Origin: a phage | Length of the DNA stretch: 64,000 nt | Strand: one strand, 5' to 3' | Assembly (NCBI GenBank): GCA_012628545.1 | Contig: GCA_012628545.1_3035.1 | Shown: in pieces, positions 1-64,000 of the stretch | Numbering within the stretch: the first letter of the stretch is position 1 | How the letters are laid out: every line of letters starts with the position of its first letter | Made by a program: the position numbers and the translations under genes | Notes under the pieces: generated by a model | What the model saw: only the letters and a program-made list of their open reading frames with translations | Database searches by the model: none | What the model was told of the DNA's origin: nothing

Positions 1-26
1 TTTTATTCTCCGAGATGTTTAATTGC

Positions 27-66
27 GGTACAGGTATATAATATCATATCCTGTACCAAAGTAAAC
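27..66 (-). promoter_or_regulatory. early promoter, -10 region inside an inverted repeat
   Basis: GTTTAC -35 (rc of 61..66); IR ggtacagg / cctgtacc flanks tatataatatcatat. Confidence 0.4.
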
Positions 67-70
67 TATT

Positions 71-439
71 TTATGCAACTTTAATCCAATTATCTAAATT
101 TAATTCACCTTTGGCTTTCATTTTTTCAATCAAGAGGTCAGCGGTAATACGACCATTTTGATACCACGTAACATCTTCAGAGTAACCAGTTTCTTTATCT
201 TCATAAGTCTCGCAGCGAATTTTACCAAGAATCAAAGTTTTTAATTCGTATGTATCTCCAGTAAAAAAGTTAGTTAACATTATTTTCCAAGAGAAATCAT
301 CAGAAGGACCTTCAGGAGTCATACAATCTACGAATTCAAATTGTTCTTTGTATAAGTGCCACTGAAGTTCTTTAGTTTCGATAGCTTTATAGCCGTCGTG
401 ATCTTTACCTTTGATGTATGAGTTAAGATTGATTTTCAT
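71..439 (-). CDS. hypothetical protein
   Basis: 122-aa ORF in early-gene orientation; no recognisable motif. Confidence 0.5.
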   Translation of the reverse strand: MKINLNSYIKGKDHDGYKAIETKELQWHLYKEQFEFVDCMTPEGPSDDFSWKIMLTNFFTGDTYELKTLILGKIRCETYEDKETGYSEDVTWYQNGRITADLLIEKMKAKGELNLDNWIKVA

Positions 440-463
440 TTTATTCTCCTTTGTTTGTGTAAG

Positions 464-496
464 ATAATACTATCACAAAGGAACCATACTGTAAAC
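464..496 (-). promoter_or_regulatory. early promoter
   Basis: GTTTAC (rc of 491..496) and TATTAT-like -10 upstream of ORF 71..439. Confidence 0.4.
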
Positions 497-515
497 AACT
501 TTGTGCAATCTTTGG

Positions 516-544
516 AAAATAAAAAAGGACTCCCGAAGGAGTCC
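516..544 (-). terminator. rho-independent terminator
   Basis: Hairpin ggactcc-cgaa-ggagtcc (UUCG loop on minus strand) followed by U-run. Confidence 0.5.
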
Positions 545-549
545 TCAAC

Positions 550-726
550 TTATGCTTTCTGCTTACCAAAACGAGAAGCATCATCTCGAAGAACCGCACG
601 TGCTCGGCGCATGATCTTCTCAACAGTTTGATTGATACGAGAGTTCGACCCACGCTTGTAACCAGCGCGTTTAGAATCACCAACTTTCTTTTCAACTGCT
701 TTCTTTGCTTTAGCTTGTTTTGCCAT
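550..726 (-). CDS. small Lys/Arg-rich basic protein (58 aa)
   Basis: ORF track 550..768 trimmed to internal ATG (MAKQAKAKK...) preceded by GAGA Shine-Dalgarno; followed by terminator hairpin. Confidence 0.4.
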   Translation of the reverse strand: MAKQAKAKKAVEKKVGDSKRAGYKRGSNSRINQTVEKIMRRARAVLRDDASRFGKQKA

Positions 727-845
727 TATAAATTCTCTTTTAAATGAAAATGCAGGACTTATTGGCATTGCCTGCGCAAGCCCTCAAGGGGTACTTAGGT
801 TTTGAATATTTACCGACAGGATAACCATAAACCTCGTCAACATAA

Positions 846-1094
846 TTACTTCAGTGTTACCACAAAGTGACGAACTGCTTTTCGTGCAGCAGAAGCCAGA
901 GGCTTAGCATATTTAAGTTCATCTTTTTCCTGAAGCTCAGCAGCTAATGCAGTTTGAGCAGGATTCAGATGTTTGAAATAACGCAGGATTTCAAGAGCTT
1001 CGGCTTCAACATCAATAGAAGCGCCATAGTTTTCGTGACCATTATTCCATGCGTTTCGTTGCAGTTCAAGAGCGTGTTGTAATTGTTTAATCAT
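846..1094 (-). CDS. rIII: rIII lysis-inhibition accessory protein
   Basis: 82-aa ORF; length, sequence recall and position next to gene 31 match T4 rIII. Confidence 0.75.
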   Translation of the reverse strand: MIKQLQHALELQRNAWNNGHENYGASIDVEAEALEILRYFKHLNPAQTALAAELQEKDELKYAKPLASAARKAVRHFVVTLK

Positions 1095-1241
1095 TTAAAA
1101 ATTCTCGTTAGAGATTAAAACTCGGTAGTCACGTTCTTCTGAATTTCATCTTCTTTCGACAGATCTCTCAGTTGTAGACTACCACATAGAATTGTTCGGT
1201 TAACTTATTATTCCGACACCCAATTCATATTATTATTTATA

Positions 1242-1577
1242 TCACTTATAAAGACACGGAATAGCTTTATAGTGACAAGTAACGAATTTTTGTTTAATTT
1301 CTTTTGGCTGCTTAAGACCCAGAGCTACAAAAGGATGCGGAACATTTCGAATTTGACCAACTGGAAGAGAAGTCAAATCACCAACTTCGCAAAAACCTTT
1401 AGGAACATCAGGACCGACAGAGTGAACTACACACAGTTCAGGAACTTCACCTTGAACACGTTTACCGATGATAAGTCCTGATTCTGTAACTTCTTCATCA
1501 CCGGCTTGTGCAGGTTCAGAAACTAAAATAACATATTCACCGACAGCACGAATTGGTAGCTGTTGTACTTCAGACAT
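1242..1577 (-). CDS. 31: co-chaperonin for GroEL (GroES analogue)
   Basis: 111-aa ORF beginning [15 protein letters not shown], matches T4 gp31 by length and sequence recall. Confidence 0.85.
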
Positions 1578-1607
1578 CGTTTTTCCTTTTTGTTAACAGA
1601 TGAATTA

Positions 1608-1634
1608 ATAATAACAAATAATTCTTAAAGCATT
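1608..1634 (-). promoter_or_regulatory. MotA-dependent middle promoter for gene 31
   Basis: Minus strand AATGCTTTA MotA box, 12-bp spacer, TATTAT -10. Confidence 0.45.
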
Positions 1635-1942
1635 TATTTACCAATAAATTGAAGCAAATGCTCAACTTTCATGCCATTAACGGAAATCAATTTGTCAATA
1701 GAAAAACCTCGCCATGCACCGAGTTCAACATCAAATATCGGAATCATATCAGTAGATTCTTTCCGAGTAGATTCAGTCAATTTACCAGTTTGCATGGTTG
1801 GCATAAAGTCAGCATCACGGGTGCCTTTCATAGTACGAATAGTACCATCAGACTTTTCAAAAACTACATTTGAAATACCCATGGACAATTTAGTTTTCAA
1901 AATTTCACGAATTGCTACTTTTTGTTCAGTCGTCAGTTTCAT
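1634..1942 (-). CDS. hypothetical protein
   Basis: 102-aa ORF, translationally abutting neighbours. Confidence 0.5.
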   Translation of the reverse strand: MKLTTEQKVAIREILKTKLSMGISNVVFEKSDGTIRTMKGTRDADFMPTMQTGKLTESTRKESTDMIPIFDVELGAWRGFSIDKLISVNGMKVEHLLQFIGK

Positions 1943-2179
1943 TTATTTACCTATTACAGTTTTAATATGAGTTGTTCCACGTTCTTTAAGAGTGGAAAGC
2001 AATTTTTGGCATTTTTCTAAATCAGATTTCCAACTATACGGCCTATCAATACAAACCCATTCTGACTTATAATACTGTTTCCATTTAGAGAAAAAATATT
2101 TCTTATACTCTACAGCAAATGAAATGTTCTCGTTAGAATAAGAACTAATTGCTGTGAGCTGTACCAAACGAAATTTCAT
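1943..2179 (-). CDS. hypothetical protein
   Basis: 78-aa ORF. Confidence 0.45.
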   Translation of the reverse strand: MKFRLVQLTAISSYSNENISFAVEYKKYFFSKWKQYYKSEWVCIDRPYSWKSDLEKCQKLLSTLKERGTTHIKTVIGK

Positions 2180-2760
2180 TATTCACCACAGAATTCGTTG
2201 ATATTTTCCCAATTTAACTTATTTAAGTTTTTCTTAGGAACATTAAACACTTCAATACCCGCATTTCGCAGAATATCATCCCAGCCAGGTTTATTTTTAT
2301 CGTATGTTTCGCAATAAACCAGCTTTTTAATTCCAGATTGAGCTATCGCTTTTGCACAATCTGGGCAAGGAGAAAGTGTTACATACATAGTAGCACCTTC
2401 AATTGAAGAACCATTTCGCGCAGCAAACAAAATCGCATTTAGTTCAGCATGAATTTCATTTTTAGACGACCACTCAGAGTGAGCACTACGATGTTCTTTC
2501 GCCAAGACAAAACGATCAGTTGAACCAAATGATACACATTCAGGCTTATGACCTTGAATGATAGTATGTTTAGGCTTATTCAGCAACCAACCTTGCTCAG
2601 CAGCATAATCGCAGCAATTCACACCCCCGGCAGGTGAACCATTATATCCGGTAGAAATAATACGTCCATTCTTTTCAATTACCGCTCCTACCTTCCAGGA
2701 GCAACATTTTGATTCTTGTGATACTAAATATGCAATTTGAAGTACTGTACTCGCTTTCAT
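2179..2760 (-). CDS. cd: dCMP deaminase
   Basis: 193-aa ORF with cytidine/dCMP deaminase zinc motifs (HAE ... PCPDC); T4 Cd length. Confidence 0.85.
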   Translation of the reverse strand: MKASTVLQIAYLVSQESKCCSWKVGAVIEKNGRIISTGYNGSPAGGVNCCDYAAEQGWLLNKPKHTIIQGHKPECVSFGSTDRFVLAKEHRSAHSEWSSKNEIHAELNAILFAARNGSSIEGATMYVTLSPCPDCAKAIAQSGIKKLVYCETYDKNKPGWDDILRNAGIEVFNVPKKNLNKLNWENINEFCGE

Positions 2761-3095
2761 TTCATAATCACCAGATAAGCAGATTTAGCAGTTTCAACAC
2801 GATAAATTTCGTGACGAAGTTTAGTTATACTTTTAATAACAGAACTAATTATATTCTGCCCATCTTTAAAGCGGTTTTTCTTATCAATAAAAATTGCACC
2901 AGCCATCTTTTTGTGAAGCTCAACTGGATACTTCGTCACAATAATAGCATCATACACAGAAGGATGAATACTATTCACTAGAGTGTCATTCATTAAAGTT
3001 ATTCTAATGAACTGTGCTGTGTCAGAGTCAAGCGCTCTATGATCGCCAGTATCATTTTCAAGACAATTATCAATTATATCAGTTAAATTCATCAT
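2757..3095 (-). CDS. hypothetical protein
   Basis: 112-aa ORF, start overlaps upstream stop. Confidence 0.5.
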   Translation of the reverse strand: MMNLTDIIDNCLENDTGDHRALDSDTAQFIRITLMNDTLVNSIHPSVYDAIIVTKYPVELHKKMAGAIFIDKKNRFKDGQNIISSVIKSITKLRHEIYRVETAKSAYLVIMK

Positions 3096-3328
3096 AGTAC
3101 GCCATACACCCTTTGTGCTTCAACTAATCCATCAAAATCCAATTTGAGATGTGTTATTTGGTCACCATCACCTGGATTCACAATTACTAATACTGAACGA
3201 GGAGTTTCGGTAATAACACGAACCGATGTTTCTGGAAATCGTTCAGAAACCTTATTTACCAATTCCTGAGCAAATAGTTTAACTTTTTCTTGGAATTCTT
3301 TAACAGTAATTGGTTTTTCACTTAGCAT
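3092..3328 (-). CDS. hypothetical protein
   Basis: 78-aa ORF downstream of early promoter. Confidence 0.5.
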   Translation of the reverse strand: MLSEKPITVKEFQEKVKLFAQELVNKVSERFPETSVRVITETPRSVLVIVNPGDGDQITHLKLDFDGLVEAQRVYGVL

Positions 3329-3350
3329 TTTGTTTTCCTCATTTGTTTTG

Positions 3351-3388
3351 GTAGAGCTATAATATCACAACTCTACCAAAAAGTAAAC
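3351..3388 (-). promoter_or_regulatory. early promoter, -10 region inside an inverted repeat
   Basis: GTTTAC (rc of 3383..3388); IR ggtagag / ctctacc around ctataatatcacaa. Confidence 0.4.
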
Positions 3389-3390
3389 TA

Positions 3391-3672
3391 TTAAATTGCC
3401 TTGAATTCTGATGTCTGTGATTCAAAGCGAATATCGCCTTTGATGACTAGCTCAGCATCAAGACCAAATACGACAATGATATGCGCGGAACCCGGATACA
3501 GCGTAATTGCAATAGAATCCACCTGGTCTGGAAGCAAAGTGTTCAATACATGAGTCACTTGAGCATGAATTCGAAGCTCGGCTGCGTTATCAAGCTTTTC
3601 AAACATATTATTAGCGATAATTTGACTAAACACTACTTCTACGATTTTAGAATAAGTCGGAAACATATTCAC
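3391..3672 (-). CDS. hypothetical protein
   Basis: 93-aa ORF. Confidence 0.5.
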   Translation of the reverse strand: MNMFPTYSKIVEVVFSQIIANNMFEKLDNAAELRIHAQVTHVLNTLLPDQVDSIAITLYPGSAHIIVVFGLDAELVIKGDIRFESQTSEFKAI

Positions 3673-3861
3673 CTCACATAATTTTCTTCAAGCCAATTAA
3701 TAACATCCAACGCATTATCAAAAGTTGAACCATCTACTATGTCTTCTGTTTCATAATCAAGAATATCTAAGTCTACTCTTCCATCAACAATAGGCCATAA
3801 ACAAAATAGATATTTCTTTTCTTTTTCAATTTTATCACAAAGTCGATAAATCTTTTCTATG

Positions 3862-3869
<8 letters not shown>
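3669..3869 (-). CDS. hypothetical protein
   Basis: 66-aa ORF. Confidence 0.45.
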
Positions 3870-5280
<1,411 letters not shown>

Positions 5281-5284
<4 letters not shown>

Positions 5285-5517
5285 TTATTTTTCTCAACCA
5301 ATGATTGAATATAATCATGCAGGTCTTTAGATGCTTTACCCCACTTATTTTGATATTCATTTTTAAGATTAGCCCGAGATTGAGCTAATAAAACATCATT
5401 AGTTGGAGGTAAAGATTCTAATCGTTGAATCTGACGTCCATAAATCATTGCAGCCATCTCAGATTCATAAATCAATCCTTTGAGATGTTCAAATTGATGC
5501 CATGAAATCATTTGCAT
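5281..5517 (-). CDS. hypothetical protein
   Basis: 78-aa ORF. Confidence 0.5.
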
Positions 5518-5807
5518 TTATCCTCTTTTAACTCTTGACGATAATAACATATCATAGTTTTTTGGTCATGTACATATCGTTTTACATCATTAAGCCAAAT
5601 ACGAAATTCCTGAGAATCTTCAAATGGCATACCGACCCAAGCTTTACCATCAATAACTTTAACTTGCCAAGATAGTTTAGCTTCGTCATATGACTTTATT
5701 TGCACAGGCCAATTAGGATGAACTGTTTCTTTCTTTACTTCTAGAGGCTTTGTAGAACAACCAACTAGAAGACCAATAGATAATATTACTGCTGATAGTT
5801 TAATCAT
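5508..5807 (-). CDS. putative lipoprotein
   Basis: 99-aa ORF with signal peptide and lipobox-like LLVGCS. Confidence 0.5.
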   Translation of the reverse strand: MIKLSAVILSIGLLVGCSTKPLEVKKETVHPNWPVQIKSYDEAKLSWQVKVIDGKAWVGMPFEDSQEFRIWLNDVKRYVHDQKTMICYYRQELKEDKCK

Positions 5808-6157
5808 TTAGAAAGGTCCTGGATGTCTTCTGCGAACTTGTTGAAGGAATTGTTGATTTGTTTTTCAACCAATCCTGGCTTACGAGCCACCACATCCGCC
5901 TTCTTTGCGTCTTTGCGCAGCTTTTCATTTTCACGCTCAATAGCAGCAATTGCCTCACGATTTTTAGTATTCATCGCATCAATATAATTATACTGAATTC
6001 GCAAATTATTTAATGCTAAAGCGTTTTCATTGGCTGTTTTTGTAATTTCAGTAACTGATGTTTCTAATCTTTCTACCTTATTTTTTAAAATAATAGATGT
6101 TCCGCCCAATGCTATTACAATTAATAGCAAACCTGCTGTCGTATTACTTAATTGCAT
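5804..6157 (-). CDS. hypothetical membrane-anchored coiled-coil protein
   Basis: 117-aa ORF, N-terminal hydrophobic helix. Confidence 0.5.
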   Translation of the reverse strand: MQLSNTTAGLLLIVIALGGTSIILKNKVERLETSVTEITKTANENALALNNLRIQYNYIDAMNTKNREAIAAIERENEKLRKDAKKADVVARKPGLVEKQINNSFNKFAEDIQDLSK

Positions 6158-6654
6158 AAAGTTTTAATAACCTCTATAATATCGTCTTGAGAAAGACCGT
6201 TAATTAAAATATGATGTTCAGCCGGAGATTTAGAAATTTTAAAGCATGCCTCAACATCTTCTGCCATATCCGATGCGCTACGATTTGGATTACTAATTCC
6301 AAGACGATGTTTTCCCGTCAAAGGATTGACGATGATATAGCATTTGCAGCTATTGATATGAACATTAGGTTGAGTCTGATTAATGAACACTTCGCAATCA
6401 TACTTAGCGAGTTGATTTTCTAAAAAGACTTTCATCTCCTCAACCGCATCAGGAAGCATATCACGGGCTTGCTCAAGACGACGATTTCGATATTCTTTAA
6501 TGGTCGTTTTCCGCTTGACTTGCTTAGCTAAATCTTTCTTAAGATCGGTGATATATCCAACTCGACGATTTCCTTTGAATACAGAAATCCCATCTGTAGT
6601 ATCACCGTATGCTTCAACGACCATTTCAGTAGTAATAAGCTGCAAATCCATCAT
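6148..6654 (-). CDS. alc: Alc, inhibitor of host transcription on cytosine DNA
   Basis: 168-aa ORF; length, synteny and sequence recall of T4 Alc (167 aa); true start may be second Met. Confidence 0.7.
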   Translation of the reverse strand: MMDLQLITTEMVVEAYGDTTDGISVFKGNRRVGYITDLKKDLAKQVKRKTTIKEYRNRRLEQARDMLPDAVEEMKVFLENQLAKYDCEVFINQTQPNVHINSCKCYIIVNPLTGKHRLGISNPNRSASDMAEDVEACFKISKSPAEHHILINGLSQDDIIEVIKTLCN

Positions 6655-6715
6655 AAAGTCCTCATGTTATGTCAGTAAGACTACTGTAACACAACACGAG
6701 GGACTTGTAAACAGC

Positions 6716-8303
<1,588 letters not shown>

Positions 8304-8326
8304 AATAAAATGGGCCTTGCGGCCCA
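8304..8326 (-). promoter_or_regulatory. hairpin between nrdB stop and denA start
   Basis: tgggcc-ttgc-ggccca hairpin between a GGAG after the nrdB stop and the denA ATG. Confidence 0.4.
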
Positions 8327-8330
8327 CTCC

Positions 8331-9509
8331 TTAAAAATATTTTTTAAAACTCATCATAACTTTATCATCAACATCATTATCAATCTGTGCAACAAGGTAA
8401 GATGACAGTTCTACTTCTTGCGGCGCGGATTGAACATTATCAGAATTAAGGTATTCACGAATCCAAGGATATGGATGTTTAACCGGAGCATCGGTAATTG
8501 GGCATGGAAGACCGCACTGTTTCATACGAGATACAGTTAAGTAATCAATAAAGCTCCACATGCTATTTGTATTTAATCCAGGAACATCGCCATCTTTAAA
8601 TAAATGAACTGCCCAATCTTTTTCTTGGCGGTTAACTTCCATGAAAATATCAACTGCTTCTTGTTCACACTCTTTGGCAATTTTAACCCATTCATCACCA
8701 TCAGTGCCAAGTTGAAGTTGACGAATAATATATTGTGTACCTTTAAGATGAAGCTGCTCATCACGTGCAATGAACTTCATAATCTTGGCATTACCTTCCA
8801 TGATTTCCATATTCTTGTGGAAGTTAAAGGTACATGCAAAAGATACATAAAAACGAATAGCTTCCAATGCGTTGATTACGTGCAGGCAGAGGTAAAGAGA
8901 GCGCATTAGTTCACGTTTCCAATACATTTCATGCTCTATGGCATCTTCAATAACGTCTTCGTCTGCATTAATTTCTTTTTGGTATTCGATATCAGCTTTA
9001 GCGTTTTCCCAATAACGAGTTTTAATCAGAACATCATCATAATAACGACCAATAGATTCAGCGCGTTTCATAATAGCTTCATCTAATACAATCTCATCAA
9101 ATACCTTTGACGGATCAGTATAAAGATTTCGCATGATATGAGTATATGAACGACTGTGAATAGTTTCACTAAAAGTCCACGTAGCAACCCATGTATCAAG
9201 GCTTGGGTCTGAAATCAATGACATAAGTACAGCAGACGGCGCACGACCCTGAATGCTATCCAAAAGTGATTGATACTTCAGATTATTAGTAAAAATATCT
9301 TGCTGATATTGAGGAAGCTTGTTAAATTGCGCAGCATCCATCATTAAGTTTACTTCTTCAGGGCGCCAGAAAAATGACAACTGCTTTTCGGTTAAATCTT
9401 CAAAAACTTTATGACGTTGAATATCATAACGCGCAATACCAAGACCTGAACCAAAAAACATAGGTTCTTTTAAAACATCAACTGGATTTGTATTAAAAAC
9501 TGTGCTCAT
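8331..9509 (-). CDS. nrdB: ribonucleotide reductase small subunit
   Basis: 392-aa uninterrupted ORF, class Ia R2 family; no intron. Confidence 0.9.
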   Translation of the reverse strand: MSTVFNTNPVDVLKEPMFFGSGLGIARYDIQRHKVFEDLTEKQLSFFWRPEEVNLMMDAAQFNKLPQYQQDIFTNNLKYQSLLDSIQGRAPSAVLMSLISDPSLDTWVATWTFSETIHSRSYTHIMRNLYTDPSKVFDEIVLDEAIMKRAESIGRYYDDVLIKTRYWENAKADIEYQKEINADEDVIEDAIEHEMYWKRELMRSLYLCLHVINALEAIRFYVSFACTFNFHKNMEIMEGNAKIMKFIARDEQLHLKGTQYIIRQLQLGTDGDEWVKIAKECEQEAVDIFMEVNRQEKDWAVHLFKDGDVPGLNTNSMWSFIDYLTVSRMKQCGLPCPITDAPVKHPYPWIREYLNSDNVQSAPQEVELSSYLVAQIDNDVDDKVMMSFKKYF

Positions 9510-9560
9510 AAATTTTCCACTTAGTTAATAGATAGTGACTCGTCCATGAGTCAAATTATA

Positions 9561-11825
9561 TCATAATTTACAGGATGAACAATCTTCAGCTTTTGGAGTT
9601 TCTATTTCATAATCATCAGTACCAGAACCATCACGGGTATTATGATAATAGAAATTTTTTCCGCCAAAATACCAAAAATACAAAAGGTCATCAATCATTA
9701 TTGACATTGGAACCTTTCCTTTTGGAAAAATCTGTGGGTCATAATATGTATTCGCCGAAGCTGATTGACAAACCCATTTCAGCATAATAGCTACCTGCGT
9801 AAGATAAGGTTTATTACCTTTCTTAGCTAATTTCCATGTATAATCATAGAGGTCTATGTTATGCTCAATATTGGGCACGACTTGATTAAAGGAGCCCTCT
9901 TTTGATTCTTTAACAGAGACTGGTCCACGTGGAGGCTCGATACCGTTTGTACTGTTAGAAACTTGGGAAGATGACTCACATGGCATAAGTGCTGATAATG
10001 TGCTATTACGGATGCCAAAGAGCTTAAGGTCTTCCCGCAGCGACGACCAGTCACAAACGTATTTTGGAGCTGCGATTTGGTCAATCTTTTTATTGTACCA
10101 GTCGATAGGTAATTCGCCTCGAGACCAACGAGTGTCTGAATAATATTCGCAAGGTCCTTTTTCTTTGGCGAGCTTAATGGATGCTTTAATGAGTCCATAC
10201 TGTAATCTCTCAAATAGTTCATGTGTTAAATCGTTAGCATCTTCATAAGAAGCAAAGTTACTTGCCAGCCAAGCTGCATAGTTAGTAACACCTACACCGA
10301 GGTTACGACGCTTTTTAGCTTTTTCTGCTTCAGGAACTGGATATCCTTGGTAATCCAAAAGATTATCAAGAGCACGAACTTGAACTTCTGCTAATTCATT
10401 AATTTTATCTTGGTCTTGCCAATCGAAGTTATCCAGCACAAATGCAGATAACGTGCACAATCCAATTTCAGCATCGGGGCTATTCACATCATTTGTTGGA
10501 ATAGCAATTTCACAGCACAAGTTACTCTGACGAATAGGTGCCTTTTCACGAATAAATGGAGTATAGTTATTCGTATTATCAATGAACTGTACATAAATCC
10601 TTGCTGTTCCTGAGCGTTCAGTCATGAGCAATTCAAATAGTTCACGGGCTTTAATACGCTTTTTACGAATATTAGGGTCTTTTTCTGCTGCTTCGTATAA
10701 TTCACGGAAACGGTCTTGGTCTTTAAAATAAGAATAATAAAGCTCGCCACCCATTTCATGCGGACTGAACAAAGTAATGTAATCGTTCTTTCCGAATCGT
10801 TCCATCATCAAATCATTCAGCTGAACACCATAATCCATATGACGAATGCGGTTTTCTTCTACGCCTTTGTTATTTTTCAAAACGAGAAGATTTTCAACTT
10901 CCAAATGCCAAATAGGATAATAAGCAGTAGCAGCACCGCCACGAATTCCACCCTGTGAGCATGATTTAACTGCAGTCTGAAAATGTTTCCAAAAAGGAAT
11001 AACACCGGTATGGCGTACTTCACCCATGCCAATCTTAGAACCTTCGGCACGAATCATACCAACGTTAATACCAATTCCAGCGCGTTTAGAGATATATTCA
11101 ACAATTGAAGCGGAAGCCTTATTGATAGACTTCAGCGAATCACCTGCCTCAATAACAACACATGAACTAAACTGTCGAGTCGGAGTACGACAACCAGCCA
11201 TAATAGGAGTTGGCAGTGAAATCTGTCGAGTAGATACTGCTTCATAAAAACGGATAACATGTTTTAATCTATCAACAGGTTCATCTTGATGCAATGCCAT
11301 TCCAATAGTCATAAATGCAAACTGTGGAGTTTCATAAATTTGACCAGTGGTTTTATCTTTAACTAGATATTTTTCTTTTAATTGCATCGCCCCGGAATAA
11401 GTAAATTCCATATCCCGCTCGTGCTTAATTTTTGATTCTAAAAATGTAATTTCTTCTGCTGAATATTTTGACAATAATTCAGGGTCATATTTACCTGCAT
11501 TTACACAATAAGAAATATGGTCAATAAATGAACGCGGTTCATACTGCCCATAAACATGCTTACGAAGAGCAAACATTAAACAACGTGCAGCTACATATTG
11601 GTAATCAGGCTCTTCAACCGAAATAGAATTCGCAGCGGCCTTAATGACAATAGTCTGAATATCATCAGTGGTCATTCCATCACGGAGATATGATTTAATA
11701 TTTTCATATAATTCATAAGGATCTACAGATGTTCCTTCAGCTGCCCAAGATAAAACTTTAATAATTTTTTGCGGGTCAAAGCTCTGAGAAACACCACTAC
11801 TTTTGATAACATTAATTAATTGCAT
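9561..11825 (-). CDS. nrdA: ribonucleotide reductase large subunit
   Basis: 754-aa ORF, class Ia R1 family; T4 NrdA length. Confidence 0.95.
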   Translation of the reverse strand: MQLINVIKSSGVSQSFDPQKIIKVLSWAAEGTSVDPYELYENIKSYLRDGMTTDDIQTIVIKAAANSISVEEPDYQYVAARCLMFALRKHVYGQYEPRSFIDHISYCVNAGKYDPELLSKYSAEEITFLESKIKHERDMEFTYSGAMQLKEKYLVKDKTTGQIYETPQFAFMTIGMALHQDEPVDRLKHVIRFYEAVSTRQISLPTPIMAGCRTPTRQFSSCVVIEAGDSLKSINKASASIVEYISKRAGIGINVGMIRAEGSKIGMGEVRHTGVIPFWKHFQTAVKSCSQGGIRGGAATAYYPIWHLEVENLLVLKNNKGVEENRIRHMDYGVQLNDLMMERFGKNDYITLFSPHEMGGELYYSYFKDQDRFRELYEAAEKDPNIRKKRIKARELFELLMTERSGTARIYVQFIDNTNNYTPFIREKAPIRQSNLCCEIAIPTNDVNSPDAEIGLCTLSAFVLDNFDWQDQDKINELAEVQVRALDNLLDYQGYPVPEAEKAKKRRNLGVGVTNYAAWLASNFASYEDANDLTHELFERLQYGLIKASIKLAKEKGPCEYYSDTRWSRGELPIDWYNKKIDQIAAPKYVCDWSSLREDLKLFGIRNSTLSALMPCESSSQVSNSTNGIEPPRGPVSVKESKEGSFNQVVPNIEHNIDLYDYTWKLAKKGNKPYLTQVAIMLKWVCQSASANTYYDPQIFPKGKVPMSIMIDDLLYFWYFGGKNFYYHNTRDGSGTDDYEIETPKAEDCSSCKL

Positions 11826-12142
11826 AAGTCCTCAACTTGAAAATCGTCTTTAAACAATCGGTTAACTATATGAGCTATTATATCACCATGACACGGCTTT
11901 GGTTTACATGTGCATCCTAGCCTCATTCCACGTAAAGGCTCTAAATGTGCTTTAGTTATTTCTCCGGATTTAATTCGACGTATAAAATCTTTTTTGAATA
12001 ATTCAATGGCAGCCTCCCGGCTGCCAGCATCTTTACCGACGTAATTTCCCCAAAATGTACCACGGTGAATATTAACATCAAAGTCGGATTTGTATTTATT
12101 CACTACCCGGCATAGACGGCCCACGCTGGAATAATTCGTCAT
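11816..12142 (-). CDS. hypothetical protein
   Basis: 108-aa ORF. Confidence 0.5.
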
Positions 12143-12371
12143 ACTGTTTTTCCGTTAATACAGTAATATCATAGTAACAGTCAGAAGAAGTTTTAACTGT
12201 GGAAATTTTATTATCAAAATACTCACGAGTCATTTTATGAGTGTAGTATTTTTTACCATAAATGGTAATAGGCTGTTCTGGTCCTGGAACTTCTAACTCG
12301 CTTGGGTTAGGAAGTGTAAAAAGAACGGCACCAGAAGTATCTTTAAATCGTAAAATCATACATCCTCGCAA
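12096..12371 (-). CDS. hypothetical protein
   Basis: 91-aa ORF. Confidence 0.5.
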
Positions 12372-12379
12372 TAATAAAA

Positions 12380-13240
12380 TTACACCGCCATTTTTCCTTT
12401 AATTGGCAGATGAGATACATAGTTGTTAAGAACAAAATTATGAGGCTTTGCAAATTGACTCAACCAAAATACCTGCGATTCTGTGTCCCATTCATCAAAT
12501 TCATCTGGAAATTTTAATTGTAATTCGCATAAATCCATAGGTTCACGACGTAAAATTTCTTTACATTGTTCTACGTGATTCATATAGATATGAGTATTAC
12601 CACCAGAAAATATCAAATCTCCAGGAATAAGATTACACATTTTAGCTACAATATGAACTAACGTAGCATATGATGCAATATTAAATGGAAGACCGAGGAA
12701 AACATCTACCGAACGTTGATACCACTGCAAATCTAAATAGCCATTACGCACATTAAACTGATAGAACATATGACAAGGCGGTAATGCCATATATTTAAGT
12801 TCAGCTGGATTCCACGCAGAAACAATTTGACGCCTATCATTCGGCAGTTTTTTAATACGATCAATAACTTCTACAATTTGGTCTACACCGCCAAAATCAC
12901 GCCATTGTTTTCCATAAATTGGACCAAGTTCACCGCTATGATATCCTAAATCTTTTGCCTGATTTTCGTAATTTTCATCCCAGACTGTTTTGCCTTGGAT
13001 TAACGAATCGTGTTGAATTAATCGTAAATCATTGACATTTGTGCTTCCTGATAAAAACCATATTAGCTCAGCAATGCATGCATTCCAGGCGAGCTTTTTA
13101 GTTGTTACTGCAGGAAAGCCTTTAGTTAAATCCCAACGCAATTTAGTACCGAACAGAGCAATTGTTCCTGTGCCTGTGCGATCATCGGTTTCATAGCCAT
13201 TTTCAAAAATGTCTTTAATTAAATCTTGGTATTGTTTCAT
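12380..13240 (-). CDS. td: thymidylate synthase
   Basis: 286-aa uninterrupted ORF with ThyA active-site region LPPCH; no intron. Confidence 0.95.
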
Positions 13241-13285
13241 TTAGTACCTTATATAAATTATAATACATTTTATGAAGCTAAATAA

Positions 13286-13645
13286 TCAATACGGTTTAGC
13301 ATCAAATTTTCTCTCAATTTCAGGTGTGAAATATAATTCTTTACCGCGTTTGGAAAAGCGACCAATAATATGATAATTATTCTCATCAAACGTAATATTA
13401 CCAATATCCATAGCTTTCAACCAAATATCGATATTTCTATCCAGCTTTATGTCAAAATTCCAATACGGAGAACTATTACCGAAAATACTGCAAGCGGATT
13501 CAGTGAAACAACTGCTATAAATCTTGTCTTTAGGAACTACTAATTGATAGACACCTTTAATAAACTGAGGACCCTGCCACTTTGGCTGTTTCGCGTCTTT
13601 TTCTAATAGAATAGGGTAATAATTAAAATTCATATTTTCCGCCAC
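13286..13645 (-). CDS. hypothetical protein
   Basis: 119-aa ORF between td and frd; no recognisable motif. Confidence 0.5.
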   Translation of the reverse strand: MAENMNFNYYPILLEKDAKQPKWQGPQFIKGVYQLVVPKDKIYSSCFTESACSIFGNSSPYWNFDIKLDRNIDIWLKAMDIGNITFDENNYHIIGRFSKRGKELYFTPEIERKFDAKPY

Positions 13646-13653
13646 GTATTATT

Positions 13654-14480
<827 letters not shown>

Positions 14481-14491
14481 ATTATCTCCTA

Positions 14492-14824
14492 TTAAAAAGG
14501 ATCAGGAATATATCCGCTAGCTTTAATCATTTTAATTAACGTTAGCATTCCTTTATTAACCGCTAGTGAGATTTCATCAAAAACTTCATCACTAAAAAGT
14601 TCTAACACACCCTTCTGAACTTTTAATTTACAGCCAACAATTTCGTCATCGCCTATAGTAAATTCATTACCACCAATTCCTCCGAAAAACTTAATTACAC
14701 CAGTTAACTGTCTTCCACGAGAATATGGGTCGTGTGATAAAGTAATATGAGTCACCCCGGGTACAGTTTTAAATTGGCAGCGAATATTTACTTGTGAAAT
14801 TCCAGTTACATGAATATCAGACAT
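14492..14824 (-). CDS. hypothetical protein
   Basis: 110-aa ORF. Confidence 0.5.
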   Translation of the reverse strand: MSDIHVTGISQVNIRCQFKTVPGVTHITLSHDPYSRGRQLTGVIKFFGGIGGNEFTIGDDEIVGCKLKVQKGVLELFSDEVFDEISLAVNKGMLTLIKMIKASGYIPDPF

Positions 14825-14834
14825 AATATTTTCC

Positions 14835-15077
14835 TCAAATAGACTTTTTCACAATTTTCCAATCAGCTTTAAACTGATCGACGTCAGAGTGATAAATCCA
14901 AAATCCTGCGCTTTCTCCGTCTTCATAAAGAGGACATCCATCGCATTCATCTTCCCATCCCATATCACGTAAAAGATGTTCAGCTTTTTCAATAAGTTCA
15001 GAATCTTTACCAATAATATTAAAATACCATTTACCTCTAACTTCTGAATCTTTGATACTCTGACGTTGTAATCTCAT
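14835..15077 (-). CDS. hypothetical protein
   Basis: 80 aa from internal ATG; ORF-track extension reads through upstream promoter. Confidence 0.45.
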   Translation of the reverse strand: MRLQRQSIKDSEVRGKWYFNIIGKDSELIEKAEHLLRDMGWEDECDGCPLYEDGESAGFWIYHSDVDQFKADWKIVKKSI

Positions 15078-15087
15078 TTTATTCTCC

Positions 15088-15132
15088 TTAGTTGATAAGG
15101 CTATAGTATCACTACCATAGCCTGTTGTAAAC
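15088..15132 (-). promoter_or_regulatory. early promoter (conserved family)
   Basis: tagttgata...ctatagtatcac...gtaaac arrangement. Confidence 0.45.
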
Positions 15133-15134
15133 AA

Positions 15135-15428
15135 TTATTTTTGAATTTTATCGAGCCACTTACCAAGCTTAATCATTTCTTTAGTAGCCTTTTCCATACT
15201 TCTGAACTTAACCAATAGAGGATAGGTATCGACACCCATAACTAAACTGGTTACAAGACTGTGTTCACCCACAAGCCATAACGAATACGTTTGAATATCG
15301 AGCCCGTAATTTCTGTCTTTGTGGACCCGTACACCCATCACTTCAAATTTCTCACTAGCTTTTTCTACTGCATCCAGGAAATCATCTTTAGTCATATTAG
15401 GCCTTAAAAGTTTTTCGCAAAAGTTCAA
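15135..15428 (-). CDS. hypothetical protein
   Basis: 97-aa ORF. Confidence 0.45.
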   Translation of the reverse strand: MNFCEKLLRPNMTKDDFLDAVEKASEKFEVMGVRVHKDRNYGLDIQTYSLWLVGEHSLVTSLVMGVDTYPLLVKFRSMEKATKEMIKLGKWLDKIQK

Positions 15429-15774
15429 TGATTTCGTCTACATTGTTTTCATCTACAATGCAGTGAATTTTTGTTACGCCAGAAACCTTGTCTTCGACTT
15501 CATCTTCAGAAGTCGGTTCTTTATACTCACGAAAACAATGAAATTCATCTTCGCAAATTTCTAAAAGTCTATCTTTGAGGTAAAAATGCTTTCCATTTGC
15601 GCATTCAATGTGTTTTACTGCTTTATATCCATTAGCGACGGAAACTTCTTTAACTTCAAACCATCCGCCATTATCTCGAATAGCTTTAACGATTGATGAA
15701 TTAGAACGTGGGCTATAATTAATAAATGTATCAATAAGTCTTGGAACAAGTTCATACTTTTTGCCAATATACAT
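15397..15774 (-). CDS. hypothetical protein
   Basis: 125-aa ORF. Confidence 0.5.
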   Translation of the reverse strand: MYIGKKYELVPRLIDTFINYSPRSNSSIVKAIRDNGGWFEVKEVSVANGYKAVKHIECANGKHFYLKDRLLEICEDEFHCFREYKEPTSEDEVEDKVSGVTKIHCIVDENNVDEIIELLRKTFKA

Positions 15775-15817
15775 TACGTTTCCTCATTTTGATAGGGGCT
15801 TGATAGCCCCTTGATAA

Positions 15818-16045
15818 TTATTGTTCAATCAGTCCCATGTAAAATTCTGCGTCTTCGGCATCCATGCCATCACAATATTCATTAGCCATAAAGCGGGTGA
15901 GGTCTTCAAGAGGACCTTCAACAACAATTTGAATACTCCAAAATTTAGAATCTTGCACACTTGTGATACTAAGTTCAGGATAACGATTACGAATAATTTC
16001 TTCGATATATTCAAAATCAACGATGTCAATATCAACTTTAGCCAT
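15818..16045 (-). CDS. hypothetical small acidic protein
   Basis: 75 aa from internal ATG (MAKVDIDIV); ORF-track version starts at TTG inside the gene 32 terminator and reads through the promoter. Confidence 0.45.
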
Positions 16046-16079
16046 ATTATTTTCCTCTTTAATCATCAGCAGTATTGCC

Positions 16080-16118
16080 GATAGTTGTATAGTACCATGG
16101 AAGGACAAGGATGTAAAC
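16080..16118 (-). promoter_or_regulatory. early promoter (conserved family)
   Basis: GTTTAC, about 15 bp, TGGTACTATACAACTATC on minus strand; A/T UP-like tract upstream. Confidence 0.5.
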
Positions 16119-16140
16119 CATTTTGTGAAAAAAATTTTTG

Positions 16141-16170
16141 AAATAAAAAAGGGGACCCTAGAGGTCCCCA
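16141..16170 (-). terminator. rho-independent terminator after gene 32
   Basis: Hairpin ggggaccc-tag-aggtcccc with flanking A/T runs. Confidence 0.55.
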
Positions 16171-16191
16171 ATTAATTAGTAATATAATCTA

Positions 16192-17100
16192 TTAAAGGTC
16201 ATTCAAAAGGTCATCCAGGTCCGTGTCATCAGCACTAGATGAACTGCTAGAGCTTGAGCTCATAAAATCATCTTCAGTTTTTGTATTGAAGTCATCAACA
16301 TTGAATGCATCCAAATCATCAGCAACTTTATCAGCTTTCTTAGCGGCAGTTGCTGCGGCACCGCCCATCACAGCAGTTCCCATAACTTGACCGAATTTAG
16401 TGCTCAGTTCTTCAAACGATTTGAATTTATCTTTAGAAGTCATTTCAGAAAGGTCAACCATTTGTTCGAACAGTTCTTTCTGGAAAGATTCATCATCAAT
16501 GTTTGGAATCGCAGATTGATTCAGGAATTTAGATTCGTCGTAGTTACTAAAACCAGAAACTTGTTTAACTTTCAGTACAAAGTTAGCACCTTCCCACGGA
16601 CAAGTTACATCAACCGGAGTTTCACCCATTTCAACATCAACTGCAATCATTGCATTGATTTTATCCCAGATTTTCTTACCGAAACGGTATTTAAATACTT
16701 TACCTTCGTTTTCTGGAGCAGCTGGGTCTTTTACAACAAGAATGTTAGCCCAGTAAGAAGTTTTACGTTTAACAAGACTGTACTCTTTATTGTCAGTGTT
16801 GTACAGATCATTTTTACTAATGTATTGACATACTGGGCAAGAATCGTAATCACCGTGGGTAGATGAACAGTTTTCAATATACCATTTACCATTTTTCTTG
16901 AAACCGTGATTTACAAGAATTGCGAACGGTGCTTGTTCATCATTTTTAGACGGAAGAAAACGAATTACTGCTTGACCGTTACCCGCATTGTCGAGTTTCA
17001 GTTTCCACTCGCCTTTATCTTCAGAAGAAAAACCACCTTTATTTCCAGCCAGTTTAGCCATTTGTGCAGCGAGTTCAGCAGTAGATTTACGTTTAAACAT
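16192..17100 (-). CDS. 32: single-stranded DNA-binding protein
   Basis: 302-aa ORF with acidic Ser/Asp-rich C-terminal tail; matches T4 gp32. Confidence 0.95.
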
Positions 17101-17170
17101 TTTTATTTCCTTTTAATTTAATTAACAGTTGGTGCTATGACGATGTATGACCTCATAGCTGGTCAGTGAG
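17101..17170 (-). promoter_or_regulatory. gene 32 translational operator (leader with pseudoknot)
   Basis: Leader contains GCUAUGAGGUCAUACAUCGUCAUAGCACC followed by A/U-rich tract before the AUG. Confidence 0.45.
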
Positions 17171-17173
17171 ATA

Positions 17174-17202
17174 ATTATAATCTATTTATAATAAGCAATT
17201 AA
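17174..17202 (-). promoter_or_regulatory. overlapping middle and late promoters of gene 32
   Basis: Minus strand TTGCTTAT MotA box, 12 bp, TATAAT; TATAAATA within the spacer. Confidence 0.45.
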
Positions 17203-17852
17203 TACTTGCAAGATTTCACAGTTTCAATGAAAACACTTTTAGCTTTCTGTGAATCAATATTTAAAATTTTTCTATAAGCCTTTAACTTTATAGAATAATT
17301 ATTCCAGACTAAATTATCAGTCTGTTCATCATGTTTATCAATTATATTTAAAAATGAATCAAGCAAGATAAACGTCTCAAACGAAATTATGTTCGATTGC
17401 AGAAGTTTAAAAATATAACTTGACTGAACCTTTGGATTATATTCAAAGATTTCTTTAAAAGCAGAAACTTCAACTTTTTTACTAAAATAATAAATGTTGC
17501 GAATATCTTCTTCAAACTTAAATTTAATTTGCTTTAAGCGTCCGATATATTCACGATAAAACACAAGTGCATCAGCGTCAGAGATGTCACCAATCCAAGC
17601 ATCTTGGTTAGCTACAAGATTGCTAATAAAAATTAAAGTCAATTCTTTTAATTTATACTTTTCTGATAGCTTTTGGAAAAAATACTTATCCCTTCGCTTT
17701 TGATAAGCGGCATCAGACACCCGCATGCACCAATTATACTTAATAACATCATACTTTCCATTCATATGTTGTTTTATCATTAAGTATAATTTATAAACTG
17801 ATTTACCATCAATATATCTTTCACCACCAGCAGGCATGCGGAGTTTAATCAT
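17199..17852 (-). CDS. 59: helicase loader
   Basis: 217-aa ORF; T4 gp59 length and sequence recall. Confidence 0.9.
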   Translation of the reverse strand: MIKLRMPAGGERYIDGKSVYKLYLMIKQHMNGKYDVIKYNWCMRVSDAAYQKRRDKYFFQKLSEKYKLKELTLIFISNLVANQDAWIGDISDADALVFYREYIGRLKQIKFKFEEDIRNIYYFSKKVEVSAFKEIFEYNPKVQSSYIFKLLQSNIISFETFILLDSFLNIIDKHDEQTDNLVWNNYSIKLKAYRKILNIDSQKAKSVFIETVKSCKY

Positions 17853-18187
17853 AGCAGAAAATCTAATGTATTAGTTTTTTCACAACGAACAACAGAAGGA
17901 CGTAAAAGATTTTCGTCAATGGCTTCTGACTGAATTTTTTCAATTATACCCGAAGGAATAAATTTAGCAAATTGAGTTTCAGGAATAGAATTTTCTTCCA
18001 AGAATGCTGTTGTAGCTTCAAGATAACTCATTCCAAACTCTTCTACCATTTTTTCAATAATAAATCCATTTTCTTGACGATCAAGAAGCTTTGCTATTTC
18101 ATCCTTTTCTTTCTTAATTGAAAGTTCTTTTTCTGAAAGACCGGTCTCATCGACCGGACGAATATCATTTAGAGAAAACTGTGTCAT
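17849..18187 (-). CDS. 33: late transcription co-activator
   Basis: 112 aa from MTQFSL; ORF track adds 3 codons upstream. Confidence 0.8.
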   Translation of the reverse strand: MTQFSLNDIRPVDETGLSEKELSIKKEKDEIAKLLDRQENGFIIEKMVEEFGMSYLEATTAFLEENSIPETQFAKFIPSGIIEKIQSEAIDENLLRPSVVRCEKTNTLDFLL

Positions 18188-18434
18188 AAAGTTCAACTAC
18201 CTCTTCAGTTTCAGCTTCAAACACATCACGGTTATCTTTATGATACAAAGCTAATAGACGATTAAACATCTTACCATCAACGCCAAGTTCATCTTTAGCA
18301 CGAATTCGAATATCTTTAATCAGTTCATTATAACCGGAAATTTTCAGTTTATGATCAGATGCTTCTTTAATAAATTTAGCCAAATCTTCGCCGTGGATAG
18401 CTTCATCAAATTCAACCATTTCTTTTTTAGCCAT
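18165..18434 (-). CDS. dsbA: dsDNA-binding protein
   Basis: 89-aa ORF in the T4 dsbA position. Confidence 0.7.
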   Translation of the reverse strand: MAKKEMVEFDEAIHGEDLAKFIKEASDHKLKISGYNELIKDIRIRAKDELGVDGKMFNRLLALYHKDNRDVFEAETEEVVELYDTVFSK

Positions 18435-18442
18435 TATTCACC

Positions 18443-19360
18443 TCAAAATTCATTAATGCTATTAGTTAATTTAGAAAGACCCGCTTTTACAAAATATGAA
18501 TAAATTTTGCCACGCGGTGGTAATTTATATGAATTATAGTAATTCACAATGTTTGAAGCAATATTATCAGGAATATAATCAAAATCAATTAGAACTAAAT
18601 TTTCTTTATAACGATTATATTCAGATTCTGTGAGAAGCACCTTAGCTTGCTCACGGTCATTAGCAATAGCTTCAACGATTGAAGTTTTCATTGAAGGAGT
18701 TCGTTCACCTTCAACTCTGGTAAACCAAAAGTCAGATCGTACTTTAACTGAAGCAACGTTATCCTTTTTGTCGCCTTTAAGGATTTTAGTCATACAGTCA
18801 ATTTCAGCAGAACCGCTTTTAATTTTAACCCATTTCTTATGCATCGGTGACCATTGCTTAACATTTGGGTATTTGTGAAGCTGTGTAAAGTCACCATCCG
18901 ATGAAATGATTAAAATCTTGTGTCCTTCTAAAGAGAACTTTTTAACAAGAACAGCAATGTGGTCATCTGCTTCATACTTATCAATATCCATAACAATGTA
19001 TGGCATATAAGCTTTCAATTCATCTATAACTTTATGGCTGGATTCAAAATAACCTTCCCAGTCCCAAGTAGATTCTTCTCGTGCTTTTCCACGGTTTTTC
19101 TTATAATAATACGCGAAATCACGACGCCAGTATCCAGATTTCGCGTTATCAATACACAATACAATTTTAGTGTATCCAAGAGCTTTTGCTTTTTTGACAT
19201 TAAACTTAATTGAGTTCAATATCAAATGACGAACCATTGATAAATTAATTTTTTCTTTATCTGGGAAGTTTACCAAAGCAGTTGAAAGCGCAATTTGACT
19301 AAAGTCAATTAAGCAGATTCCTTCTTTGTAATCTTCATCCAGCATCATTTCTAAATCCAT
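18443..19360 (-). CDS. rnh: RNase H (5'-3' exonuclease, FEN family)
   Basis: 305 aa from MDLEMM with GAGG SD; ORF track gives 310 aa. Confidence 0.9.
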   Translation of the reverse strand: MDLEMMLDEDYKEGICLIDFSQIALSTALVNFPDKEKINLSMVRHLILNSIKFNVKKAKALGYTKIVLCIDNAKSGYWRRDFAYYYKKNRGKAREESTWDWEGYFESSHKVIDELKAYMPYIVMDIDKYEADDHIAVLVKKFSLEGHKILIISSDGDFTQLHKYPNVKQWSPMHKKWVKIKSGSAEIDCMTKILKGDKKDNVASVKVRSDFWFTRVEGERTPSMKTSIVEAIANDREQAKVLLTESEYNRYKENLVLIDFDYIPDNIASNIVNYYNSYKLPPRGKIYSYFVKAGLSKLTNSINEF

Positions 19361-19390
19361 ATGAACCTCGTTCAATTAGTGAGATTTCTA

Positions 19391-19419
19391 TTATATACCA
19401 TCCAAATCTTAAAGTAAAC
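19391..19419 (-). promoter_or_regulatory. early promoter for rnh
   Basis: GTTTAC and TGGTATATAATAG extended -10 on minus strand. Confidence 0.4.
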
Positions 19420-19422
19420 AAG

Positions 19423-19430
19423 TATAAATA
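19423..19430 (+). promoter_or_regulatory. late promoter (TATAAATA) for gene 34
   Basis: Exact TATAAATA 35 bp upstream of the gene 34 ATG. Confidence 0.6.
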
Positions 19431-19464
19431 CTTATTATTGAAAACACAATAGGAGCCCGGGAGA

Positions 19465-22400
19465 ATGGCCGAGATTAAAAGAAAGTTCAGAGCAGAAGAT
19501 GGTCTGGACGCAGGTGGTGATAAAATAATCAACGTAGCTTTAGCTGATCGTACCGTAGGAACTGACGGTGTTAACGTTGATTACTTAATTCAAGAAAACA
19601 CAGTTCAACAATATGATCCAACTCGTGGATATTTAAAAGATTTTGTAATCATTTATGATAACCGCTTTTGGGCTGCTATAAATGATATTCCAAAACCAGC
19701 AGGAGCTTTTAATAGCGGACGCTGGAGAGCATTACGTACAGATGCTAACTGGATTACGGTTTCATCTGGTTCATATCAATTAAAATCTGGTGAAGCAATT
19801 TCGGTTAACACTGCAGCTGGAAATGACATTACGTTTACTTTACCGTCTTCTCCAATTGATGGTGATACTATCATTCTCCAAGATATTGGAGGAAAACCTG
19901 GAGTTAACCAAGTTTTAATTGTAGCTCCAGTGCAAAGTATTGTAAACTTTAGAGGTGAACAGGTACGTTCAGTACTAATGACTCATCCAAAGTCACAGCT
20001 AGTTTTAATTTTTAGTAATCGTCTGTGGCAAATGTATGTTGCTGATTATAGTAGAGAAGCTGTAATTGTAACACCAGCGAATACTTATCAAGCGCAATCA
20101 AATGATTTTATCGTACGTAGATTTACTTCTGCTGCACCAATTAATGTTAAACTTCCAAGATTTGCTAATCACGGCGATATTATTAATTTCGTTGATTTAG
20201 ATAAACTGAATCCACTTTATCATACAATTGTTACTACATACGATGAAACGACTTCAGTACAAGAAGTTGGAACTCATTCCATTGAAGGCCGTACATCGAT
20301 TGACGGTTTCTTGATGTTTGATGATAATGAGAAATTGTGGAGATTGTTTGACGGGGATAGTAAAGCGCGTTTACGCATTATAACGACTAATTCTAATATT
20401 CGTCCAAACGAAGAAGTTATGGTATTTGGTGCGAATAACGGAACAACCCAAACAATTGAGCTTCAGCTTCCAACTAATATTTCTGTTGGTGATACTGTTA
20501 AAATTTCCATGAATTACATGAGAAAAGGACAAACAGTTAAAATCAAAGCTGCCGGTGAAGATAAAATTGCTTCTTCAGTTCAATTACTGCAATTCCCAAA
20601 ACGCTCAGAATATCCGCCTGAAGCTGAATGGGTTACAGTCCAAGAATTAGTTTTTAACGGTGAAACTAATTATGTTCCAGTTTTGCAACTTGCTTACATA
20701 GAAGATTCTGATGGAAAATATTGGGTTGTACAGCAAAACGTTCCAACCGTAGAAAGAGTAGACTCTTTAAATGATTCTACTAGAGCAAGATTAGGCGTAA
20801 TTGCTTTAGCTACACAAGCTCAAGCTAATGTCGATTTAGAAAATTCTCCACAAAAAGAATTAGCAATTACTCCAGAAACATTAGCTAACCGTACTGCTAC
20901 AGAAACTCGTAGAGGTATCGCAAGAATAGCAACTACTGCTCAAGTGAATCAGAACACCACATTCTCTTTTGCTGATGATATTATCATCACTCCTAAAAAG
21001 CTGAATGAAAGAACTGCTACAGAAACTCGCAGAGGTGTTGCAGAAATTGCTACTCAGCAAGAAACAAACGCAGGAACAGATGATACAACCATCATTACTC
21101 CTAAAAAGCTTCAAGCTCGTCAAGGTTCTGAATCATTATCTGGTATTGTAACTTTTGTATCTACTGCAGGTGCTACTCCAGCTTCTAGCCGTGAATTAAA
21201 TGGTACGAATGTTTATAATAAAAACACTAATAATTTAGTTGTTTCGCCAAAAGCTTTGGATCAGTATAAAGCTACGCCTACTCAACAGGGTGCAGTAATT
21301 TTAGCAGTTGAAAGTGAAGTAATTGCTGGACAAAGTCAGGAAGGATGGGCAAATGCTGTTGTAACGCCAGAAACGTTACATAAAAAGACATCAACTGATG
21401 GAAGAATTGGTTTAATTGAAATTGCTACGCAAAGTGAAGTTAATACAGGAACTGATTATACTCGTGCAGTCACTCCTAAAACTTTAAATGATCGTAGAGC
21501 AACTGAAAGTTTAAGTGGTATAGCTGAAATTGCTACGCAAGTTGAATTCGACGCAGGCGTCGACGATACTCGTATCTCTACGCCATTAAAAATTAAAACT
21601 AGATTTAATAGTACTGATCGTACTTCTGTTGTTGCTCTATCTGGATTAGTTGAATCAGGAACTCTCTGGGACCATTATACCCTTAATATTCTTGAAGCAA
21701 ATGAGACACAGCGTGGTACACTTCGTGTGGCTACACAAGTTGAAGCTGCTGCAGGAACATTAGATAATGTTTTAATAACTCCTAAAAAGCTTTTAGGTAC
21801 TAAATCTACCGAATCGCAAGAAGGTGTTATTAAAGTTGCAACTCAGTCTGAAACTGTGACTGGAGCATCAGCAAATACTGCTGTATCTCCAAAAAATTTA
21901 AAATGGATTGTGCAGAGTGAACCTACCTGGGCAGCTACTACTGCGGTAAGAGGTTTTGTTAAAACTTCATCTGGTTCAATTACGTTCGTTGGTAATGATA
22001 CAGTCGGTTCTACCCAAGATTTAGAACTGTATGAGAAAAATAGCTATGCAATATCACCATATGAATTAAACCGTGTATTAGCAAATTATTTACCGTTAAA
22101 AGCAAAAGCTGCAGATAGTAATTTATTGGATGGTCTAGATTCATCTCAGTTCATTCGTAGGGACATTGCGCAGACAGTTAATGGTTCACTAACCTTAACC
22201 CAACAAACGAATCTGAGTGCCCCTCTTGTATCATCTAGTACTGCTGCGTTTGGTGGTTCAGTTTCGGCAAATAGTACATTAACTATTTCTAATACTGGAA
22301 CGGCAACTCGTCTGATTTTTGAGAAAGGACCTCAAACTGGAACTAACCCAGCACAGACGATGACTATCAGAGTTTGGGGAAATCAGTTTAGTGGCGGATC

Positions 22401-23334
22401 AGATACAACGCGTTCTACTGTATTTGAAGTTGGTGATGAAACGTCTAATCACTTTTATTCTCAACGCAATAAAGCTGGGAATATAACGTTTAGTATCAAT
22501 GGTACTGTAATGCCAATAAATGTTAATGCTTCGGGTTCTTTGAATGCGAATGGCGTAGCAACATTTGGTAGTTCAGTTACAGCCAATGGTGAATTCATTA
22601 GCAAGTCTGCAAATGCTTTCAGAGCAATAAACGGTGATTATGGATTCTTTATCAGGAATGATGGCGGCAGCACATATTTTATGCTTACTGCATCTGGTGA
22701 TCAGACCGGTGGATTTAATGGATTACGTCCATTATCAATTAATAATCAATCCGGTCAAGTCACAATTGGTGAAAGCTTAATCATTGCCAAAGGTGCTACT
22801 ATAAATTCAGGCGGTTTAACTGTTAACTCGAGAATTCGTTCTCAGGGTACTAAAACATCTGATTTATATACCCGTGCGCCAACATCTGATACTGTAGGAT
22901 TCTGGTCAATAGATATTAACGATTCAGCCACTTATAACCAGTTCCCAGGTTATTTTAAAATGGTTGAAAAAACTAACGAAGTGACTGGACTTCCGTACTT
23001 AGAACGTGGCGAAGAAGTTAAATCTCCTGGTACACTGACACAGTTTGGTAACACACTTGATTCGCTTTACCAAGATTGGATTACTTATCCAACGACACCA
23101 GAAGCGCGTACCACTCGCTGGACACGTACATGGCAGAAAACCAAAAACTCTTGGTCAAGTTTTGTTCAGGTATTTGACGGAGGTAACCCTCCTCAACCAT
23201 CTGATATCGGTGCTTTACCATCTGATAATGCTACAATGGGGAATCTTACTATTCGTGATTTCTTGCGAATTGGTAATGTTCGCATTGTTCCTGACCCAGT
23301 GAATAAAACGGTTAAATTTGAATGGGTTGAATAA
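19465..23334 (+). CDS. 34: long tail fibre proximal subunit
   Basis: 1289-aa ORF after a TATAAATA late promoter; T4 gp34 length; internal repeated motifs. Confidence 0.95.
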   Translation: MAEIKRKFRAEDGLDAGGDKIINVALADRTVGTDGVNVDYLIQENTVQQYDPTRGYLKDFVIIYDNRFWAAINDIPKPAGAFNSGRWRALRTDANWITVSSGSYQLKSGEAISVNTAAGNDITFTLPSSPIDGDTIILQDIGGKPGVNQVLIVAPVQSIVNFRGEQVRSVLMTHPKSQLVLIFSNRLWQMYVADYSREAVIVTPANTYQAQSNDFIVRRFTSAAPINVKLPRFANHGDIINFVDLDKLNPLYHTIVTTYDETTSVQEVGTHSIEGRTSIDGFLMFDDNEKLWRLFDGDSKARLRIITTNSNIRPNEEVMVFGANNGTTQTIELQLPTNISVGDTVKISMNYMRKGQTVKIKAAGEDKIASSVQLLQFPKRSEYPPEAEWVTVQELVFNGETNYVPVLQLAYIEDSDGKYWVVQQNVPTVERVDSLNDSTRARLGVIALATQAQANVDLENSPQKELAITPETLANRTATETRRGIARIATTAQVNQNTTFSFADDIIITPKKLNERTATETRRGVAEIATQQETNAGTDDTTIITPKKLQARQGSESLSGIVTFVSTAGATPASSRELNGTNVYNKNTNNLVVSPKALDQYKATPTQQGAVILAVESEVIAGQSQEGWANAVVTPETLHKKTSTDGRIGLIEIATQSEVNTGTDYTRAVTPKTLNDRRATESLSGIAEIATQVEFDAGVDDTRISTPLKIKTRFNSTDRTSVVALSGLVESGTLWDHYTLNILEANETQRGTLRVATQVEAAAGTLDNVLITPKKLLGTKSTESQEGVIKVATQSETVTGASANTAVSPKNLKWIVQSEPTWAATTAVRGFVKTSSGSITFVGNDTVGSTQDLELYEKNSYAISPYELNRVLANYLPLKAKAADSNLLDGLDSSQFIRRDIAQTVNGSLTLTQQTNLSAPLVSSSTAAFGGSVSANSTLTISNTGTATRLIFEKGPQTGTNPAQTMTIRVWGNQFSGGSDTTRSTVFEVGDETSNHFYSQRNKAGNITFSINGTVMPINVNASGSLNANGVATFGSSVTANGEFISKSANAFRAINGDYGFFIRNDGGSTYFMLTASGDQTGGFNGLRPLSINNQSGQVTIGESLIIAKGATINSGGLTVNSRIRSQGTKTSDLYTRAPTSDTVGFWSIDINDSATYNQFPGYFKMVEKTNEVTGLPYLERGEEVKSPGTLTQFGNTLDSLYQDWITYPTTPEARTTRWTRTWQKTKNSWSSFVQVFDGGNPPQPSDIGALPSDNATMGNLTIRDFLRIGNVRIVPDPVNKTVKFEWVE

Positions 23335-23342
23335 GAGGTATT

Positions 23343-24458
23343 ATGGAAAAATTTATGGCAGAGTTTGGACAAGGATATGTCCAAACGCCATTTTTATCGG
23401 AAAGCAATTCAGTAAGATATAAAATAAGCATAGCGGGTTCTTGCCCGCTTTCTACAGCAGGACCATACGTTAAATTTCAGGATAATCCTGTCGGAAGTCA
23501 AACATTTAGCGCAGGACTTCATTTAAGAGTTTTTGACCCTTCCACCGGAGCATTAGTTGATAGTAAGTCATATGCTTTTTCGACTTCAAATGATACAACA
23601 TCTGCTGCTTTTGTTAGTTTCATGAATTCTTTGACGAATAATCGAATTGTTGCTATATTAACTAACGGAAAGGTTAATTTTCCTCCTGAAGTAGTATCTT
23701 GGTTAAGAACCGCCGGAACGTCTGCTTTTCCATCTGACTCTATATTGTCAAGATTCGACGTATCATATGCTGCTTTTTATACTTCTTCTAAAAGAGCTAT
23801 TGCATTAGAGCATGTTAAACTGAGTAATAGAAAAAGCACAGATGATTATCAAACTATTTTAGATGTTGTATTTGACAGTTTAGAAGACGTCGGAGCTACC
23901 GGGTTTCCAAGAAGAACGTATGAAAGCGTTGAGCAATTCATGTCAGCGGTTGGTGGAACTAATAACGAAATTGCGCGTCTACCAACTTCAGCTGCTATAA
24001 GTAAACTCTCTGATTATAATTTAATTCCTGGTGACGTTCTTTATCTTAAAGCCCAGTTATATGCTGATGCCGATTTACTTGCTCTTGGAACAACAAATAT
24101 ATCTATCCGTTTTTATAATGCATCTAACGGATATATTTCCTCGACACAAGCTGAATTTACCGGACAAGCTGGGTCTTGGGAATTAAAGGAAGATTATGTA
24201 GTTGTTCCAGAAAATGCAGTTGGATTTACGATATATGCACAAAGAACTGCTCAAGCTGGACAAGGCGGTATGCGAAATTTAAGCTTTTCTGAAGTATCAA
24301 GAAACGGCGGCATTTCAAAACCTGCTGAATTTGGCGTCAATGGTATTCGTGTTAATTATATCTGTGAATCTGCTTCACCTCCGGATATAATGGTACTTCC
24401 TACACAAGCATCGTCTAAAACTGGTAAAGTGTTTGGGCAAGAATTTAGAGAAGTATAA
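23343..24458 (+). CDS. 35: long tail fibre hinge (knee) protein
   Basis: 371-aa ORF directly after gene 34. Confidence 0.9.
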   Translation: MEKFMAEFGQGYVQTPFLSESNSVRYKISIAGSCPLSTAGPYVKFQDNPVGSQTFSAGLHLRVFDPSTGALVDSKSYAFSTSNDTTSAAFVSFMNSLTNNRIVAILTNGKVNFPPEVVSWLRTAGTSAFPSDSILSRFDVSYAAFYTSSKRAIALEHVKLSNRKSTDDYQTILDVVFDSLEDVGATGFPRRTYESVEQFMSAVGGTNNEIARLPTSAAISKLSDYNLIPGDVLYLKAQLYADADLLALGTTNISIRFYNASNGYISSTQAEFTGQAGSWELKEDYVVVPENAVGFTIYAQRTAQAGQGGMRNLSFSEVSRNGGISKPAEFGVNGIRVNYICESASPPDIMVLPTQASSKTGKVFGQEFREV

Positions 24459-24463
24459 ATTGA

Positions 24464-24489
24464 GGGAGCCTTCGGGTTCCCTTTTTCTT
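24464..24489 (+). terminator. rho-independent terminator after gene 35
   Basis: GGGAGCC-UUCG-GGUUCCC hairpin followed by UUUUU. Confidence 0.6.
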
Positions 24490-24497
24490 TATAAATA
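24490..24497 (+). promoter_or_regulatory. late promoter (TATAAATA) for gene 36
   Basis: Exact TATAAATA 24 bp upstream of the gene 36 ATG. Confidence 0.6.
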
Positions 24498-24520
24498 CTA
24501 TTAAAATAAAGGGGCATACA

Positions 24521-25183
24521 ATGGCTGATTTAAAAGTAGGTTCAACAACCGGAGGCTCTGTCATTTGGCATCAAGGAAATTTTCCATTGAATCCAGCCGG
24601 TGACGATGTACTCTATAAATCATTTAAAATATATTCAGAATATAATAAACCGCAAGCTGCTGATAACGATTTCGTTTCTAAAGCTAATGGTGGTACTTAC
24701 GCCGCGACTGTTCGATTTAATGGAGGAGTACATGTTCCTACTATAGGTAGTAGTCAACAGTGCGGTGTTTATCCAGGTAACGGTGATGCAGCTACCTTTG
24801 CTATGGCAAATATTGACATCGTTTCGTGGAATGGTATTGGTTTTAAATCATCACAAGGTTCAGCAGACCGAACTGTTGTAATTAATGCACGTAATGGTGA
24901 TATTAGTACAAAAGGCGTTATGACAGCAGTAGGTCAAATAAGAAGTAATGCAGTTGCTCCTGTAGCAGCAAATGACCTTACTAGAAAGGACTATGTCGAT
25001 GGAGCAATAAATACTGTTACGGCAAATGCGAACTCTAGAGTGTTACGATCTGGTGACACTATGACGGGTAACTTAACCGCACCAAACTTTTTCTCGCAGA
25101 ATCCTGCGTCTCAACCTTCACATGTTCCACGATTTGACCAAATCGTAATTAAGGATTCTGTTCAAGATTTCGGCTATTATTAA
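24521..25183 (+). CDS. 36: long tail fibre distal connector
   Basis: 220-aa ORF after terminator and late promoter. Confidence 0.9.
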
Positions 25184-25191
25184 GAGGACTT

Positions 25192-28100
25192 ATGGCTACT
25201 TTAAAACAAATACAATTTAAAAGAAGCAAAACCGCAGGTGCACGTCCTGCTGCTTCAGTATTAGCCGAAGGTGAATTGGCTATAAACTTAAAAGATAGAA
25301 CAATTTTTACTAAAGATGATTCAGGAAATATCATCGATTTAAGCATTTCTGCTGGTGGTAATATCAGTGGTAATATTACTCAAACTGGTGATTATACACA
25401 GACTGGAAAATTTAATTTAATTGGTCCGCAAATTGTAGAAAGCGGTGGATATATTGAGTTTAATTATCGTACTATTGGAAGTGGGGCTTGGTCTGGTCAA
25501 CACACTGCAAAAGCTCCAATTTTTGTAGATTTAAGCTCAGCTACTTCCACATCTGAATATAATCCTATAATTAAACAGCGCTTTAAAGATGGAACTTTTT
25601 CATTAGGTACTTTAGTTTCTGAAGGTTCGTTGAAGATTCATTATATCAATGAATCTGGCGATTCGAAATATTGGACGTTTCGACGTGACGGCGGATTTGT
25701 TGTTGACGGTGGAGGTTTAGCAGTATCAGGAGGTAGTATAACTACATCTGGAAATATTGCAGCTCTCGGAAATATTACTTCGCCTCAGATTAATACTAAA
25801 AATATTATTTTAGATACAAAAGCATTTGGACAATACGATTCGCAATCATTAGTTCAATATGTTTATCCTGGAACAGGTGAAGAAAATGGTATAAACTATC
25901 TTCGTAAAGTTCGAGCTAAATCAGGCGGAACCATTTACCATGAAATCGCTTCAGCTCAAACCGGTAAAAATGATGAAATTTCTTGGTGGACCGGAAATAC
26001 ACTTACTACTAAATTAATGGGTCTTCGTAATGATGGCGCAATGGTATTACGTCGTTCACTTGCTATTGGCACAATTACCACTGACGAAAATACTAACAAC
26101 TATGGTTCTCCTACTCCAATGGGAGAAAGATATATTGCTTTGGGCGATGCTGCCACTGGTTTAAAATACATTAAGCAGGGTGTTTATGATTTAGTAGGTA
26201 ATTGGAATTCTGTTGCTTCTATTACTCCTGATAGTTTCCGTAGTACTCGTAAAGCGTTATTTGGACGTTCAGAAGACCAAGGCGGAACCTGGACAATGCC
26301 TGGAACGAACGCTGCCTTTTTATCAGTTCAAACACAGGCTGATGAAAACACTGCTGGAGACGGCCAGACGCATATTGGCTATAACTCAGGCGGAAAAATG
26401 AACCACTATTTCCGTGGTAAAGGCAAAACTAATATTAATACTCAGGAAGGTATGGAAGTTAATCCGGGTATTTTGAAATTGGTAACTGGCTCTAATAATG
26501 TAATGTTTTATGCTGATGGCGGTATTACATCTGTTAAGCAGCTTTCAATATATAATGGCATATATTTAGCAGCTAATAATTCTACTGCTGGGCTAACATT
26601 CGCTCCAACTACTACAATTGATGGCACTAAGCAAATTTTGTGGGAAGGCGGTACTCGTGCTGGTCAGAATAAAAGCTATGTAACTGTTAAAGCATGGGGT
26701 AATTCATTTAACGCATCTGGCGATCGTAATCGTGAAACGGTTTTTGAAGTAGCTGATGGACAAGGATATTATTTTTATTCACAGCGTGTGGCTCCAAGTG
26801 GCTCTGAAACTACTGGGCCTGTTGTAACCCAGTTCAATGGACAAGTTAATGCTAGAGGAAGTATTATTACTGACGGAAGTTTTAAAGTTAATGGATTAAG
26901 CACTTTAGTCGGTAATGTTACCATGTCTAATGGTTTGTTTGTCCAAGGTGGTTCTTCTATTACTGGACAAGTAAAAATTGGTGGAACTGCTGATGCATTA
27001 AGAATTTGGAATGCCGAATACGGTGCTATTTTCCGTCGCTCAGAAACAGCATTACATATTATCCCGACTCCTAAAGATGCCGGTGAAAGTGGTGGAATAA
27101 GTAATCTCCGCCCACTTAGTATTAGTCTTAATAATGGTATGGTACAAATGCGCCATTCTGTTACGTTAGGCGATGATGGCGCTGGCGGTAATATGATTAC
27201 TGTGGACAACGATACCAAACTTGTTGTTGTTACTAGTCATAGTCGTATTTCTCCTAATTACCGTATGCAGGTAGGACAAGCAGCTTATATTGATGCTGAA
27301 TGTACTGACACCGTTCGCCCGGCTGGTGCAGGGTCTTTTGCTTCACAAAATAATGAAAACGTTCGTGCTCCGTTCTATATGAATATTAATCGCACAGATA
27401 CAAGTACTTACGTTCCTATTTTAAAACAACGTTATGTTCAAGGAAATAGCTGTTATTCTTTAGGTACTTTAATAAATGGCGGTAACTTCAGAGTTCATTA
27501 TCATGAAGGTGGAGACGGAAGTTCAACAGGCGCAATTATAAAAGATTTAGGCTGGGAATTTACACGTTCTGGTGATTTTATATCTCCTAAGCGCATTTCT
27601 GCTGGGGGTTCAGTTTATTTAGGTACAGACGGTAACATTACTGGTGGTTCTGGTAATTTTGCCAACTTAAATAGTACAATTGAATCACTTAAAACTGATA
27701 TTGTTTCAAGTTATCCTATTGGAGCTCCGATTCCTTGGCCTACTGATACACCTCCTGAAGGTTATGCCATAATGGAAGGTCAAACATTTGATGTTGGCTT
27801 GTATCCTAAGTTAGCTGCGGTGTATCCTTCCGGCTCTCTGCCTGATATGCGCGGGCAAACTATCAAGGGTAAACCATCTGGGCGTGCTGTATTAAGTACA
27901 GAAGCAGACGGTGTTAAGTCACATAGTCATAGTGCAAGTGCATCAAGCACGGATTTGGGTACTAAGACCACATCAAGCTTTGACTATGGTACTAAGACGA
28001 CAAGTAGTTTCGACTATGGTACTAAGACCAGTAATAATACTGGTGCTCATACGCATAGTTTGAGCGGTTCCACAAACACCGCCGGTGCGCACAGCCACAC

Positions 28101-28413
28101 AAGCGCTCTTTATGCGGGAAGTAACAACTCTCCTGGTACTGGTTCTATAAGAGGATCCGCCGGTGGTGGTAATACGCTTGGAACTTCTTCTTCTGGGGCA
28201 CATTCGCACTCTATATCTGGTACTGCTGCAAGCGCAGGCGCTCACGCGCATACTGTTGGTATTGGTGCTCATACCCATACTGTAGGTATCGGTGCTCATA
28301 CCCACACGGTAGCAATTGGCTCGCATGGTCATACTATCACTGTAAATAGTACAGGTAATACAGAAAACACGGTTAAAAACATTGCTTTTAACTATATTGT
28401 TCGTTTAGCATAA
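25192..28413 (+). CDS. 37: long tail fibre distal subunit (receptor-binding tip)
   Basis: 1073-aa ORF; His-X-His repeats and conserved C-terminus [11 protein letters not shown] as in T4-type gp37. Confidence 0.9.
27958..28030 (+). repeat. tandem 30-nt coding repeat in gene 37 ([10 protein letters not shown] x2.3)
   Basis: Two full and one partial copies with identical peptide but different serine codon families. Confidence 0.6.
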
Positions 28414-28417
28414 GGAG

Positions 28418-28433
28418 AGGGGCTTCGGCCCCT
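28418..28433 (+). promoter_or_regulatory. hairpin between Shine-Dalgarno and AUG of gene 38
   Basis: AAGGAGAGG then GGGGC-UUCG-GCCCC then UUCUAAAU AUG. Confidence 0.45.
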
Positions 28434-28440
28434 TCTAAAT

Positions 28441-28992
28441 ATGAAAATCTATCATTATTATTTTGACACTAAAGAATTTTACAAAGAAGAAAATTACAAA
28501 CCTGTTAAAGGTCTCGGTCTTCCTGCTCATTCAACAATTAAAAAACCTTTAGAACCTAAAGAAGGATACGCAGTTGTATTTGATGAACGTACTCAAGATT
28601 GGATTTATGAAGAAGACCATCGCGGCAAACGAGCATGGACTTTTAATAAAGAAGAAATTTTTATAAGTGACATTGGAAGCCCGGTTGGTATAACCTTTGA
28701 TGAGCCCGGCGAATTTGATATATGGACTGATGACGGTTGGAAAGAAGACGAAACATATAAACGCGTTTTAATTCGCAATAGAAAAATTGAAGAATTATAC
28801 AAAGAATTTCAAGTTTTAAATAATATGATTGAAGCTTCTGTCGCGAATAAAAAGGAAAAATTCTATTATAAAAACCTTAAGCGATTCTTTGCTCTTTTAG
28901 AAAAGCATGAGCATTTAGGTGGTGAATTTCCCGCATGGCCTGAAAAAGAACGGAAACCTTGGTATAAGCGTTTATTCAAGCATTACGTATAA
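28441..28992 (+). CDS. 38: tail fibre assembly chaperone
   Basis: 183-aa ORF; matches T4-type gp38 by length and sequence recall. Confidence 0.85.
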   Translation: MKIYHYYFDTKEFYKEENYKPVKGLGLPAHSTIKKPLEPKEGYAVVFDERTQDWIYEEDHRGKRAWTFNKEEIFISDIGSPVGITFDEPGEFDIWTDDGWKEDETYKRVLIRNRKIEELYKEFQVLNNMIEASVANKKEKFYYKNLKRFFALLEKHEHLGGEFPAWPEKERKPWYKRLFKHYV

Positions 28993-28995
28993 ATA
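28988..28995 (+). promoter_or_regulatory. late promoter (TATAAATA) for holin t
   Basis: Exact TATAAATA overlapping the gene 38 stop, 18 bp upstream of the t ATG. Confidence 0.55.
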
Positions 28996-29012
28996 TCTTA
29001 AAAGGAGGGTCT

Positions 29013-29669
29013 ATGGCAGCACCTAGAATATCATTTTCGCCCTCTGATATTCTGTTTGGTGTTCTAGATCGCTTGTTCAAAGATAACGCTACCGGGAAAG
29101 TTCTTGCTTCCCGGGTAGCTGTCGTAATTCTTTTATTTATGATGGCGATTGTTTGGTATAGGGGAGATAGTTTCTTTGAGTACTATAAGCAATCAAAGTA
29201 TGAAACATACAGTGAAATTATTGAAAAGGAAAGAAATGCACGCTTTGAATCTGTCGCCCTGGAACAACTCCAGATAGTTCATATATCATCTGAGGCAGAC
29301 TTTAGTGCGGTGTATTCTTTCCGCCCTAAAAACTTAAACTATTTTGTTGATATTATAGCATACGAAGGAAGATTACCTTCAACAATAACTGAAAAATCAC
29401 TTGGAGGATATCCTGTTGATAAAACTATGGATGAATATACAGTTCATTTAAATGGACGTCATTATTATTCCAACTCAAAATTTGCTTTTTTACCAACTAA
29501 AAAGCCTACTCCCGAAATAAACTACATGTACAGTTGTCCATATTTTAATTTGGATAATATCTATGCTGGAACGATAACCATGTACTGGTATAGAAATGAT
29601 CATATAAGTAATGACCGCCTTGAATCAATATGTGCTCAGGCGGCCAGAATATTAGGAAGGGCTAAATAA
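29013..29669 (+). CDS. t: holin
   Basis: 218-aa ORF with a single N-terminal transmembrane segment after a late promoter; T4 T holin. Confidence 0.9.
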   Translation: MAAPRISFSPSDILFGVLDRLFKDNATGKVLASRVAVVILLFMMAIVWYRGDSFFEYYKQSKYETYSEIIEKERNARFESVALEQLQIVHISSEADFSAVYSFRPKNLNYFVDIIAYEGRLPSTITEKSLGGYPVDKTMDEYTVHLNGRHYYSNSKFAFLPTKKPTPEINYMYSCPYFNLDNIYAGTITMYWYRNDHISNDRLESICAQAARILGRAK

Positions 29670-29942
29670 TTATTTGTTCGTATACATCTCTAGATATCGA
29701 TATACACCCTCAAAACCCTCGTTGAATTCGTCGATGAGGGTTTTCTTATCTTCTTGAGTTAATTCAGAAACAATTTTACGGAATGAATTCTGATTTAATT
29801 TTCTACCTTCATGCGTTACTCCAATCTCATTCAGAAATGCAATAAAATTAGCACGATTCTCAACAATATCTTCTCGGGAAAATTTAATCAAAATAGACGC
29901 AACAGTAATAATTTCACGAACTGTATCAATGTTTTTATTCAT
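29670..29942 (-). CDS. asiA: anti-sigma70 factor
   Basis: 90-aa ORF beginning MNKNIDTVREIITVASIL; matches T4 AsiA. Confidence 0.85.
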   Translation of the reverse strand: MNKNIDTVREIITVASILIKFSREDIVENRANFIAFLNEIGVTHEGRKLNQNSFRKIVSELTQEDKKTLIDEFNEGFEGVYRYLEMYTNK

Positions 29943-29970
29943 TAACTATACCACTCAATTAGTTGACTTT

Positions 29971-30003
29971 ATTATAATATCATCAGACACTTGATTTGTA
30001 AAC
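29971..30003 (-). promoter_or_regulatory. early promoter for asiA
   Basis: GTTTAC (rc of 29998..30003) and ATATTATAAT -10 on minus strand. Confidence 0.45.
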
Positions 30004-30103
30004 TGATCTGTGTTATTTTCTTTAAAAATTTTTTCTACGAATTCCTTGAACGACTCACGTTCCTGAGCTACATTATGCTCGATTACCTTTTCAAGATTAT
30101 GAC

Positions 30104-30382
30104 TCATTCGAAATAATCTTCAATTTCATAATCATGGACATAAATCATTATAGTTTTTAATACATCATCAATACTTTTTCCTGGAGCTGGAATTACGTAA
30201 AAATATCCTGCTTTTGAGAGGTCTTTGTAAGTTCCAATCAAGAAATCATTATTCTCAAGATGTAGTTCTTCAACTAATTCATTAACAATTGAGTGGTATA
30301 AATTTGGTAGAAACTTATATAGCTTTTCTAGAATATCAATTTTGATTGTATATTGAACCACGGACTGAGAATCAATAATCAT
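30104..30382 (-). CDS. arn: anti-restriction protein Arn (McrBC inhibitor)
   Basis: 92-aa acidic ORF; length and synteny match T4 Arn. Confidence 0.7.
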   Translation of the reverse strand: MIIDSQSVVQYTIKIDILEKLYKFLPNLYHSIVNELVEELHLENNDFLIGTYKDLSKAGYFYVIPAPGKSIDDVLKTIMIYVHDYEIEDYFE

Positions 30383-30465
30383 AGACCTTCCCCTTATGTT
30401 TCTGTTTGCGATTAGATTCTTTAAACGCTTTCTTCTTATCTTTATGAACAGAAGCTTTATTAAAA

Positions 30466-30684
30466 TTATGTTTTGCGACTAAATTGTTCATAGTGCTGAA
30501 TTACCTCTCTTAAACATTTGCATGTGAATGAAAACTTTTTAGCTACACCACATTCAAATATATGTTCTCTTAAATCGCGTGTATCGGTATATCCCATCTC
30601 AACAATAAAGTGCCTTATCAGATTTTTATCTTTATCATTCAGAGAGTTAAAATAGTCAGATTTTGAATTAATTTCCCTGGCCAA
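30466..30684 (-). CDS. hypothetical protein
   Basis: 72-aa ORF. Confidence 0.45.
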   Translation of the reverse strand: MAREINSKSDYFNSLNDKDKNLIRHFIVEMGYTDTRDLREHIFECGVAKKFSFTCKCLREVIQHYEQFSRKT

Positions 30685-30964
30685 ATTGAATCACCTTCAG
30701 TTGACGTTTTAGCTCTTTTATCATCTCTTCGTTCATCGCAATATAAAGATCGCGTAAAGCAGGTTTTAGCATGTCATTTATTATAGAACTAAATGGACAT
30801 ACATAATCTTTTCCTACAAGCTTTTTGGTGAATTCCATATCGCAGAACTTAAATCCCGGCTCATTGGTATAAATTCCCCAATTAGTTGACATCATTTTAT
30901 TAGCATATTCCAGTGCCTGGATTTGATTCATAATTCCATCGATTTGAAACTTTTTAATATTCAT
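30668..30964 (-). CDS. hypothetical protein
   Basis: 98-aa ORF. Confidence 0.5.
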   Translation of the reverse strand: MNIKKFQIDGIMNQIQALEYANKMMSTNWGIYTNEPGFKFCDMEFTKKLVGKDYVCPFSSIINDMLKPALRDLYIAMNEEMIKELKRQLKVIQFGQGN

Positions 30965-31425
30965 TAGTAAAGGTCCTCAGAGTAAAGTTCTTTTTCACTA
31001 CCACCGCGTTCAATACGTACTTGTCCGGCGTAAGTTGCAATAATCATTGCTTCTTCACGTGTCCAATAATTACTATATTGGTCAATAAACCCTTGGTCAT
31101 CATCACAAACTTGCTGAGTAACTAATTGAGGTTTAACTACATCTAAAACTTCTGCCATATCTTTAGAATAATGACGAGCACCTGGAATAATAAGAGTTCG
31201 TCCATCTTTTAATTTAAAACGGTTGGCTGCGCAAACAATTCGTCGTTGATATTTTTGATTTTCGTCCCAATATGCAGACTGCCAACAGATTTCAGGAACT
31301 TCTTTCAGAATATCTTCTTCTGTGCATTTATAACCATGCGCTTTAAATTTTTCAACAAGACTTTCTGGAGTCTCACGAGATAAAGGAACATTCAACATTT
31401 TTAAACGATTAATAAATGGGTTCAT
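30964..31425 (-). CDS. hypothetical protein
   Basis: 153-aa ORF, start overlaps upstream stop. Confidence 0.5.
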
Positions 31426-31751
31426 TTAAACCATCCTTTAATACGCTGCCACAAAGTTTTCTGTTGAGCTTTGTTAACACCAATTGAGCGAATAACTGGT
31501 TGAGATTCCTGGAATTCTTTATAATCAGCAAGGTAAATTTCATAAGCCGCTTGAACAAAAGTACTGATCGCTGCCATAAAGTTCTTGCGAATTCCCATAG
31601 AGGCTTCAGAACCGCCACGGATGATTAAATATTTACCAGTCTTAATCTTTACGATACTTCCAAGATAAGCTCCATGGTACCAGATATCCCAACCCTCTTG
31701 AGTAGGTTCTGCACAACGACGAAGTTCATTGATAATTTCTAACTTGTTCAT
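31422..31751 (-). CDS. hypothetical protein
   Basis: 109-aa ORF. Confidence 0.5.
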
Positions 31752-31761
31752 TATTTATTCC

Positions 31762-32397
31762 TCACAGTTCAGATGCTACAGTGATTACAGCTTCAATGTT
31801 TTCTGCTGAACGTTTAATGTCAAGATACACATTACCGTTTTTAGCGATTTTACATGACATTCCGATATCAGTAAATTTCTGAATATGATGTTCCATCATT
31901 TTGTATCCAAAAATTCGCATGTTTCCATTGTTGTTAATTTCAAAATTACGAATTCCGTGAGTGCGTTTTTCTAAAATAGCGAGATAGTTACTGCGATAAG
32001 TTTCGACCTTTTTAAGAACAAATCCATTTTCATCTAAAAGTTTTAACATGAAGTCTTTATCTTCTTCCATATCAGAAGTAATCTCACGAGATTTACGAGT
32101 TGCTCGTTTTTTCAGCAGTTCCGGAGCATTTTCCTGTGCGTATAAAGTTGCTGCGTTTGAAATAATATCCTGAGCTTCACCAGTAATGATTAATCCATCA
32201 CCAGATTTCTCTACCAGGCCCTTTTTAATCAATACACCAATATTACTATTAACTACTGCGTTACCTAAATCTGGATGCACCTCACGAACTTCTGCAGCTG
32301 TAATGAAATCTTTCTTAGCAATAGTAATTAAAATCGCAGCAGTTTTTTCATTCAGAACATCGTTAGAAGCTTTGATGATGTAAGTTACTTTAGACAT
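31762..32397 (-). CDS. motA: middle-promoter transcription activator MotA
   Basis: 211-aa ORF; matches T4 MotA by length and sequence recall. Confidence 0.9.
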   Translation of the reverse strand: MSKVTYIIKASNDVLNEKTAAILITIAKKDFITAAEVREVHPDLGNAVVNSNIGVLIKKGLVEKSGDGLIITGEAQDIISNAATLYAQENAPELLKKRATRKSREITSDMEEDKDFMLKLLDENGFVLKKVETYRSNYLAILEKRTHGIRNFEINNNGNMRIFGYKMMEHHIQKFTDIGMSCKIAKNGNVYLDIKRSAENIEAVITVASEL

Positions 32398-32424
32398 TTT
32401 CTAATCTCCGTAATTCTGTATCAG

Positions 32425-32468
32425 TAGTTGATAGTTGTATAGTACCACAGTATGCTTTGGTTGTAAAC
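32425..32468 (-). promoter_or_regulatory. early promoter for motA (conserved family)
   Basis: GTTTAC, 15 bp, TGGTACTATACAACTATCAACTACTGA. Confidence 0.5.
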
Positions 32469-32489
32469 CGTTTTGTGAAAAAATTTTTG

Positions 32490-32522
32490 AAATAAAAAAA
32501 AGGGAGAGCCTCGGCTCTCCCT
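32490..32522 (-). terminator. rho-independent terminator
   Basis: GGGAGAGCC-UCGG-CUCUCCC hairpin with A/T runs. Confidence 0.55.
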
Positions 32523-32526
32523 AAAA

Positions 32527-32676
32527 TTACTGCATGACTGTGATAACTGTCATGATAACACGTTGAATTCCGAACGCAAGAAGACCTCCTGCTACGGCTG
32601 GAACAACACCTAAACCCGCCAGTAAAATGCTACCAGATACTAATGCAGCGCTTGTAATACCAATGAATGGACTCAT
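32527..32676 (-). CDS. small hydrophobic protein (49 aa)
   Basis: Hand-translated MSPFIGITSAALVSGSILLAGLGVV...; ATG overlaps gene 52 stop (ATGA); below ORF-track cutoff. Confidence 0.4.
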   Translation of the reverse strand: MSPFIGITSAALVSGSILLAGLGVVPAVAGGLLAFGIQRVIMTVITVMQ

Positions 32677-34001
32677 TTGATTTCCTCTAAATCTTTGGTG
32701 TATTCGGTAACTACATCAGTAGTTTTCCAATATTCGTTTTCTTCTTTTTTAGCTTTAGCTTCTTCAGCAAGTTTCTTTGCTTCATCGGAAGTCATATGAA
32801 AAATATTCATTCCAACTAGTTTATCAACATAAGAAGAATACATATCGATTTTCGAAAGTTCTTCGGTCAGTTCTTTACGAGTTTTACCCTGTACAACAAT
32901 TTCACCTGAAATTACTTTCTTAATGAAATGTGCCTTGGCAAAGGCTAAACGAAAAGCTGACTCAGTTTCTTTGATTTTGTTATCAATTCGTTTTTGGACA
33001 TAAGTTTTACGAACTTCAACAAAGTCTTTGATTAAATCAACTACGTTATCGTAAACTTGTAGTTTTCCTTTCTCATTAATAACCGTAATATTCTGAGAAC
33101 GACGCTCAATCAACCCGAAGTCTTTCATAATTTTTGCATGGCGTTCTTCTTCGTTATCGCTCAAAGAATATTCTTTGCGGAATTTAACTTTGAATCCAAA
33201 ACCGTGCTCACCACAAGCATCATCCCATGTAATGAAGCCTTTATCTTCAAGTGGGTCTAAGATTTTACTCACATAAGTTTCACGATCATACTTATACGGA
33301 ATCTCAGTGATATGCATTTGAGTTCGTGAAGTAAACTTGTACGTTCCACGAATTTCATATTGACCGTCAATCTCAACGACTTCACCACGAAATTCTGGGA
33401 ATTCTACCTTCGGTTTAGTTACTTTCTTTCCTTGAAGAGCTTGCAGTACAGCTTTCTTGACAGAAGAAACACTATGAGGAAGAATGTAAGTTGCATAACC
33501 AGTTGCAATACCGGAAACACCATTAAGAAGAACAGTAGGAATAATAGGCAAATAGAAAGCAGGCGGAATGTGTTCTTTATCTTGATGTACCGGAGCATAT
33601 TCAGTATCTTTATATACGTTATAGAAATTTTTACTTACACGAGCAAAAATATAACGACTTGCTGCTGCTTTTTGGACGGTACGAGAACCAAAGTTTCCTT
33701 GACCATCTAACAGAGGAAAGTTATTATTCCAAGTGTTAGCCATCAAAGCACCTGCATCTTGTGCAGAGTTTTCACCATGATGATATCCAAGGTCCGCTAC
33801 ACCACCTGCAATAGAAGCGAGTTTATGAAATTTATCTTTATTTCCTCGTGCCAAATCAAGAGCTCGAGCAATAACAAATCGTTGAACTGGCTTAAATCCG
33901 TCAATCATATTTGGGATAGCACGATTTTCAACCGTGTACATAGCATAAGCCAGTGCTTCATTATCAATGATACTTTTTAAATCGCGATTATTCAGTTGCA
34001 T
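32673..34001 (-). CDS. 52: DNA topoisomerase II medium subunit
   Basis: 442-aa ORF, GyrA-like N-terminal domain; T4 gp52 length. Confidence 0.9.
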   Translation of the reverse strand: MQLNNRDLKSIIDNEALAYAMYTVENRAIPNMIDGFKPVQRFVIARALDLARGNKDKFHKLASIAGGVADLGYHHGENSAQDAGALMANTWNNNFPLLDGQGNFGSRTVQKAAASRYIFARVSKNFYNVYKDTEYAPVHQDKEHIPPAFYLPIIPTVLLNGVSGIATGYATYILPHSVSSVKKAVLQALQGKKVTKPKVEFPEFRGEVVEIDGQYEIRGTYKFTSRTQMHITEIPYKYDRETYVSKILDPLEDKGFITWDDACGEHGFGFKVKFRKEYSLSDNEEERHAKIMKDFGLIERRSQNITVINEKGKLQVYDNVVDLIKDFVEVRKTYVQKRIDNKIKETESAFRLAFAKAHFIKKVISGEIVVQGKTRKELTEELSKIDMYSSYVDKLVGMNIFHMTSDEAKKLAEEAKAKKEENEYWKTTDVVTEYTKDLEEIK

Positions 34002-34005
34002 AAAT

Positions 34006-34146
34006 TTACCATACTAGTGAATGTAGTGCCATAATAACATCAGAAATGAAAAGCACGACTTGAATTAATCCGAACATTATTCCGTAATATAACGCTACCA
34101 ATAAAGTAGCAAGGGCTAGTGAATAGCCCAAGATTTTCTTAATCAT
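34006..34146 (-). CDS. small hydrophobic protein (46 aa)
   Basis: Hand-translated MIKKILGYSLALATLLVALYYG...; below ORF-track cutoff. Confidence 0.35.
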   Translation of the reverse strand: MIKKILGYSLALATLLVALYYGIMFGLIQVVLFISDVIMALHSLVW

Positions 34147-34297
34147 TAGTAGATAACAACACAAATGTTAAATATGCACACATACCCTGGGCTAAAGCTT
34201 GTGAAAACACACTGCTGGCATCAATACAGATAGTTAAAACACATGCTACTATCCAACAAATAAATGAAATAACTCCTAATAATTTTGCGATATTCAT
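34139..34297 (-). CDS. small membrane protein (52 aa), possible Ac
   Basis: Hand-translated MNIAKLLGVISFICWIVACVL...; size and position between 52 and stp fit T4 ac. Confidence 0.35.
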   Translation of the reverse strand: MNIAKLLGVISFICWIVACVLTICIDASSVFSQALAQGMCAYLTFVLLSTND

Positions 34298-34304
34298 ATT
34301 TTCC

Positions 34305-34385
34305 TCACTGGCGTCCGAAGACGCCTTTAGTTTTAAGATTGTTACGATAAAACTGCATCACATGTTCGTTGTGGAAATTACTCAT
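34305..34385 (-). CDS. stp: Stp peptide (26 aa)
   Basis: Hand-translated [26 protein letters not shown]; ATG overlaps ndd stop (TAATG). Confidence 0.7.
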
Positions 34386-34828
34386 TAATATGCCTGCAAA
34401 ACGAATTTAAAGTTATCAGCCAACATACGGTTCATTTCTTCAAGTGTTTGATACTCAGAATGATGATTACGAGTAAACGCCAAAGCTAACTGACCTTTAC
34501 CAAATCCTGTCGTCAGAGGTTTCATCTTAGAAGCAGGCAGATAAAATACTGTGTATGGAACATTGTTATTTGCAATAGTACGCGCAAGTTGAGACCGGCG
34601 TTGACGAATATGACTTAGAACTGCGCTGAATCCTTGCTTAGAACGCTGATTACCCACATAAAATCGTGCGGATACGCATGAACCATCGAATTCATTTACT
34701 AAAAAGTAAAATCCAGGTTTAGATAAAATATCTTTATGCGGAGTTCCCAAAAACCACTCACCACCCTTGATTGTACCAATAACAGTAGCGCCTGCATTAT
34801 TCAGATCAGTAACAGTCATATATTTCAT
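34385..34828 (-). CDS. ndd: nucleoid disruption protein
   Basis: About 147 aa from internal ATG ([13 protein letters not shown]); sequence recall of T4 Ndd. Confidence 0.85.
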
Positions 34829-34886
34829 GTTAATTTCCTCTAAATTATTTTCTACTCCAAGGCCGCATGAATACGCGGCCATTAAA

Positions 34887-35102
34887 TTAATCGTCGCAGT
34901 CGACGCTCAATTCCCAGAATTCTTCTACGGTGTAAGTTTCAGTATCATTTTCAATACAGAAACGTTCATTACTATTATTTGCTAAAGTAGCATTAACTGT
35001 CGGTTTCTCGCTAGTGCTCTTAAGAGGTGAAATACGAATTAACTGATCACCGTTATCTAAACAGAAAATTTCACCAACTTTTACATCTTTAAAACTTTTC
35101 AT
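34887..35102 (-). CDS. hypothetical protein
   Basis: 71-aa ORF. Confidence 0.45.
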
Positions 35103-35217
35103 AATTCACCTCAAGGAGTATAAAATCCAAATGCAGTTGTTGACCATCCCATCCAATATGGGAAATTTGCACCAATGTAAAACATAAGAATATAAAACCA
35201 ACCGCTCAACAAATTCA

Positions 35218-35436
35218 TCATTTTACACCATTCCAAATTGTTTCAACTACGGATTTTAAACCATTTTGATGAATGTCCATTCCGACTACCGCCATCAAAT
35301 AGATTCCAACTACAACTGAACCTAAGGCAAAAATCAGCATGAAAATGAATAAAGCCGGAAAAATATTATCGAAAAACCATTCAATAAATGTAAAAGCATT
35401 GCGTTTACGCTTCATATTTTCCTCACATAAATCCAA
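35218..35436 (-). CDS. small membrane protein
   Basis: 72-aa ORF with two hydrophobic segments. Confidence 0.45.
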   Translation of the reverse strand: MDLCEENMKRKRNAFTFIEWFFDNIFPALFIFMLIFALGSVVVGIYLMAVVGMDIHQNGLKSVVETIWNGVK

Positions 35437-35536
35437 AGTAAACGTTTAATACATCAATCATTAAAACGATTGGGAATATACTCAAAACTATTAGTATTAT
35501 AACTACATTCCATATAGCTTTAATAATCTTTTTCAT
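35423..35536 (-). CDS. small membrane protein (37 aa)
   Basis: Internal ATG (MKKIIKAIWNVVIIL...) of ORF-track 35423..35671; the remainder reads through a promoter. Confidence 0.3.
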   Translation of the reverse strand: MKKIIKAIWNVVIILIVLSIFPIVLMIDVLNVYFGFM

Positions 35537-35550
35537 TTTCTGTTCCTCCG

Positions 35551-35594
35551 TAGTTGATAGGGTAATAGTACCACGGAAGAACAGTCTTGTAAAC
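35551..35594 (-). promoter_or_regulatory. early promoter (conserved family)
   Basis: GTTTAC, 15 bp, TGGTACTATTACCCTATCAACTAC. Confidence 0.45.
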
Positions 35595-35779
35595 AACTTT
35601 TTTAAAAATATTCGTAATAAATGTGAATACCAACTACTACCGCTGAAACCTGTGCAACCCACCATGCACAAGCAATAAGTACAGAATTTAAAATTTTCAT
35701 AATAACCTCATTACAAAAGTAAATGTTAAACAAATTACTGGAATACTAATTAACCAAACAAAACACCACCATAGTGAAC

Positions 35780-36043
35780 TCATAGCTCAATCTCAATGAT
35801 TTCAAGATTATTTTCTTTAATAGCTTTCTTTAAATCATCGTAAATAAGAACTTCCCAAGAATTGTTTAAATCACCATTCAACAAACGCTCTTGTTGCAAT
35901 TTATCAGTAAGATACGGTTGATCTGATTCATATTTAGACAATCCCAATGAAATAAATGATGTTGCATCGTCAATTTCAGAATATTGTACATGAACAAATT
36001 CACCTGTGATTTTATGTTTAACATAAAAGAATTTAAATTTCAT
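35780..36043 (-). CDS. hypothetical protein
   Basis: 87-aa ORF just downstream of an early promoter copy. Confidence 0.45.
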   Translation of the reverse strand: MKFKFFYVKHKITGEFVHVQYSEIDDATSFISLGLSKYESDQPYLTDKLQQERLLNGDLNNSWEVLIYDDLKKAIKENNLEIIEIEL

Positions 36044-36057
36044 TTTCCGCTCCTCCG

Positions 36058-36101
36058 TAGTTGATAGTTGTATAGTACCACGGTCCTTGTGGTATGTAAA
36101 C
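36058..36101 (-). promoter_or_regulatory. early promoter (conserved family)
   Basis: GTTTAC, 15 bp, TGGTACTATACAACTATCAACTAC. Confidence 0.45.
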
Positions 36102-36119
36102 TGTTTTGTGAAAAAATTT

Positions 36120-36677
36120 TTAAATGGAAAGATACCATCCGTTGTAGTTGCTTTTTCTTACAACCTTACGAAGGTCTTCTCTGTCACCGATGAACTTCGG
36201 AGTGTACTGGATGACACCTGGATGAATTTCTTTAGTGTTGAATATAATTATACAGTCAGCGACTTGATGATTTAGAATGGGCCCTAGATTTATTCCAGAA
36301 CCATATGGATACTCTCCGCTGCATCCTGTTGTTACCGAAATCCAACGTGAGTCAGTTTGATGTGTCTTAACTTCTACGCGAAGCCCACAGTATTTTGGAT
36401 GCGCCAATACATCCCATGCATACGTGTACGGATCATCGACATCTTCTTGACCTTTATTAACATACCCGCTTAACCAATCTGCTACAAAAAACTCTGCGTA
36501 CACAGCGATACGACATCTTTCGATAACTTCTGCCTTATCCTGGTTCGGGTTTTGTTTTAAAGAGTATCTTGCTGTATCAGCAATTTTGACCTTCATTTCA
36601 TTGGTTAAATCGCTGTTCGATAGAGTAAATGTCGGAATCTGAAATAGTCTCTGCAAACCCGGATTCGTTTTCTGCAT
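36120..36677 (-). CDS. denB: endonuclease IV
   Basis: 185-aa ORF; T4 DenB length and position next to rIIB. Confidence 0.7.
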   Translation of the reverse strand: MQKTNPGLQRLFQIPTFTLSNSDLTNEMKVKIADTARYSLKQNPNQDKAEVIERCRIAVYAEFFVADWLSGYVNKGQEDVDDPYTYAWDVLAHPKYCGLRVEVKTHQTDSRWISVTTGCSGEYPYGSGINLGPILNHQVADCIIIFNTKEIHPGVIQYTPKFIGDREDLRKVVRKSNYNGWYLSI

Positions 36678-36720
36678 TTAAACTTTCCTTTATGTCGGAA
36701 TCATAATTTCTCTTAAAACA

Positions 36721-36740
36721 AAAGGGCCGAAGCCCTTATT
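36721..36740 (-). terminator. UUCG-loop hairpin after ORF 36741..36935
   Basis: aagggc-cgaa-gccctt followed on minus strand by U-rich tract. Confidence 0.4.
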
Positions 36741-36935
36741 TTATTTGAATTGTGCGATTCTTTTCTCTAAACATTCAGCATAAGATTTCATTGAGATGAA
36801 CTGTGAAAGCAGTAATTCTTGCTCAACTTCATTAATCGTTAGAAACTTTGTGCTTTCTAAAAATTTGCTCAGTGCATTAATTTTGAGCATTAATTGATCG
36901 TATTCTTCTTTTACTCGTGCTTGATAACCTAACAT
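36741..36935 (-). CDS. hypothetical protein
   Basis: 64-aa ORF flanked by two identical hairpins. Confidence 0.45.
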   Translation of the reverse strand: MLGYQARVKEEYDQLMLKINALSKFLESTKFLTINEVEQELLLSQFISMKSYAECLEKRIAQFK

Positions 36936-36951
36936 AATTTTCCTTAATATG

Positions 36952-36970
36952 ATAAGGGCCGAAGCCCTTA
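36952..36970 (-). promoter_or_regulatory. intercistronic UUCG-loop hairpin at rIIB stop
   Basis: Same 17-mer aagggccgaagccctta as at 36722..36738. Confidence 0.35.
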
Positions 36971-37906
36971 TTTAAATTGTTCAGTAACGTCTTCAACTAC
37001 TTCGTATTGGCAGGTACGCATTTTAGCATCGTTGTAATCAATCGGAATTGATACTACATCACGTGGATGTACTTTAACTTTTACAACTCGGCTGGTTGAA
37101 CTGCCAAAGTGACGAATATAAGATTTAGAACACACATGCAGACCACGAGAACAAGTTTGTGTATCATCGTCATTCACACGAGTACGTGGCATTTTAACTA
37201 CTTTACCAGGACTGTTATCAAAGGTGTTTGAGTGACAGTCAAAGTAGTTGTCACGAACTACTTTCCAAGCATAGAAGTAACCATCTTCTGTAATTTCAAT
37301 ATCGTTTGCTACCAAGAAATCAAAGAGTCGAGATACCGCTTTCTGGCTTGGGTTTTCCAGCAGATTTTCCAAGAACGGAAAATAAAATTCAAAGTTTTCA
37401 CCTTTTTCCATCGAGTCAAGAATACGATCAACTAAACCAGATCGCAATTCAATATTTTGATAGAACAAGCTTCCACCTTCAATTCGAACATCACCGGAAA
37501 TATATTTTTCAACAGCGCGGCGAACATTAATTTTTTGTGCCGCTTCTTCCAATTTATCTGCAACAAGCAGATTAAGAATTTCCTGGAAGTTTGAATGAGT
37601 ATTAGGAGTTGCGTTATAAGTTACACCATCAACAGTAATTGAAATGAATTTTTTAGATGCATTCCAAATAATGTCAGATTTAGCAACTGGAGCAATAGCT
37701 ACATCACTCTTAACTTCAACTGTAATGTCACCGCTAATGGTAACTTTAGGACGTTTAGCTTCTTCAGCATTTTTCAAAACACGACGGATTGTGTCAACCG
37801 ATACACCTTGCCAATCAGCCAATTCCTGTTGGGTGTAATTACCACTTGAATACAGTTTGACAATTTCAGCTTGTTCGTTTTTGGTCAGGCATTTAATATT
37901 GTACAT
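36968..37906 (-). CDS. rIIB: rIIB protein
   Basis: 312-aa ORF; T4 rIIB length and synteny. Confidence 0.9.
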   Translation of the reverse strand: MYNIKCLTKNEQAEIVKLYSSGNYTQQELADWQGVSVDTIRRVLKNAEEAKRPKVTISGDITVEVKSDVAIAPVAKSDIIWNASKKFISITVDGVTYNATPNTHSNFQEILNLLVADKLEEAAQKINVRRAVEKYISGDVRIEGGSLFYQNIELRSGLVDRILDSMEKGENFEFYFPFLENLLENPSQKAVSRLFDFLVANDIEITEDGYFYAWKVVRDNYFDCHSNTFDNSPGKVVKMPRTRVNDDDTQTCSRGLHVCSKSYIRHFGSSTSRVVKVKVHPRDVVSIPIDYNDAKMRTCQYEVVEDVTEQFK

Positions 37907-37917
37907 AATTTTCCTTA

Positions 37918-40095
37918 TTAGGCCGCAAGGGCCTTCATAGTTTTAGCGATTTGGGAAACTTCATCATCACTTAAAGAGTTGCGATAACCGATGAAGTCGG
38001 AAACAATACGGAATTTCTTGGTAAACTCAGCAACCATTTTATCACTATTTTTTGAAGCATTACGTGATAATTCATCAAAGAGATTAGTTACTGTCCAGAT
38101 ATCATGACCGATGGTATCTTTTCCACCATTGAAATACACACCGCGTAATGAACTAACCATATTACCAAGTCGTGTATATTCTTCAGAAACTTCATCTGTA
38201 CTGAAGTACTTCATCATAAAATCTAGTTCAGGATACTTGATAATTTTATCAATATATCGTTGAGCTGAACTTGAATAACCTACATACTTATCATAATCTA
38301 CATCATCAAAAGCATCTACATATAAATCACGCAAAGCTTCAAAAATACATTGGCACTGACCGAGTTCTTTTACCTTTTTCTGTAAAAGCGGACGAATAAC
38401 ATAAAATTCATTAATGCCAATAAGATTAGCCATACGAATCAAAATATTCATAGATGGATGACAAAGTGATGTAGTACCATCCATAGAGAAAATATCAGAA
38501 CGATGCATATACGCTACATAACCAGTAATTTCATCTGCTTCTGACGTAAGTGTAAATAATTCCTCTTTTTCCCAACGCCCGTCTTTAATTTCAAACTTAA
38601 ATGCTGTAGCAGCTTTAGGACGAGGAGCTTTACTTTTAACTACCTTTGGAATATAGCTTTTAACTAAAGCTTCAATTTCTGACAAATAATGAATGTTAAC
38701 TTCATCACTTTCAAACATTGCCATAATATCAGGTAGTAAATCAATCTGCGATTCTACTTCCGGATTAATAAACAGAAGACGCTCATTGTGATGAATATTT
38801 AAAGTGTTATTAAATTCACTATCATCTAGCGCATGTGCTAATCCACGGACAATATTAACACGATTTTTAATATTATCAATAACGATATTAATTTTTGTTG
38901 TATTAATACCAAACAGACGATAACTTGACGCAACGGCTGATGTTTCATGACTTTGCTTAATGCGTTTCAGTCGAGGGTCAAGATTTACTTCATACACAAC
39001 TCCTGCATTGCATAACTTACTGTCAGGTTCAAACATGCTCTGCATCTTTTTATATGACAGATTTTTAGTCGTGAATTTGACTGAATTACTAATCATATAA
39101 TCTCGAGCAGAATACCCCATCTTCATCAATTCACGATATGTGTGACGAGGAGATGTAGATTCTTTAAATCGTTTTACATCTTCATTAAATGCTTTCTCAC
39201 TGAGTTCTTTAACTCGTTCAATAATATTTTTACGAGTACGATCATCCAGTGAAAGAGCCTCGCGAGATGGAGCAATATCCAGTGAACCCATTGGAAACTT
39301 AATGTAATTCACTTCATTGCGAATGCTTAGCCAGTTACGGTCTCTAATAACACCATCGATAGGATAAACAATACCGCCATAGATAGCATATAATCCACCA
39401 CGATCAGGCCAGTATCTTTCTGGATTTACACCATAATAATCATCAAAATCAGGAAAATAATCAATTTCGCGGTCAAGACCATTAATGATAGCCAAATCTT
39501 TGAACGGTCGCATGATATAAGAAACTTCATAAGCAAAGTTTCTAAAGTCTTTTTCTTCAACTGGAACTACGATTTCAATACCAGTTTTATCATCTGGACC
39601 CATTTCTTTTACGAATGTAGGTTTAATCTGTGGGCCATCACCATCCATGTAAGCTACATAACCACGAATTTCACCTTTATGATACGAAGTAATACTAAAC
39701 GTATCAGTATAACTAAACGGAGATTTAGAACCTAAACCAAATCCGCCAATAAAGTCATTAGATTCAGCCTTAGATGAACTGAAGTATGAATTATACAGCC
39801 CAGGAGAATTATCATCACCCTGAATATCAAAATCACTCATACCCGGACCAAAATCTCGACAAACAAATCGTGGATCTAATCGTCCTGGAACTTGAATGAT
39901 AAATTTTTCAGGATTTCCATTAAGTGCATGAGCATCAATCATGTTAGTAATCAATTCACGGACTACTGCGCGAATCTTGTTTGTATACAAATCAGATGAC
40001 AGAATTTTAAATACTTTAGGATTTGCTGCGATGCTAAATGCTTTTGATTTAGAACCATTGCCAAGAATTGTTTCTTTTTCAGTGGTGATAATCAT
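37918..40095 (-). CDS. rIIA: rIIA protein
   Basis: 725-aa ORF; T4 rIIA length and synteny. Confidence 0.9.
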
Positions 40096-40105
40096 AATTT
40101 CCTCA

Positions 40106-40378
40106 TTAATTCATATTACGTTTAATAACTTCAGCAACTTCTAGTAGTTCATCTTTAGTTGCGGTGTCGGATTGAATTTTATCTCTAATATCTTTAAAGC
40201 GGTTTTTAAATTCTTCGGCTTCTCCCATATCGAAAAAGCGTTGAATGATTCTATATTCTCGATGAACTGCTTTATCAAAAAGTTCTAAATTTACTCTATA
40301 TGATTTCATTTCAATATCCTCATTTGCCCAATTAATTATACCACATCCTTGTGTAAAGTAAACTACTGGCTCATCCAT
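40106..40378 (-). CDS. hypothetical protein
   Basis: 90-aa ORF. Confidence 0.5.
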
Positions 40379-42183
40379 TCTTTACGAAGGTCAGCATTAT
40401 CTCCCATGAGCATTTCAAAAAGCTCTTTCCAATTCTCAGGAAGTTTAACAACATCATATACTGGATTTTGAATCATCTCACGATATTCAGATTTTTCCAA
40501 AGAGCCAAGTCCCTTAATATAACGGATGCTATGTTTAGGTAGAGCATCTTTGGCACTCTCATATTCAGCGACTGTATAAAACCATTCTTGTTTTTTACCG
40601 ACCTGAGCGATGATTACAGGAGTTTTGACAAAGCGAATTCGTCCTTGCTCAAACAATTCTGGCCAATTACTAAAAAATCCGAGCAGAGAAGGATAAATGC
40701 TTCCTAGACCATCATGGTCAGCATCAGTCATAATAGCAATATTGCGATAATTCAAGTTTTCAGCTTTTTCACCAAGAACTAGACCAGTGATTGCGCAAAT
40801 ATCAAATAGTTCTTTGTTTTTAAGCATATCGGCATATGACATACCCCAGCTATTAAGAACTTTACCGCGCAATGGATAACCACCATGAAGTTCTTTATCG
40901 CGAACATCAATAAGATATCCGATAGCTGAATCACCCTCAGTCAAGAACAATGTAGTGTCAGCATCTTTACCGCAAAGATTCGCTTTAATATGTTTATGAA
41001 CCTTAGCTTTAGAAGCCTTTTTAGCTGCTTTAGTTTCTGCTGCTTTTTCTGCCGCCAATTTACGAGCCAAAGCAGCTTCAATAATCGGCATCAGAATTGC
41101 TTCATTATTTAGAATAGCGCGTGAAATCTTTTTAGCGTCAAGTTGAATATGACTACGAATTTCGCCAAATGGAGAAGTCAAACGCTCTTTAGTTTGAGAA
41201 TCAAATCGCATGTTTTTCATATCACGAACAAACATAACGATAGTCAAACATTCTTTGACACGTGCTTTAGTTACATCAATTTTGAACTTACGTTTGATTT
41301 GTGGAATAAGGTCTTCACAAATATCATCCATAACACAGTCAATGTGATGGCCACCATTCTTAGTGTGAATGTTATTCACGTAAGTTAATTGACGAAATCC
41401 ATCCGGCGAACGACCAACCGCAATAGAACAATTTTCTTGTTCTTGAACAATAGCATGTTCATCATACTGTCGTGCATATTTCTTAAAATTACCCTGAACC
41501 TTTTTACCATTAAAGGTAAATTGAATATCAGGATAAACAACAGCAAGTGTCTGGAGACGATCTAGTGTAATGTCAAGATAAACTTGGGACAGCTCATTAG
41601 TTTCAAATGACATAAAATCAGGAATGAAAGTAACACGGGTTCCTTTCCATTTTCCAGGAATATCTTCCCATGATTTATTTTCCATGCCGTTTGAACAACG
41701 AACTACAATATTATTTTGACCATCGCCAGTTTCACCAACAAACATCACAGAAAAAATGTTTGTCAAACTAGAACCAACGCCATTCATACCACCGGTGACA
41801 CGTTCTTTATCATCACCGAAGTTACCACCTGCTTTTGGAATAGTCCACGCAGCAACAGGACCAGGAATTTCTTCACCGGTAGGTGTTTTAACCATCGCCT
41901 GTGGAATACCACGACCGTTATCTTCAACTGTTACTTGATTATTTTTAATAGTAACATTAATTTTATTTGCGAATTTAAACTTAGTACGAATACCTTCATC
42001 TACTGAGTTATCGATAATTTCATCAATAAGCTTAACAAGACCAGGTACATACTGAACACTTTCCCATTTACCAAACAGAAATCGCTCATGCATTTCATTA
42101 GCTGAAGAGCCAATGTACATGCCGCTACGCTTTTTGATATGTTCAATATCGCTCAGAATTTTAATTTCATTCTTAATCATCAC
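40363..42183 (-). CDS. 39: DNA topoisomerase II large subunit (GyrB-like), gene 39 and gene 60 parts in one ORF
   Basis: 606-aa uninterrupted ORF; GHKL ATPase N-terminus; C-terminus carries the T4 gp60 sequence (NVAIMTDADHDGLGSIYPSLLGFF...). Confidence 0.9.
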   Translation of the reverse strand: MMIKNEIKILSDIEHIKKRSGMYIGSSANEMHERFLFGKWESVQYVPGLVKLIDEIIDNSVDEGIRTKFKFANKINVTIKNNQVTVEDNGRGIPQAMVKTPTGEEIPGPVAAWTIPKAGGNFGDDKERVTGGMNGVGSSLTNIFSVMFVGETGDGQNNIVVRCSNGMENKSWEDIPGKWKGTRVTFIPDFMSFETNELSQVYLDITLDRLQTLAVVYPDIQFTFNGKKVQGNFKKYARQYDEHAIVQEQENCSIAVGRSPDGFRQLTYVNNIHTKNGGHHIDCVMDDICEDLIPQIKRKFKIDVTKARVKECLTIVMFVRDMKNMRFDSQTKERLTSPFGEIRSHIQLDAKKISRAILNNEAILMPIIEAALARKLAAEKAAETKAAKKASKAKVHKHIKANLCGKDADTTLFLTEGDSAIGYLIDVRDKELHGGYPLRGKVLNSWGMSYADMLKNKELFDICAITGLVLGEKAENLNYRNIAIMTDADHDGLGSIYPSLLGFFSNWPELFEQGRIRFVKTPVIIAQVGKKQEWFYTVAEYESAKDALPKHSIRYIKGLGSLEKSEYREMIQNPVYDVVKLPENWKELFEMLMGDNADLRKEWMSQ

Positions 42184-42232
42184 TTATCCTCGTTTGGTTT
42201 CGGGAATATTATACTCCGGTAATCATAAAGCT

Positions 42233-42250
42233 AAAGGCCCGAAGGCCTTT
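42233..42250 (-). promoter_or_regulatory. intercistronic UUCG-loop hairpin
   Basis: aaaggcc-cgaa-ggccttt between ORF 42250..42519 and gene 39. Confidence 0.35.
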
Positions 42251-42519
42251 TATTTAAAACGAATAGTTGAATCCTTAAAGAACAGCCCAGAACATACTGT
42301 TCCTTCTACTTTCTGCCCGGTAGGTCCAATAGCACGAAATCCAGTATGTTGGAAATCATTTTCAGAACAACCGAACCAGTTATATCCAGTGATTTCAATA
42401 TTAGTAAAACCGCTTGAAGATAAAACTTTGGTTGCATTATCAGCATCAGTACATCCTACTAAAGACACTGTTAATACTAATGCTGCAATAGAACGATTAA
42501 TATATTTCATAATTTTCAC
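42250..42519 (-). CDS. putative lipoprotein
   Basis: 89-aa ORF with signal peptide and lipobox LVGCT. Confidence 0.5.
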   Translation of the reverse strand: MKIMKYINRSIAALVLTVSLVGCTDADNATKVLSSSGFTNIEITGYNWFGCSENDFQHTGFRAIGPTGQKVEGTVCSGLFFKDSTIRFK

Positions 42520-42887
42520 TTAAATTTAATGGCTTGAAGAAGACTAATAATTCTCAAGCGACTTCTTTCATCTTTAACTGTAAAAGAAAGAGGGTCACCA
42601 GATTTCATAGTAATAGTACATTCAAAATCAAAATCTTCGGAAACTTCTTTGAAGAAGTCAAATTCTTCATCATAAATTAGAACATTACTCTGACAACTAT
42701 GAAGAATTTTTCCATCATTTCCAGATGCTGTACTAATCATTGTAACATTATGACCTTTCATACCTTCAATGATAAATTCACTAGTCAATATTACAGCATT
42801 AATAGAACTATTCCTATTACTAGCAGAAAGTAGATATTTCTGTTCTTCACCTTCACGAATGCAATATTTCTTACCGATTTTAAACAT
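42516..42887 (-). CDS. hypothetical protein
   Basis: 123-aa ORF. Confidence 0.5.
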   Translation of the reverse strand: MFKIGKKYCIREGEEQKYLLSASNRNSSINAVILTSEFIIEGMKGHNVTMISTASGNDGKILHSCQSNVLIYDEEFDFFKEVSEDFDFECTITMKSGDPLSFTVKDERSRLRIISLLQAIKFK

Positions 42888-42889
42888 AA

Positions 42890-43066
42890 TTATCCTTTAA
42901 GTAAGTCGTAAAATCCGCCATTCACATGCTTAGGAGCAGAAGGCCGACGAGTAGACAAACGATGACATTTAGGGCAAACATCATTTTCTCGTTCAGAAAT
43001 CTTTTTAATTTTTTCATATTCATGCCCGCAATCTTCGGATTGGCATTTATAATCATACATTGGCAT
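42890..43066 (-). CDS. small zinc-ribbon protein (58 aa)
   Basis: Hand-translated MPMYDYKCQSEDCGHEYEKIKKISERENDVCPKCH...; two CxxC-type pairs; below ORF-track cutoff. Confidence 0.4.
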   Translation of the reverse strand: MPMYDYKCQSEDCGHEYEKIKKISERENDVCPKCHRLSTRRPSAPKHVNGGFYDLLKG

Positions 43067-43068
43067 AA

Positions 43069-43494
43069 TTATTCCTTAAAGTGTGCTTTCAGCATTTGAT
43101 ACAAGGACCATGCCTGTTCATTATTTTCAATAGTAACTTTCATGACAGGAAATTCTGTGAAATCTTCTATTTGTTCTTGCTCTTTCTCTTCCTGCTCTTG
43201 CTCTTCAGCTGCCTGATATGGATTTTCCACTTCATCAAAGAACCCAGCTTCGTTAGTAGAAAGCCAAATAAAGTTTTCGTCAAGGATATCACCATGTGTT
43301 GCATATCCAACTGTGCCAGTAGATGTCACAATTTTAGTAGGACGACCAAGATGGTCAACATCTAAAATTTTAAAAGGATGCATACCTAAACGGCGTGCAT
43401 AGATTCCGTTATCAGTATGATCTTTAATAAAATTTTCTTGAGCTTGTTTATTTTTAAATTGATACCATTTATTAACTTCAAATCTAATAGCCAT
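43069..43494 (-). CDS. goF: hypothetical acidic protein, possibly GoF
   Basis: 141-aa ORF with Glu/Gln-rich tract; assignment from length and synteny only. Confidence 0.4.
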
Positions 43495-43709
43495 TAATAA
43501 ATTTCCTTCCAGTAAGTTGTGCCATCTTCAGTAATTTCACGAAATACACCGTAAATTGGTTGTTTATCACCAACCTTTTCATACACATAAACCGAAGTCA
43601 AGTGAGTAAACTTAACGGTATGTTCCTTTTGAACCACTACCAAATCTGGATCAAATAATACATCTTCAAATTCGTCATTAGTGCAATTCTGAACAATTTT
43701 GCGTTTCAT
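43494..43709 (-). CDS. cef: hypothetical protein, possibly Cef
   Basis: 71-aa ORF; assignment from length and synteny only. Confidence 0.4.
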
Positions 43710-43722
43710 TACAATTTCCTCA

Positions 43723-43992
43723 TTAATTGAACAGTGGAGCGATACGTTTCAGAAGAGTAGCAGCACCTTTAGCGAATTTTACATCATGAAAAACAGTTTC
43801 TTCTTCTGTAACAACACGAGCTTTAATGTTTTCACAATCCCAATTTTTGCGAACAATCTTCAAAAGCTGCAGTAAATCTTTACATTCAGCAATATCGATA
43901 ACACATCCACGAGAATCTTCCATTATCGCACGATAACCGTAAGCCATACCATAATCATTGAAAGATTGCTCGATGATAATTAAGTTTTCCAT
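43723..43992 (-). CDS. hypothetical protein
   Basis: About 89 aa from ATG with GGAGA SD; ORF track starts at upstream TTG. Confidence 0.45.
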   Translation of the reverse strand: MENLIIIEQSFNDYGMAYGYRAIMEDSRGCVIDIAECKDLLQLLKIVRKNWDCENIKARVVTEEETVFHDVKFAKGAATLLKRIAPLFN

Positions 43993-44020
43993 TTTATTCT
44001 CCAAGTTGTTTTCTGTATCA

Positions 44021-44085
44021 GTAGTTGATATTGATATAGTACCATAATCAACTACTGATGTATATAGTTTTATGAAAAAATTTAA
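44021..44085 (-). promoter_or_regulatory. promoter-like element with 11-bp inverted repeat
   Basis: cagtagttgat ... atcaactactg flanking a TGGTACTATAT core. Confidence 0.3.
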
Positions 44086-44088
44086 ACT

Positions 44089-44580
44089 TTATGCATAGCG
44101 AGCTTTGCTGTAGTGTTTAATCCAACTTTCAGGAATGACTTTGTATGTTCCTAAAAATACCGCGTTGTACAGCTTAACACCGTCTTCTACCCATTGATCA
44201 GTAATGTATGCACACATAGCGCGAGTACGGTTAACAACACCTTCCTCACCTTCAGTAAATTCAAACTCATAAGGAGCAACGAACTTGATAGCTTGACCGA
44301 GTTTCCACTTAAAGTCTACACCTACATGCGAAGTATCAATCGTTTCAATTCCTTTAGCGGGAACAGCTTTCAAAAACGCAGGCTCAAGAAATTTCCATCG
44401 AACATAACCAAACTGAGGTTTAGACATTCCATCTTTAGGAATGATACGCACTTTTACTTCAGAATCTTCATCTTTAACACCATGTTTAAGCTGAATGCTT
44501 ACGACTTCAACCAATTTTCCTGCTGCCTTAGAACGGGATTTATCAGATACACGAGCAATTTCACCGATATTAATATTCAT
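44089..44580 (-). CDS. motB: putative MotB
   Basis: 163-aa ORF; assignment from length and synteny only. Confidence 0.5.
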   Translation of the reverse strand: MNINIGEIARVSDKSRSKAAGKLVEVVSIQLKHGVKDEDSEVKVRIIPKDGMSKPQFGYVRWKFLEPAFLKAVPAKGIETIDTSHVGVDFKWKLGQAIKFVAPYEFEFTEGEEGVVNRTRAMCAYITDQWVEDGVKLYNAVFLGTYKVIPESWIKHYSKARYA

Positions 44581-44653
44581 AATTATCTCTCACTTGTTAA
44601 AAAGATTTTATACTCCACAGGACCATTATACTCTGGTCCCAAGAGTTTGTAAA

Positions 44654-45091
44654 CTAGCTTACACGAACATTAATCACTGCGCTACGAGGAACTACAGAGT
44701 ATTCTCCAGCATGAACTACGTTCAGAAGTTCAACACCATCTTCAATCCACTGATCAGTCACCCATCCACCCACAGGATTCGCGAATGGACGACGAATATA
44801 AACTGCCTTACACAGCAGATCAGTTGGATCTTCAGGTTTTTCAATTTCTGTCAATAGACTAAAATCTTTTTCATAAATAATAAGCGGTGATACCATTCCA
44901 TAATAGTTTCTAATTTCAATATACATCATACCGATAAGAATTCCGCTATTAACACTAATAACAGTAAAAGGATATCCGCCAGTTAAACCAAGAAGTTCAC
45001 AAAACTTATTATGAGCTGTATTAGACAGTACCGAAAAATTCTTAATTTCATCAAATTTTTTCAATTGATAAACAGCATTATTTTTAATCAT
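44654..45091 (-). CDS. hypothetical protein, C-terminal module paralogous to upstream ORF
   Basis: 145-aa ORF; shares motif TDQW(I/V)EDGV(E/K)L.N.V..G.Y.V(V/I)P with ORF 44089..44580. Confidence 0.5.
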   Translation of the reverse strand: MIKNNAVYQLKKFDEIKNFSVLSNTAHNKFCELLGLTGGYPFTVISVNSGILIGMMYIEIRNYYGMVSPLIIYEKDFSLLTEIEKPEDPTDLLCKAVYIRRPFANPVGGWVTDQWIEDGVELLNVVHAGEYSVVPRSAVINVRVS

Positions 45092-45101
45092 AATTTTCTC
45101 T

Positions 45102-45653
45102 TTAATCTAAGGTAATAAAGCCTTTTAATTCGGCATGGGATTTACGGAACATTACTTGGTGCCCGCCAATGATAACTTGGTCATCTGGCACTTCATAAAT
45201 CGCAATGTACATTCCACGTTCTTTTAAGTCTTCACGCTCTTCTCGAGTGAACCATCTCATCATATCATATTCACTAGCGAAAGCAAAATGATATAATGCA
45301 ATAAACCACAATGGAATATAATTTTCAATTCGTGAATAATCTTTATTCCATTTAGTTTTAATAACATCATTAGCATTTTCAACTAATAACTTATCATCGT
45401 GTGGAATAGGAATACTTTCATGGCTTTCATAATTATCGCTATGATGATGAAATGACGATGAATTAATACCACAAAATTTTAGCCAAGTTCGAGTTTTCAT
45501 AGAATCAAATCCACGATAAGGAGTTGATTGAACGCATAACTCTTGCCTAATTTTGACTATACCACTATCATCATTTAATGCGCTAAACGATGATTCAACA
45601 CGATAAATTTTCATTTTATTATCCTCAGTAGCTATGGTGTTATAATACCACAA
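45102..45653 (-). CDS. hypothetical protein
   Basis: 183-aa ORF. Confidence 0.5.
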   Translation of the reverse strand: MWYYNTIATEDNKMKIYRVESSFSALNDDSGIVKIRQELCVQSTPYRGFDSMKTRTWLKFCGINSSSFHHHSDNYESHESIPIPHDDKLLVENANDVIKTKWNKDYSRIENYIPLWFIALYHFAFASEYDMMRWFTREEREDLKERGMYIAIYEVPDDQVIIGGHQVMFRKSHAELKGFITLD

Positions 45654-45677
45654 CTAACCGAGGAAGTAAACAACTTT

Positions 45678-46361
45678 TTATCGTTTTGTTGGAAGAGACA
45701 GAGGATCGCACTCTTCCTCTGACGGAGCATCTTCAAGACCCATAGCGTATCGCAAAGCATACTTCATCATCAGGATGTCTTTCGCACAGTCATGAATAGA
45801 ATCATGTGCAACGAATCCATCTAAAGTTCCCTTTGGAAGAGGACATGTGGTCATATCACGAACAAGTAGAAGTGCTTCAATTCTGGTACGAATATCACGC
45901 TGATTCCAGAATTTACACGGTTCTAACTTAAATGTGTCAAGCTCATTCTCAGATACACCATTAAGGCGTTGAATATCACGAATGAGATCGACTAAAATTG
46001 GAAAATCAAACGACATTCCACGGCACCAGCCTTGAGATTTCCAAGGATCGATATTATGCGCATTGATGTAATCATTAAATTTTACAATACCATCGATAGT
46101 GCTTACATCTTCATCTGATGGTGCAATATTTTTTCGAGCTTCAGGGGATTGATTCTTCCACCATTCGATAGTGCTTTTAGTAAAAAGACGATGTCCTTTT
46201 TGGCTTTTTAAATCAAATTTGATTTTAATGCCACGTGAAACTAATTCATCAAATGTTTCAACGACTTCTGGATTAGGGTCAAAAGCAATTACAGCCAAAT
46301 CAATAACAGCTGCTTTTTCACCACTTCCCATTGTTTCAAAATCTATAATAAAATCAAACAT
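45678..46361 (-). CDS. dexA: exonuclease A (DnaQ-like 3'-5' exonuclease)
   Basis: 227-aa ORF; T4 DexA length and synteny. Confidence 0.85.
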   Translation of the reverse strand: MFDFIIDFETMGSGEKAAVIDLAVIAFDPNPEVVETFDELVSRGIKIKFDLKSQKGHRLFTKSTIEWWKNQSPEARKNIAPSDEDVSTIDGIVKFNDYINAHNIDPWKSQGWCRGMSFDFPILVDLIRDIQRLNGVSENELDTFKLEPCKFWNQRDIRTRIEALLLVRDMTTCPLPKGTLDGFVAHDSIHDCAKDILMMKYALRYAMGLEDAPSEEECDPLSLPTKR

Positions 46362-46618
46362 TAAACTTTCCTCGCTAAATCGCGAATTTGGCCTACAGTA
46401 TAGTCTTGAATATAAACTTTATTAATAGGCTCATCAATAAATTTTGCCATAGATTCAATGTCTTTTTGTATCTCTTCAAGACTGTATACTATCTTTGAAG
46501 CTTTTTCGCGAATAGTAACATTATCAGGTCCTGGATTTTCTTGAATGACAGCTTTAACATTTGTCATAAGAGATTTAAACTGGTACCAACTTAATTCAAT
46601 CATTAATAATCGCCTCAT
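46361..46618 (-). CDS. hypothetical protein (tandem paralogue 1)
   Basis: 85-aa ORF similar to ORF 46596..46856. Confidence 0.5.
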   Translation of the reverse strand: MRRLLMIELSWYQFKSLMTNVKAVIQENPGPDNVTIREKASKIVYSLEEIQKDIESMAKFIDEPINKVYIQDYTVGQIRDLARKV

Positions 46619-46856
46619 AAAGATAGCTAATTTCGCCTAAAACGTAATCATTGATTGTAACAGTTTTCACTTCACCACAAAAGAATTCTAACGCAATTAA
46701 ATCTCGTTCAATTTCTTCTAATTGAAGCATCAACTTACTAGATTCAATTTTTACAGTTTCACGATTTTTACCATGAGCAATTTCATAAATTTCGCTAACT
46801 TTATCCTGAAGAAGATAAAACTGATCTTTAGTTATTTCCACGAATAGCTTCCTCAA
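46596..46856 (-). CDS. hypothetical protein (tandem paralogue 2)
   Basis: 86-aa ORF similar to ORF 46361..46618. Confidence 0.5.
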   Translation of the reverse strand: MRKLFVEITKDQFYLLQDKVSEIYEIAHGKNRETVKIESSKLMLQLEEIERDLIALEFFCGEVKTVTINDYVLGEISYLYEAIIND

Positions 46857-47088
46857 ATTTAATTAGTAATTTACAGACACTTTCATCTAGTGTAATTACC
46901 GTATCTGTATTACTGTGATATGATTGTTTTTCAATTCGTTTAATTGCTAATATAGTATCACTTATAAGATAAAGCTTATGAAGGAGCTCAGCTCCTGTTA
47001 CCATAACATTAAGATTATCTTGCTTATTAGTATGCTTCCTTATACCATCTATTAGACGATTTAAATATTTTGAATTGATGTTAATCAT
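46828..47088 (-). CDS. hypothetical protein
   Basis: 86-aa ORF. Confidence 0.45.
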   Translation of the reverse strand: MININSKYLNRLIDGIRKHTNKQDNLNVMVTGAELLHKLYLISDTILAIKRIEKQSYHSNTDTVITLDESVCKLLIKFEEAIRGNN

Positions 47089-47094
47089 ATAACC

Positions 47095-48414
47095 TCACAC
47101 ATAAAATACGTCATAACGACCACGGGTAACACCAACATAAAGAAGTTGTTGAGCCAATTCAGCATCTGCATAATGAATACAAGGCGTATAAATGAAAGCA
47201 CGGTCTACAGACATACCCTGAGCTTTATGGAATGTTGATGCAGGAAGTGCTTTCACTTTACTAAACTGTGATTTAGCATCCCAAAAATCACTCCACGGAG
47301 CTTTTCCGCCTTTGTTCCAATTTTTATAAGTTTCTGCCGTTTTACCTAAAAATAGGTTAAACTTATATAGCTCTTCATCAGATGAAATTATTTTAATCTT
47401 TTCACGATAATATTCATCATCGCCATAAGTTTCTACTGTTAAATCCCAATGACGAATTAAGTATTCTCCAGGAACACCACGAGCTTTAACAAAGGTTGAT
47501 GTATACTCTGCTTCTATAATACGAACTAATTGTCCATTATTAAAAATAATTTCTGACACAGGCTTTCCATCAATTTTATATGTTTTAATTAATGGTTCCT
47601 GCATTACAATAATTTCACCGACAATAAAATCTTTATCAGTTTCAAAAATCTTTTTACGAATAATGCTATTTAACTTGTCAACAGATTTATTCGTAAATGC
47701 CATTACGCGATTTTCAAACAAATCATCTAAAGATTTGACGATTGAAAAATAATTTACCATAAAATCGCGTAAAGCGGTATCACCAGTAAATCCACGTACT
47801 CCATGCCCGTCAACAACTTTATCATAAATCCACTTACCGTTACGAACGTCAGTAGCTACATCAATAATAGGAGCATTACTGCGTTTAACTTCAGTGAGTT
47901 CACACTGATAAAAATCTTTATGCGTAAAGAATGGACTGATATAAGCAGTATTTTCTCCTGGGTCAACAGGTCTAATTTGCTTATTATCACCTATTCCAAT
48001 TATAGTACACCACGGCGGGATAGTTGAAAGCAGAATTTTAAATAGCTTTCTATCATACATTGACACTTCATCGCAGATTAATACTCTGCATTTAGCTAAA
48101 TCTGGTACTTCCTTCTGCTCAAAGAGGACATTTTCTTCATATGTTACCGGGTTAATTTTGAGAATACTGTGAATAGTACTCGCTTCTTTCCCTGATAGTT
48201 TTGAAAGAATCTTTTTAGCTGCATGAGTAGGAGCTGCTAAAATAATGCCAGTTTCGCCCGTAGATATTAAGGCTTCAATGATGAACTTAGTAAGAGTAGT
48301 CTTACCAGTACCAGCAGGTCCATTAATAGTTACATGATGTTTCTTTTCTTTAATAGCCCTCATAACAATGTTAAAGGCATTTTTCTGGCCTTCAGTCAAA
48401 TCATCAAATGTCAT
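47095..48414 (-). CDS. dda: Dda DNA helicase (SF1)
   Basis: 439-aa ORF with Walker A GPAGTGKTT; T4 Dda length. Confidence 0.9.
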   Translation of the reverse strand: MTFDDLTEGQKNAFNIVMRAIKEKKHHVTINGPAGTGKTTLTKFIIEALISTGETGIILAAPTHAAKKILSKLSGKEASTIHSILKINPVTYEENVLFEQKEVPDLAKCRVLICDEVSMYDRKLFKILLSTIPPWCTIIGIGDNKQIRPVDPGENTAYISPFFTHKDFYQCELTEVKRSNAPIIDVATDVRNGKWIYDKVVDGHGVRGFTGDTALRDFMVNYFSIVKSLDDLFENRVMAFTNKSVDKLNSIIRKKIFETDKDFIVGEIIVMQEPLIKTYKIDGKPVSEIIFNNGQLVRIIEAEYTSTFVKARGVPGEYLIRHWDLTVETYGDDEYYREKIKIISSDEELYKFNLFLGKTAETYKNWNKGGKAPWSDFWDAKSQFSKVKALPASTFHKAQGMSVDRAFIYTPCIHYADAELAQQLLYVGVTRGRYDVFYV

Positions 48415-48722
48415 CGTAAATTCCCTGCAATTGGTATACTAACAATACGCCCAGTATCTAAAATTCGCCGATATAATCTTTGTGTGTCTACATCAGGCTT
48501 AACATGTTTAACTTCTATTTTATTAAACCAAAACTTGCGTGGAGTCTCAACTAATCTTGGAATTCCCTTACCTAAAGCTAATCGATACTGCTCTTTAAGA
48601 GTAGTAAATACTTTATCAGCAATATTCCATTCAAAAAATACAGCAGGACGATGTTCATCAAGCGGAACTGGCGCCGTAAATCCGTCTTTGTCTCGGTAAA
48701 CTATCGCATATACATAAACCAT
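48411..48722 (-). CDS. hypothetical protein
   Basis: 103-aa ORF. Confidence 0.5.
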   Translation of the reverse strand: MVYVYAIVYRDKDGFTAPVPLDEHRPAVFFEWNIADKVFTTLKEQYRLALGKGIPRLVETPRKFWFNKIEVKHVKPDVDTQRLYRRILDTGRIVSIPIAGNLR

Positions 48723-48723
48723 A

Positions 48724-49470
48724 TTATCCTCGGATAAGTTTAAAAATTGAACAATTTAGCGGGTATCCTCTTTTCAGTTTAAGTTTATCAATAAAAGACA
48801 AGTTTTGATACCGCTTTACACCTTGAATAATTTTATCACACATATCATATTGCATTTCTGCTTCTGACAACTTTTTCACAATTTTCCAATCCGAGCCTTT
48901 AAGAAGAACGTTCAGTTTAACAACTTCAGCGCCTTCTGCTATGCGAGAACCATCAATACGAGCTTTAAGTGCTATAATCGTTAGCTTAACGTCAGAAGTT
49001 TGTTTTGATTTAGAAAGCTGAGAAATGTGTTCAATTCGATTTTCACGTTTTTTCTGTATAGCTTTAATTTGATTATAAGTCTTTTTGATTTTAGCCCATT
49101 TCTTTTCATCTAAATTTAGTTTATGAACTTTTTTCGCAGATGAACGACCAATTCGCAAAGCAAATAAATCACGCTTTTCAATCAACTCTTCTAAAGTATA
49201 ATCAGAACGAAATGTATTATACTTTTTCTTTACTGCAATAACATTCCCTTTAATGTATCCAACGTTATTATCAAAACGTTCTAATGATAATTTCTCTCCT
49301 TCAATACGATTATCAAAAGGTTCTCCCGAGTAAGCGCAAACTTTCTGATCTAAAATGTTCTTAATGTAATTGAAGTCTAAGTTAAAATCTTTAGAACGTC
49401 TTTTAGCAGATGCCTGAGTGTGCTCTAAACGACGTTTAATTTTACGAATTTGATTATTAGACAGTTTCAT
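48724..49470 (-). CDS. srd: hypothetical basic protein, possibly Srd
   Basis: 248-aa ORF; assignment from length and synteny only. Confidence 0.5.
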   Translation of the reverse strand: MKLSNNQIRKIKRRLEHTQASAKRRSKDFNLDFNYIKNILDQKVCAYSGEPFDNRIEGEKLSLERFDNNVGYIKGNVIAVKKKYNTFRSDYTLEELIEKRDLFALRIGRSSAKKVHKLNLDEKKWAKIKKTYNQIKAIQKKRENRIEHISQLSKSKQTSDVKLTIIALKARIDGSRIAEGAEVVKLNVLLKGSDWKIVKKLSEAEMQYDMCDKIIQGVKRYQNLSFIDKLKLKRGYPLNCSIFKLIRG

Positions 49471-49590
49471 ATTTTTCTCACATCTTACGGACGATTTAAT
49501 ACTTACTATAACATTTTTACCTTAACTTGTAAACAACTTTATGTAAAATGCTTTAAAAATTTCATGGTATAATGAATCTAAGTCCTTCCA

Positions 49591-50193
49591 TTATAGATTA
49601 AATCCTTCAAAATCAAGAGTATAGATAGTGTATGTTGAATACTTTTTATACTCATATCTATCTGCAATTCTAAATACACTTCCAGCTGGTATCATTACTT
49701 CTTGTTCATCTGAAACTAATTCCATATTACGATAGCGATGGCTATCCGGAAACTTAAAGTTTGGATTATATTCTTTGCAGCGTAGAGCTTTTATAGCATA
49801 CTCCTGGAAATTGAATACCATAGGAGCTTTGAATTCAAAAATAACTTGTGTGTTATACTCTAAACCGGAAGCAAAATGTAGAGCTATATTTTTATCATAT
49901 GAAGCTGATACGACTTTATCAAATGTAATAATATCAATTCCTTGATTTAATACTTGCTTAGTCTCAGCTGGAACACCTCTCCAAAGAGGTTTATCGTTTG
50001 GAACCAAACGAGATTTGATTATTTCATTTAACCAAGTATGGTCATCTGGCTTATTAGTAATACAATGAATTAAAAGTTCAATTTCAGATAAATTAAACCC
50101 TTCAGAAAGTAATTCTTCACGAATAGAAGCACGCACCGATGCATCCATTGATTTTATTTTAAAATCTTTTAGTTGCATTATTGAGTATTTCAT
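49591..50193 (-). CDS. modA: ADP-ribosyltransferase ModA
   Basis: 200-aa ORF, paralogous to the adjacent 207-aa ORF; T4 ModA/ModB lengths and order. Confidence 0.75.
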   Translation of the reverse strand: MKYSIMQLKDFKIKSMDASVRASIREELLSEGFNLSEIELLIHCITNKPDDHTWLNEIIKSRLVPNDKPLWRGVPAETKQVLNQGIDIITFDKVVSASYDKNIALHFASGLEYNTQVIFEFKAPMVFNFQEYAIKALRCKEYNPNFKFPDSHRYRNMELVSDEQEVMIPAGSVFRIADRYEYKKYSTYTIYTLDFEGFNL

Positions 50194-50813
50194 TCAACTA
50201 CCTCAATATCATAAACTTTAAATGTTCCAAATGAATCGTGTAATTTTTCTTTTGAAATAGAAGTTATTCTATACTTTCCAATTGGAATCATCCATTCTTG
50301 TTCATGCACAATCATCATTAAGTTATCAGTACGCTCTGAATCTAACCCATCAGTATCTTCATATGTATACTTAAACTCAGTATTAGGAGAAGAAAGTATA
50401 ATATCGCTGATATGGTCAGAGTAATTAAAAGCTTTATCAGTTTTTAAACGAAGTATTGTTTCAGTGAAATATTCAGCATAAGAAAAAGAACACGCTGTAT
50501 GCAAACTAGTAGTAAATGAATCTACCCTGTTCGTTGAAAACACTTCTCCAACTTGCAAATCTTTAATAAGTTCTTTTGTCGATTTTGATATACCACGATA
50601 TAATTGATAAGGCGATTTAGTTAAATGCTTTTTAATGATTTTATTCAACTGTCTGTGAAGAGCTTCATTCTTTTTTGCTTCCATACATTGCCAAAGAACA
50701 GACTGCTCAAAATCAGTAAATTTTTCACAGACCTTTTTATACATATCATATTGAAAATCAACGCTTTCAGCTTTTATAGATAACTGTTCAACATCTGCAG
50801 GATTAATAATCAT
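50190..50813 (-). CDS. modB: ADP-ribosyltransferase ModB
   Basis: 207-aa ORF, paralogue of ModA. Confidence 0.75.
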   Translation of the reverse strand: MIINPADVEQLSIKAESVDFQYDMYKKVCEKFTDFEQSVLWQCMEAKKNEALHRQLNKIIKKHLTKSPYQLYRGISKSTKELIKDLQVGEVFSTNRVDSFTTSLHTACSFSYAEYFTETILRLKTDKAFNYSDHISDIILSSPNTEFKYTYEDTDGLDSERTDNLMMIVHEQEWMIPIGKYRITSISKEKLHDSFGTFKVYDIEVVE

Positions 50814-50880
50814 GATAGCCTCCGTATACTTCAGAAGCTATCATATCATCGTTAGAAAGGAAAGTAAACAACTTTTTGAA

Positions 50881-51063
50881 TTATTTTGCCCAGGGAGCCC
50901 AAGGCGGAGGGTCAAGATGGTATGAAGCTAGTTCTTCTAGAAGAGCATCTGGGGCTTCAATTCCATAATTCTGTAATACTATACGGTACTCTTTCTTATA
51001 ATCACTAGAATCATTCTGGATATTCGTAGAATGATTATCTTCTAACATCTCAAATAAATCCAT
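50881..51063 (-). CDS. hypothetical protein
   Basis: 60-aa acidic ORF. Confidence 0.45.
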   Translation of the reverse strand: MDLFEMLEDNHSTNIQNDSSDYKKEYRIVLQNYGIEAPDALLEELASYHLDPPPWAPWAK

Positions 51064-51071
51064 ATTAATTC

Positions 51072-51542
51072 CTAGCGATAAAAACCAAAGTGACGATTAG
51101 CTTCAACAATCTTTCTTTCTTCTTCAGACATTCTCCAGCGTAGTCCAACATCAAAATGAGCCCAGACCATCCTAACAAATGCATTTATATCTTTAATATC
51201 TTCAATAATGAATGTTTTACTTTTAGAAGGTTGACTCGCTAATTTAACTTTATCGTCTTCAAACATGTCAAAAAGACCATATTCATGAGCTCTTTTATAG
51301 CCTTTAATAGTTAAAGCTTCAGAAGAAGAAAATGGTGAATCTGTATTCTGCAAAATATCTTCAGTATGCTTTATAATTAGAATAACATTTTCTGGATATT
51401 TTCTTTCTTTTATATCTTTAATTAAAATGTCCGGATTTTCTGCTAAAGGAATAATTAATGAGCACTTTTTATCAAGTGTATTTACTGATTTACCTTCTTT
51501 AGACATAAATTCTATTGAATATAATTTTGCTACTTCAATCAT
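51072..51542 (-). CDS. hypothetical protein
   Basis: 156-aa ORF. Confidence 0.5.
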
Positions 51543-51699
51543 GTGATTTCCTTTTGCCTACTAATGGACCGTCAGGAATTTTGTTTTCCTGAATGTATTT
51601 CTCATTTTCTTCCATCATTTTACTACCGATTTTAAGAAGCAAATCCAATGCTTCATTTGCTTTAGCCTTTGCCTCTTCTAACGTCATATCTTTGGTCAT
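51535..51699 (-). CDS. small hypothetical protein (about 54 aa)
   Basis: Hand-translated [21 protein letters not shown]...; ATGA overlaps at both ends; below ORF-track cutoff. Confidence 0.35.
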
Positions 51700-51899
51700 G
51701 ATTTATCACCATAGATGTCTCTCATCAATTTAAGCGCTGAGCGTTCTAATTTCTTTTCTTTCTCAGCACTAATCATTGATTTCATCCATTCTTCTGACTC
51801 GTTCTGTATTTCTTTATTTGCCTGTTCAACCCAACCATCATCAATATACATTGAGTTTGGTCTATTGAACCATTCAAGCATTTTCTTCAGAACTTTCAT
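51696..51899 (-). CDS. hypothetical protein
   Basis: 67-aa ORF. Confidence 0.45.
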
Positions 51900-52371
51900 T
51901 TGTTTTACCTAAAACGATAGTATGGACACCGTCAAATTCATGAATTTTTAGCAAATTTGGATTTAAATTATTCCATAAAGAGATAATAAAATATGATAGC
52001 GCACTTTCGTCCGTAATTATAAATTTATTTCCCTTATCAATTTTCCAGTCATATATTGAATCATATGAATAGAAGGATAACGGTTTATTATTATAGTATG
52101 CTTCAGCAACATCAATATAGTTAGATTTAGTAAATGCTTGAATTGCCATAAATGGAGAATTTTGTACAGTTTCAATAATTCCGATCTTTTTAAGTTTTAT
52201 TTCAACATCTTCTGGAACTGGCATTGAAATAAAATCTTCTACTAGATACATGTCATTGTCATATCTTTTATCAATCATTACTGCTACTGTAATTGGAACA
52301 TCCTTGACAAACGCCATACTAATACTATTGATAGACATTTCAAACAAAATCGCTTCCATAATTTTCCTCAA
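51874..52371 (-). CDS. hypothetical protein
   Basis: 165-aa ORF. Confidence 0.5.
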
Positions 52372-52709
52372 TCACAAGATGTAGATGAACAACTAGAATC
52401 ACAAGAACTTCCACATGAATCGCCCGTCCATACATGAACAGGAACATTGGTGTCATATGAATCAGAACTAGACTGTGCATTCTGTGCATTAGATGATGTA
52501 GTAGGTACTGACCAGCGCCAAGGATTTTTATAATATTCTTGGGCTTCTTCATAAGTCATAGTAACTGCTTCTACTGTTCCATCTCCCATATAAACATATT
52601 CAACTACAGTTAAAGGAAGGTAGTCATTTGAAATAGGAACTACACCTTCCCCGGGAGTCGTAGAGAAAAAATCCGTAAAGAAACTTTTAAACCAATTAAA
52701 GATAAACAT
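52368..52709 (-). CDS. hypothetical protein with Cys-rich C-terminal tail
   Basis: 113-aa ORF ending [18 protein letters not shown]. Confidence 0.5.
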
Positions 52710-52915
52710 TACAAAAAGCCTCTTTTGAATTCGACTTGCTTCTCACCATAATCATACCTAATCTCTGCATTAAATTCAACAGAACCATCTGCGTACATCA
52801 TAAATGAATGCACAACAACTTCTGTAGACCATGGCTGTAGTTCATATTTCTTCATTACATGTCGTGAAATGATAATATCTAAATCTTCATTTGGTTTAAT
52901 CCAACGATTTAACAT
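52709..52915 (-). CDS. hypothetical protein
   Basis: 68-aa ORF. Confidence 0.45.
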   Translation of the reverse strand: MLNRWIKPNEDLDIIISRHVMKKYELQPWSTEVVVHSFMMYADGSVEFNAEIRYDYGEKQVEFKRGFL

Positions 52916-52940
52916 AGTGCTCTCCTCTATAAGATAATTC

Positions 52941-52972
52941 TATTATACCATACTCATTTTGATATGTAAACC
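52941..52972 (-). promoter_or_regulatory. early promoter
   Basis: GTTTAC (rc of 52967..52972) and TGGTATAATAG-like -10. Confidence 0.4.
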
Positions 52973-52981
52973 GGTAAAATG

Positions 52982-53008
52982 AAAAAAGGAACCCCGAAGG
53001 ATTCCTTA
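52982..53008 (-). terminator. rho-independent terminator after soc
   Basis: aaggaa-ccccgaagg-attcctt hairpin (UUCG loop on minus strand) plus U-run. Confidence 0.5.
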
Positions 53009-53012
53009 AATT

Positions 53013-53270
53013 TTAACCACCAATACCTGGAGTTGGCGTAACAGTCCAAAGACCTTCATTAGCAGTGATCCATTCAGTACGCTGATTTTCTTCATATACT
53101 GTAGAATATGCTGCTTTTTCAGAAGGGAATGTCTGATAATGAGCACCAGAAATTTTGTGAACATCAGAATAAAGAGGGAAAGCTACAGAAATTTCTTTAC
53201 CCTGAATTGTACCACCATCAACTGCTTGGTCAAATGTTTTGATATTAACATAACCGCGAGTACTAGCCAT
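53013..53270 (-). CDS. soc: small outer capsid protein
   Basis: 85-aa ORF beginning MASTRGYVNIKTF; sequence recall of T4 Soc. Confidence 0.8.
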   Translation of the reverse strand: MASTRGYVNIKTFDQAVDGGTIQGKEISVAFPLYSDVHKISGAHYQTFPSEKAAYSTVYEENQRTEWITANEGLWTVTPTPGIGG

Positions 53271-53286
53271 GTAATTCTCCTTTTAT

Positions 53287-53496
53287 TTAAATTACATGAT
53301 TATTTATAATAAATTCTCGCGGAACGTTAAAATACCCGATTTTAGTTAATATAACAACATCACCGTTAATAATTACCGGAGAATAATCTTCTGGAGCATT
53401 AAATTTCCAATGGGCTCTAATATTATATCCATCAGAACCAAATGCTCGACTAGCCGGTCTCCCGGCTTTTTGCCATACATAAAAATCAAATTTCAT
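53287..53496 (-). CDS. hypothetical protein
   Basis: 69-aa ORF. Confidence 0.45.
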   Translation of the reverse strand: MKFDFYVWQKAGRPASRAFGSDGYNIRAHWKFNAPEDYSPVIINGDVVILTKIGYFNVPREFIINNHVI

Positions 53497-53517
53497 TTTG
53501 AATGCTCTATAATTAAT

Positions 53518-53691
53518 TTTAAAGCTTCTTCACTGACAAAATTTCGTCAGGACCTTCTTCTATAACCCAATCAACCATACGAAGTTGATTAGTTAAGAGC
53601 TCACATACGAGCTCCTTGTTATAATCTTTAAATAGCTGGTCAATACGTTTCTTATGGGCTTTCTTAAGCTGACGCTTATTTAAACGAGCCA
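53518..53691 (-). CDS. small basic hypothetical protein (57 aa)
   Basis: Hand-translated MARLNKRQLKKAHKKRIDQ...; below ORF-track cutoff. Confidence 0.35.
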
Positions 53692-54210
53692 TTAATAACC
53701 TCGGTCTTGACGAGCGAAGTTTTCAGCATTTTTCAGGTAATAAAGTTTAAAGATTTCTTCAGCTGACATTCCAAGAGCAATAAATTTATTCATGAAAAAA
53801 TGAAATTGGTCAATAAGTTCAAATTTAATTTCAAGCTGATCTTCGGGAGATAAATCTTGAATTTTCTTGGATTGCATTTCAGAATAACGTTTCTTCCAAG
53901 GTTTCCATACAGCAGAAGCTTCTTTTTCGCCATTACTCATACCACCGAGAGAAGTATATAGCTCGCGAGTTTCGTCTGCGATATAATCGTCTTGGTTTCG
54001 CAGCCAAGCAAGAACTTCTCCTGCAGTTTCAAGTGAATCAGGATGACGATTTGTTTCTGGTTTATCATTAGCCAAACGAATCTGTAAATGCCGCTGCATG
54101 TCAAGCATAACCTGCAGTGGGTCAATATTGTGCATAATATTCTCAGCATATGCACGATTTGCTTTATCAACACCTTCGATCAAATGAGCGCATTCATTAA
54201 AGTAAGCCAT
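53692..54210 (-). CDS. 56: dCTPase/dUTPase (dCTP pyrophosphatase)
   Basis: 172 aa from internal ATG (MAYFNECAHL); ORF-track extension is upstream hydrophobic read-through. Confidence 0.85.
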   Translation of the reverse strand: MAYFNECAHLIEGVDKANRAYAENIMHNIDPLQVMLDMQRHLQIRLANDKPETNRHPDSLETAGEVLAWLRNQDDYIADETRELYTSLGGMSNGEKEASAVWKPWKKRYSEMQSKKIQDLSPEDQLEIKFELIDQFHFFMNKFIALGMSAEEIFKLYYLKNAENFARQDRGY

Positions 54211-54244
54211 TATTTTTCCTTTCAATTCATGGGTTAGTAGATTA

Positions 54245-54270
54245 ATTATACAATAAATATATAAAGCAAT
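54245..54270 (-). promoter_or_regulatory. MotA-dependent middle promoter for gene 56
   Basis: Minus strand ATTGCTTTA MotA box, 11-12 bp, TATAAT. Confidence 0.5.
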
Positions 54271-54281
54271 AAGGATGACAT

Positions 54282-54482
54282 ATGGTACAAAAATTAATGG
54301 CACTTGTTAATGCCATAAAAGGTAATAAAAAACGTATAGCTTTTACTATTTCTGCTATGGTAGGAATTTTACTCTGGAACTTTATTCTATCACCTGTTGC
54401 AATTGCACATGGTATTAATATTCCAGTAGTTACTCTTGATACATTTGTAGATTTAGCATTTGCTTTAGTTGGGTTAATTTAA
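54282..54482 (+). CDS. hypothetical small membrane protein
   Basis: 66-aa plus-strand ORF with AAGGA SD 6 nt upstream of ATG; two hydrophobic segments. Confidence 0.4.
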   Translation: MVQKLMALVNAIKGNKKRIAFTISAMVGILLWNFILSPVAIAHGINIPVVTLDTFVDLAFALVGLI

Positions 54483-55507
54483 ATCTTAGCATATTTAGAT
54501 AACCGCATTTTAGCCATTAACCCCTGGGCAATATTATTTTTCATATATTCCATAATTTGTTCAGGGGTTGCACCTTCCTTTCTAATCATATCATTGACGT
54601 CTTTTGATTTCCAGGGAGATTTATCCCAAAACATAACCCTTTCTCCTGCATCAACTAATTTAGTCATTCGTTTGATAGTGTCAGGGTGACGAGGTTCATT
54701 ATCTAAGACCCACACTCGTCTATCTTTAAATGGAACAACTTCTAGGTCTAATTGACCGCCCGTAATAGCTATACCATTTTCAATAAAAAGTGAATCTATA
54801 GGTCCTTCTAGAACATATACATCGCCATCTTTAACTCGTTCGACTCCATATATTTTTGTTGCCTCAGGATAAGCTTTAATGGTGATATATTTTTGAGGAG
54901 CATCTTTCTTTAATGCACGTCCTTGAAAAGACTCAGCTTTTCCATTAGCATTATAAATTGGAATAACAAGACGAGGCTCAGAAATTTCCTTTTTGTATGT
55001 TCCCGGTGCTATGCTATTAACTAATTTAGGCCATTCAGTTGTAAACCAAAGATATTTCCATTTATCCTTTGGAATACAACGAGCTTTTACATATTTTATA
55101 ATTGCATGGTCTTCCGCCAGTTTATCTAATCTAACACATGACGGAAGAGATTTAATTATTTTCTTCTCAGGTTGTTTAGGAAGTTCTTTAGGTTTTTCTA
55201 CTGGACGACTTTTACCTCTTTCTTTTCTTATTTCAAAGATATACTCACGATATAAATCAGGTTCAAACTCCTTTAAATATATTCCGATTGGTGCATGATA
55301 GTTACAGTTATAACAATGAATATTTCCTTCATTATTATCACCATAATACCATCCACGAGCTTTATTCTGATCGGTTTTTGAATCTCCACAAACAGGACAT
55401 CTAAACCGTAATTTAAAAGTTGAACTATTATTTACTTGTGTGAATTTAGGTAAATGAGCTAATGCACGGTATGCAAACTCATTATCAATCCAAGGTATTG
55501 ATGACAT
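54479..55507 (-). CDS. 61: DNA primase
   Basis: 342-aa ORF with N-terminal zinc-ribbon CxxC...CxxC and TOPRIM-like region; T4 gp61 length. Confidence 0.9.
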   Translation of the reverse strand: MSSIPWIDNEFAYRALAHLPKFTQVNNSSTFKLRFRCPVCGDSKTDQNKARGWYYGDNNEGNIHCYNCNYHAPIGIYLKEFEPDLYREYIFEIRKERGKSRPVEKPKELPKQPEKKIIKSLPSCVRLDKLAEDHAIIKYVKARCIPKDKWKYLWFTTEWPKLVNSIAPGTYKKEISEPRLVIPIYNANGKAESFQGRALKKDAPQKYITIKAYPEATKIYGVERVKDGDVYVLEGPIDSLFIENGIAITGGQLDLEVVPFKDRRVWVLDNEPRHPDTIKRMTKLVDAGERVMFWDKSPWKSKDVNDMIRKEGATPEQIMEYMKNNIAQGLMAKMRLSKYAKI

Positions 55508-55672
55508 TTTTACTCTTCTTTTTCTTTAGATTCCTCTTTTTTCTTTTTAGGAATCTGTTCAGGGCCTTTATTTACTACAGCGCCCGACGTTGTTCCAGTA
55601 GAGATATTTTCAGGATTACCACCTGAATCTCCAGCTACCATATCTTCTTTAATAAATTCTTTATATGTTTTC
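55508..55672 (-). CDS. small hypothetical protein (about 54 aa)
   Basis: Hand-translated MKTYKEFIKEDMVAGDSGGNPENISTG...; below ORF-track cutoff. Confidence 0.35.
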
Positions 55673-55675
55673 ATA

Positions 55676-56032
55676 TTAACCTTTATTCATAAAAGCATTA
55701 AAAATTTGGTCATCAATAGAAGGTGCAGCAATATTTTCTGCATCATTTAGCAAATCATTAATTTCATCAGATAGCATAACACATGTACCTTTATTTCCCG
55801 TAATTGTTACTGCGCAATTACGAACGTTTTCTTTATTAAATTTTAGGTTAATATTTTCGTAATGAAAATCCTTTAATGCTGAATATATTTTTAAAATAAA
55901 ATTGTCTTTTACTACAATAAACCCAACCTCACTATTAAAACGTGGTTCATGGAAACTGTAATAAACCTTTTCATCTATAAAATCGTATGAAATTTTTTCC
56001 ATTTTTAAATATGAAAATTCAGAACTATACAT
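55676..56032 (-). CDS. hypothetical protein
   Basis: 118-aa ORF. Confidence 0.5.
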   Translation of the reverse strand: MYSSEFSYLKMEKISYDFIDEKVYYSFHEPRFNSEVGFIVVKDNFILKIYSALKDFHYENINLKFNKENVRNCAVTITGNKGTCVMLSDEINDLLNDAENIAAPSIDDQIFNAFMNKG

Positions 56033-56044
56033 ATTAACCTCTAA

Positions 56045-56338
56045 TTACTCACCTACCACTTCAGCGATGATATTTTTGTTATTAAAGTTTTTATCGCAAT
56101 ACAGAACATAATTATACTGCATTACACCACCAGACTTAAGTTGTTTTTGCACTTCAGCTTTCATTTCAGGACGATCGCGCTCAACGATATTCATAATATC
56201 CGCTTCAATTTGAGTTTCAACTTCAGTCTGATCTGCAGTCATAGACCATTCACACAAATCTTTATCATATCCTGCCATAGCAGGCTGAGCAGCACAAGAA
56301 GCCAAAGTAAAAATTGTAGCAAAAATAAATTTTTTCAT
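56045..56338 (-). CDS. sp: Spackle periplasmic protein
   Basis: 97-aa ORF with signal peptide; length and synteny match T4 Sp. Confidence 0.7.
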   Translation of the reverse strand: MKKFIFATIFTLASCAAQPAMAGYDKDLCEWSMTADQTEVETQIEADIMNIVERDRPEMKAEVQKQLKSGGVMQYNYVLYCDKNFNNKNIIAEVVGE

Positions 56339-56398
56339 GATAATCTCCTCAGTAGTTTATGTTTATATAGTATCTCAATTTCCAACAAAAGTAAACAG

Positions 56399-56698
56399 CT
56401 ATTTTAAAACTTCTGCGTAATCACATGTTACAAACTGTTTCTCTAGCTTAACGATCTTACGAAAATACCTTTTATACTGACGAATCTGTCGCTTCGTAGG
56501 ACGTACAGCAAACTTAATAAATTCCACTCGACCAAATGGAGGACTTTCTTCTGCTGGAATATCTAACACCAATTCCCACGTATCTGCAATAAGTGCTTTG
56601 AATTGAGTATTTTTCCTGACGTTATACGGAGTAGGTTTAAATAAAACAATATGCATATTATCCTCGGCAATCCACTTCACATACTTTCTTGTCATCAA
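56399..56698 (-). CDS. hypothetical protein
   Basis: 99-aa ORF. Confidence 0.5.
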   Translation of the reverse strand: MMTRKYVKWIAEDNMHIVLFKPTPYNVRKNTQFKALIADTWELVLDIPAEESPPFGRVEFIKFAVRPTKRQIRQYKRYFRKIVKLEKQFVTCDYAEVLK

Positions 56699-56840
56699 TG
56701 AAAGCTTTAACTAATGCTTTATTAACTTCAGCATATTGAGTAGTAGCCCATTGAACGTCATCTTTCATCATTGTGATTTCTTTAGTAAACATGCTTTCAT
56801 TCTTAAACCACCCCATAAAAACTACCTTTACCAATTCCAT
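56658..56840 (-). CDS. dmd: Dmd antitoxin (discriminator of mRNA degradation)
   Basis: 60-aa ORF immediately upstream of the 61/41 block; length and synteny match T4 Dmd. Confidence 0.65.
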   Translation of the reverse strand: MELVKVVFMGWFKNESMFTKEITMMKDDVQWATTQYAEVNKALVKAFIDDKKVCEVDCRG

Positions 56841-56898
56841 AACAATCTCCTCATTTAACCAACAAGACTACTATACCATAGTCTTGTCAGCTTGTAAA

Positions 56899-58326
56899 CT
56901 AAAATTTTAATTCATTTGCCAAAGCATCTAACTGTGCTCGAGTGGATTCATTTCTTTGATAGCGATTCTGTTCAGCCTGAATCTGTTGTGAACCTGCTAC
57001 TTCACTCACTTCAGTTGGAGTAGAATCTTGTTCAATTTCTACCCATTTCTGATTTCCCTTTTGAACACCCATCAAAAACTTATTCCACTTATTCTTATCG
57101 CCATATCGTGATTTGATTTGCTTAATGAGTTGTTGTTCAGCAGCTGCTAGCTCCTCGGTTTCAATGACCGCAAGCATAAAATCAGCTGTTGCTGGAAGAC
57201 CAGCAGATTCTGCGATATCACTCATGTTAACATCGGAAGAGTCCCAAGCTTGTTTACCAACCTGTGCTGCAGTCCAAAGAACAGTTTCGGTTTCAACAGC
57301 AAGAGCACGCAATTCCTCTGCAATAGCTTTAACAGTTGTGTAACTATTTTCTGAGTAAACTCTGATGCGGCAAGATTTACAAATACCTAGATAGTCGACA
57401 ATAATGATTGTTGGAACAAAATTCTTTTTGAGCTTCAATTCATTCAAGAGAGACCTGAATGTGTTAGCATCTGCCCCACCAGTAGGGTACTGTTTAACAA
57501 TTAAACGACCGAGAGTAGATTTCTCACGCCATTTTTCCATTTTTCCTTTATACTCAGCGTAAGAAATATGCCCATCATCAATGTCATCAAGAGAAACATC
57601 GAGCATATTAGCGTCAATACGTTTAGCACAGACTTCTTCTGCCATTTCCATGGAGATATAAAGAACGTTATGTCCAAGCTGTAAATAATCTGCTGCTAAT
57701 GAACACAATCCTAATGATTTACCAACGTTAACGCCAGCCATTAAAACGTTCAGTGTTCCAGTTTCAGCTCCGCCTTTAGTAATTTTGTTTAGAATTCTGA
57801 GTTTAAATGGAACCTTACGAGCTTTATTCATATAAGATAGCCAACGTGCTTCGTAGTCATCCATCCAATCATGACCAACGTAACTATCAAATGAAATTGA
57901 TAATGCTTGGCGCATGATGTCAGGAATAGCACCAACATCCGGCATTTTCTTATTTCGTTTTTCCGGAGGAAGCTCAGCATTAGTTTGAATTTCGATTATT
58001 TTAGACGTAGCATTAAACATCGCCCTCTGCTGAACATATTTTTCAGTTTCTTTTACTAACCAGCTGTGGTCTTCCGGAGAATCAGCTAGTTTTGAAATAA
58101 GTGTTTTTACACCAGAATATTCTGTTTCCGTAAATGAACTATTTTCTAATGCAACATTTAACGCATTAATAGATGGAACGCTATGATACTCATTGACATG
58201 AGATTTAATTAATTTGAATGTATTTTTAGCTGGACCACTTTCAAAATATTCTGAATCCATATATGGCCAAACTTTTGAAAAATAAGCTTGATCAAATATG
58301 AGATGAGAAAGAATAATTTCTACCAC
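56899..58326 (-). CDS. 41: replicative DNA helicase (DnaB-like)
   Basis: 475-aa ORF with Walker A GVNVGKS; apparent GTG start. Confidence 0.95.
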   Translation of the reverse strand: MVEIILSHLIFDQAYFSKVWPYMDSEYFESGPAKNTFKLIKSHVNEYHSVPSINALNVALENSSFTETEYSGVKTLISKLADSPEDHSWLVKETEKYVQQRAMFNATSKIIEIQTNAELPPEKRNKKMPDVGAIPDIMRQALSISFDSYVGHDWMDDYEARWLSYMNKARKVPFKLRILNKITKGGAETGTLNVLMAGVNVGKSLGLCSLAADYLQLGHNVLYISMEMAEEVCAKRIDANMLDVSLDDIDDGHISYAEYKGKMEKWREKSTLGRLIVKQYPTGGADANTFRSLLNELKLKKNFVPTIIIVDYLGICKSCRIRVYSENSYTTVKAIAEELRALAVETETVLWTAAQVGKQAWDSSDVNMSDIAESAGLPATADFMLAVIETEELAAAEQQLIKQIKSRYGDKNKWNKFLMGVQKGNQKWVEIEQDSTPTEVSEVAGSQQIQAEQNRYQRNESTRAQLDALANELKF

Positions 58327-58335
58327 ACTTACTCC

Positions 58336-58698
58336 TTAAAAGAATTTAAACTTTTTCTTTGACCTTTTATTAAATGCATCTTGTAGTTGCATTGTAATAC
58401 ATTTTTCTACATGAGGAGCTAACTCAGCTTTTCTTTCTTGGTCAAGAACAGCAAAGTCCATTACGACTTTTCCATTAACCCAATCTAATTTTGTCACATA
58501 CACAATGTGTGTAGAACCATCTTCTAGTTTAATGACAATCTCCTGGATAACATTTTCCATGGCAGATTTAATTATCTTAAGAGACTCATTAAAAAGACGT
58601 TCTTTTCTTTCTTCTTCCCCCTCCGAAGAGGGGGATTCATCGATAATTTCTAGATCTAAATCTAAATCATCTTTATTCATTAAATTCTTCCATATCAC
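58336..58698 (-). CDS. 40: gp40 head-assembly accessory protein
   Basis: 120-aa ORF between uvsX and 41. Confidence 0.6.
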   Translation of the reverse strand: MIWKNLMNKDDLDLDLEIIDESPSSEGEEERKERLFNESLKIIKSAMENVIQEIVIKLEDGSTHIVYVTKLDWVNGKVVMDFAVLDQERKAELAPHVEKCITMQLQDAFNKRSKKKFKFF

Positions 58699-59854
58699 TT
58701 AACTGTTCGAGGTCAGTTTCTAAATCAGCTGCCGATTTACTTTTACTTTCTGGGGATTTAAATTTTTCAACTTTTGAGTTAATTAATTCATCAACTTCAG
58801 CTTCAACAATTTCATTACTATCAATAGCACCTAACTGATAAGCACGTTTAATAGCATCTCGGAATGGTTGATGCTTAAATAAAGGACCCCAGAATGTAGT
58901 GCAGTTAGTATCTTTTGCACGCCAAGATTTTTCTTCGCGAATCATCTCGCCGGTTTCTTCATCAAGAAATTCACGAGCATACCAACCATTTTTAGGTTTT
59001 ACTACAAATCCTAATTCTAGAGCCATATCTAACAATCCAGAATAAGGATCGATACCACCATCAAATTTAACATCAATAAAGAATTTACTTTTTTCTTTAA
59101 CGGTACGAGATTTTTCTACATTTAGAACAAATTGATACCCCTGAAGATCAGAACCATCTTTAATCTGGCGCTTACCGATAATGAATACAGTATCAGCCGA
59201 ATACATTACGCCTGTACCACCTGTCATCACGGTTTTACTAAACATTTCAATTGTTTCAATTGTATGGTTAACCGCAACACATGGAATATTTTTAATGCTA
59301 AAATAAGGAGTAACAATACGGAATAATGACTTCAGTGATTTAGCACGAGTCATATCTGCCACAGATTTTTCATTCAAGGCATCTTCCGTTTCTTTCTTAG
59401 AAGCCATATTACCAATTGAGTCGATGAATACTATAACCTTTTCACCACGCTCAATAGCTTCAAGCTGATTCACCATATCAATTTTCAGCTGTTCAACTGA
59501 TTGAATTGGCGTATGAATTACACGTTCCGGGTCAACTCCCATGGATCGCAAATAAGCTGGAGTAATACCAAATTCGCTATCATAAAATAGACAAACCGCG
59601 TCAGGATATTTGTTCAAATATGCCGCAACCATAGTCAAAGACATATTTGATTTAAAGTGTTTAGAAGGCCCTGCGAAAATAGTTAAACCAGACTGCATAC
59701 CGCCATCAATCGCACCAGAAATAGCAATATTAAGCATTGGAATTTTTGTACGAATTACATCCTTTTCATTAAAGAATTTAGATGTAGTCAGTTCAGCAGT
59801 CATTTTAGAAGTGGAAGCTTTAATCAAACGGGATTTTAAATCTGCAATAGACAT
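58673..59854 (-). CDS. uvsX: UvsX recombinase (RecA-like)
   Basis: 393-aa ORF with Walker A GPSKHFKS; T4 UvsX. Confidence 0.95.
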   Translation of the reverse strand: MSIADLKSRLIKASTSKMTAELTTSKFFNEKDVIRTKIPMLNIAISGAIDGGMQSGLTIFAGPSKHFKSNMSLTMVAAYLNKYPDAVCLFYDSEFGITPAYLRSMGVDPERVIHTPIQSVEQLKIDMVNQLEAIERGEKVIVFIDSIGNMASKKETEDALNEKSVADMTRAKSLKSLFRIVTPYFSIKNIPCVAVNHTIETIEMFSKTVMTGGTGVMYSADTVFIIGKRQIKDGSDLQGYQFVLNVEKSRTVKEKSKFFIDVKFDGGIDPYSGLLDMALELGFVVKPKNGWYAREFLDEETGEMIREEKSWRAKDTNCTTFWGPLFKHQPFRDAIKRAYQLGAIDSNEIVEAEVDELINSKVEKFKSPESKSKSAADLETDLEQLSDMEEFNE

Positions 59855-59931
59855 TCATTTTTTCCATAGGCATCATTATATTTTCCTCACTGGTTAAAGA
59901 TAGAGTAATTATAACACAATAAATTTAGGCA

Positions 59932-60780
59932 TTAATCAACTGCTATTGGATGAATAGCATTAAACTTATGAAATGCTTCTGATTTTTCTTTACGCGAAAC
60001 ACACATGCGAAGAACCTTTAATGGCTCGTCTTCTTCACCCAACGATTTTCGTTTTTCAATATTCGACGTTTTCCAACGAGCTTGCTCTGGAAACTCTCTA
60101 TTGATTTGCTCAAGCGCTCTATTATGTTTAGAATTACTACGAATTGAACTACACCCACCAGGAGCTTGCGCTTTACCTGATACAACCAGATATTTGAACA
60201 AGGCCAAATGCGGATAACCTTGATTAATTAAATTGAGAAATGCATACATATCTTCGCACAAATCAATTTTTCCATACCCAATTTGTTCTGTCGTAAGTTT
60301 TCCAAGGTCATACCATGTATTCGTGAATCCATATGAATTTTCACGATAATTACCCCAAGATGAAGTAATTTTAAAAATTGGTAGGCGAGCATGACCGTGA
60401 TAATACCCACAATCCATGGCATCTTCGACGTATTGAATCAATTCATAGAACTGTTCATGAGTCAATTGATTGACTTTATCCACACAACGACGGTCATCTC
60501 TTTTTCGCATTGAACTCATACGAATAGTAGTATCATCGTCAATCATCCAGATTCGTTGGCCTGCATACATATCAGTAATTGCTTTACGAGTACCGGCAAT
60601 TCCGTTTACATCATCAGGAATAGTTATAATTTTAGCTCTAGACCCATAGGCATCATAATAAGCTTTTTCTTCATGTTCACGCACTACAATATGGGGTTCA
60701 TAATCAGTCGGAAACATATCAAGGGCAGAAACTGCCCCGACCCGCTGATAACTTGGAATTACGAATTGAATCATTTCCAC
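59932..60780 (-). CDS. putative DNA hydroxymethylcytosine glycosyltransferase (non-T4-type)
   Basis: 282-aa ORF with DxD-like motif WMIDDDTTI; occupies the beta-gt position between uvsX and gene 42 but does not resemble T4 beta-gt as I recall it. Confidence 0.45.
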   Translation of the reverse strand: MEMIQFVIPSYQRVGAVSALDMFPTDYEPHIVVREHEEKAYYDAYGSRAKIITIPDDVNGIAGTRKAITDMYAGQRIWMIDDDTTIRMSSMRKRDDRRCVDKVNQLTHEQFYELIQYVEDAMDCGYYHGHARLPIFKITSSWGNYRENSYGFTNTWYDLGKLTTEQIGYGKIDLCEDMYAFLNLINQGYPHLALFKYLVVSGKAQAPGGCSSIRSNSKHNRALEQINREFPEQARWKTSNIEKRKSLGEEDEPLKVLRMCVSRKEKSEAFHKFNAIHPIAVD

Positions 60781-61511
60781 TCACCGTTATAATCTTTTTT
60801 CACAATATGAGTTTCGCCAGTATTCCACCAATGATCAACCAAGTAAAAATGACGAGAATATACATGAAGACTTCCAACATTCCATATAATAGAACCTGCT
60901 TTATACTGACGAGTTGAATCGCCTGCATTCAAATCAGATACTAATTTATCTAATACGTATTTTTGCCATGCATAATCATTACGGAATCCGAAGACCACGT
61001 CATTTGAGCGCATGCTTACTACTGCATTGACTTTCTTATCACGAATCAGGTACTGTACTGTATTCGTACACATGAAATCTGACATACCATCTTTATTGTA
61101 GTCAAATTGCATGGATGGACGAGTATAAATCATGATACCACGTCGAGAATCAGGATTTTGACCAAGTTCAGCTAAACACATATCATATTGAGCATAGTTA
61201 TCTTCTGACCAGATAGCCCAACCATAATTCGAGTTAATTTCACCTTTAGAAGATGCTACTTGTTGCCAAATCTTCGGTGTTTCACCTGGAATATCTTTAA
61301 CAAACAGACTTTGAGACTTGTACCATTCAAGTTCACGCTGAATGTATTCATCATTAAGAGCGCCAAAAATAAAGGGTTCATCTGCTACAAATGATGCGCC
61401 AATAATTTCAATAGTTTTAACACCAGTTTTATCAACTACGAAATCTTTTTCCTTTAATGCAAGCCCCAAATGAAGACGGATTTCTTCAACTGTCATAGAG
61501 TCACTAATCAT
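60771..61511 (-). CDS. 42: dCMP hydroxymethylase
   Basis: 246-aa ORF beginning MISDSMTVEEIRLHLG; thymidylate-synthase fold; T4 gp42. Confidence 0.95.
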   Translation of the reverse strand: MISDSMTVEEIRLHLGLALKEKDFVVDKTGVKTIEIIGASFVADEPFIFGALNDEYIQRELEWYKSQSLFVKDIPGETPKIWQQVASSKGEINSNYGWAIWSEDNYAQYDMCLAELGQNPDSRRGIMIYTRPSMQFDYNKDGMSDFMCTNTVQYLIRDKKVNAVVSMRSNDVVFGFRNDYAWQKYVLDKLVSDLNAGDSTRQYKAGSIIWNVGSLHVYSRHFYLVDHWWNTGETHIVKKDYNGEWK

Positions 61512-61514
61512 TTA

Positions 61515-61664
61515 AACCTCAATTGATGCATTCATATTTAAATTGTAACAGTAATAAACCCCACCCTATGATAAGAGTTGGAATCATAGCAGGAACTGTT
61601 ACGCTATAGTATATACTTATTATAACCATCAAGATTAAAAGCAACACTGTTATAATTTTGCTTT
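61515..61664 (-). CDS. small membrane protein (49 aa)
   Basis: Hand-translated MKSKIITVLLLILMVIISIYYSV...; below ORF-track cutoff. Confidence 0.35.
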
Positions 61665-61916
61665 TCATTCTTTCTCTCTGATGATAATTACCTGATTTGG
61701 CTGTGCAGACTTTTTAGTTTCACCAGCAATTGACCAAATAAGTGTAATAAACCAACCAATAATTGACCAGTTAAACAGTAAAGATGTGAAAAAGATTCCT
61801 ACTGTCGATTTTGACCCACGCATCAAAGCAATAAACCATGGAAGCATGTATATAATAATAGCCAACACACCTGAAACTAAAACCATAAAAATTGAACCTG
61901 CTACTAAAGTTTCCAT
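61665..61916 (-). CDS. imm: superinfection immunity protein
   Basis: 83-aa two-transmembrane ORF; T4 Imm. Confidence 0.8.
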   Translation of the reverse strand: METLVAGSIFMVLVSGVLAIIIYMLPWFIALMRGSKSTVGIFFTSLLFNWSIIGWFITLIWSIAGETKKSAQPNQVIIIREKE

Positions 61917-61923
61917 ATTTTCC

Positions 61924-62304
61924 TCACTTAGTCAAATTTTTTACGCATGAATTATAAGAATTCACTACATACTCCATCGGAGCATTTTTACCAGTACGCC
62001 ATTGGTAATTATTGGCCCAATTAGCCCAAAGCTCGGCGCAGTAGTTTTCAATTTTTTCTTCGCGTGTAATTACATCCGAATTACGATATGCTTGAGCAGA
62101 TTCATCTGGACGAATAGCTTCGTCAAAATTCGCCTGCATTTGTTCGACTGTTTGCTTTGGAGCTTCTTTATAACACTTGACATTAGGATTATAAAATTTG
62201 CTTGAACAGTTTACAATTTTTCCTGCATCAGACTGATTTACTACCGGTCCTTGAGCTACACAACCAGTAAGACCTAATGCAATAACCAAAATAGCGATTT
62301 TCAT
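61924..62304 (-). CDS. putative lipoprotein
   Basis: 126-aa ORF with signal peptide and lipobox LTGCV. Confidence 0.5.
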   Translation of the reverse strand: MKIAILVIALGLTGCVAQGPVVNQSDAGKIVNCSSKFYNPNVKCYKEAPKQTVEQMQANFDEAIRPDESAQAYRNSDVITREEKIENYCAELWANWANNYQWRTGKNAPMEYVVNSYNSCVKNLTK

Positions 62305-62314
62305 AATAATTTCC

Positions 62315-62551
62315 TCAAATGCAAGTAGTAATTACTCCAGTAGTGCTTATGCAGGTATTACCCATTTGCACACCTAAAGATCCATTTGTATTCACATGAA
62401 GATTATCATCAATTTTAACTGATATTTTACCATTAGTGTGAATAACAGTGCTAGATTCAATCACAGGTTGAGTATCATTTTCAACACTAACAAATGGAAC
62501 TGCTGCTAATGCAACTAAACAAACTGCTAAGCATCCCATAACAATTTTCAT
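62315..62551 (-). CDS. hypothetical secreted protein
   Basis: 78 aa from internal ATG (MKIVMGCLAVCL signal peptide); ORF-track extension reads through a promoter. Confidence 0.45.
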   Translation of the reverse strand: MKIVMGCLAVCLVALAAVPFVSVENDTQPVIESSTVIHTNGKISVKIDDNLHVNTNGSLGVQMGNTCISTTGVITTCI

Positions 62552-62569
62552 TTTATTCTCCAAATCCGT

Positions 62570-62618
62570 ATCAGTAGTTGATAGTTGTATAGTACCATGG
62601 AAGAACATTCTTGTAAAC
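62570..62618 (-). promoter_or_regulatory. early promoter (conserved family)
   Basis: GTTTAC, 15 bp, TGGTACTATACAACTATCAACTACTGATACG. Confidence 0.5.
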
Positions 62619-62695
62619 AGTTTTGTGAAAATTTTTTTAGGGAATTCTAAAGGTCCAGAATCATCTGTTTTTCATAAGTATAGATTTATATTACT

Positions 62696-62722
62696 TGTAT
62701 GAAAAAGGGACCCGGAGGTCCC
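62696..62722 (-). terminator. rho-independent terminator after gene 43
   Basis: GGGACC-UCCG-GGUCCC hairpin followed by UUUUUC on minus strand. Confidence 0.5.
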
Positions 62723-62735
62723 TAGATTTATTCTA

Positions 62736-64000
62736 TCAGCCAAACAGGAAGTCTAACGAAGCTTTTTCTTCATAGTCCATACCAGCCGATTCACACATGC
62801 CTGCAAGCGGTTTAACAAACGATTTTTGGAACAAAGTTGAGTAGTCAATCCAAGACAGTACGTCAGAACGAATTTCTTTTGGAAGTTCTGTACCCGACGG
62901 CCAAGCAATGCACTTGTCACCAAATGGATTTCCTTCACGCAATGGAAGAACCATTACTTTATTTCCATCCAAAATTGGAGCTACACCCAGACCACTAACA
63001 GCTCGACGATAAGTTAGCACCCCACGAATATGGAACGGGCATTTAAATCCTGGCCAACCTTTATCATCATATTTCGCTATATCGTTCGCAGTTTTTACTT
63101 CAGCAATAACTTTATAGTCAAGTTGACGATATTCTTTCTCGAAGTTTTTGTAATATTCTTGGACAGACTCTTCACCTTCCTGAAGAATACGACGAATACT
63201 TTCTTCGAGAGCTTCTTGAACCGCTTTAGGCGTTGAACTTTGCTGAGTTTCCATACCCATGATTTTTAGATGCGGTTCAGCAAATCGCTTATCTTCCATA
63301 TCATAAACGTTCAGAGCATAACGCTTTTTCGCTTTCCAAAATCCACCGACACCCTTTGAACCAAGCGGAGGGCAAGAAATAGCTTCACGGTCCATATGCA
63401 TCAGATGCTCGCGGTTATTCATATAATCACATAACTCACGATATGCAACATCAATCATCGGTTCCATCTTTTTCTTACCAAACTGATTCATGAATTCAAC
63501 TAAATCATTTTGTTCTTTAAAGCGGTCAAGACCTACTTTTTCAATTACTTTATCTACGCAAACATATACCGAATCAGTATCACCTGCTGCGATGAAATCT
63601 TCACCATTAGTTCCACACACTTTATTCAGATACTCATTAATTTTACGAGCAATCCACTGAATACCGACTTGACCGAAAATTGTGATAGCAGTAGCATTTC
63701 GCAAATCATAGTAGCGGAAATGAATATTACCAAGAGCACCATAAAGACTGTTGATAAGAATTTTACGGTTCAGCTGATTTGTGTTAGCAAGTGTAGCTGC
63801 TTTTTCACATTCTTCAATCAAACTATTGAGAACAGATTCAGTATAATTCGATAGTTCATTTAAGAAATCATCACTGAACTTAACATATCGTTCAACTTCA
63901 GGTTTAGTTGAACAAGACCCTGCGCCTTTCATAATAATCTTTTTAATAGCTTCGGCATTCATTTCTTCAGCGAACATTTTCTTTTTCCAATCTTTACGCT
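62736..64000 (-). CDS. 43: DNA polymerase (family B), C-terminal part; 5' end beyond window
   Basis: ORF open to the window end; contains polymerase motif C (GDTDSVYV). Confidence 0.9.
   Translation of the reverse strand, partial: RKDWKKKMFAEEMNAEAIKKIIMKGAGSCSTKPEVERYVKFSDDFLNELSNYTESVLNSLIEECEKAATLANTNQLNRKILINSLYGALGNIHFRYYDLRNATAITIFGQVGIQWIARKINEYLNKVCGTNGEDFIAAGDTDSVYVCVDKVIEKVGLDRFKEQNDLVEFMNQFGKKKMEPMIDVAYRELCDYMNNREHLMHMDREAISCPPLGSKGVGGFWKAKKRYALNVYDMEDKRFAEPHLKIMGMETQQSSTPKAVQEALEESIRRILQEGEESVQEYYKNFEKEYRQLDYKVIAEVKTANDIAKYDDKGWPGFKCPFHIRGVLTYRRAVSGLGVAPILDGNKVMVLPLREGNPFGDKCIAWPSGTELPKEIRSDVLSWIDYSTLFQKSFVKPLAGMCESAGMDYEEKASLDFLFG

Follow-up and report, generated by a model that had tools for sequence, protein, structure and literature searches.

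The region studied here lies in a window of 64,000 nucleotides, the whole stretch of phage DNA that was analysed, and shares about 96% identity with many genomes of Tequatrovirus (T4-like phages). Annotated relatives and T4 itself give the minus-strand gene order rIIA, rIIB, denB.1, denB, and the gene context proposed in the initial annotation (rIIB, a 64-aa ORF, denB) is correct. An identical 17-mer, AAGGGCCGAAGCCCTTA, stands at the end of rIIB and again at the end of denB.1, and on the minus-strand RNA each copy is predicted to fold into a hairpin, called here hp1 (rIIB/denB.1) and hp2 (denB.1/denB). From upstream to downstream on the minus strand, the locus contains the following features.

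37918-40095, minus strand: rIIA.
36968-37906, minus strand: rIIB, 312 aa, the gene upstream of hp1.
36952-36971, minus strand: hp1, AUAAGGGC-UUCG-GCCCUUAU, with the rIIB UAA in its 5' arm and the tail CAUAUUAAGG, which is not a U tract.
36933-36947, minus strand: denB.1 translation initiation region, UAAGGAAAAUUAUGU.
36741-36935, minus strand: denB.1, 64 aa, between hp1 and hp2.
36722-36737, minus strand: hp2, AAGGGC-UUCG-GCCCUU, with its GC core at 36724-36735.
36715-36723, minus strand: the U tract of hp2, UUUUGUUUU, a putative terminator tail.
36690-36704, minus strand: MIPT*, a four-codon remnant in which the Shine-Dalgarno and start sequence AAGAGAAAUUAUG is kept.
36120-36677, minus strand: denB, endonuclease IV, 185 aa, downstream of hp2.

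The small ORF between the hairpins, denB.1, is a real gene. Its product matches Pfam PF21825 (crAss001_48-related; E 2e-19) as well as PHROG 774, and its initiation region agrees at all of 15 nt with the one of rIIB (37904-37918); the RegA operator sequence quoted for rIIB (PMC3014915) is present within it. MIPT*, on the other side of hp2, is what remains of a 109-aa ORF that is located after hp2 in RB33-type relatives. A promoter scan returned 16 sites where 11.6 were expected, and no promoter-like site was found between hp2 and the denB start codon. Within denB.1, a search by eye for a MotA-type middle promoter gave a partial TGCTTTC box with no properly spaced –10 element. A candidate promoter spanning hp1 (TTTAAA-16-TATCAT) was rejected, its 9/12 match being at chance level and its –10 element being absent in T4-type variants.

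The repeats are real and far from a chance occurrence. In the 64 kb window the 17-mer has exactly two copies, at 36722-36738 and 36954-36970 as first reported, with no further match at up to two mismatches, and it had 0 occurrences in 100 dinucleotide-preserving shuffles. Both copies lie 3' of minus-strand genes: the one after rIIB includes the rIIB stop codon (UAA 36970-36968) and the one after denB.1 starts 4 nt past the denB.1 stop (UAA 36743-36741). The direct repeat extends past the 17-mer to 41 nt at 78% identity, with a spacing of 232 nt, and the two junctions share ACAAUU(U/C)AAAUAA upstream and AAG(G/A)(A/G)AAAUUAUG downstream. Fold prediction agrees with the GGGC-UUCG-GCCC structure originally drawn for the minus-strand RNA. 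Both hairpins persist in the minimum free energy and centroid folds of a 351-nt region, in which no long-range structure was found beyond local hairpins (z –0.46). On the minus-strand early/middle mRNA rIIA-rIIB-denB.1-denB, the two 17-mers specify one and the same RNA hairpin, AAGGGC-UUCG-GCCCUU.

The two hairpins are not isolated in this DNA. We counted as members of the class all hairpins with a C(UUCG)G loop and a stem of 5 bp or more that includes 3 or more G-C pairs. The window contains nine, against an average of 0.08 in dinucleotide shuffles, none of which gave more than 1, and C(UUCG)G was the commonest tetraloop type among the 100 tetraloop hairpins found. In all nine, UUCG reads in the sense of the surrounding genes, twice on the plus strand among the tail-fibre genes and seven times on the minus strand, and eight of the nine fall between annotated genes when mapped to T4. 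Besides hp1 and hp2, the members are listed below with a d'Aubenton-Carafa-type terminator score (d), which is approximate because we used our own implementation with current energy parameters.

525-546, minus strand: hairpin with U tract after gene 30.9, terminator class, d = +53.
24462-24483, plus strand: hairpin with U tract between genes 35 and 36, terminator class, d = +44.
28417-28434, plus strand: hairpin at 37/38, between GGAG and the gene 38 AUG, marginal, d = +11.
34310-34325, minus strand: hairpin between stp and ac, no U tract, d = –24.
42233-42250, minus strand: hairpin between 39.1 and 39, marginal, d = +5.
52986-53007, minus strand: hairpin with U tract after soc, terminator class, d = +31.
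58616-58635, minus strand: hairpin just after uvsX, within the 5' part of gene 40, no U tract, d = –13.

The class comprises two functional types, one scoring as terminators and one not (hp1, stp/ac and uvsX/40). The uvsX/40 hairpin has 8 bp and a predicted energy of –15.9 kcal/mol, the stp/ac hairpin repeats the stop-hairpin-Shine-Dalgarno layout of hp1, and the soc hairpin differs from its T4 counterpart by compensatory changes (A-U to C-G and U-G to U-A). The initial annotation had listed other UUCG hairpins in the window; those are real, but their coordinates were slightly off and the hairpins at 34310-34325 and 58616-58635 were missed. It had also left unrecognised that these elements, nine of them in the window, form a class long known from T4. 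At the gathering threshold Rfam 15 matched nothing anywhere in the window, and at 36600-37100 there were only chance-level matches (E of 2 or more). We also observed that the old T4 reference has single-base deficits at three class hairpins, which is consistent with gel compression but gives no more than a hint that the hairpins form in real RNA.

The hairpin after denB.1 has the features of a Rho-independent terminator. hp2 folds with 6 bp at –9.4 kcal/mol in a 31-nt context (z –1.95), the first two U of UUUUGUUUU also pairing with the AA of its stem, and this G-C-rich stem is followed by at least 5 U in 8 (UUUUGUUUU). It scores d = +26 and was the sole minus-strand terminator-like site at a gene end that a consensus scan detected between 35500 and 38500. 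The UUUUGUUUU tail is invariant in 17 Tequatrovirus sequences, all of which contain both hp1 and hp2. The site is already marked as a terminator in the GenBank records of Kha5h, Aplg8, fPS-65 and G28; the G28 record marks both hp1 and hp2 as putative terminators, and the Merlin record marks its equivalent. The terminator-like character first ascribed to the copy at 36722 is supported by this tail, score and annotation, and by the recurrence of a hairpin with U tract in other genera. We predict that hp2 is a Rho-independent terminator that would end a fraction of the rII/denB.1 transcripts and leave them with an exonuclease-resistant 3' hairpin. Its G-C core is just 4 bp (–6.3 kcal/mol), and hp2 may therefore be a weak terminator. 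We infer that it must be leaky because there is no promoter-like site between hp2 and the denB start codon, and in RB33-type phages the next ORF and denB directly follow hp2, so that denB transcription must read through it. hp2 would accordingly be an attenuator and not a full stop, with denB transcription reading through.

The hairpin after rIIB lacks such a tail. hp1 folds with 8 bp at –11.9 kcal/mol (z –3.8), and none of 200 shuffles was equally stable. After its stem the sequence, (UUAU)CAUAUUAAGG, does not reach 5 U in 8, the terminator score is d = –2.2, and the simple consensus terminator scan left the site unflagged. The stem is kept in all Tequatrovirus sequences read, while the 3' flank differs by substitutions and indels (UUAUCAUAUUAAGG, UUAUCACAUUAAGG, UUAACUAAGG and UUGACUAAAGG), and no U-rich tail follows hp1 in any relative examined. 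That the stem is kept while the adjoining bases drift argues for a function that resides in the RNA structure; the loop is under no absolute constraint, because two relatives carry UUUG in place of UUCG. The stability or processing role first suggested for the copy at 36954 is plausible, and it would fit the missing U tract, the conserved stem beside a varying 3' flank and the low terminator score. Without a U tract at hp1, RNA polymerase would be expected to read through it. The likeliest role of hp1 is that of a structural hairpin which does not terminate transcription but protects or insulates the message, a post-transcriptional boundary within the polycistronic RNA. Its most likely function would be that of a 3' exonuclease barrier giving segmental stability to the rII message, as decay running 3' to 5' into the rII segment could be stopped there once the RNA is cut downstream. 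It could also keep the AU-rich denB.1 ribosome/RegA binding site out of long-range pairing. The searchable literature yielded neither mapped RNA 3' ends nor Northern blots nor half-lives for this locus, so termination at hp2 and protection at hp1 are predictions.

Comparison with other genera shows how the hairpin and denB.1 are arranged around the end of rIIB. The relatives came mostly from GenBank phage records, IMG/VR contributing 5 loci through the denB.1 protein and 9 through the rIIB protein. Outside Tequatrovirus the corresponding positions are occupied as follows.

Gaprivervirus: GGGGC-UUCG-GCCCC, no U tract, after rIIB and followed by denB.1; no second hairpin.
Moonvirus (Merlin, CF1): AAAGCCC-UUCG-GGGCUUU with U tract, after denB.1; rIIB and denB.1 overlap (UAAUG).
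Mosigvirus: GGGGAC-UUCG-GUCCCC with U tract, directly after rIIB; no denB.1.
Jiaodavirus: GGAGCC-UUCG-GGCUCC with U tract, directly after rIIB; no denB.1.
Gelderlandvirus: GGGAC-UUCG-GUCCC with U tract, directly after rIIB; no denB.1.
Lazarusvirus: hairpin with a UUAC loop at the same position.
Tegunavirus: hairpin with a GUAA loop at the same position.

Four arrangements thus occur across genera: hairpin-denB.1-hairpin, hairpin-denB.1, denB.1-hairpin and hairpin alone. In Moonvirus, Mosigvirus, Jiaodavirus and Gelderlandvirus, a UUCG hairpin with a U tract lies just upstream of the same downstream ORF, the stems differing, and from these arrangements it follows that the hairpin with U tract is always just upstream of the ORF preceding denB. 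A hairpin between rIIB and denB.1, in contrast, never has a U tract in any genus compared. In an ungapped alignment of 11 hairpins, 6 of the 7 stem pairs show substitutions in both partners, and pairing holds in 94.8% of cells against 73.5% in shuffles, a figure that is partly built in because the aligned sequences were picked by a hairpin finder. What is informative in the alignment is that a hairpin is always at that position, with different stems.

Why the two copies in this phage should be identical has, we think, more than one answer. Among the matches listed, AAGGGCTTCGGCCCTT was seen as an exact 16-mer in over 120 unrelated viral contigs, sometimes as several copies flanking small ORFs, and at least 5 T in 8 follow 46% of the 83 copies read. 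The identity is explained in part by this being a minimal, stable hairpin that is widely reused. The likeness of the two junctions goes beyond the hairpin: rIIB and denB.1 both end in QFK* (...CAAUU(U/C)-AAA-UAA), an ending that is F* in the orthologues from other genera. In EC.W14-2, 26 of 27 nt agree between the two junctions, and in Sf24 all hairpin copies share an extra G. The hairpin and its AAAUAA stop-codon leader were probably duplicated when denB.1 came beside an ancestral rIIB terminator, and the four cross-genus arrangements fit such a placement of denB.1 with duplication of the hairpin in Tequatrovirus.

We consider it probable that hp2 is a leaky terminator and hp1 a read-through post-transcriptional hairpin, both of the T4 C(UUCG)G class. 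That hp1 is itself a functional but weaker intrinsic terminator, which would place denB.1 between two terminators and end rII transcripts mainly after rIIB, seems unlikely. Its stem-loop is the same as that of hp2, its tail UUAUCAUAUU has 6 U in 10, its score is near the threshold, and the G28 record annotates a putative terminator of –10.0 kcal/mol at this site. However, beyond the absence of a flag in the simple terminator scan, the tail is not conserved, reading UUAACUAAGG in T4-type sequences, UUGACUAAAGG in fPS-65 and UAAUGAGG in Gaprivervirus with U runs of at most 2–3, and in Moonvirus the overlap of rIIB and denB.1 leaves no hairpin between them, so the two genes are co-transcribed there. 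The same Moonvirus arrangement speaks against a role in translation, in which the hairpins would insulate the AU-rich ribosome/RegA site from upstream RNA or uncouple it from terminating ribosomes; in addition, the conserved U tract of hp2 points to termination instead. We regard this explanation as improbable, notwithstanding a layout that suits it in several respects: the shared AAG(G/A)(A/G)AAAUUAUG comes within 6–10 nt after each hairpin, the denB.1 initiation region repeats the 15 nt of rIIB's, the initiation region of rIIB likewise has a G-C hairpin (AGGCC-CUUGC-GGCCU) ahead of it, the rIIB stop codon is within the hp1 stem, and the 37/38 UUCG hairpin sits between a GGAG and a start codon.

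Two further explanations were weighed. The hairpins could primarily be the borders of a gene cassette, direct repeats serving the insertion, excision or exchange of denB.1, much as promoter-early stem-loops (PeSLs) mediate modular shuffling in RB49 and phi1. Such borders would be suited by the existence of four cross-genus arrangements, as they would by an identity that reaches the last codons of both upstream genes (ACAATTYAAATAA before the hairpin, with the QFK* endings) and the near-identical EC.W14-2 junctions. T4 recombines at microhomologies of 2–10 bp (PMC9391042), and PeSL pairs flanking ORFans give deletions and mini-circles (PMC2839356). Against this, denB.1 is present in 497 records compared with 498 that have the Tequatrovirus rIIB 3' end (at least 90% identity), which indicates that the repeats do not drive visible cassette loss, and no hairpin-to-hairpin deletion of denB.1 was seen in the best 25 matches to a synthetic junction, all of which were two-piece matches with denB.1 retained. 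Moreover, no promoter adjoins either hairpin, the end points of the Sf24 duplication lie outside the hairpins, and the 16-mer is common in unrelated phages, so that identity can arise by convergence. We find the cassette explanation quite unlikely. A version of it in which AAAUAA-GGGC-UUCG-GCCC-UU is a portable gene end, copied onto rIIB and denB.1 and still recombining at low frequency as a promoter-less PeSL analogue, is likewise doubtful; if it were true, denB.1 could be excised as a 232-bp circle, or cassettes could be swapped between co-infecting phages. It is extremely improbable that the repeats function as DNA and not as RNA, for instance by forming a cruciform, binding a protein or being cut by a nuclease. 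An inverted repeat is of course present on both strands, and hp2 fits the terminator pattern on its plus strand as well, but all nine class hairpins carry UUCG and not CGAA on the transcribed sense strand, the compensatory stem changes include G-U pairs, which are workable only in RNA, and the hairpins are placed precisely between stop and start codons.

A leaky terminator at hp2 together with a read-through hairpin at hp1 would mark the probable end of the rII transcription unit in this phage and separate the likely terminator from its look-alike. Because they share the same stem in the same genome, hp1 and hp2 are a clean natural pair for testing a UUCG hairpin with and without a U tract. 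Across genera, one hairpin position is kept, with denB.1 before it, after it or between two copies. The locus is a tidy example of small genes settling around terminators in T4-type genomes; it leaves current understanding unchanged, and the finding matters little beyond annotation.

Among known systems, the PeSLs of RB49, phi1 and other T4-like phages (PMC2839356, PMC4122927) are alike in being repeated stem-loops that border an ORF both small and non-essential within an early region that varies, in using the hairpin as a terminator and in a surrounding gene arrangement that differs between genera, and the proposed duplication of the hairpin resembles PeSL-mediated shuffling. Here, too, the motif is found on both sides of a small ORF, denB.1. 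Unlike PeSLs, hp1 and hp2 are without the promoter half, have only two exact copies and follow another loop and stem consensus, and close relatives do not differ in whether they carry the flanked gene (497 of about 498 records). We rejected membership in this family for lack of an adjoining sigma-70-type early promoter and of presence/absence polymorphism of denB.1. With the Rho-independent terminators of E. coli and its phages, hp2 shares a G-C-rich stem, a stable tetraloop, a U tract and a position after a stop codon; it differs in a G-C core of 4 bp and in having to permit read-through, and hp1 differs in the missing U tract. Closer in proposed action to hp1 are the REP elements, intercistronic stem-loops that confer segmental mRNA stability in bacterial operons, for example between malE and malF. 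As is suggested for hp1, they block the 3' exonuclease between cistrons and give segments differing stabilities, but REP elements are longer, are host repeats and have a different sequence.

The closest likeness is to the intercistronic CUUCGG hairpins of T4, a class described in 1988, and hp1 and hp2 are members of it; what was already known also includes the annotation of these sites as terminators in relatives. The T4 hairpins are said to comprise terminators, stabilisers and translation elements. A passage in PMC8948821 on Tuerk et al., 1988, states that hairpins of the form (X)2-8CUUCGG(Y)2-8 are common in phage intergenic regions and especially abundant in T4, that they stop reverse transcriptase and that their functions are varied. 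hp1 and hp2 share with this class the loop, the C-G closing pair, the complementary flanks, the intergenic sense-strand position and the enrichment. Nothing essential differs, the particular feature of the present locus being that two copies are identical over 17 nt.

The initiation region of denB.1, the 64-aa ORF bracketed by the two identical UUCG-loop hairpins hp1 (on its rIIB side) and hp2 (on its denB side, with a U tract), reads UAAGGAAAAUUAUGU (window 36933-36947, minus strand) and shares a 15-nt identity with the initiation region of rIIB (37904-37918, minus strand), a classical RegA target. In addition, the initiation region 3' of hp2, GAAAUUAUGAUU (36702-36712, minus strand), includes AAAUUAUGAUU, the sequence quoted as the RegA operator of gene 44. 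Together, these two sequence matches suggest that denB.1 may be repressed by RegA. A further hairpin stands before the rIIB initiation region:

37920-37934, minus strand: G-C hairpin AGGCC-CUUGC-GGCCU at the extreme end of rIIA, immediately upstream of the rIIB initiation region

With this hairpin, three successive gene junctions repeat one layout, a hairpin and then UAAGGAAAAUUAUG.

The interval between hp2 and denB varies among related phages (L019, 371-700; L020, 371-965). RB33-type phages carry a 109-aa ORF there, of which only a 4-codon remnant (MIPT*) is left in the window (36690-36704, minus strand) and which is shrunk to about 15 codons in T4, both reductions apparently having arisen by deletions between short direct repeats. 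In Sf24, a tandem duplication has produced a third copy of the hairpin and a chimeric ORF. Another difference from T4 lies in the topoisomerase region, where a single 606-aa ORF (40363-42183, minus strand) occupies the place of T4 genes 60, 60.1, mobA, and 39, and the genes 60-39 region is about 1 kb shorter than in T4. Accordingly, the topoisomerase large subunit is unsplit in this phage, and the gene 60 bypass element is absent.

At three UUCG hairpins, the T4 reference NC_000866 lacks a single base: hp1 is one G short (GGC/GCCC) and hp2 one C short (GGGC/GCC; both in L002, 3700-3960), and the hairpin at the 37/38 junction (T4 159626-159642) is one C short relative to window 28417-28434. In a modern T4 record, OL964745 (L034), the stems of hp1 and hp2 are each GGGC/GCCC, and the older record D16359 (L035) agrees with it at hp2 only. 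The deficits in the reference are probably gel-compression errors.

The hairpin sequence also occurs in unrelated viruses. In two IMG/VR viral contigs (L092 and L085), the exact sequence AAGGGCTTCGGCCCTT is found two or three times, each time followed by a T tract, at spacings of 340-670 nt and with similar flanks, which indicates that the bracketing of small ORFs by identical putative terminator hairpins is not peculiar to T4-type phages.

Elsewhere in the window, the most stable UUCG hairpin (58616-58635, minus strand; 8 bp, -15.9 kcal/mol) lies within the 5' portion of the gene 40 coding sequence, immediately past the uvsX stop, lacks a U tract and has the same sequence in T4. In the 28405-28445 region (plus strand), the 37/38-junction hairpin has GGAG on one side and, 8 nt past its stem, the gene 38 AUG on the other, and would draw a distant Shine-Dalgarno sequence near the start codon; such an arrangement is known for T4 gene 38. 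Finally, the UUCG terminators after 30.9 and soc each have an early-promoter-like GTTTACA-17-TA(G/T)(T/A)AT about 25 nt or less beyond them (regions 480-546 and 52940-53007, respectively, both minus strand). The two corresponding T4 sites are 89% identical to each other over 38 nt, a stretch that includes one and the same hairpin, GGACUCC-UUCG-GGAGUCC. These terminator-promoter composites resemble the PeSLs, the promoter-early stem-loops of RB49, phi1, and other T4-like phages.

Follow-up and report, generated by a model that had tools for sequence, protein, structure and literature searches.

The type II topoisomerase of phage T4 relaxes DNA and does not supercoil it. In the majority of phages related to T4, the large subunit of the enzyme is encoded as one gene (PMC3014915, PMC2988022, PMC11461880, bioRxiv 10.1101/2022.08.31.505936), and T2 and T6 have a two-subunit Topo II, whereas that of T4 has three subunits (PMC11461880). 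Insertion of mobA splits the gene relative to its counterpart in a related phage (PMC2988022). The inserted element is 1097–1106 nt long and deletes 64 nt, and its homR segment is 67–81% identical to the parental sequence; the T4 clade has 9 extra homR nucleotides past the bypass (bioRxiv 10.1101/2022.08.31.505936). The same preprint cites Bonocora et al. 2011 for the nicking of T2 gene 39 by MobA within the homR-equivalent region, and places the nick, approximately, about 20 nt upstream of the bypass insertion point. There, homR polymorphisms alone are reported not to block nicking, a 50-nt insert is reported to do so, and the cassette is described as spreading efficiently to cassette-less phages in mixed infections (bioRxiv 10.1101/2022.08.31.505936). 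The unsplit gene is already known, with descriptions going back to at least 2010, and the T4 mobA/bypass cassette was defined by comparison with it, as the published 'parental' form. Chain C of a cryo-EM structure of T6 topoisomerase II (8ylu) is gp39 (PMC11461880).

We analysed a gene of this kind in the window (the whole 64,000-nt stretch of phage DNA). The region 40363–42180 is very probably gene 39 of a Tequatrovirus, encoding the full GyrB-like subunit on one chain, in a cassette-free and presumably ancestral allele that would be expected to act as a recipient for MobA homing. We found no evidence in the window sequence against this one-piece reading. Beyond the annotation itself (gene 39, DNA topoisomerase II large subunit, 605 aa, minus strand) its importance is small; its practical use is limited to serving as another cassette-free comparator, or a recipient, in studies of MobA homing or gene 60 bypass.

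Gene 39, its product and its partner

The following features describe the gene, its upstream region and the motifs of its product.

40363..42180, minus strand: gene 39 coding sequence, large (GyrB-like) subunit of a phage type IIA topoisomerase, assigned from the ORF, identity to phage GiZh, Pfam and 8ylu_C
42181..42183, minus strand: in-frame GTG, the mechanical ORF start behind the 606-aa length; probably unused
42184..42249, minus strand: intergenic region upstream of gene 39, from reading of the sequence
41767..42021, minus strand: GHKL ATPase motifs EIIDNSVDE (aa 54–62), DNGRGIP (aa 87–93) and GGMNGVGSS (aa 130–138), from motif location
40924..40944, minus strand: LTEGDSA, with the Toprim glutamate (aa 413–419), from motif location; on gp39 in T4
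40708..40725, minus strand: DADHDG, the Toprim acidic (DxD) motif (aa 486–491), from motif location; on gp60 in T4

A first-pass annotation of this DNA had described an uninterrupted 606-aa ORF at 40363–42183. The ORF listing has one minus-strand ORF at 40363..42183, with 606 codons counted from GTG and no internal stops, so the uninterrupted frame stands; the length is corrected here to 605 aa, from the ATG at 42180. This ATG (42180–42178) directly follows the in-frame GTG (42183–42181). A GAGGA Shine-Dalgarno sequence (42187–42191) is 6 nt from the ATG, compared to only 3 nt from the GTG, and in T4, T2, T6 and GiZh it is the equivalent ATG that opens gp39 (MIKNEIK). Because of this spacing and the homologue starts, the true start of gene 39 is almost certainly the ATG, and the gene would comprise 605 codons plus a TAG stop. 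The origin of such an ORF by chance, given its length of 1.8 kb in DNA of 36% G+C and its 99% identity to a known protein, is far beyond what is plausible.

The upstream intergenic region contains a GGCC-TTCG-GGCC hairpin just past the gene 39.1 stop, and also an AGCTTTA box, with TATAAT (42208–42213) 12 nt further on. Neither the hairpin nor the TATAAT was called by a simple sigma-70/terminator scan. By comparison with the T4 consensus, the AGCTTTA box and TATAAT together may form a MotA-type middle promoter.

The predicted protein shows 100% identity to ANZ51448.1 of phage GiZh, annotated there as "DNA topoisomerase II large subunit"; the GiZh coding sequence, placed on the window coordinates, occupies 40363–42180. 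Pfam searches identified an HATPase_c domain (aa 48–150; 38.3 bits against a cutoff of 26.4), the transducer domain DNA_gyraseB (PF00204; aa 251–385, 51.1 bits against a cutoff of 27) and TOPRIM_C (aa 520–605). For the Toprim model of Pfam, no match in this protein reached E = 0.001, but the region is fully aligned with the T6 gp39 structure. In a PDB search, residues 1–605 matched residues 1–605 of 8ylu_C end to end (1381.8 bits). The protein differs by only 2 aa from T2 gp39 and 3 aa from T6 gp39–for example, it has Arg479 where both T2 and T6 have His479. Near-identity to the T6 protein assayed in PMC11461880 suggests that gp39 of this phage would take part in ATP-dependent DNA relaxation. 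The protein shares its architecture of GHKL ATPase, transducer and Toprim with GyrB/ParE of bacteria and with the N-terminal half of eukaryotic Topo II; these are distant from it in sequence, with PDB matches of E = 1e-59 to 1e-35 along its length.

The partner subunit and the downstream neighbours of gene 39 are as follows.

32673–34001, minus strand: gene 52, GyrA-like DNA-cleavage subunit, 442 aa (Pfam DNA_topoisoIV, E = 9e-77; gp52 in GiZh)
37918–40095: rIIA, following rIIA.1 in the same order as in T4
40106..40309, minus strand: rIIA.1, the downstream neighbour of gene 39 (Pfam T4_RIIA1; GiZh and T4 annotations)

Gene 52 is 6.4 kb from gene 39. From near-identity to characterised enzymes we infer a division of labour in which the ATPase gate and Toprim metal-binding site would come from gp39, with its GHKL ATPase, transducer and Toprim regions carried on a single 605-aa chain, and the DNA-cleaving tyrosine from gp52. 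The two proteins would then form an A2B2 enzyme as in T2 and T6, as opposed to the three-subunit form of T4 (PMC11461880).

The gene order around the locus (rIIB, rIIA, rIIA.1, 39, 39.1, 39.2, goF, cef, motB) is the canonical T-even order. The gp39 proteins of T2, T6, RB32, RB51 and GiZh are also 605 aa long, are also encoded between rIIA.1 and 39.1, have the same domain order, and also have a gp52 partner. Their gene DNA is 96.4–99.0% identical to that in the window, and they differ from it only by point differences such as the one at codon 479. In RB32 and RB51 the gene is annotated as '60plus39'. Enterobacteria phage GiZh matches the locus (40000–42600) at 99.3% identity, and many other Tequatrovirus genomes match it at 97.5–98.4%; in these genomes, too, the gene carries the annotation "DNA topoisomerase II large subunit". 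Collinearity of the window with GiZh extends past 43 kb, at an identity of about 97.2%. By these identities the source of the window is a Tequatrovirus and a near relative of GiZh, which does not imply that it is the same isolate. The gene is confirmed as an ordinary gene of a T2/T6/RB32-type Tequatrovirus and is not novel.

The junction compared with T4 genes 39 and 60

We aligned the T4 reference locus (NC_000866, positions 1–7500) with the window at both the protein and DNA levels. In the numbering of the 606-aa ORF, T4 gp39 residues 1–473 correspond to residues 2–474 (466/473 identical, ungapped, 99%), and T4 gp60 residues 27–160 correspond to residues 473–606 (128 of the 134 identical, 96%). 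The last 43 residues of T4 gp39 (474–516) and the first 26 of gp60 have no counterpart in the window ORF in the protein alignment. The first-pass annotation had proposed that a single ORF holds both the gp39 and gp60 regions, and the two halves are indeed contiguous, meeting at one junction. A peptide quoted in its support, NVAIMTDADHDG, turned out to be the T4 gp60 spelling; the window has RNIAIMTDADHDGLGSIYPSLLGFFSNWPELFEQGRIRFVKTPV, with Ile in place of Val, and the rest of the quotation is exact (the window peptide being NIAIMTDADHDG, compared to NVAIMTDADHDG in T4 gp60).

At the DNA level, BLASTN aligns window 42260–40763 with T4 5408–3911 (96.4% identity) and window 40698–40300 with T4 2793–2394 (99.25% identity), so that the breakpoints are at window 40763 (T4 3911) and window 40698 (T4 2793). 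Between them, the 46 nt of window 40754–40709 match T4 2899–2854 (homR) at only 76%. Two features are defined by these alignments.

40699..40762, minus strand: the 64-nt stretch that is replaced in T4 by the mobA/bypass cassette and holds the reported MobA nick region (nt 1419–1482 from the ATG), from BLASTN and a codon view
40707..40708, minus strand: site of T4's 50-nt untranslated gap, between GGT (Gly491, 40708–40710) and CTA (Leu492, 40705–40707)

The codon view shows that the T4 cassette begins directly after an Ala codon (GCT, window 40762–40764). At the gap site the window reads GAT GGT CTA GGA AGC, in frame and unbroken. The take-off Gly codon is GGA in T4 and GGT in the window, and T4 uses different, synonymous codons for the next three residues past the gap (Leu-Gly-Ser). 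In place of window 40699–40762, NC_000866 has 1117 nt, and T4T and other corrected T4 records have 1106 nt. The numbers that we measured, among them the 64 nt and the 1106-nt cassette, agree with those in bioRxiv 10.1101/2022.08.31.505936. Pairwise alignment thus located the T4 insertion point within the ORF, as predicted, with the window in frame through both points. The mobile endonuclease and translational bypass with which, according to the first-pass annotation, T4 splits the gene into 39 and 60 are found in T4 as the mobA cassette with its 50-nt bypass, and the description of the window allele as unsplit holds, with no stop, gap or extra DNA at the junction.

The topoisomerase-coding parts of T4 genes 39 and 60 are orthologous to those of the window (99% and 96% identical in protein, 96.4% and 99.3% in DNA), but several features are present in T4 only: the 43-aa tail of gp39, the HNH endonuclease MobA, a new gp60 N-terminus of about 30 aa, a homR of 16 recoded codons, and the 50-nt gap that follows the GGA take-off codon. 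In a TBLASTN search of the whole window with T4T MobA as query we found no MobA homologue (best E = 3.7), and no window sequence lies within 10 mismatches of the T4 50-nt gap. The cassette splits the Toprim domain in T4, leaving its Glu on gp39 and its DxD motif on gp60, whereas in the gp39 of the window the Glu (LTEGDSA) and the DxD cluster (DADHDG) are on one chain and need no reassembly. We also looked in the 64-nt segment for cassette remnants or homR-type polymorphisms from a past invasion; the segment is T2-type.

The records of the T4 cassette themselves differ. In NC_000866 (2971–3767) the annotated mobA is a defective fragment of 38 aa, with '60.1' listed separately, and in HM137666 (T4T; 2169–2987), as in most other cassette-bearing records, it is a single 272-aa HNH MobA ORF with a GTG start. 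The T4T-type cassette is 11 nt shorter than the one in NC_000866, and the state of mobA fits the literature on pseudogenisation of the laboratory T4 copy. Identity to T4 is mosaic around the cassette site, being 99.25% on its 3' side and 96.4% on its 5' side, and identity to GiZh is 99.3% at the gene 39 locus compared to about 97.2% for the window overall. This mosaic pattern is consistent with recombination among T-even phages.

Frequency of the unsplit gene, and its history and predicted susceptibility to MobA

To count split and unsplit alleles we used a 181-nt probe (window 40640–40820) that covers both T4 breakpoints, and scored the junction as uninterrupted when a single match covered at least 80% of the probe. 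By this measure, 453 of the 495 phage records that matched (about 91%) have an uninterrupted junction. The T4 cassette (T4 2803–3910) is present in only 43 phage records, many of which are T4 laboratory strains. By these two counts the split gene is a rare and derived state, and the window has the majority allele, the one common in Tequatrovirus. Its cassette-free form is presumably the ancestral one, and in T4 and a minority of relatives the 64 nt of window 40699–40762 have been replaced by the mobile cassette of about 1.1 kb.

The first-pass annotation had also called this a 'target' allele. Over nt 1381–1530 of gene 39, 148 of 150 positions agree between the window and T2, and the sole difference is at codon 479, which is CGC (Arg) in the window and CAT (His) in T2. 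This codon is inside the replaced 64-nt segment, about 17 nt upstream of where the nick is approximately placed. The window and T2 are identical from nt 1438 to nt 1530, a stretch that takes in both this approximate nick position and the point of bypass insertion. Since the site is nearly identical to that of T2, lacks a protective insert, and has a counterpart that is reportedly still nicked when about 24% divergent, it is reasonable to predict that the gene is a MobA-susceptible recipient. As the window has no bypass insert, which is T4's reported protection from MobA, its allele would be expected to be the recipient in a mixed infection.

We considered whether the allele could instead be uninterrupted and yet naturally refractory to MobA, through the CGC codon for Arg479 or other differences, and thus 'immune' and not a 'target'. 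The 2 nt by which the window differs from T2 are within the replaced segment, and an Arg codon recurs at position 479 in phage FN (as CGT), so the polymorphism is a recurring one. However, in the account of Bonocora et al. given in bioRxiv 10.1101/2022.08.31.505936 it is the 50-nt insert alone that blocked nicking, and a homR that is about 24% different did not, and the identity of the window to T2 extends over the nick position and the bypass point. There is only a slim chance that the allele is refractory, and it is similarly improbable that Arg479 (CGC) is the mark of such an allele; if it were, Arg479 would be a point-mutation route to MobA immunity, distinct from the 50-nt bypass insert of T4. 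A different history, in which the cassette was once present and then lost ('hit and run') with the gene secondarily restored, has precedents in some clades where the element was progressively lost and in one where the split ORFs were secondarily fused (bioRxiv 10.1101/2022.08.31.505936). The reported loss products, though, retain C- and N-terminal tails derived from the cassette, neither of which is in the window; the 64-nt segment is identical to T2 at 62 of 64 positions, is only about 76% identical to T4 homR, and has no cassette-derived polymorphisms; and the locus is placed among the unsplit relatives GiZh, RB32, RB51 and T2. Only full gene conversion from an unsplit phage fits these data, and because it would be traceless it is indistinguishable from never having been invaded. 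We therefore regard past loss of the cassette as very unlikely.

An assembly or consensus artefact that masks a real insertion would also give an uninterrupted frame. We found no support for such an artefact at the gene 39 junction, and it is contradicted by the same uninterrupted junction in 453 independent phage records, by the collinearity with GiZh over 43 kb, and by the full-length match of the protein to a solved structure. Its probability is negligible, and for practical purposes it is excluded.

Neighbouring ORFs and local divergence

Directly past the gene 39 stop, at 40335–40362 on the minus strand, there is a strong sigma-70-like promoter match (TTTACT, a 16-nt spacer, and TG-TATAAT; 10/12). 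It is upstream of rIIA.1, which starts at 40309, and could serve rIIA.1 and rIIA as an early promoter. In the mechanical ORF list rIIA.1 is 90 aa long (40106–40378) and overlaps the end of gene 39, whereas its annotated homologues are 67 aa.

On the other side of gene 39, between 39.1 and 39.2, there is a 123-aa ORF with no Pfam match (42516–42887, minus strand). T4 and T4T lack it, 39.1 being directly adjacent to 39.2 there, but its DNA is present in T2 (97% identity), T6 (91%) and GiZh (99.9%, unannotated). For RB32 and RB51, a hypothetical 'RB32ORF005c' is listed under the match to the gene 39 locus. This place beside the topoisomerase gene seems to be a variable slot. The adjacent gene 39.2 (42890–43066, minus strand, 58 aa) codes for a Zn-ribbon protein (Pfam Zn_ribbon_8, E = 7e-12), and its DNA is only 76–80% identical to the T4 version, making it far more diverged than the flanking genes. 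Collinearity with GiZh is broken near the motB and motB-like genes, where 44096–44518 and 45419–45582 have no megablast match and the intervening 44519–45418 is only 91% identical; this segment (44095–44519 and 45418–45583) is locally diverged or replaced.

Follow-up and report, generated by a model that had tools for sequence, protein, structure and literature searches.

A frame of 58 codons lies on the minus strand at 42890..43066 of the window (the whole 64,000-nucleotide stretch of phage DNA that was analysed), and raises the question of whether it is a gene, which gene it is, and on what its product acts. The initial annotation had read it as an unannotated zinc-ribbon ORF and had suggested nucleic-acid-binding regulation as its role. 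Translation of 42890..43066 gives MPMYDYKCQSEDCGHEYEKIKKISERENDVCPKCHRLSTRRPSAPKHVNGGFYDLLKG*, 58 aa from an ATG start to a TAA stop, in exact agreement with the earlier hand translation, and the two cysteine pairs described there are present as C8-x4-C13 and C31-x2-C34. The tight packing between two ORFs was likewise confirmed, as 2 nt separate the stop codon of goF (43069..43494) from the ATG and 2 nt separate the TAA from the start of the ORF at 42516..42887; at 58 aa, the frame had indeed been missed by the 60-aa cutoff. The features of the gene and its junctions are as follows.

42890..43066, minus strand: coding sequence of 39.2 (nwgI), 58 codons plus TAA, from translation, purifying selection and annotation in related records
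43073..43077, minus strand: putative Shine-Dalgarno sequence AAGGA, 6 nt 5′ of the ATG and within the last goF codons, its ribosome-binding role presumed from position and consensus
42893..42898, minus strand: putative Shine-Dalgarno sequence AAAGGA of the next gene, coinciding with the last two 39.2 codons (K57 G58), read from the sequence
43069..43494, minus strand: goF, the upstream neighbour, in one transcription unit with 39.2, named goF in T2, GiZh and T4 and matching PHROG 622 and goF families
42516..42887, minus strand: 123-aa ORF, the downstream neighbour, matching PHROG 622 at 8.9e-29

The layout TAA-tt-ATG is identical at the goF/39.2 junction and at the junction of 39.2 with the next gene; at the latter we infer translational coupling.

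An ORF scan of the region returned dozens of frames of 30-60 aa, and two of these overlap the 58-aa ORF; since so many such frames arise by chance in this AT-rich window, a length of 58 codons is not significant in itself. Selection on the frame was examined with the orthologues of T4 (frame-corrected), one Mosigvirus and one Dhakavirus as the comparison set. Nei-Gojobori pairwise dN/dS was 0.05-0.15 in the frame of the ORF and 1.1-3.2 in the other two frames, and the substitutions relative to these three orthologues were concentrated at third codon positions. In tblastn, the frame was present in 886 phage records, with at least 80% of the query covered in 852 of them. As the low dN/dS was restricted to this frame, profile HMM scores exceeded their curated cut-offs (see below), and the tblastn matches were widespread, the 58-aa ORF is a real protein-coding gene under purifying selection in its own frame.

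The 1.2 kb of DNA around the gene (window positions 42400-43600) showed 99.3% identity to phage GiZh and 97.8% to T2, and the window is that of a T2/GiZh-like Tequatrovirus. The 58-aa protein matches its T2 and GiZh counterparts at 100% identity, and shows 47/58 identity (81%) to the 58-aa Gp39.2 of resequenced T4 (MT984581) and 91% identity to the Mosigvirus (RB69-type) copy. The copy is labelled 39.2 in T2 (NC_054931), AR1 and ime09, and 'similar to RB69 gp39.2' in GiZh; product names in public records include 'gp39.2', 'FmdB-like transcriptional regulator', 'zinc ribbon domain protein' and 'hypothetical protein'. Gene order in the window is goF (43069..43494), 39.2, the 123-aa ORF, 39.1 and 39, all on the same strand. 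The slot downstream of goF and upstream of 39.1/39 is common to T2, GiZh, T4, LH01 and Bp7, Mosigvirus and Dhakavirus included, and in T2, GiZh and T4 the gene at the corresponding position, downstream of cef and goF, is 39.2. Similarity to Gp39.2/NwgI thus extends over the full length of the protein, and the genomic position is conserved. The 58-aa ORF is T-even gene 39.2 (nwgI), which is already known and annotated in hundreds of phage records. The description 'unannotated' therefore holds solely against the ORF list available to the initial annotation, as related public records annotate 39.2. For the window, this identification mainly corrects the record, the ORF not being a new gene, and it illustrates that pipelines with a 60-aa cut-off overlook the functional gene 39.2.

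In three T4 records (NC_000866, AF158101 and M89919), 39.2 is annotated as only 45 aa. The out-of-frame continuation of 39.2 in the T4 reference still encodes ...GFYDLLKG, and a 58-aa protein is regained when one T, at nucleotide 132 or 133, is removed. All resequenced T4 genomes (T4T, KJ477684-6, MT984581, OL964735 and others) lack one base of the reference and show 96.9% identity to it over a 261-bp stretch. The 58-aa Gp39.2 is encoded in every resequenced isolate; in MT984581 it is accompanied by a longer 39.1 (261 nt versus 198 nt in the reference). The discrepancy is located as follows.

L003 (NC_000866) 5560..5845 versus L109 (MT984581) 330..605: an extra T and several other differences in the former, by which 39.2 is truncated and 39.1 shortened

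Judged from these sequence comparisons, the 45-aa T4 39.2 entry is an artefact of sequence error, and the reference error that truncates 39.2 propagates into databases. RefSeq and UniProt still carry the incorrect 45-aa version as an entry of its own.

The genes around 39.2 showed several further features. The 123-aa ORF, which the window has between 39.2 and 39.1, is absent from T4, shorter in T2 (318 nt), and unannotated in the GiZh RefSeq record; although it and goF both belong to PHROG 622, a paralogy comparison detected no pairwise similarity between the two proteins. Gene 39.1 (42250..42519, minus strand) begins with a typical lipoprotein signal, MKYINRSIAALVLTVSLVGC, with the lipobox LVGC (LIGC in T4 MT984581), which suggests that its product is a phage-encoded lipoprotein. 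Topoisomerase gene 39 (40363..42183, minus strand) is a single 606-aa ORF, as in T2, whereas T4 gene 39 is split into 39 and 60, with a 60.1/mobA insertion and a translational-bypass segment. Two tandem motB-like ORFs (44089..44580 and 44654..45091, both minus strand), both annotated as MotB-like regulators in GiZh, have in common the C-terminal motif DQW[VI]EDGV.L.N.V..G.Y.V[IV]P.S, and the pair suggests a local duplication. Of the promoter-like sites 5′ of the cluster that contains 39.2, the following scored best.

44625..44653, minus strand: promoter-like site TTTACA-17-TATAAT, 11/12 by consensus match, before a motB-like gene

This site is a candidate early promoter for motB-cef-goF-39.2, in a region where promoter-like sites are not enriched (18 found versus 16.5 expected). 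A search of the minus strand between the candidate and 39.2 found no terminator-like site. An antisense promoter-like site at 43040..43069 (plus strand) was rejected as a chance occurrence on the same count of 18 versus 16.5.

The zinc-ribbon character of the protein was assessed by profile searches, alignment and structure prediction. Gp39.2 matched Pfam Zn_ribbon_8 (PF09723) at 45.7 bits (cut-off 34.4) and NCBIfam TIGR02605 (FmdB-family zinc ribbon, CxxC_CxxC_SSSS) at 44.9 bits (cut-off 31.3), both matches covering residues 1-41, and it also matched PHROG 1076. By these profile matches, Gp39.2 is a member of the FmdB zinc-ribbon family. Its parts are located as follows.

42935..43066, minus strand: predicted zinc-ribbon core, residues 1-44 (MP.Y.Y.C ... 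C.xC ... SA), from Pfam, TIGR02605 and AlphaFold2
43028..43045, minus strand: putative first zinc knuckle, C8-x4-C13 (CQSEDC), C8 invariant and C13 conserved except for a His in Krischvirus
42965..42976, minus strand: putative second zinc knuckle, C31-x2-C34 (CPKC), both Cys invariant in the 12- and 76-sequence alignments
42893..42934, minus strand: C-terminal tail, residues 45-58 (PKHVNGGFYDLLKG), with an AP...GG[FY]Y motif, from alignment and AlphaFold2

Relatives were collected by a word-indexed protein search, which gave 7 close relatives, and with an alignment as the query, which gave 114. A 12-sequence alignment was made from Tequatrovirus, Mosigvirus, Dhakavirus, Tegunavirus, Krischvirus, Vequintavirinae and two jumbo phages, in which M1, P2, Y4, Y6, C8, R26, C31 and C34 were invariant. 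C13 was kept in 11 of the 12 phage sequences and replaced in the Krischvirus copy by His, which can also bind zinc. In a 76-sequence alignment, C8, C31 and C34 were again invariant and G51 was nearly so. The tail motif SAP...(N)GG[FY]Y[DE] was kept in the Tevenvirinae, Krischvirus and Vequintavirinae copies of the 12-sequence alignment. Conservation of the frame and the cysteines in related phages, which had been proposed as a check on the zinc-ribbon call, was thus found across distant phages, with all four ligand positions kept and one Cys replaced by His.

AlphaFold2, given an alignment of these relatives, predicted a four-stranded ribbon core at residues 1-44 (strands at 3-8, 16-20, 28-30 and 37-40; pLDDT 81-84, about 83), and a tail at residues 45-58 with a short helix at 52-55 and pLDDT of 59-66, which is probably flexible according to the model. 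Because the ligands are conserved and the fold is predicted to be a ribbon, one Zn ion would be held by C8, C13, C31 and C34. The original zinc-ribbon call is upheld by two profiles above cut-off, the conserved ligands and the modelled ribbon core. A Foldseek search of the model against the PDB gave no significant match (best E-value 0.39); the weak, non-significant neighbours, all with E-values of at least 0.39, were RbpA, RNAP subunit P (RpoP), the MCM N-terminal Zn-ribbon and aRF1. On the predicted model, this result reflects a generic zinc-ribbon fold without a functional lead. Separately, C2H2 zinc-finger matches obtained by profile search of PDB sequences were rejected as compositional or motif artefacts arising from the YKCxxCGKxF pattern.

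Members of this family were also seen in other genomic settings. In Vequintavirinae and Krischvirus, they adjoin a gene for a pyrophosphatase or an exonuclease. A 78-aa Zn_ribbon_8 protein of an unrelated phage contig (L026 3001..3237) is encoded between the portal and major capsid genes of a head-morphogenesis module. A 94-aa bacterial FmdB member (L018 3001..3285) is flanked by aspS and, on the opposite strand, by a gene for a class-II tRNA synthetase (tRNA-synt_2b and HGTP_anticodon domains), with no chaperonin gene nearby.

As for function, T4 39.2 has been described as encoding a 58-aa peptide that modulates GroES/GroEL (Ang & Georgopoulos 2012, Genetics 190:989, PMID 22234860, NwgI; via PMC5153855). 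[quoted passage not shown] Transfer of this function to the window protein is reasonable because of its 81% identity to the T4 protein and 91% identity to the RB69-type copy. In the 2012 study, the gene was reportedly first obtained from RB69 by selection on groEL mutants, the RB43 and RB49 homologues are said to behave alike, and overproduction was reportedly lethal to the host. The best explanation overall, which we hold with good though not full confidence, is that the 39.2 zinc ribbon and tail act on host GroEL and not on nucleic acid.

In the mechanism that we propose, 39.2 would share a minus-strand transcript with motB, cef and goF, which would probably start at a promoter of the early type. 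Translation of 39.2 would be coupled to that of goF and would use a Shine-Dalgarno site of its own, located within the last part of goF. The product would be a 6.8-kDa protein consisting of a rigid FmdB-type ribbon core (residues 1-44) and a flexible conserved tail (45-58; AP..GGFYDLLKG), and would shift GroEL toward the open state that binds a co-chaperonin, either host GroES or phage gp31. Such a shift would support GroEL-dependent folding, and the phage would need Gp39.2 on hosts with sub-optimal GroEL. We infer that the window orthologue binds GroEL directly, the conserved tail being the most likely contact surface. The tail sequence GGFYDLL faintly resembles the GroES mobile loop AGGIVL (AGGIIL in the jumbo-phage Cpn10), a likeness limited to a short motif, and the idea that the tail mimics the mobile loop is speculation from sequence. 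The phage co-chaperonin gene was located in the window as follows.

1242..1577, minus strand: gene 31, the phage co-chaperonin replacing GroES, matching PHROG 931 at 4.8e-50 and with 98% identity to GiZh gp31

GiZh gp31 is annotated as a GroEL co-chaperonin. As gene 31 is present in addition to the 39.2 orthologue, both phage factors acting on GroEL are encoded in the window; the two genes are about 41 kb apart, and are non-adjacent in T-even phages.

A chaperonin link was also seen at a distance from the T-even phages. In 11/11 GAP32-type jumbo-phage loci examined (L009 2001..2494, L010 2001..2517, L013 3001..3519, L016, L022, L024, L027, L047, L055, L057 and L060), a gene for a Zn_ribbon_8 mini-protein of 66-69 aa lies directly upstream of a Cpn10/GroES gene, with intergenic gaps of -1 to 21 nt. 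The pair was first seen in fENko-Kae01 and fHe-Yen9-04, with Zn-ribbon proteins of 67-69 aa, and is also present in GAP32 and every related contig sampled; the gene annotated as chaperonin is Cpn10 by Pfam (66.6 bits). The surrounding order is DNA polymerase B ... phosphoesterase, Zn ribbon, Cpn10, and the pair has been kept despite divergence to 49-74% identity for the Zn ribbon and 45-72% for Cpn10. Among about 75 other viral loci, collected by a search of viral contigs with the 12-sequence alignment, none had Cpn10 or gp31 within 3 kb of the Zn-ribbon gene. The adjacency is confined to one jumbo-phage lineage and is not general. The phosphoesterase gene 5′ of the Zn-ribbon gene in fENko-Kae01 (L009 413..1990) encodes 525 aa, with a LAGLIDADG_3 domain after the Metallophos N-terminus, and the equivalent proteins in related jumbo phages are about 201-204 aa; the extra domain is probably an intein or a homing-endonuclease insertion.

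The Zn-ribbon/Cpn10 adjacency fits a chaperonin-linked role of phage FmdB-type mini-proteins, as a lead and not as proof, and because the jumbo-phage proteins show only 27-36% identity to the window protein, they may not be functional equivalents. We consider it doubtful that FmdB-type zinc-ribbon mini-proteins form a general, unrecognised class of chaperonin modulators; if they did, the proteins of the jumbo phages, and perhaps some very widespread bacterial FmdB proteins as well, would act on GroEL/GroES through the ribbon and a Gly-aromatic tail. The jumbo-phage pair is the only mildly new element of this analysis, and offers a testable lead on a chaperonin link beyond the T-even phages.

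Two other targets of Gp39.2 were weighed against GroEL. Gp39.2 might be a general small zinc-ribbon adaptor that works mainly on some other target, such as RNA polymerase, the ribosome or a different protein of the host, and its modulation of GroEL would then be a by-product that shows when it is overexpressed or when the host is a mutant. The FmdB family is indeed very broad, its genes having quite different neighbours (beside aspS, between portal and capsid genes, or next to a pyrophosphatase or exonuclease gene), and the reported lethality of overproduction would fit several targets. However, GroEL is again the machine to which the conserved pairing with Cpn10 in jumbo phages points, and the T4 deletion phenotype, as summarised in PMC5153855, is specific to certain groEL alleles. 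We regard a main target other than GroEL as improbable.

Slightly less probable still is the role put forward by the initial annotation, and implied by the database label 'FmdB-like transcriptional regulator', of a nucleic-acid-binding regulator. On this reading, the ribbon would bind DNA or RNA to control phage or host expression, and GroEL would be affected indirectly, for example through altered chaperonin expression. Nucleic acids and RNA polymerase are indeed the targets of many zinc ribbons, and the weak fold neighbours of the model, besides the MCM Zn-ribbon and aRF1, are RbpA and RNAP subunit P, both of them zinc ribbons that bind RNA polymerase. The genes goF, cef and motB beside 39.2 have links to transcription and RNA metabolism, and PHROG 1076 is labelled 'transcription regulation'. 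However, none of the fold matches was significant, the best E-value being 0.39, and Gp39.2 is only weakly basic (pI 8.4, net charge about +1.7). A Pfam search of Gp39.2 found no DNA-binding family above cut-off (Ogr_Delta, 13.8 bits versus 26.3), and a literature search gave no experimental evidence of an FmdB-family protein regulating transcription. The name FmdB derives from the position of the gene beside a formamidase gene. The label 'FmdB-like transcriptional regulator' is an inherited family name that probably misleads, since the one member studied by experiment is a modulator of host GroEL. For that orthologue, from T4, genetic and biochemical work is described as pointing to an action on GroEL conformation (PMC5153855), and as its action is on GroEL/GroES in both summaries (PMC5153855, PMC4396842), the proposed regulatory role is not supported.

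The reading of the frame as a chance ORF or a decaying remnant without function, for which one might cite its mere 58 codons in an AT-rich genome where chance ORFs of 30-60 aa are common and the T4 reference record with 39.2 truncated to 45 aa, has a negligible probability and is already refuted by strong purifying selection in this frame only, by an intact frame in 852/886 matching records and by HMM scores above curated cut-offs, the 45-aa version being a sequence error in an old record that is absent from all resequenced T4 genomes.

With modulation of GroEL as the preferred reading, Gp39.2 of the window can be set beside the systems it most resembles. T4 Gp39.2 is likewise 58 aa long, occupies the slot downstream of goF, starts with MP.YDYKC, and has both the SAPKHVNGGFYDLLKG tail and the four ligand positions; the window protein differs from it by 11 substitutions, mostly in the loops between the knuckles. 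With the FmdB family (PF09723/TIGR02605), Gp39.2 shares the MP.Y.Y.C sequence at the initiator Met, knuckles about 17-18 residues apart, and SAP...G.(F/Y/W)(F/Y) after the knuckles. Unlike that family, it has a C-x4-C first knuckle in place of the canonical C-x2-C, has no low-complexity C-terminal extension, and is phage-encoded, and the one bacterial family member sampled adjoins aspS and not chaperonin genes. The jumbo-phage proteins (GAP32_261, fHe-Yen9-04 g260 and fENko-Kae01 ENKO_297) share with Gp39.2 the Pfam family, the MPLY.Y.C start, the small size and a Gly-aromatic-aromatic tail motif (GNWF versus GGFY), but carry an insertion of 8-10 residues before the tail and are linked to a cpn10 gene. 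The co-chaperonins gp31 (T4), CocO (RB49) and Cpn10/GroES act on the same machine, GroEL, and like Gp39.2 would secure chaperonin-dependent folding during infection. They have no sequence or fold relationship to Gp39.2, which gave no match to Cpn10 (PF00166) in a Pfam search and is modelled as a zinc ribbon and not as a β-barrel with a mobile loop; and whereas the co-chaperonins cap the GroEL ring, Gp39.2, in the summary given in PMC5153855, modulates the conformational equilibrium of GroEL.

Follow-up and report, generated by a model that had tools for sequence, protein, structure and literature searches.

Adjacent genes motB and motB.1 of a T4-like phage share a complete C-terminal domain and are very likely tandem paralogues

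The neighboring genes motB and motB.1 of a T4-like phage are very likely tandem paralogues that arose by duplication and have one complete C-terminal domain in common. We analyzed a 64,000-nucleotide stretch of phage DNA (contig GCA_012628545.1_3035.1 of assembly GCA_012628545.1; hereafter, the window), following up an earlier reading made from the letters alone (the sequence-only reading), which had noticed a similar block at the ends of two adjacent ORFs. The shared C-terminal domain and a proposed duplication were published by Patterson-West et al. in 2021 (Viruses 13:84, section 3.2; PMC7827196) for the same genes, the same shared region, and with the same duplication inference; the finding is therefore correct but already known. 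The codon-level evidence, the outgroup polarity, and a frameshift in the T4 reference are additions of the present analysis and are not reported in the accessible part of that paper. For work on T4 early genes, the useful by-products are the fold and charge of the domain, the constraint on the module in MotB.1, and the reference frameshift.

The window belongs to a T4-like phage (Tequatrovirus). The 2.9 kb around motB and motB.1 matches 586 phage records, nearly all of them Tequatrovirus, with 90-98% identity, and the phage is RB3/FelixPlatter-like, with a MotB.1 length of 145 aa. The gene order goF-cef-motB-motB.1-motB.2-dexA is that of T4, and the genes are arranged as follows.

43069-43494, minus strand: goF (ORF list and synteny)
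43494-43709, minus strand: cef (gene order)
between cef and motB, minus strand: 93-aa ORF (gene order)
44089-44580, minus strand: motB, 163 aa, stop codon counted in (ORF list, Pfam PF17613, PHROG 1671)
44654-45091, minus strand: motB.1 orthologue, 145 aa, stop codon counted in (ORF list, synteny, PHROG 2333)
45102-45653, minus strand: motB.2 (gene order)
45678-46361, minus strand: dexA (gene order)

Both ORFs and the C-terminal sequences quoted for them in the sequence-only reading were found as described, each on the minus strand, and its naming of the first as a putative MotB proved right, given a full-length Pfam match and synteny. The 163-aa protein matches PF17613 (motB, "Modifier of transcription") over residues 1-163 with E = 1.1e-96 and 321.5 bits (gathering score 25), and PHROG 1671 with E = 2e-76. 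It has the full-length motB architecture, comprising a KOW-like N-terminal domain with the VS..SRSKAAG motif, a linker, and a C-terminal barrel. The full-length PF17613 architecture is absent from the 145-aa protein, whose N-terminus bears no similarity to that of MotB. Sequence and position between motB and motB.2/dexA both identify this protein as the MotB.1 orthologue: phages FelixPlatter and TH09 encode proteins with 100% identity to it, and it is ~78% identical to T4 MotB.1 and matches PHROG 2333 (MotB.1) with E = 9e-68.

The similarity between the two proteins is concentrated in an ungapped core block, which BLASTP aligned with 16/29 identities and 21/29 positives (E = 7e-10).

44125-44211, minus strand: core block in MotB, residues 124-152, YITDQWVEDGVKLYNAVFLGTYKVIPES (BLASTP, Smith-Waterman, tblastn)
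44681-44767, minus strand: core block in MotB.1, residues 109-137, WVTDQWIEDGVELLNVVHAGEYSVVPRS (BLASTP, Smith-Waterman; tblastn 44764-44681)

The sequence-only reading had staked its claim on significance against shuffled controls, and this significance held. The Smith-Waterman score (BLOSUM62) of MotB against MotB.1 was 98, compared with a mean of 28 (sd 4.6, maximum 60) over 5000 residue shuffles of either protein; none of the 5000 reached the observed score (z ~15, Gumbel P ~1e-9). Upstream of the core block, the two proteins scored 20 against a shuffle mean of 24, indicating no sequence similarity there. PF17613 also recognized MotB.1, with 32.7 bits, in excess of the 25-bit gathering score, and only over residues 104-139, corresponding to profile positions 118-153. 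This coverage indicates that MotB is a full member of the family and that MotB.1 shares only its C-terminal part.

When alignments of 38 MotB-type and 29 MotB.1-type proteins were compared by hhalign, the similarity extended over 52 columns with a probability of 99.2% (E = 7e-20), and over 50 columns with a probability of 98.3% (E = 1.8e-14) after two chimeric sequences were dropped. The aligned ranges were residues 93-156 of MotB and 92-141 of MotB.1, and PHROG 1671 (MotB-like) matched residues 79-141 of MotB.1 with E = 2.7e-15. Together, these ranges place the shared unit at ~50-64 residues rather than 30.

44113-44304, minus strand: shared C-terminal domain in MotB, residues 93-156 (hhalign, AF2)
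44669-44818, minus strand: shared C-terminal domain in MotB.1, residues 92-141 (hhalign, PHROG, AF2)

The proposed homologous block of about 30 residues is thus upheld as to homology by BLASTP, shuffles, and hhalign, and corrected as to length, as a whole domain is shared. The 10 aligned columns upstream of the core (LGQAIKFVAP versus LCKAVYIRRP) are weaker than the core itself, and an insertion of 12-14 residues (about 105-119) is specific to MotB, where AF2 models it as a long β1-β2 hairpin.

A chance or compositional match between the MotB and MotB.1 C-termini, without common ancestry, was a reading to consider, since the block first noticed was short, at ~30 residues. The shuffle and profile controls refute it: no shuffle of 5000 matched the observed score (z ~15), the BLASTP and Pfam matches are significant, with the latter above its gathering threshold, hhalign gives 98-99%, and the same module is kept in hundreds of phage records. 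We therefore regard chance as practically without credit. A third copy of the module was sought in six frames of all 64 kb, using a 2-sequence HMM and a 23-sequence family HMM, and only the two copies were recovered, the next best match having E ≥ 0.5. Weak tblastn matches at 54992-55048 (E = 0.41) and 51813-51848 (E = 0.8) received no support from the family HMM as a third copy and were discarded.

The regions preceding the shared domain are likewise modeled as domains by AF2.

44374-44580, minus strand: MotB N-terminal KOW/SH3-like barrel, residues 1-69 (AF2; HHpred in PMC7827196)
44840-45091, minus strand: MotB.1 N-terminal LSm-like/SH3-like domain, residues 1-84 (AF2; PMC12152347)

The MotB N-terminal domain is modeled with strands at residues 8-11, 23-30, 41-46, 56-61, and 65-67. 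Its KOW assignment comes from published HHpred searches (PMC7827196), and a distant relative, P0252, matches Pfam KOW. The MotB.1 N-terminal domain is modeled as a strand (7-10), a helix (24-37), and four further strands (42-49, 55-61, 67-73, and 80-83), an arrangement compatible with its published description as LSm-like, with a bent antiparallel sheet of five strands, in a Tevenvirinae family that GoF shares with MotB.1 and Frd.2 (Kim et al. 2025, PMC12152347). This family, of which the 145-aa protein is probably a member through its N-terminal half, is defined on the N-terminal domain only; GoF and Frd.2 do not have the shared C-terminal module, and motB and motB.1 carry its only copies in the window. 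The sequence-only reading had called the two N-terminal regions unrelated. This stands at the level of sequence (BLASTP, shuffles, and hhalign), with the refinement that both are predicted to be small β-barrels.

The AF2 models had a mean pLDDT of 84.6 for MotB.1 and 79.4 for MotB and were built from shallow alignments of 29 and 38 sequences (Neff ~2-3). Both show a low-confidence linker (disordered in MotB, with pLDDT <50 at residues 70-83) and, after it, the aligned region as a β-meander barrel of its own, with five strands and a short helical turn that separates strand 4 from strand 5. The strands are placed at residues 96-99, 107-117, 120-127, 130-135, and 139-141 in MotB.1, with the helical turn at 136-138, and at residues 97-110, 115-132, 135-142, 145-150, and 154-157 in MotB, with a short helical turn before the last. 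By DSSP, the C-terminal domains of both predicted models have five antiparallel strands in meander order and a 3-10 turn between strands 4 and 5, as in SH3-like domains. On these models, the shared domain is probably a phage-specific five-stranded small β-barrel of SH3/Tudor/KOW-like topology rather than an OB-fold. The resemblance to NusG/Spt5 KOW repeats and to the 53BP1 tandem Tudor is at the level of fold only, with 11-20% identity in structural alignments and no detectable sequence relationship, and a sequence-profile search of the PDB with the module gave no match even at E ≤ 10.

An OB-fold would be marked by a five-stranded barrel whose strands 3 and 4 are joined through a helix, together with OB-fold structural neighbors. 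The models of the C-terminal domain do not fit this description, with no helix at this position. The published account calls the C-terminal domain an OB-fold, where our models are SH3/Tudor-like: the HHpred alignment paired residues 69-149 of MotB with the OB domain of archaeal eIF5A (1BKB, 2EIF) (PMC7827196). eIF5A/EF-P, the HHpred neighbor in that work, likewise has two domains, an N-terminal KOW-like barrel followed by the OB domain. The tight DNA binding of MotB (PMC6070864) also speaks for a nucleic-acid-binding OB domain that directly contacts DNA or RNA in both proteins, and OB and SH3-like barrels, both being five-stranded, are easily confused. Considering the model topology, we think this reading unlikely. 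Each model contains two barrels, and the structural alignments do not specify which of the two they used; for this reason, the OB-fold assignment in print is questioned rather than overturned.

To date the divergence of the two copies, we used Nei-Gojobori-style counts over a 36-codon core, aligned with a pairwise aligner. Paralogues from the same genome had pS of 0.58-0.75 in the core, near saturation, and pN of ~0.36. They shared 16-19 of 31-36 residues and were no closer to each other than paralogues taken from different genomes. At the DNA level, the cores of motB and motB.1 are ~70% identical, with no long identical tract. The near-saturated pS, the DNA identity, and the lack of a within-genome excess indicate an old duplication and argue against recent gene conversion. 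The latter, or unequal recombination between adjacent genes that made or upheld the similarity, could be imagined, as motB and motB.1 are adjacent and co-oriented and the locus is recombination-prone (a 43-aa fusion in BYEP01 and the 29-aa RB69ORF012c; see below). On the same DNA identity, pS, and cross-genome comparison, we rejected recent gene conversion and consider it very improbable.

Comparison of MotB.1 orthologues showed a sharp difference between the two parts of the protein. In the core, pN was 0.05-0.17 (0.07-0.17 in the divergent set, with the closest relatives excluded) and pS was 0.31-0.69; in the rest of the protein, pN was 0.39-0.50 (0.24 for VR7/SNU) and pS was 0.55-0.79. Judged from these codon counts, purifying selection acts much more strongly on the module than on the N-terminal domain, and no other part of MotB.1 comes close to it in constraint. 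The contrast was weak among MotB orthologues, with a core pN of 0.19-0.31 for divergent T-even MotBs and 0.34-0.37 against the Klebsiella protein described below, compared with 0.26-0.50 upstream.

We then surveyed the distribution of the module. Among 1.84 billion cluster representatives, a module profile retrieved no more than 36 proteins at E ≤ 1e-3 and 23 at E ≤ 1e-10, and the credible matches were short phage proteins. We took the long multi-stretch matches (P0245, P0246, P0249, P0253, and others) to be spurious β-strand matches, the proteins being Ig-like, carboxypeptidase-regulatory-like, or tail-fibre repeat proteins. A 51-residue module query against a 5.8-billion-protein index returned 4 matches, as it was too short for the word index, and full-length queries were used instead. 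N-terminal classes were set by module type, with 70% coverage required, and the module occurred in four settings.

Behind a KOW-type N-terminal domain: MotB, 127-191 aa
Behind a single LSm-like N-terminal domain: MotB.1, 143-183 aa
In an N-terminally extended form: 244-250 aa
Behind two tandem LSm-like domains: 250-252 aa

These architectures match the four categories of the earlier publication (MotB-like proteins, two groups with other N-termini, and the 29-aa RB69 peptide; PMC7827196). The tandem LSm-like arrangement followed by the barrel is that of Gaprivervirus-type MotB.1 (P0044, P0046, P0047, P0051; VR7 motB.1, 251 aa, locus L005 868-1623). Three chimeras from Klebsiella-type phages (P0122, P0123, and P0231) join a KOW N-terminal domain to a MotB.1-type barrel that includes the upstream strand "DLLC.AV.I..PF". 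The number of module copies varies from one in a Klebsiella phage (L007) to three in Salmonella phage pSe_SNUABM_01 (L006 1177-2704), where a motB.1-type gene (181 aa) and two motB-type genes (158 and 139 aa) lie in a row.

Klebsiella phage Clarke_MM3 provides an outgroup. It has one motB-like gene in the syntenic slot, encoding a KOW domain and a MotB.1-type module, and no motB.1. Its core is identical to that of the window MotB.1 at 29/36 positions and to that of the window MotB at 18/36. The single gene with a MotB.1-type module makes this type look ancestral, so the copy in MotB.1 would be the conservative and probably the ancestral version, a polarity based on one outgroup locus and a few distant representatives. 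The most likely and simplest history that these sequences suggest is a duplication followed by replacement of an N-terminal domain. The ancestor would have had a single motB gene encoding a KOW domain, a linker, and the barrel, as in the Klebsiella-type relatives, and this gene would have been duplicated in the T-even lineage. One copy would have kept the conservative barrel and exchanged its N-terminal domain for an LSm-like domain of the GoF family, giving rise to MotB.1; the other would have kept the KOW domain while its barrel diverged and gained the hairpin insertion, giving rise to the T-even MotB. The same pattern would also result if recombination had exchanged the C-terminal domains. 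Duplication or domain shuffling, the explanation offered by the sequence-only reading, is supported by the occurrence of the module behind KOW, single LSm-like, extended, and tandem N-termini and by the single Klebsiella gene. The gene goF, which encodes the founder of the LSm-like N-domain family, lies ~1.2 kb from motB.1 in the same orientation, so a donor for the N-terminal domain swap would have been close at hand.

Several tiny annotated ORFs are remnants of the module: RB69ORF012c (29 aa), a 35-aa peptide labeled as E. coli, and the 43-aa BYEP01 protein (P0002-P0004). The last begins with MKIYRVESSFS, the start of MotB.2, and continues with the final 28 residues of the MotB.1 module. Such a fusion represents a deletion joining motB.2 to motB.1; the locus is prone to deletions. 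A short linear motif, (I/V)D.D(V/L)..(M/T)Y.(T/C)P, constitutes a second mobile element (P0029-P0036, P0234-P0243). In MotB.1 proteins of 164-169 aa and in distant MotB proteins of the KOW type, it separates the N-terminal domain from the barrel; in 180- and 250-aa MotB.1-type proteins, it is at the extreme N-terminus. The 145-aa MotB.1 of the window is without it, owing to an indel of 22 residues in comparison with its closest relatives, of 167 aa (SHBML-50-1 MotB.1, L001 2656-3159), and the MotB of the window may keep a degenerate version at residues 78-90, IETIDTSHVGVDF. Two phage tail-tip/tail-fibre-like proteins, P0247 (601 aa) and P0251 (862 aa), contain a ~45-residue repeat with SGYATEQWV(L/E)DK.YITGVDL. 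This repeat resembles the module core GYITDQWVEDGVKLYN and scores 29 bits against Pfam motB; the likeness is probably that of a convergent β-hairpin motif.

Full-length T4 MotB is a non-specific DNA binder; it spreads along DNA and, in the presence of DNA, is co-purified with H-NS/StpA (PMC6070864). The shared core has a pI of 4.2 in MotB.1 and 5.5 in MotB, compared with 9.6 for the MotB N-terminal domain and 5.4 for MotB.1 as a whole. This difference between the acidic conserved core and the basic N-terminal domain suggests that the KOW domain and basic flanks, not the acidic core TDQW(V/I)EDGV, would carry the non-specific DNA binding of MotB. The acidity of the core favors a role for the module in binding partners or as a scaffold over direct contact with the DNA backbone. 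An SH3/Tudor-like barrel with such a core would thus place MotB's likely DNA-binding surface on the KOW domain instead, although the acidic core may be compatible with nucleic-acid binding through other faces.

The description of the C-terminal block as a binding module in the sequence-only reading is plausible. As a tentative guess, the barrel may act as a docking module: a common docking or scaffold unit that would bring different nucleic-acid-handling N-terminal domains to the same partner. Candidates for this partner would be a host nucleoid-associated protein, a component of transcription or translation, or the barrels themselves, binding each other. It is also conceivable, but in our estimation improbable, that the barrel is a homo- or hetero-oligomerization domain through which MotB and MotB.1, along with any extra copies of MotB, assemble with each other or spread along DNA cooperatively, with no host factor involved. 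Small SH3/Sm-like barrels often oligomerize, which counts toward this reading, as do the invariant residues (T, D, Q, W, E, and N) that strands 2-3 carry on either face and the three module-bearing genes in tandem in some phages. The spreading of MotB along DNA likewise suggests protein-protein cooperativity (PMC6070864). However, AlphaFold3 gave no confident MotB.1 homomultimers, albeit on a truncated 119-aa form (PMC12152347). Returning to the docking module, a bolder and rather doubtful version of it would make the MotB.1-type barrel a dedicated, strongly constrained phage "address" domain that docks interchangeable N-terminal domains onto one host target during takeover. The effectors so addressed might, equally speculatively, be the KOW and the single or tandem LSm-like domains, with or without the ID.DV.S.Y linear motif.

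The T4 reference itself carries a defect in the shared domain. We compared NC_000866.4 6800-8500 (L008; motB.1 at locus 492-851) with window positions 44654-44770. The reference has one extra G in motB.1, reading ATTGGAAGA where a re-sequenced T4 clone and the window read ATTGAAGA. As a result, MotB.1 of NC_000866.4 stops within the module after 119 aa, with the ending ...TDQWIGRWR, and three of the shared domain's five strands are missing. The DNA 3' of the extra G is otherwise identical, and the rest of the module is still encoded in another frame. The intact 143-aa MotB.1 is found on 256 contigs, and the re-sequenced T4 clone is likewise intact. Kim et al. 2025 obtained motB.1 constructs from a gene-synthesis company, cited NC_000866.4 coordinates, and reported a 13.8-kDa monomer (PMC12152347). 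Based on these coordinates and this mass, their assays probably used the truncated MotB.1, which means that at least one functional study was probably affected by the frameshift. The published negative results for MotB.1, namely no RNA effect and no confident multimers (PMC12152347), were then obtained with the 119-aa form, and the real activity of MotB.1 may still be there to be assayed.

The intergenic region between the two genes (44581-44653, minus strand) contains one further feature.

44625-44653, minus strand: sigma-70-type promoter-like site, TTTACA, 17-nt spacer, TATAAT, 11/12 matches (consensus scan)

This site starts directly 3' of the motB.1 stop codon, upstream of motB, and its sequence is kept in T4. 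Only its match to the consensus identifies it, and the region as a whole had no more such matches than shuffles did. A short inverted repeat, GGACCA...TGGTCC, has the -10 hexamer of this site in its loop region.

Follow-up and report, generated by a model that had tools for sequence, protein, structure and literature searches.

The closest described system is the pair of small bacteriophage T4 genes dexA.1 and dexA.2. The paralogy of their products, DexA.1 (UniProt Y00G) and DexA.2 (Y00H), is already curated knowledge, recorded in the T4 annotation, in Pfam family PF26837 and in PHROG 1700. The Pfam name, 'Phage_T4_Y00H_G', is presumably a merger of the two UniProt names. The T4 gene table in the supplement of PMC11879866 puts both genes in phrog_1700 with function unknown, and the CRISPRi-ART knockdowns of both genes scored there as 'Not Fit', that is, with no fitness defect in the laboratory host. 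DexA.2 protein has been seen in T4-infected cells (PMC10097602), and a single middle-phase transcript from dda.1 to dexA.1 has been proposed for the locus, where one transcription start site was detected (bioRxiv 10.1101/2024.04.04.588121).

The DNA analyzed here, called the window, is a stretch of 64,000 nucleotides (GenBank assembly GCA_012628545.1) from a T4-like phage (Tequatrovirus). The 2.9 kb around the small-gene array matches hundreds of Tequatrovirus genomes at 97-99% identity. All of the genes lie on the minus strand and are transcribed in the order dda, ORF3, dexA.2, dexA.1, dexA; the segment between dda and dexA is referred to below as the slot. The window DexA.1 is 95% identical to T4 NP_049630 (Y00G_BPT4) and the window DexA.2 is 98% identical to T4 NP_049631 (Y00H_BPT4). 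Position, strand, the 8-nt overlap, start codons and family assignment of the two genes are the same in T4 and the window phage, whereas ORF3, which the window phage carries between dexA.2 and dda, is represented in T4 only by a 12-codon remnant. The features of the locus are as follows.

47095..48414, minus strand: dda (DNA helicase), the upstream flank of the slot
47093..47096, minus strand: Shine-Dalgarno GAGG of ORF3, overlapping the dda stop TGA (47095-47097), read from the sequence
46828..47088, minus strand: ORF3, 86 aa, pI 8.8, hypothetical protein of the RB14ORF015 type, PHROG 4967
46851..46854, minus strand: Shine-Dalgarno GAGG of dexA.2, within the last ORF3 codons, 9 nt before the GTG at 46841
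46596..46841, minus strand: dexA.2 (likely GTG start), 81 aa, pI 4.4, net charge about -9, counterpart of T4 DexA.2 (Y00H)
46613..46616, minus strand: Shine-Dalgarno GAGG of dexA.1, within the last dexA.2 codons, 9 nt before the ATG at 46603
46361..46603, minus strand: dexA.1 (likely ATG start), 80 aa, pI 5.4, counterpart of T4 DexA.1 (Y00G)
46368..46373, minus strand: Shine-Dalgarno GAGGAA of dexA, within the last dexA.1 codons
45678..46361, minus strand: dexA (exonuclease A), the downstream flank of the slot

Within the array the ribosome-binding site of the next gene sits inside the end of the preceding gene, the classic layout of translational coupling. The ATG of ORF3, at 47088, lies 4 nt past its GAGG. 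A scan for promoters and terminators gave no more sites than were found in shuffled sequences, and none within the array.

A sequence-only reading of this stretch had reported three small ORFs. These are present, all on the minus strand: an 85-aa ORF at 46361-46618 and two 86-aa ORFs at 46596-46856 and 46828-47088. The first two are longest ORFs, beginning at ATG 46618 (dexA.1) and TTG 46856 (dexA.2). The true starts are likely to be ATG 46603 for DexA.1 and GTG 46841 for DexA.2, because GAGG lies exactly 9 nt ahead of each, because T4 and Sf25 are annotated with the same starts (for Sf25 dexA.2 with the remark 'alternate start codon GTG') and because the proteins then begin where the single-copy homologues described below begin. 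The GTG start also fits mass spectrometric data from T4 infection, in which lysine 5 of DexA.2, described as '9.5 kDa', was reported to carry a cGAS adduct (PMC10097602); the calculated mass of DexA.2 is 9494 Da. With the likely starts the overlaps become 14 nt (ORF3/dexA.2), 8 nt (dexA.2/dexA.1) and 1 nt (dexA.1/dexA, the dexA ATG at 46361 having one base in common with the dexA.1 TAA), which gives a cleaner gene model. Hence, neighboring ORFs do overlap as had been claimed, but the lengths of 23 and 29 nt given by the longest ORFs shrink to 8 and 14 nt. The same correction applies to the whole-length likeness of the two proteins from an initial 'MR.L' motif onward: the paralogy is sound, but the 'MR.L' part lies upstream of the true starts, where the extensions are alike because each reads, in another frame, the 3' end of the preceding gene, and those 3' ends are homologous.

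Paralogy of the 85- and 86-aa products was verified, in that they are 32% identical over 76 residues (E 3e-11). The original observation is therefore correct and statistically solid, and it describes well-annotated T4 genes having a curated relationship. DexA.1 and DexA.2 match PHROG 1700 with E values of 3e-44 and 6e-49, respectively, and precomputed PF26837 assignments are on record for proteins 98-99% identical to DexA.1 and 100% identical to DexA.2. A Pfam-A release predating PF26837 gave no match for DexA.1, DexA.2 or ORF3, NCBIfam gave only sub-threshold noise (ESAT-6 and MinE at about 15 bits versus cut-offs of at least 100) and a PDB sequence search with the family profile returned coiled-coil noise and no homologue of solved structure. 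DexA.1 is found at 80% identity or more in 480 records. In an indexed search of 5.8 billion proteins the only relatives of DexA.1/.2 were from Tequatrovirus, Dhakavirus and a few metagenomic sources, and querying 1.84 billion representative proteins exhaustively by HMMER with a DexA.1/.2 profile gave only nine clusters, all close relatives or fragments. By these searches the DexA.1/.2 family is narrow, and bacterial homologues are absent.

The proposed alignment of all three proteins was thus significant for DexA.1 with DexA.2, but ORF3 showed no pairwise similarity to either protein by BLASTP. An hhalign comparison of ORF3 with DexA.1/.2 gave a probability of 0.3%, the DexA.1/.2 HMM scored ORF3 at E 2.1, and ORF3 has no match to phrog_1700, which places it outside the PF26837/PHROG 1700 family. 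ORF3 belongs to phrog_4967 (E 9e-59), a family restricted to Tequatrovirus, and is 100% identical to a T6 hypothetical protein of PHROG 4967 that is encoded at the equal position and annotated 'conserved in RB14, RB51; RB14ORF015'. By tblastn ORF3 was detected in 309 phage records, every match being full length and at least 88% identical; about a third of the Tequatrovirus records lack it. No intermediate homologues were seen beyond Tequatrovirus when tblastn matches with E values up to 10 were accepted. The relatives of ORF3 among 5.8 billion proteins form four 90%-identity clusters for which no Pfam domain is on record.

The link between ORF3 and the other two proteins came from genes that occupy the same slot in other genera. 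The single slot gene of phage CC31 (CC31p016) belongs to PHROG 5263 (E 3e-28), and tblastn with it retrieves the slot genes of the other genera. PHROG 5263 (Karamvirus, Jiaodavirus, Gaprivervirus, Moonvirus and Gelderlandvirus) shares with DexA.1/.2 the slot, a size of 76-84 aa and the predicted-fold neighborhood, although its members are only about 20-30% identical to the window proteins and are single-copy in those genera. All three window proteins match PHROG 5263, with E values of 4e-4, 2e-7 and 1.4e-5, the last being the full-length match of ORF3. An intermediate profile was made from an alignment that contained only five single-copy slot genes, from five other genera. By hhalign this profile matched DexA.1/.2 with a probability of 97.4% (E 1e-11, 76 columns) and ORF3 with a moderate probability of 46.7% (E 2e-4, 77 collinear columns). 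When the HMM of the same five sequences was run against the 539 ORFs of the window (all stop-to-stop ORFs of at least 40 aa in six frames over its whole length), DexA.2 scored 6.8e-10, DexA.1 2.1e-8 and ORF3 3.7e-6, the ORF3 match being full length, and the next ORF scored 0.71. PHROG 5263 was not among the clusters that the DexA.1/.2 profile retrieved in the exhaustive HMMER search.

The predicted folds point in the same direction. AlphaFold2 models of DexA.2 (pLDDT 93.6; E2-4, H5-24, H28-55, E60-62, H65-79) and ORF3 (pLDDT 83.5; E2-5, H6-22, H26-54, E64-67, H69-84) have the same predicted topology, beta-alpha-alpha-beta-alpha, in which the helices would form a three-helix bundle. In a Foldseek search of the BFVD viral models the best neighbors of ORF3 were small proteins of the T4-like phages Cronus, fHe-Yen9-01 and CC31 (E5DI27). 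ORF3 also matched the DexA.2 of phage BECP11 (TM 0.69/0.73), and TM values to slot proteins and DexA.2, all predicted models, were 0.69-0.79. The BFVD neighbors of DexA.2 were largely the same set, and the Sf25 copy of ORF3 was not among the best 50 DexA.2 matches. Note that antiparallel three-helix bundles, including de novo designed mini-binders (9rgv_A, 7opb_D and 7jzm_A), resemble these models in shape only (10-19% identity); the phage proteins differ from generic three-helix bundles by two added short beta strands, and no evolutionary link is implied. Moreover, the C-terminal 'EEAI..N' and the junction layout of ORF3 resemble those of DexA.2. The intermediate-family profile and the predicted folds thus indicate that ORF3 is a third, very diverged member of the DexA.1/.2 superfamily, an assignment less certain than the paralogy of DexA.1 and DexA.2. 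The link is weak by direct methods and runs through the intermediate family and predicted folds of a common type.

Taken with the gene order in relatives, this evidence argues that PHROGs 1700, 5263 and 4967 constitute one fold superfamily, of proteins of about 80 residues and 9.5 kDa, which occupies a conserved dda-to-dexA slot in 0 to 3 copies. The grouping of ORF3 (PHROG 4967) and PHROG 5263 with DexA.1/.2 may be unrecorded. The copy numbers between dda and dexA are given below.

0 copies: RB69 (Mosigvirus), in which dda and dexA are adjacent
1 copy: Dhakavirus, Karamvirus CC31, Jiaodavirus JD18, Gaprivervirus SP18, Moonvirus Merlin, Gelderlandvirus SEA1 and one metagenomic contig
2 copies: T4 and RB32
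3 copies: the window phage, T6, Sf25 and ESh26

One member is the usual slot content in most of the Tevenvirinae genera examined. The two small slot ORFs of RB49 (Krischvirus) were considered as members and rejected since they belong to other PHROGs, and Aeh1 has dexA without dda and without a slot gene. In every examined genus that has the family a member lies directly upstream of dexA, overlapping or abutting it. Such a fixed position beside dexA would fit a role linked to DexA or Dda just as well as the binder mechanism proposed below. The count across relatives, 0 to 3 family members, together with the significance of the DexA.1/DexA.2 alignment, supports the earlier description of a tandem paralogous family of unknown function.

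The history of the array was approached through a neighbor-joining tree rooted with the PHROG 5263 genes (300 bootstraps). A clade of DexA.1 and the single-copy genes of the Dhakavirus type was recovered in 288 of the 300 bootstraps; DexA.2 was sister to that clade, and the three were found together in 287. Hence, the tree that had been suggested as a check does place DexA.1 and DexA.2 with their homologues, but DexA.1 groups with the Dhakavirus-type genes rather than with DexA.2. By this topology dexA.1, like the single gene of Dhakavirus-like phages, is orthologous to the ancestral slot gene, and dexA.2 is an old and faster-diverged tandem duplicate, or a strongly accelerated one. The single Dhakavirus gene has a DexA.2-like N-terminus and a DexA.1-like remainder and so might be a DexA.2/DexA.1 recombinant. 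However, retention of an ancestral N-terminus was judged to be more likely, because metagenomic single-copy proteins have the same N-terminal pattern.

The junction is identical in T4 and RB32 and lacks about 233 nt of ORF3, leaving 12 codons, ATG-ATT-AAA...TAA, which encode MIKFEEAIRGNN and keep the GAGG and GTG of dexA.2. Because the remnant is in frame and has both ends of ORF3, the gene was probably lost in the T4 lineage rather than gained elsewhere. ORF3 is dispensable, given that T4 and RB32 lack the full gene. Among five Tequatrovirus genomes dN/dS was 0.05-0.18 for ORF3, 0.02-0.16 for dexA.2 and 0.12-0.40 for dexA.1, indicating that all three are protein-coding genes under purifying selection. 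The adjacent parts of dda and dexA gave values of about 0.01 and 0.00, respectively, at similar dS, and thus amino-acid change in the three small genes is roughly ten times that of dda and dexA.

Two other views of how the three genes are related must be weighed. Only dexA.1 and dexA.2 might be related, ORF3 being an unrelated occupant of a variable slot with a fold reached by convergence on a helical bundle. The nil direct likeness of ORF3 to DexA.1/.2 and its lack of a Pfam assignment would be as expected, three-helix bundles are very common, and the RB49 slot does take in unrelated ORFs. Convergence fits poorly, however, with a profile of other genera that ranks ORF3 third of the 539 ORFs through a collinear full-length alignment, or with the full-length PHROG 5263 match. 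It also fits poorly with a topology and element lengths that are the same in ORF3 and DexA.2, the two short strands included, with best structural neighbors that comprise DexA.2 and slot proteins from other T4-like phages, and with the DexA.2-like C-terminus and junction architecture. We therefore consider an unrelated ORF3 to be quite improbable. The second view, that the array is a recent gene-dosage amplification such as phages use against defense systems, draws on the tandem layout and on a copy number that is polymorphic among close relatives. The copies are at most 32% identical, though, a direct-repeat search found no DNA repeat at the gene spacing, the same three diverged genes are kept in 309 genomes and the Dhakavirus gene is a closer relative of DexA.1 than DexA.2 is. 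With copies so diverged, recent dosage amplification is excluded for practical purposes, and we assign it next to no probability. The earlier phrase 'locally amplified' thus holds insofar as the copies are in tandem, but not in the sense of recent amplification.

What the proteins do must be approached with some caution regarding names. Public records label DexA.1/.2 proteins as 'exonuclease', 'dextranase', 'tail sheath stabilizer' or 'major capsid domain-containing protein', and neither their sequence nor their fold backs any of these four names. An exonuclease or dextranase identity was rejected since there is no nuclease or glycoside-hydrolase domain and the predicted fold is an 80-residue helical bundle; the names 'exonuclease' and 'dextranase' appear to have spread from the gene symbol dexA.x. 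Pfam, NCBIfam and PDB sequence searches gave no signature of an enzyme or a nucleic acid-binding protein. We propose that the superfamily proteins may be small stoichiometric protein binders that resemble generic helical mini-binders and, made in the early-to-middle phase, would act as accessory modulators of host or phage factors. Duplication would then have allowed the copies to take different partners, with divergence of surface charge (pI 4.4, 5.4 and 8.8). The proposal is based on the lack of a recognizable catalytic or nucleic acid-binding motif, laboratory non-essentiality, the mini-binder look and the charge divergence. We infer this binder mechanism from negative evidence and general features. 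The account as a whole, three superfamily genes in the slot, an old duplication and putative protein-binding modulators, seems to us probable.

A more specific role is also conceivable, in which the small proteins serve DexA exonuclease or Dda helicase specifically, as cofactors or regulators (e.g., specificity or inhibitory subunits) kept in fixed proportion by translational coupling. Such a role would agree with the member found directly upstream of dexA, overlapping or abutting, in all examined genera having the family, with the window genes each bearing the ribosome-binding site of the next, and with the proposal that the four genes from dda.1 to dexA.1 are on one transcript. It is at odds with RB69, where dda and dexA are adjacent without such a gene, with the two unrelated small ORFs in the RB49 slot, and with Aeh1, where dexA is present without dda or a slot gene. 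In addition, T4 lost ORF3 without change in dda or dexA, and an obligate subunit would not usually outpace its enzyme as these small proteins do, their rate of evolution being about ten times that of DexA and Dda. We regard dedicated DexA or Dda subunits as unlikely. An extension of the binder proposal would make the slot home to a fast-evolving three-helix mini-binder family engaged in host takeover or anti-defense, with one target per paralogue, such that the copy number of 0 to 3 and the pI range of 4.4 to 8.8 reflect an arms race with the host; this extension is tentative and we rate it as rather doubtful. The more general binder account remains the one we prefer.

The discovery value of the original observation is small, since T4 and hundreds of relatives already carry annotations for the genes, and both Pfam and PHROGs record the paralogy. 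This analysis adds a gene model with corrected starts and overlaps, the assignment of ORF3 and PHROG 5263 as remote members, and a copy series running from 0 to 3. Annotators should note that the 'exonuclease' and 'dextranase' labels on DexA.1/.2 are unfounded. As three small, dispensable and fast-evolving proteins, ORF3, DexA.2 and DexA.1 are reasonable candidates for inclusion in screens for phage modulators of host proteins.

The junction between dda and dexA behaves, in the phage sequences compared, as a variable slot. In RB49 it holds two small, unrelated ORFs belonging to PHROGs 15021 and 16162, and in RB69 it holds no small ORF, only a 9-nt gap. ORF3 (compared over window 46828-47100) is absent from T4 and RB32, and the junction is identical in these two phages.

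RB49 (record L006) 1974-2385: slot with two small ORFs
RB69 (record L005) 4616-4626: slot with no small ORF
T4 (record L001, NC_000866) 2389-2430: junction lacking ORF3
RB32 (record L013) 930-975: junction lacking ORF3

What is left at the T4/RB32 junction is an in-frame mini-ORF of 12 codons, MIKFEEAIRGNN, in which codons from the two ends of ORF3 (the first two and the final ten) are joined. The Shine-Dalgarno sequence of dexA.2 and its GTG start codon survive within this remnant. The T4 lineage appears to have lost about 233 nt here by deletion. An additional 10-nt difference from the window is found at the dda stop codon. In the Shigella phage sb1 record (L015, 1-960) ORF3 is interrupted by a stop codon in place of E79, and dda is broken into three CDSs. 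The broken dda and ORF3 of sb1 are most likely sequencing errors rather than biology. This record was excluded from the dN/dS calculation.

Of the 160 columns in the PHROG 1700 profile, DexA.2 aligns to 1-80 and DexA.1 to 77-159. The 159-residue "dexA.1" protein of phage ime09 (G1FHL1) appears to be a DexA.2-DexA.1 fusion. The genes share 8 nt and are read in different frames, so fusing them requires a frameshift, which could be a genuine indel or an error of sequencing or annotation. The single-copy proteins (Dhakavirus VR5, record L003, 2501-2740; proteins P0038 and P0090-P0098) have a DexA.2-like N-terminus (TKDQFY.L), the remainder being DexA.1-like (SVYIQDYTVGQIRDL). This mixed likeness would reflect either an ancestral N-terminus kept in DexA.2 or a hybrid formed by unequal crossover. 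In the matched public records DexA.1 and DexA.2 are widely mislabeled as "exonuclease", "dextranase", "tail sheath stabilizer" or "major capsid domain-containing protein", and no support for any of these labels was found in sequence or fold.

A short distance downstream of dexA, MotB and a MotB-like protein form a second neighboring pair of paralogues.

44089-44580 and 44654-45091, minus strand: MotB/MotB-like pair

These proteins share the C-terminal motif TDQW.EDGV.L.N.V..G.Y.V.P.S (55% identity over 29 residues, E 7e-10). In T4 the position of the second gene is occupied by a shorter motB.1.

Searches of BFVD gave similarly sized proteins with a related fold from distant T4-like phages that infect Aeromonas, Acinetobacter and Erwinia.

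Aeh1: Q76YD5 and Q76YD6
phiAS5: E1A2I8 and E1A2I9
Acj9: E5EPF5 and E5EPF6
Cronus and Henu6: further fold relatives

The accession numbers are often consecutive, which suggests that the genes occur in adjacent pairs, and the Aeh1 genes do not adjoin dexA. On this basis the fold may have arisen repeatedly as tandem pairs, or at least recur in that arrangement.
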